Source: Zygophlyctis sp. KS116 (Eukaryota > Fungi > Chytridiomycota). Taken from it: 5,057 nt of DNA. Positions 1 through 5,057 of the stretch are shown here, piece after piece. Every line of letters begins with the position of its first letter. The stretch's first letter is position 1. Location of the stretch: assembly GCA_054661495.1 (NCBI GenBank), contig BAAFSQ010000505.1, forward strand, positions 1-5,057. The letters are read 5' to 3'. Below the pieces are notes generated by a model, which was given only the letters and a program-made list of their open reading frames with translations, searched no databases and was not told the DNA's origin. The translations under genes and the position numbers were made by a program.

Positions 1-360
1 TTCTAGTCTTAATTCATGATCTTCTTTAGAGGCTTCAAGATGAGATGCTTCTAATTTTAATTCATTTTCAAGATGATCAGATTCCTCTAGTTTTAATTCA
101 TTATCAAGATCATCTTTATCAGCCAAATCTCGTGTCTGATCTTCTTTAGAGGCTTCAGGATGAGATTCTTCTAGTCTTAATTCATGATCTTCTTTAGAGG
201 CTTCAAGATGAGATTCTTCTAATTTTAATTCATTTTCAAGATGATCAGATTCCTCTAGTTTTAATTCATTACCAAGATCATCTTTAAATGTTTCAGGATG
301 AGATTCTTCTAGTCTTAATTCATGATCTTCTTTAGAGGCTTCAGGATGAGATCCTTCTAG
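1..360 (-). repeat. Coding tandem repeat with higher-order structure (48-bp and 36-bp units), continuing past the window edge
   Basis: Encodes LEGSHPEASKEDHELRLEESHPETFKDDLGNELKLEESDHLENELKLEESHLEASKEDHELRLEESHPEASKEDQTRDLADKDDLDNELKLEESDHLENELKLEASHLEASKEDHELRLE. TTCTAGTCTTAATTCATGATCTTCTTTAGAGGCTTCA recurs at 1, 169 and 307. Blocks 1-118 and 169-286 differ at only 2 positions. Confidence 0.95.
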
Positions 361-3300
361 TTGTGATCCTAATGAATTATGAAAATCATCTTTATCGATC
401 AAATATGATTTTCTATAAGTCTCATTTTTTTCGGAATTTGCCGTCCTGTCCATCAGAGCAATATCAGAGTGATCATGAGATTCTTCAAGTTGAAATTCAT
501 CAAATCGGACCAGAGTTTCACGTGCAAGATTAATACTTTTATCATTTGATAGTGGAGAAATATAATCACATTCATTCAGACCTTCAAGGATATGCTTGCT
601 ATCCAAATGGTCAGACCTTTCATTTGATTCTATACTATAGTTTTTATCCATTTTTTGATTTTCCAGAGAGATATAATTCATGAAAGATTCATCAGCATGG
701 CTATCCGGCCTAATTTTTTCAGAATCTTTATCATCAGTTGTGGTCTTCACATCAGCGTCATCCCCAAAAATCAGTCCATAAGAGTTGATATGATCTTCTG
801 AAATTTCAATTGATTTTTCATTGGAGTAGCAATTATGGTCGGTATTGAATTGAGGTGAGCCGTAATTCTGTTGCAAATGAATCGGAAAATCAGATAGCGA
901 TGCTTGTGATATTTTTTCTGGATGTGAATTATGTATTTCTTGTTCTGTGGTACATTCTGAAGAAATTTCTAAATGCGGATCTTGATGAGTAGTTGTAACA
1001 CAATCGAGCAAGGTCGACAATTTATCGGGTTTTGTTAATATGTCTTCATTATGAGGCAGCTGTTGATAACTCAGATCCTCTTTTTTTGGATCCTGTGAGT
1101 CTTCAAGTGCATCACTTTCAATTTTGTTATCTAATGATTCACGTTCAGGGAATTTGGGCTGATCGTCTAATGGTTTGGGAGAAAAATCTTCAATTGTATC
1201 ATTCAACAACTCCCCAACACAATAAAGTTGAGAAGAGGTTTCATCACTCGGTAATGCGGCTTCGGAATTAGTAGTCGACATTAAAGTCATGTTGGAGTAA
1301 GTGAATTGCATCCTATCAAGGTCATCAAAAAGTGTATCCGCATAGAAAATCATGCATTCAAGTGCCAAAGTTGCATACTGAAAATCAACCGCTTCATTTG
1401 AAATAAAAATGGACAATTTATCTGCCATTATTTTCAGGTCAATCACATATCTTGAAGAATCTGATATTTTTTTCCAATGATTTAGAAGCAGATGAAGGCA
1501 TCTTTTGTTACTCATAGGAAGCTCTGAAAGAAATTCTCTGATGTAAGGAATCAATTCTGAATCATTTGGCTCCTCCTTAGAAGCTTTCAAAATACAAGCT
1601 GTTGTAGAAGAAGGCAACAGGTATTTATGCATTCTCCCATCTGTCACCAGAGTCACTAAAATTTTGGCCATATCGTTGGGATTGTACTTAGAAAGCCCAT
1701 TCCAAGTTCCTGTAAAATTTTCTATCTATTTAAAATGATTAATGTTACCAATTATTTTATCTGCTTCCTTTGCACTGGCTTTTCCAGATAATTTACTATT
1801 TTCATATATATAATCGCAATTTTTAGCTTAAATTAATTAAGTTAATAATTTACTTTCTTGTTCGATATGTCCGATCAATATGCGAAGTACATCAAACAAA
1901 TTAAATTCATTCTGCCCTTCCGTTTTTCTTCCTACGGATTACTGTAAGGAATTGTTACCTAAGCTTAGAAGGCTCTTTGGTCTCATGAAGAACGATTCAG
2001 CTCTATTTTTAGGGAGTCCTAATTTTCTGGGGGCTGTACTGCTTTCATTCTTAGTATGACTCCATAGTTCGCTATTTGCAGTCGTTCCCCTCATATGGCG
2101 CTTCATGCTCGGTGTTCTCACCAGTTCGGATATCTTTTTAGTGAAGTTCAGCAGACTTGATCGGGAAGTCTTTTGTGAGGATTGAGATTTTCGTGATAAT
2201 ATTGAGAATGCACTGCTTGCACTATTCGTTTCAGTAGTTTTCAGCATAGTAAAATACAAGTTCAAGTATGCATCTGCTTTAGATCTTTCAGAGGAGAAAC
2301 AATGGGAGAGTATGCTATTGTCGACCAAAGATTTCACTTTGGATTAACATATCAATTTACAAAGAATATTCATAGAGTCCAGAAAAGAACATATATCAAA
2401 AGGTGAAATATCAAAGTTGCGGTAGTGGGACGAATTAAATGATACACAATAAACATAATTTTCCTCCAAACTTAATAAACCAGTATAAACTAGGACATTA
2501 CCTAATAAAATAGACAATACCGTATTTTTTGGCGAGACTATCATGACCTGAAGGGTCAACTCCATCTTTTTCAGATATAAAAAGTAAAATATCAGACTCC
2601 TAATATTTAATAAGTAGATGCATACACCGCAATGGGAATTTATCGTCCCTTCTTCAACAAAATTGTAGAAAATAAGAATACCGTCATATTCGCTATAAAA
2701 GAGCTTTGATGTCGGAACTTATGATTAGACTATTTTGGCGTACATTTGGAATAGATTCTGAAATGATTAATATGTTTAAAGATTTTCGACTTTTCAGTAA
2801 CGCTTTTGGCCCTGAAAAAGTAATGCCGATGAACACTTTCATTACTTAGATCTGTTAATTGAAAATCCACTGATTTTTAATTGTTATAATTAGATTACAA
2901 ACTGAATTCTGATCCTTTTCGCCACAAATTAACGATTCAACAAGAATAATATTTTCAAGATTAAGTACTGCCGTATGCTTTAAATCATAATACCTTTCAA
3001 TTTCTTTGTCCGAAAGAATCTGATTGTTGGCAACAGAGTACTTTGGATGCTTTGGAACAAGAATCAAAACATGATTGAGAATCAGTAAGATATGTTCGAC
3101 CAAGTGATTACCATTAGCAGATTCGACTTCAAACTCTGCGACGAATTGATGCTTTGAATTAACAACCTATTGATATCAAAAGAAAAATTAAAATACTTTC
3201 CCGCTCATTTTCAGCTTATTGCCCAAATCTCGAGAAAATCCCCTATTCAGTTCCTTACAATACCCGGAATCTATATCTGAAGCAATAATCCTGGCTTTTT

Positions 3301-4760
3301 TTGCAACTTGTGTCGCCAATTTGATCAACAAAGGATCGTGAGAATCCAAAGTACGGGCTATTTGCTCGAGAGACATCGGATAACGAGTTATTCGCTGCAT
3401 AGGTGCGCTAAAATGACTATTGAATGGCGCACCAAAGAGCCTTGCACAATCCTAAAAAATTACTTTTGATATTTTTACATTAAATGCCTTTTCATGTGTT
3501 GGTTTCATAAATAGTTTAGCAGCATTAGCCTGGAGAATAAAATTTGAAAAGGGTTGCTTCATTTTATCCAGCTTATTATATAAAAATAAGAATGCTTACA
3601 AAACTATCAAATACAATTAATATATCATGAATTGCCCCTTCCTGTGTTTGATCGAGATCATTGATTAATTGCTCGCTCAGCTCTATCAAAGCATCTAGAT
3701 CGATACATATGTGATCATAACTAAATTTCTCTAATGCTTCTCTAAGATAGTGATAATAATACTATATTTAGCAAACATTACTATTTCTTACATTTTGAAG
3801 CGATTTTAGAGATTTAAGATACGATTTTTCTGTAGTAATCAAAGAATTTAATTCTTGCGTCCATAATGATTTAGAAGGCTGTAGTAGCTATATGATTAAA
3901 AATAAAACCTCACCATTTCTTTTGATTCTGCTCTTCTTGGAGCTTTATAAGAAGAAATTCCAATGCGATCAAGAAATGGGCTTGGATTTGATCCAAATGG
4001 ATAGTTTTCAAAAGAATTTTCATTTAAACCCATCTTATTGATAAATACCTCCAAAGGAAGAGATTCTATGATAAGCATGAATATAGTACCTAGAGCTCCT
4101 TTCGGTATGATCACATCGACAATTACAGATGAAGGCATCCCCTTTCGAGTAAATGTGAGATATAATATTACCATTGCTTCTTGATATTTTTTGAGCAGTT
4201 CTATAATTTTTTCGTCTCTGACAGCTACTACATTCTTTATAGACATAGCTACTAAATGCTTTATTTCAGACTCATAATCTGCGCGAGATAAATCCAACTG
4301 TGGTATCGTTTTCCTTATCATCCGTGCGATATCGTTGGAATTGCAATAATGCTCTAAAATTATTTGTAGGCGATAGCTTTGAGAAGTTTCGCCAGTTCTT
4401 AAATTTGGAATTATCAAACTCCCCTTAATAAATTATGGCTGTGGAAGAATTACAAATTTTGTCCAGATATAGCATGTTAATGTGTTATTTTGGTGAATAG
4501 TGGCAATAAATACAATGCCAATATCATTCATTTGCAAGGCAAAGTAGTCACCCATAGGTAATTGGGCCTTATCTTTAATTGAACCAGAGTTTATGCTGTA
4601 GCTACAGATGTCCGAAACCGATGTCCCATCCAAGATGTCGGACTCATGATATAAAGTGCTAGATGACTGGAAACTATTAACCAGTACCTACATCATAAAA
4701 ATAAACTTAGCTCACTGAATGCTTCTGCTTTTCTCTATCTTGAGGATGAAATTCTTCCAT
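1..4760 (-). CDS. Multi-exon gene, 3'-partial: large Rho-regulator-like protein (DH RhoGEF, PH, PH, degenerate RhoGAP, acidic repeat tail), at least 1444 aa
   Basis: Exons on the minus strand: 4760-4716, 4687-4454, 4423-3914, 3887-3792, 3761-3600, 3571-3479, 3451-3197, 3166-2899, 2869-2744, 2717-2626, 2599-2502, 2470-2361, 2336-1959, 1931-1854, 1826-1749, 1709-<1. Removing 15 GT-AG introns (428 nt) gives 4332 nt with no stop. It begins MEEFHPQDREKQKHS|VLVNSFQ, with an in-frame TAA a few codons upstream of the ATG. It joins six ORFs of the track plus an unlisted stop-free frame 1709-1, and domain motifs continue across junctions. Confidence 0.9.
1710..1748 (-). other. Intron 15 (39 nt, phase 1)
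   Basis: GTAACA...TTTTACAG; in-frame TAG; gives KII-G-TWN. Confidence 0.85.
1827..1853 (-). other. Intron 14 (27 nt, phase 1)
   Basis: GTAAAT...TAATTTAAG; in-frame TAA; gives EQE-T-KNC. Confidence 0.85.
1932..1958 (-). other. Intron 13 (27 nt, phase 1)
   Basis: GTAACA...TAATCCGTAG; in-frame TAA; gives LSL-G-RKT. Confidence 0.85.
2337..2360 (-). other. Intron 12 (24 nt, phase 1)
   Basis: GTAAAT...TAATCCAAAG; in-frame TAA; gives NIL-L-KSL. Confidence 0.8.
2471..2501 (-). other. Intron 11 (31 nt, phase 2)
   Basis: GTAATG...ATTAAG; gives YFI-S-LEE; an adjacent 19-nt alternative (2502-2520) also restores the frame. Confidence 0.65.
2600..2625 (-). other. Intron 10 (26 nt, phase 0)
   Basis: GTATGC...TATTAG; joins HCG|ESD. 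Confidence 0.8.
2718..2743 (-). other. Intron 9 (26 nt, phase 1)
   Basis: GTACGC...CTAATCATAAG; gives YSK-F-PTS. Confidence 0.8.
2870..2898 (-). other. Intron 8 (29 nt, phase 1)
   Basis: GTAATC...AATCAG; gives NSV-L-DFQ. Confidence 0.8.
3167..3196 (-). other. Intron 7 (30 nt, phase 0)
   Basis: GTATTT...CAATAG; in-frame TAA; joins SGK|VVN. Confidence 0.85.
3452..3478 (-). other. Intron 6 (27 nt, phase 0)
   Basis: GTAAAA...TTTTTAG; terminal TAG is an in-frame stop; joins AFN|DCA. Confidence 0.85.
3572..3599 (-). other. Intron 5 (28 nt, phase 0)
   Basis: GTAAGC...AATAAG; joins DSF|LDK. Confidence 0.85.
3762..3791 (-). other. Intron 4 (30 nt, phase 0)
   Basis: GTAAGA...CTAAATATAG; in-frame TAA; restores the DH region 1 motif. 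Confidence 0.9.
3888..3913 (-). other. Intron 3 (26 nt, phase 0)
   Basis: GTGAGG...TAATCATATAG; joins KEM|LLQ. Confidence 0.85.
4424..4453 (-). other. Intron 2 (30 nt, phase 0)
   Basis: GTAATT...ATTAAG; contains an in-frame TAA; joins TKF|GSL. Confidence 0.8.
4688..4715 (-). other. Intron 1 (28 nt, phase 0)
   Basis: GTGAGC...GATGTAG; removal joins KHS|VLV. Confidence 0.8.
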
Positions 4761-4941
4761 TATGATGTAGAATTATTTTTGACACGGTTCGAATCATCCG
4801 AAGCTCAAATTATCAGCAATCTATTTATCGCAACCCAACATATCGATTATCTTTTTGTTTTATGCATGGCTGAAAATCTTCAAGGCTGCCGCAAGGGGCG
4901 ATTTGAGGCTGAGGCTAATTATAGATAGTTCTAAAATTAAA
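4761..4941. promoter_or_regulatory. 181-bp head-to-head intergenic region, probable bidirectional promoter
   Basis: Lies between divergent ATGs at 4760 (-) and 4942 (+). Contains a GC-rich patch GGCTGCCGCAAGGGGCGATTTGAGGCTGAGGC (about 4884-4915) in an AT-rich background. Confidence 0.55.
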
Positions 4942-5057
4942 ATGAAATTGTTAGCTTCTACTTTATTGCTAGTCTATGCCTCTATGATCAATGCTCAGGA
5001 TGATCCAAAGAAAGTTGGGAACTGTGTTACTGGAAAGATTGGTTTCAACCCAACCAG
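4942..5057 (+). CDS. 5' end of a divergent gene for a probable secreted or surface protein (3'-partial)
   Basis: ATG at 4942 in A-rich context (TTAAAATG) opens MKLLASTLLLVYASMINAQDDPKKVGNCVTGKIGFNPT, open to the edge. It has a basic N-terminus, a hydrophobic core and a likely cleavage at INA|QD. Confidence 0.75.
   Translation, partial: MKLLASTLLLVYASMINAQDDPKKVGNCVTGKIGFNPT

Follow-up and report, generated by a model that had tools for sequence, protein, structure and literature searches.

A hidden 16-exon gene predicted to join a DH domain and a RhoGAP-like domain lacking the arginine finger

This locus raises the question of whether a row of small open reading frames on one strand is a single gene, and whether its product switches a Rho GTPase both on and off. 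The window, which is the whole stretch of DNA analysed (5,057 nt), is the entire contig C505 (BAAFSQ010000505.1). A sequence-only reading had proposed that the frames splice into one gene of at least 1444 codons, whose product combines a GEF with a RhoGAP-fold domain in an unfamiliar architecture and may be a lineage-specific Rho switch or scaffold.

The stop-free segments of the minus strand were found to join through 15 introns into one frame, which starts with an ATG at 4760. This frame contains 16 exons and 4344 coding nt (1448 codons), with no stop up to position 1, so the proposed length was reached and the frame is open to the contig end. Every intron is exactly as long as it must be for the frame to continue into the next open segment. 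Since the window is the whole contig, the gene is truncated at its 3' end. The missing end was supplied by L006, a strain contig with 96.7% identity, which brings the protein to ~1550 aa. The gene and its neighbour are laid out as follows.

1..4760, minus strand: coding region of the gene (frame bookkeeping, collinear orthologues, introns kept in L006)
4760-4716, 4687-4454, 4423-3914, 3887-3792, minus strand: exons 1-4
3761-3600, 3571-3479, 3451-3197, 3166-2899, minus strand: exons 5-8
2869-2744, 2717-2626, 2599-2502, 2470-2361, minus strand: exons 9-12
2336-1959, 1931-1854, 1826-1749, 1721-1, minus strand: exons 13-16
1722..4715 (span), minus strand: 15 micro-introns of 24-31 nt, GT..AG
4715-4688, 4453-4424, 3913-3888, 3791-3762, 3599-3572, minus strand: introns 1-5
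3478-3452, 3196-3167, 2898-2870, 2743-2718, 2625-2600, minus strand: introns 6-10
2501-2471, 2360-2337, 1958-1932, 1853-1827, 1748-1722, minus strand: introns 11-15
4942..5057, plus strand: start of a divergent neighbour gene with a signal-peptide-like N-terminus, orthologous to the upstream gene that is annotated GH16 in L003 and L005

All of the exons (16/16) were detected in the same order in three other freshwater-metagenome lineages (L002, L003 and L005), with an amino-acid identity of 31-92% for the collinear exons; exon 11 was detected weakly or not at all in L002 and L003. A short contig, L004, holds exons 2-6 only. In L002, L003 and L005 exon 3 is interrupted by extra introns. The gene order GH16, DH-RhoGAP-like gene, DSS1 is also kept. 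In the near-identical strain L006, GT..AG is kept at 15/15 introns. Between L006 and the window, the sole indel that is not a multiple of three is intronic, and the exons show a single one, of 9 nt. The substitutions favour the third codon position (30/21/53 by position), with 43 synonymous and 61 non-synonymous changes (pN/pS ~0.3-0.4). The collinear exons, the kept introns and the indel pattern are more than chance, and the hidden large multi-exon gene is real, as the sequence-only reading had observed. Support from RNA is weak: only three short metatranscriptome contigs map to exons, and no splice joint was seen among them. One of the three extends 17 nt into intron 2, and thus represents unspliced RNA or carried-over DNA.

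The Pfam matches along the chain follow the order RhoGEF (exons 4 and 7), ECT2_PH (exon 8, weak) and RhoGAP (exon 16), which agrees with the DH, PH and RhoGAP order claimed for the gene. The parts of the product were placed as follows.

3914..4687, minus strand: N-terminal region of ~250 aa, exons 2-3, 51-64% conserved among kin
3926..4021, minus strand: strongly conserved linear motif NSFxNYPFG..PSPFLD..GISSYKAPR, directly N-terminal to the DH domain (alignment of kin)
3263..3857, minus strand: DH (Dbl-homology, RhoGEF) domain, exons 4-7, with CR1 'TEKSY' and CR3 'QRITRYP'
2745..3166, minus strand: probable DH-associated PH domain, exons 8-9 (position and motif reading)
2361..2717, minus strand: strand-rich region of ~100 aa, exons 10-12, 26-67% identity among kin
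1959..2336, minus strand: Ser/basic-rich linker, exon 13, 63-69% conserved
1285..1931, minus strand: RhoGAP-like domain, spanning exons 14 and 15 plus ~145 codons at the start of exon 16 (Pfam RhoGAP, PDB, Atlas)
1783..1812, minus strand: site at which the arginine finger is missing, 'YIYENSKLSG' (MAFFT alignment with six RhoGAP paralogues of the same genome)
1..1284, minus strand: low-complexity tail rich in acidic residues (26% D+E), with tandem repeats at its end

The per-domain profile scores were obtained with single-exon queries and are thus lower bounds. Pfam RhoGEF (PF00621) matched exon 4 (E 0.04, 14.5 bits, profile 3-21) and exon 7 (E 6e-5, 23.8 bits, profile 128-171), and the exon 7 match was present in 4/4 orthologues (best 6.4e-6). 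The six-frame RhoGEF score was 27 bits, or 28 with neighbours, and was flagged over the cut-off of 27.6. In the PDB sequence search, intersectin DH chains were matched at E 9e-4, with the alignment running across the intersectin CR3. CR1 (exon 4) and CR3 (exon 7) stand in the right order and are invariant among kin.

Behind the DH domain, a first PH domain is plausible from motifs and position, but its one Pfam match, to ECT2_PH, is weak (E 0.11) and falls on the stop-to-stop segment only. No PH match was obtained for the in-frame exon 8 or its orthologues, and the PDB sequence and profile searches of exon 8 were empty. The second PH domain claimed for exons 10-12 found no support from any tool: the Pfam search of these exons returned no PH, C2 or other family match, and they are the least conserved structured part of the protein. 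No exon had a Pfam match to a FERM domain (as in FARP) or a FYVE domain (as in FGD) beside the DH-PH unit.

The N-terminal region had been called novel, and no family was detectable for it. Exons 2-3 had no Pfam or PDB sequence match, and PDB sequence and profile searches with exon 3 gave none. The AF2 model of exon 3 (pLDDT 46) had no Foldseek match in the PDB at E <= 0.001. An exhaustive HMMER search with exon 3 against 1.84 billion representatives returned only fragments of close kin and an unrelated repeat protein, P0007. A weak Atlas lead to SPFH/Band-7 for exon 3 (recognition 2144, 125 shared features) was dropped as unreliable. Word searches with the GAP-like core, whose reach was limited to proteins below ~1000 aa, returned P0008, P0009 or nothing. 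Two metagenome scans gave no match, or merely unrelated RhoGEFs with the common CR3 motif. Within these length-limited searches the gene was found in one small clade, which is consistent with the claim that it is lineage-specific.

At the other end of the chain, the expected acidic repeats were present. The tail carries tandem repeats with a unit of 16 residues (48 nt) at 1-361, and the read depth at 1-338 was 5-7 times higher; these repeats account for the assembly collapse and the contig end. A short conserved C-terminal module follows the acidic tail and was seen in the relatives only.

For the RhoGAP-like domain, Pfam RhoGAP (PF00620) matched exon 16 alone at 21.1-24.1 bits over profile positions 69-126 only (cut-off 24.5), and the six-frame score was 24.2 bits, or 24.5 with neighbours, against the same cut-off. 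The match was present in 4/4 orthologues (best 3.5e-6). The best PDB sequence matches were GRAF and MgcRacGAP, and the best 10 family-carrying Atlas matches (top score 0.92) were all assigned to RhoGAP or its clan. An AF2 model of the N-terminal part of exon 16 (pLDDT 40) was all helices and had no Foldseek match in the PDB at E <= 0.001. The core of the domain is 86% identical by column among kin, versus 51-64% for the N-terminus, indicating strong constraint on this core. As judged by these matches, which score at the Pfam cut-offs, both the DH domain and the RhoGAP-like domain are genuine, yet the most divergent of their kinds in the genome: each is the weakest match there to its family. 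Among ~11 contigs with RhoGEF and ~12 with RhoGAP, C505 is the sole contig in both sets; these numbers suggest that Rho signalling is present in the genome.

In the six paralogues of the same genome the finger position reads G-[IL]-[FY]-R-x-x-G, whereas the gene has a Lys after a 3-residue insert. The stretch that links helix A to helix B, junction codons included, is free of Arg in the window and likewise in L002 and L003. In all four orthologues, the Val of 'ILVTLVTDGR' takes the place of the second hallmark residue, Lys319 of p50RhoGAP (L-K-x-[FY]-[LV]-R-x-L-P). The arginine finger (Arg282 of p50RhoGAP) and the hallmark Lys are both absent in 4/4 orthologues. Arg282 and Lys319 form a functional pair, and finger-less RhoGAPs are listed as catalytically inactive (PMC8305018). 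Plant class III formins show the same double loss, and it was argued for them that GTPase binding may be retained (PMC2386819).

With both residues missing, the product does not, by sequence, look like a GEF-plus-GAP double enzyme. A true dual enzyme, whose GEF and GAP would both be active, as in BCR/ABR, with the conserved Lys or another residue in place of the finger, is quite unlikely. It would draw on the extreme conservation of the GAP-like core and on the conserved Lys aligned with the finger column, with which some GAP activity is possible, and Rap1GAP, which catalyses through an Asn, is a precedent for an alternative catalytic residue (PMC2386819). However, the loop is displaced by the insert, and the double loss in every orthologue and the reported inactivity of finger-less RhoGAPs speak against it (PMC8305018).

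Having lost the catalytic arginine, the protein probably serves as a lineage-specific activator of Rho or as a scaffold rather than as a genuine on/off double enzyme. We consider it fairly probable, as one joint reading, that one nuclear gene, carried by an uncultured freshwater chytrid-like fungus with a gene-dense genome, encodes a DH-PH exchange factor with a finger-less, GTPase-binding RhoGAP-like domain. The chain would run from the N-terminal region through the DH domain, the probable PH domain, the strand-rich ~100 aa and the Ser/basic linker to the RhoGAP-like domain, the acidic repeat tail and the C-terminal module. Catalysis would fall to the DH-PH unit, acting as exchange factor on a Cdc42/Rac-type GTPase. 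The RhoGAP-like domain, having no finger, would not accelerate GTP hydrolysis. Finger-less RhoGAP-like domains, such as that of OCRL1, have been reported to bind a Rho-family GTPase. By analogy with these OCRL1-type domains, that of the gene may bind a Rho-family GTPase instead. It could hold the GTP-bound product for local feedback or scaffolding, or it could fold back onto the DH domain and cause autoinhibition.

The exchange activity assumed in this preferred reading can itself be doubted. In the DH domain an Asp follows CR3 where intersectin has a conserved Asn, and Ser-Ala stands for Leu-Lys before the CR3 Gln. Given this Asp and the weakest RhoGEF match in the genome, the DH domain could be inactive. 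If so, the protein may be a pure scaffold, with both domains catalytically dead and serving as GTPase-binding or protein-docking modules; the low rank of both domains in their families would fit. We regard this as improbable, as the gene retains the CR1 'TE' and an intact CR3 'QRITRYP' core, with no variation in either among kin.

The sequence-only reading had itself raised the split into two adjacent genes, one for a RhoGEF and one for a RhoGAP-like protein, with a tiny intergenic gap misread as an intron. Intron 13, if unspliced, leads to a stop after 7 codons, and the RNA contigs showed no joint. But intron 13 is missing from L002 and L003, where exons 13 and 14 form one uninterrupted ORF, so that a single frame encodes both the linker and the first helix of the GAP part; this argues against two genes. 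In addition, no Met occurs within exons 14 and 15, and every gap is at most 31 nt, has GT..AG borders and restores the frame. Two genes are therefore extremely unlikely. The other alternative that the sequence-only reading had named, orthology to animal BCR/ABR (DH-PH-C2-RhoGAP) with a C2 domain as the middle region, is hardly credible. DH, PH, strand-rich domain and GAP-type domain do follow in the same order, but no C2 match was found by Pfam, the finger is absent and the N-terminus is different. The best matches are intersectin for the DH domain and, for the GAP part, GRAF and MgcRacGAP, none of them BCR/ABR, and homologues of BCR are lacking even from choanoflagellates and filastereans (PMC5499878).

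The comparison with known systems places the gene as a further variant of a known theme. BCR and ABR, which are confined to animals (PMC5499878), resemble it in having DH-PH first, a RhoGAP-type domain toward the C-terminal side and a strand-rich domain between. They differ in their active arginine-finger GAP and C2 domain, and BCR also has an N-terminal oligomerisation/kinase region, whereas the gene lacks the finger and the hallmark Lys, has a long acidic tail and an N-terminus with no family match, and gives no sequence sign of orthology. Some Dbl proteins of amoebozoans and apusozoans also carry RhoGAP domains (PMC5499878), and so share with the gene a DH and a RhoGAP-type domain in one non-animal chain, but no relationship to them was detectable. 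As a GEF and a GAP-type domain in one chain are already known from these groups, the architecture is not an unfamiliar class. Of the earlier interpretation as a whole, the single hidden multi-exon gene, the DH domain, the RhoGAP-like domain far downstream of it and the acidic repeat tail are supported; the dual enzyme, the second PH domain and the unfamiliar class are not.

A domain that scores as RhoGAP but has lost the catalytic Arg also occurs in OCRL1/INPP5B, DEPDC1A/B, ARHGAP36, FAM13B, plant class III formins and the fungal Msb1/Mug8, and in class III formins, as here, the second conserved Lys is gone too (PMC8305018, PMC2386819). The Atlas look-alikes of the domain include Msb1/Mug8 and DEPDC7-type clusters. 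However, none of these finger-less proteins carries a DH-PH exchange module, and the similarity is at the family level only. Among fungi, eight types of Dbl RhoGEF have been described, namely Cdc24, Rom, Tus1, DNMBP, FGD, ITSN, LRR and DH/PH-only, and none has a RhoGAP-type partner (PMC5499878). The gene shares with them a DH domain with the CR1 and CR3 motifs, but not their CH/PB1, DEP/CNH, BAR, FYVE, EH/SH3 or LRR partners. The closest solved DH domains are those of intersectins, which are among the Dbl families acting on Cdc42 in mammals (PMC5499878). Our literature search found no paper on a fungal DH plus RhoGAP-like protein.

Our results thus point to a Dbl-type RhoGEF architecture outside the eight catalogued fungal types (PMC5499878), in which an exchange module is paired with a strongly conserved, finger-less RhoGAP-like domain. 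Its reach is limited, as it was found in one uncultured clade only and is known from sequence alone. In early-branching fungi, such proteins may be overlooked by surveys with Pfam cut-offs and by gene callers that miss introns of 24-31 nt. Should the pseudo-GAP prove to bind the GTPase product, the protein would be a compact natural case of GEF-effector coupling. A tentative and unlikely extension is that the finger-less RhoGAP-like domain serves the protein as an internal sensor of what its own DH domain produces, the GTP-bound GTPase, so that one chain would both make and hold active Cdc42/Rac. In yeast, such polarity feedback is carried out by a complex of Cdc24, Bem1 and an effector. If the sensor reading is true, a zoosporic fungus would have this positive-feedback polarity module in a single protein.

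The contig C505 is covered by the window as a complete contig of 5057 bases in an assembly of 12.7 Mb (1175 contigs). Its G+C content is about 0.33 all along, and its DNA is also present in many freshwater metagenomes. On the minus strand, a series of segments without stops is joined in one frame by 15 GT..AG introns of 24–31 nt, each having exactly the length that brings the frame into the following open segment. The resulting gene model starts at the ATG at 4760 and runs through 16 exons and 1448 codons, stop-free to position 1, where the contig end truncates it. The sequence-only reading had predicted at least 1444 codons in one frame, and this was borne out. The last 360 bases of the window are tandem repeats (unit 48 nt, 16 residues) with 5–7x higher read depth, and the assembly very likely broke at these repeats of the gene end. 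A metagenome contig of run X3 connects 108 to 517 of the window, leaving out part of the acidic tail (408 nt, divisible by 3), and the shorter side of this joint is only 30 nt. The contig probably reflects a repeat region of different length, with the frame kept, in another strain.

Domain searches and folding were run exon by exon on unjoined exons, so domain scores are low and some fold assignments tentative. Exon 16 matched Pfam RhoGAP positions 69–126 with 21.1–24.1 bits (cut-off 24.5), and the match was found in all four orthologues (best 3.5e-6). The PDB matches were GRAF and MgcRacGAP. The language-model Atlas returned almost only RhoGAP clusters (top score 0.92, recognition 2569); the ten best family-bearing matches were all RhoGAP or its clan, and Msb1/Mug8 and DEPDC7-type pseudo-GAP clusters came next. 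The first ~145 residues of the exon 16 part showed 86% column identity over four lineages, far above the remaining protein.

The hallmark basic residues of RhoGAPs, Arg282 and Lys319 of p50RhoGAP (PMC8305018), are both absent from this domain. MAFFT alignment with six RhoGAP paralogues from this genome, each reading G-[IL]-[FY]-R-x-x-G, placed 'YIYENSKLSG' at the site of the catalytic arginine finger. The Arg column holds Lys after a 3-residue insert, and in the L-K-x-[FY]-x-R-x-L-P motif the Lys position aligns with Val. No arginine was found from helix A (exon 14) to helix B (exon 16), the two junction codons (Thr and Glu) included. Since exons 14 and 16 are only ~130 nt apart, no alternative exon could supply the finger. 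An active dual enzyme could be considered, in which the Lys in the Arg column replaces the finger; human RhoGAPs without the finger were reported to be catalytically inactive (PMC8305018). Judged by its residues, the RhoGAP-like domain falls outside the definition of RhoGAPs by catalysis, and listing the gene as a GEF-plus-GAP enzyme is not warranted. The proposed GEF and GAP in one chain was upheld for the DH and RhoGAP-like signals, but not for the catalytic basic residues. Another RhoGAP paralogue of this genome (L008, G000:C467:1900-2500) reads 'EQIYAKTAK' at the expected G-I-F-R finger, and is possibly another RhoGAP-like gene that lacks the finger.

Pfam RhoGEF was matched in the correct order by exon 4 (profile 3–21, E 0.04) and exon 7 (profile 128–171, E 6e-5), the latter in all four orthologues. 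The six-frame genome search gave RhoGEF 27–28 bits against a cut-off of 27.6. Among PDB sequences, exon 7 aligned with intersectin DH domains over their CR3 region (E 9e-4), and after CR3 there is an Asp where intersectin carries Asn. CR1 'TEKSY' and CR3 'QRITRYP' did not vary among kin. A fully dead scaffold is another alternative; the catalytic basic residues of the RhoGAP-like domain are lost, and the DH core motifs are intact. PH1 (exons 8–9) gave one weak ECT2_PH match (E 0.11), with neither profile nor PDB support; we take its strand and helix motifs to resemble those of a DH-associated PH domain. Exons 10–12, previously read as a second PH, are the least conserved structured part of the protein and matched no family; PH-like and C2 are both conceivable. 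The order DH-PH-PH-RhoGAP was thus recovered for the DH and RhoGAP matches, weakly for the first PH and not for the second.

Exons 2–3 matched no family in Pfam, PDB sequences and profiles or 1.84 billion representative proteins, and Foldseek with the AF2 model gave nothing usable, in agreement with the novel N-terminus proposed earlier. One motif near the DH domain is possibly a docking or regulatory site:

3926-4021, minus strand: near-invariant linear motif NSFxNYPFG..PSPFLD..GISSYKAPR, just upstream of the DH domain

Exon 3, searched exhaustively with HMMER, matched short ORF fragments from close relatives only, and the contigs of the matched kin were then compared. L006, a strain 96.7% identical, contains the whole gene. 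Three other lineages (L002, L003 and L005) share 31–92% amino-acid identity per exon and keep the order of exons 1–16, although exon 11 gave a weak match or none in L002 and L003; the short contig L004 contains exons 2–6. Synteny is also kept, with a divergent GH16 gene upstream and a convergent DSS1 downstream. GT..AG was retained at all 15 introns of L006. Its indels against the window are of 3 nt and 1 nt within introns 5 and 6, and the sole exon indel is 9 nt. Substitutions by codon position were 30/21/53 (43 synonymous, 61 non-synonymous), and a second strain (run X3) showed 8 synonymous, 10 non-synonymous and 1 intronic change (pN/pS ~0.32).

Intron positions differ between lineages, and extra introns divide exon 3:

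L002:940-1010, exon 3 region with extra introns
L003:1409-1921, exon 3 region with extra introns
L005:3631-4117, exon 3 region with extra introns

Such micro-intron differences between close lineages suggest that introns are gained or lost rapidly in the clade. L002 and L003 lack intron 13, and their exon 13 (the linker) and exon 14 (the first GAP helix) form one unbroken ORF. This removes the poorly supported reading of two adjacent genes, which would separate the PH and GAP parts and which the sequence-only reading had given as a possible refutation. Frame continuity and collinear exons in kin confirmed one gene hidden across small ORFs.

The true protein end was obtained from L006 and L002. 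Further acidic repeats are followed by a conserved module beyond the window's end (FFSFD..KGTPPFEDALEYQD..DLEAECIxGLALLKQRS), giving a full-length protein of ~1550 aa:

L006:~5190-5356, C-terminal module, ~55 residues, after the divergent acidic tail
L002:~5200-5371, same module
L005 near 8000-8109, same module

The F-E-D-A-x-E stretch of this module loosely resembles an FFAT-type motif.

Two metatranscriptomes yielded three short contigs, all inside exons 2, 3 and 8, and none of the three spanned a splice junction. The X19 contig (4292-4440) reads 17 nt into predicted intron 2 (4424-4440) without mismatch, probably reflecting unspliced pre-mRNA or DNA carried over into the RNA library. The L002 equivalent of intron 2 shifts the frame, and therefore must be spliced there. 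The predicted splicing is based on sequence logic and comparison rather than transcripts, and its RNA support is weak.

The neighbouring gene may also bear on the contig end:

4942-5057, plus strand: divergent gene with a signal-peptide-like start, orthologous to a GH16-annotated gene in kin
L003:354-854, GH16-annotated orthologue
L005:2634-3023, GH16-annotated orthologue

Read depth at 4940-5039 is ~10x as high as elsewhere on the contig, suggesting a multi-copy family with a common 5' end, which may be why the contig ends there.

Proteins that combine a GEF with a GAP-type domain are known from animals (BCR/ABR), and RhoGAP occurs as a DH partner in Amoebozoa and other Amorphea (PMC5499878). 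This pairing is therefore a known theme rather than an unfamiliar class. The sequence-only interpretation was partly supported, for a single gene with DH and RhoGAP-like domains but not for an active GAP or an unfamiliar class. BCR/ABR orthology is poorly supported, since nothing in the present data points to BCR, which lacks a homologue even in the unicellular lineages nearest to animals (PMC5499878). In contrast to this gene, none of the eight fungal Dbl types surveyed has a RhoGAP partner (PMC5499878). This makes it a new variant of the theme, in which a DH-PH protein of a fungus carries a RhoGAP-like domain lacking the finger, an N-terminus without family match and an acidic tail. Length-limited searches found it in one small uncultured clade and not beyond.

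In the genome, RhoGEF matches lie on 11 contigs and RhoGAP matches on 12. C505 is the sole contig common to both; it ranks last for RhoGEF and is one of the two weakest matches for RhoGAP. These lists indicate that Rho signalling presumably occurs in this fungus, with the gene under study as an odd member. It is one conserved gene in which the DH core motifs are intact and the RhoGAP-like domain, though constrained, lacks the catalytic basic residues. In the most likely reading, the DH-PH module would activate a Cdc42/Rac-type GTPase, and the Ser/basic linker and acidic tail are probably disordered regulatory regions. The pseudo-GAP would bind a Rho-family GTPase without turning it off, either to capture the product, for feedback or scaffolding, or to autoinhibit the DH domain.
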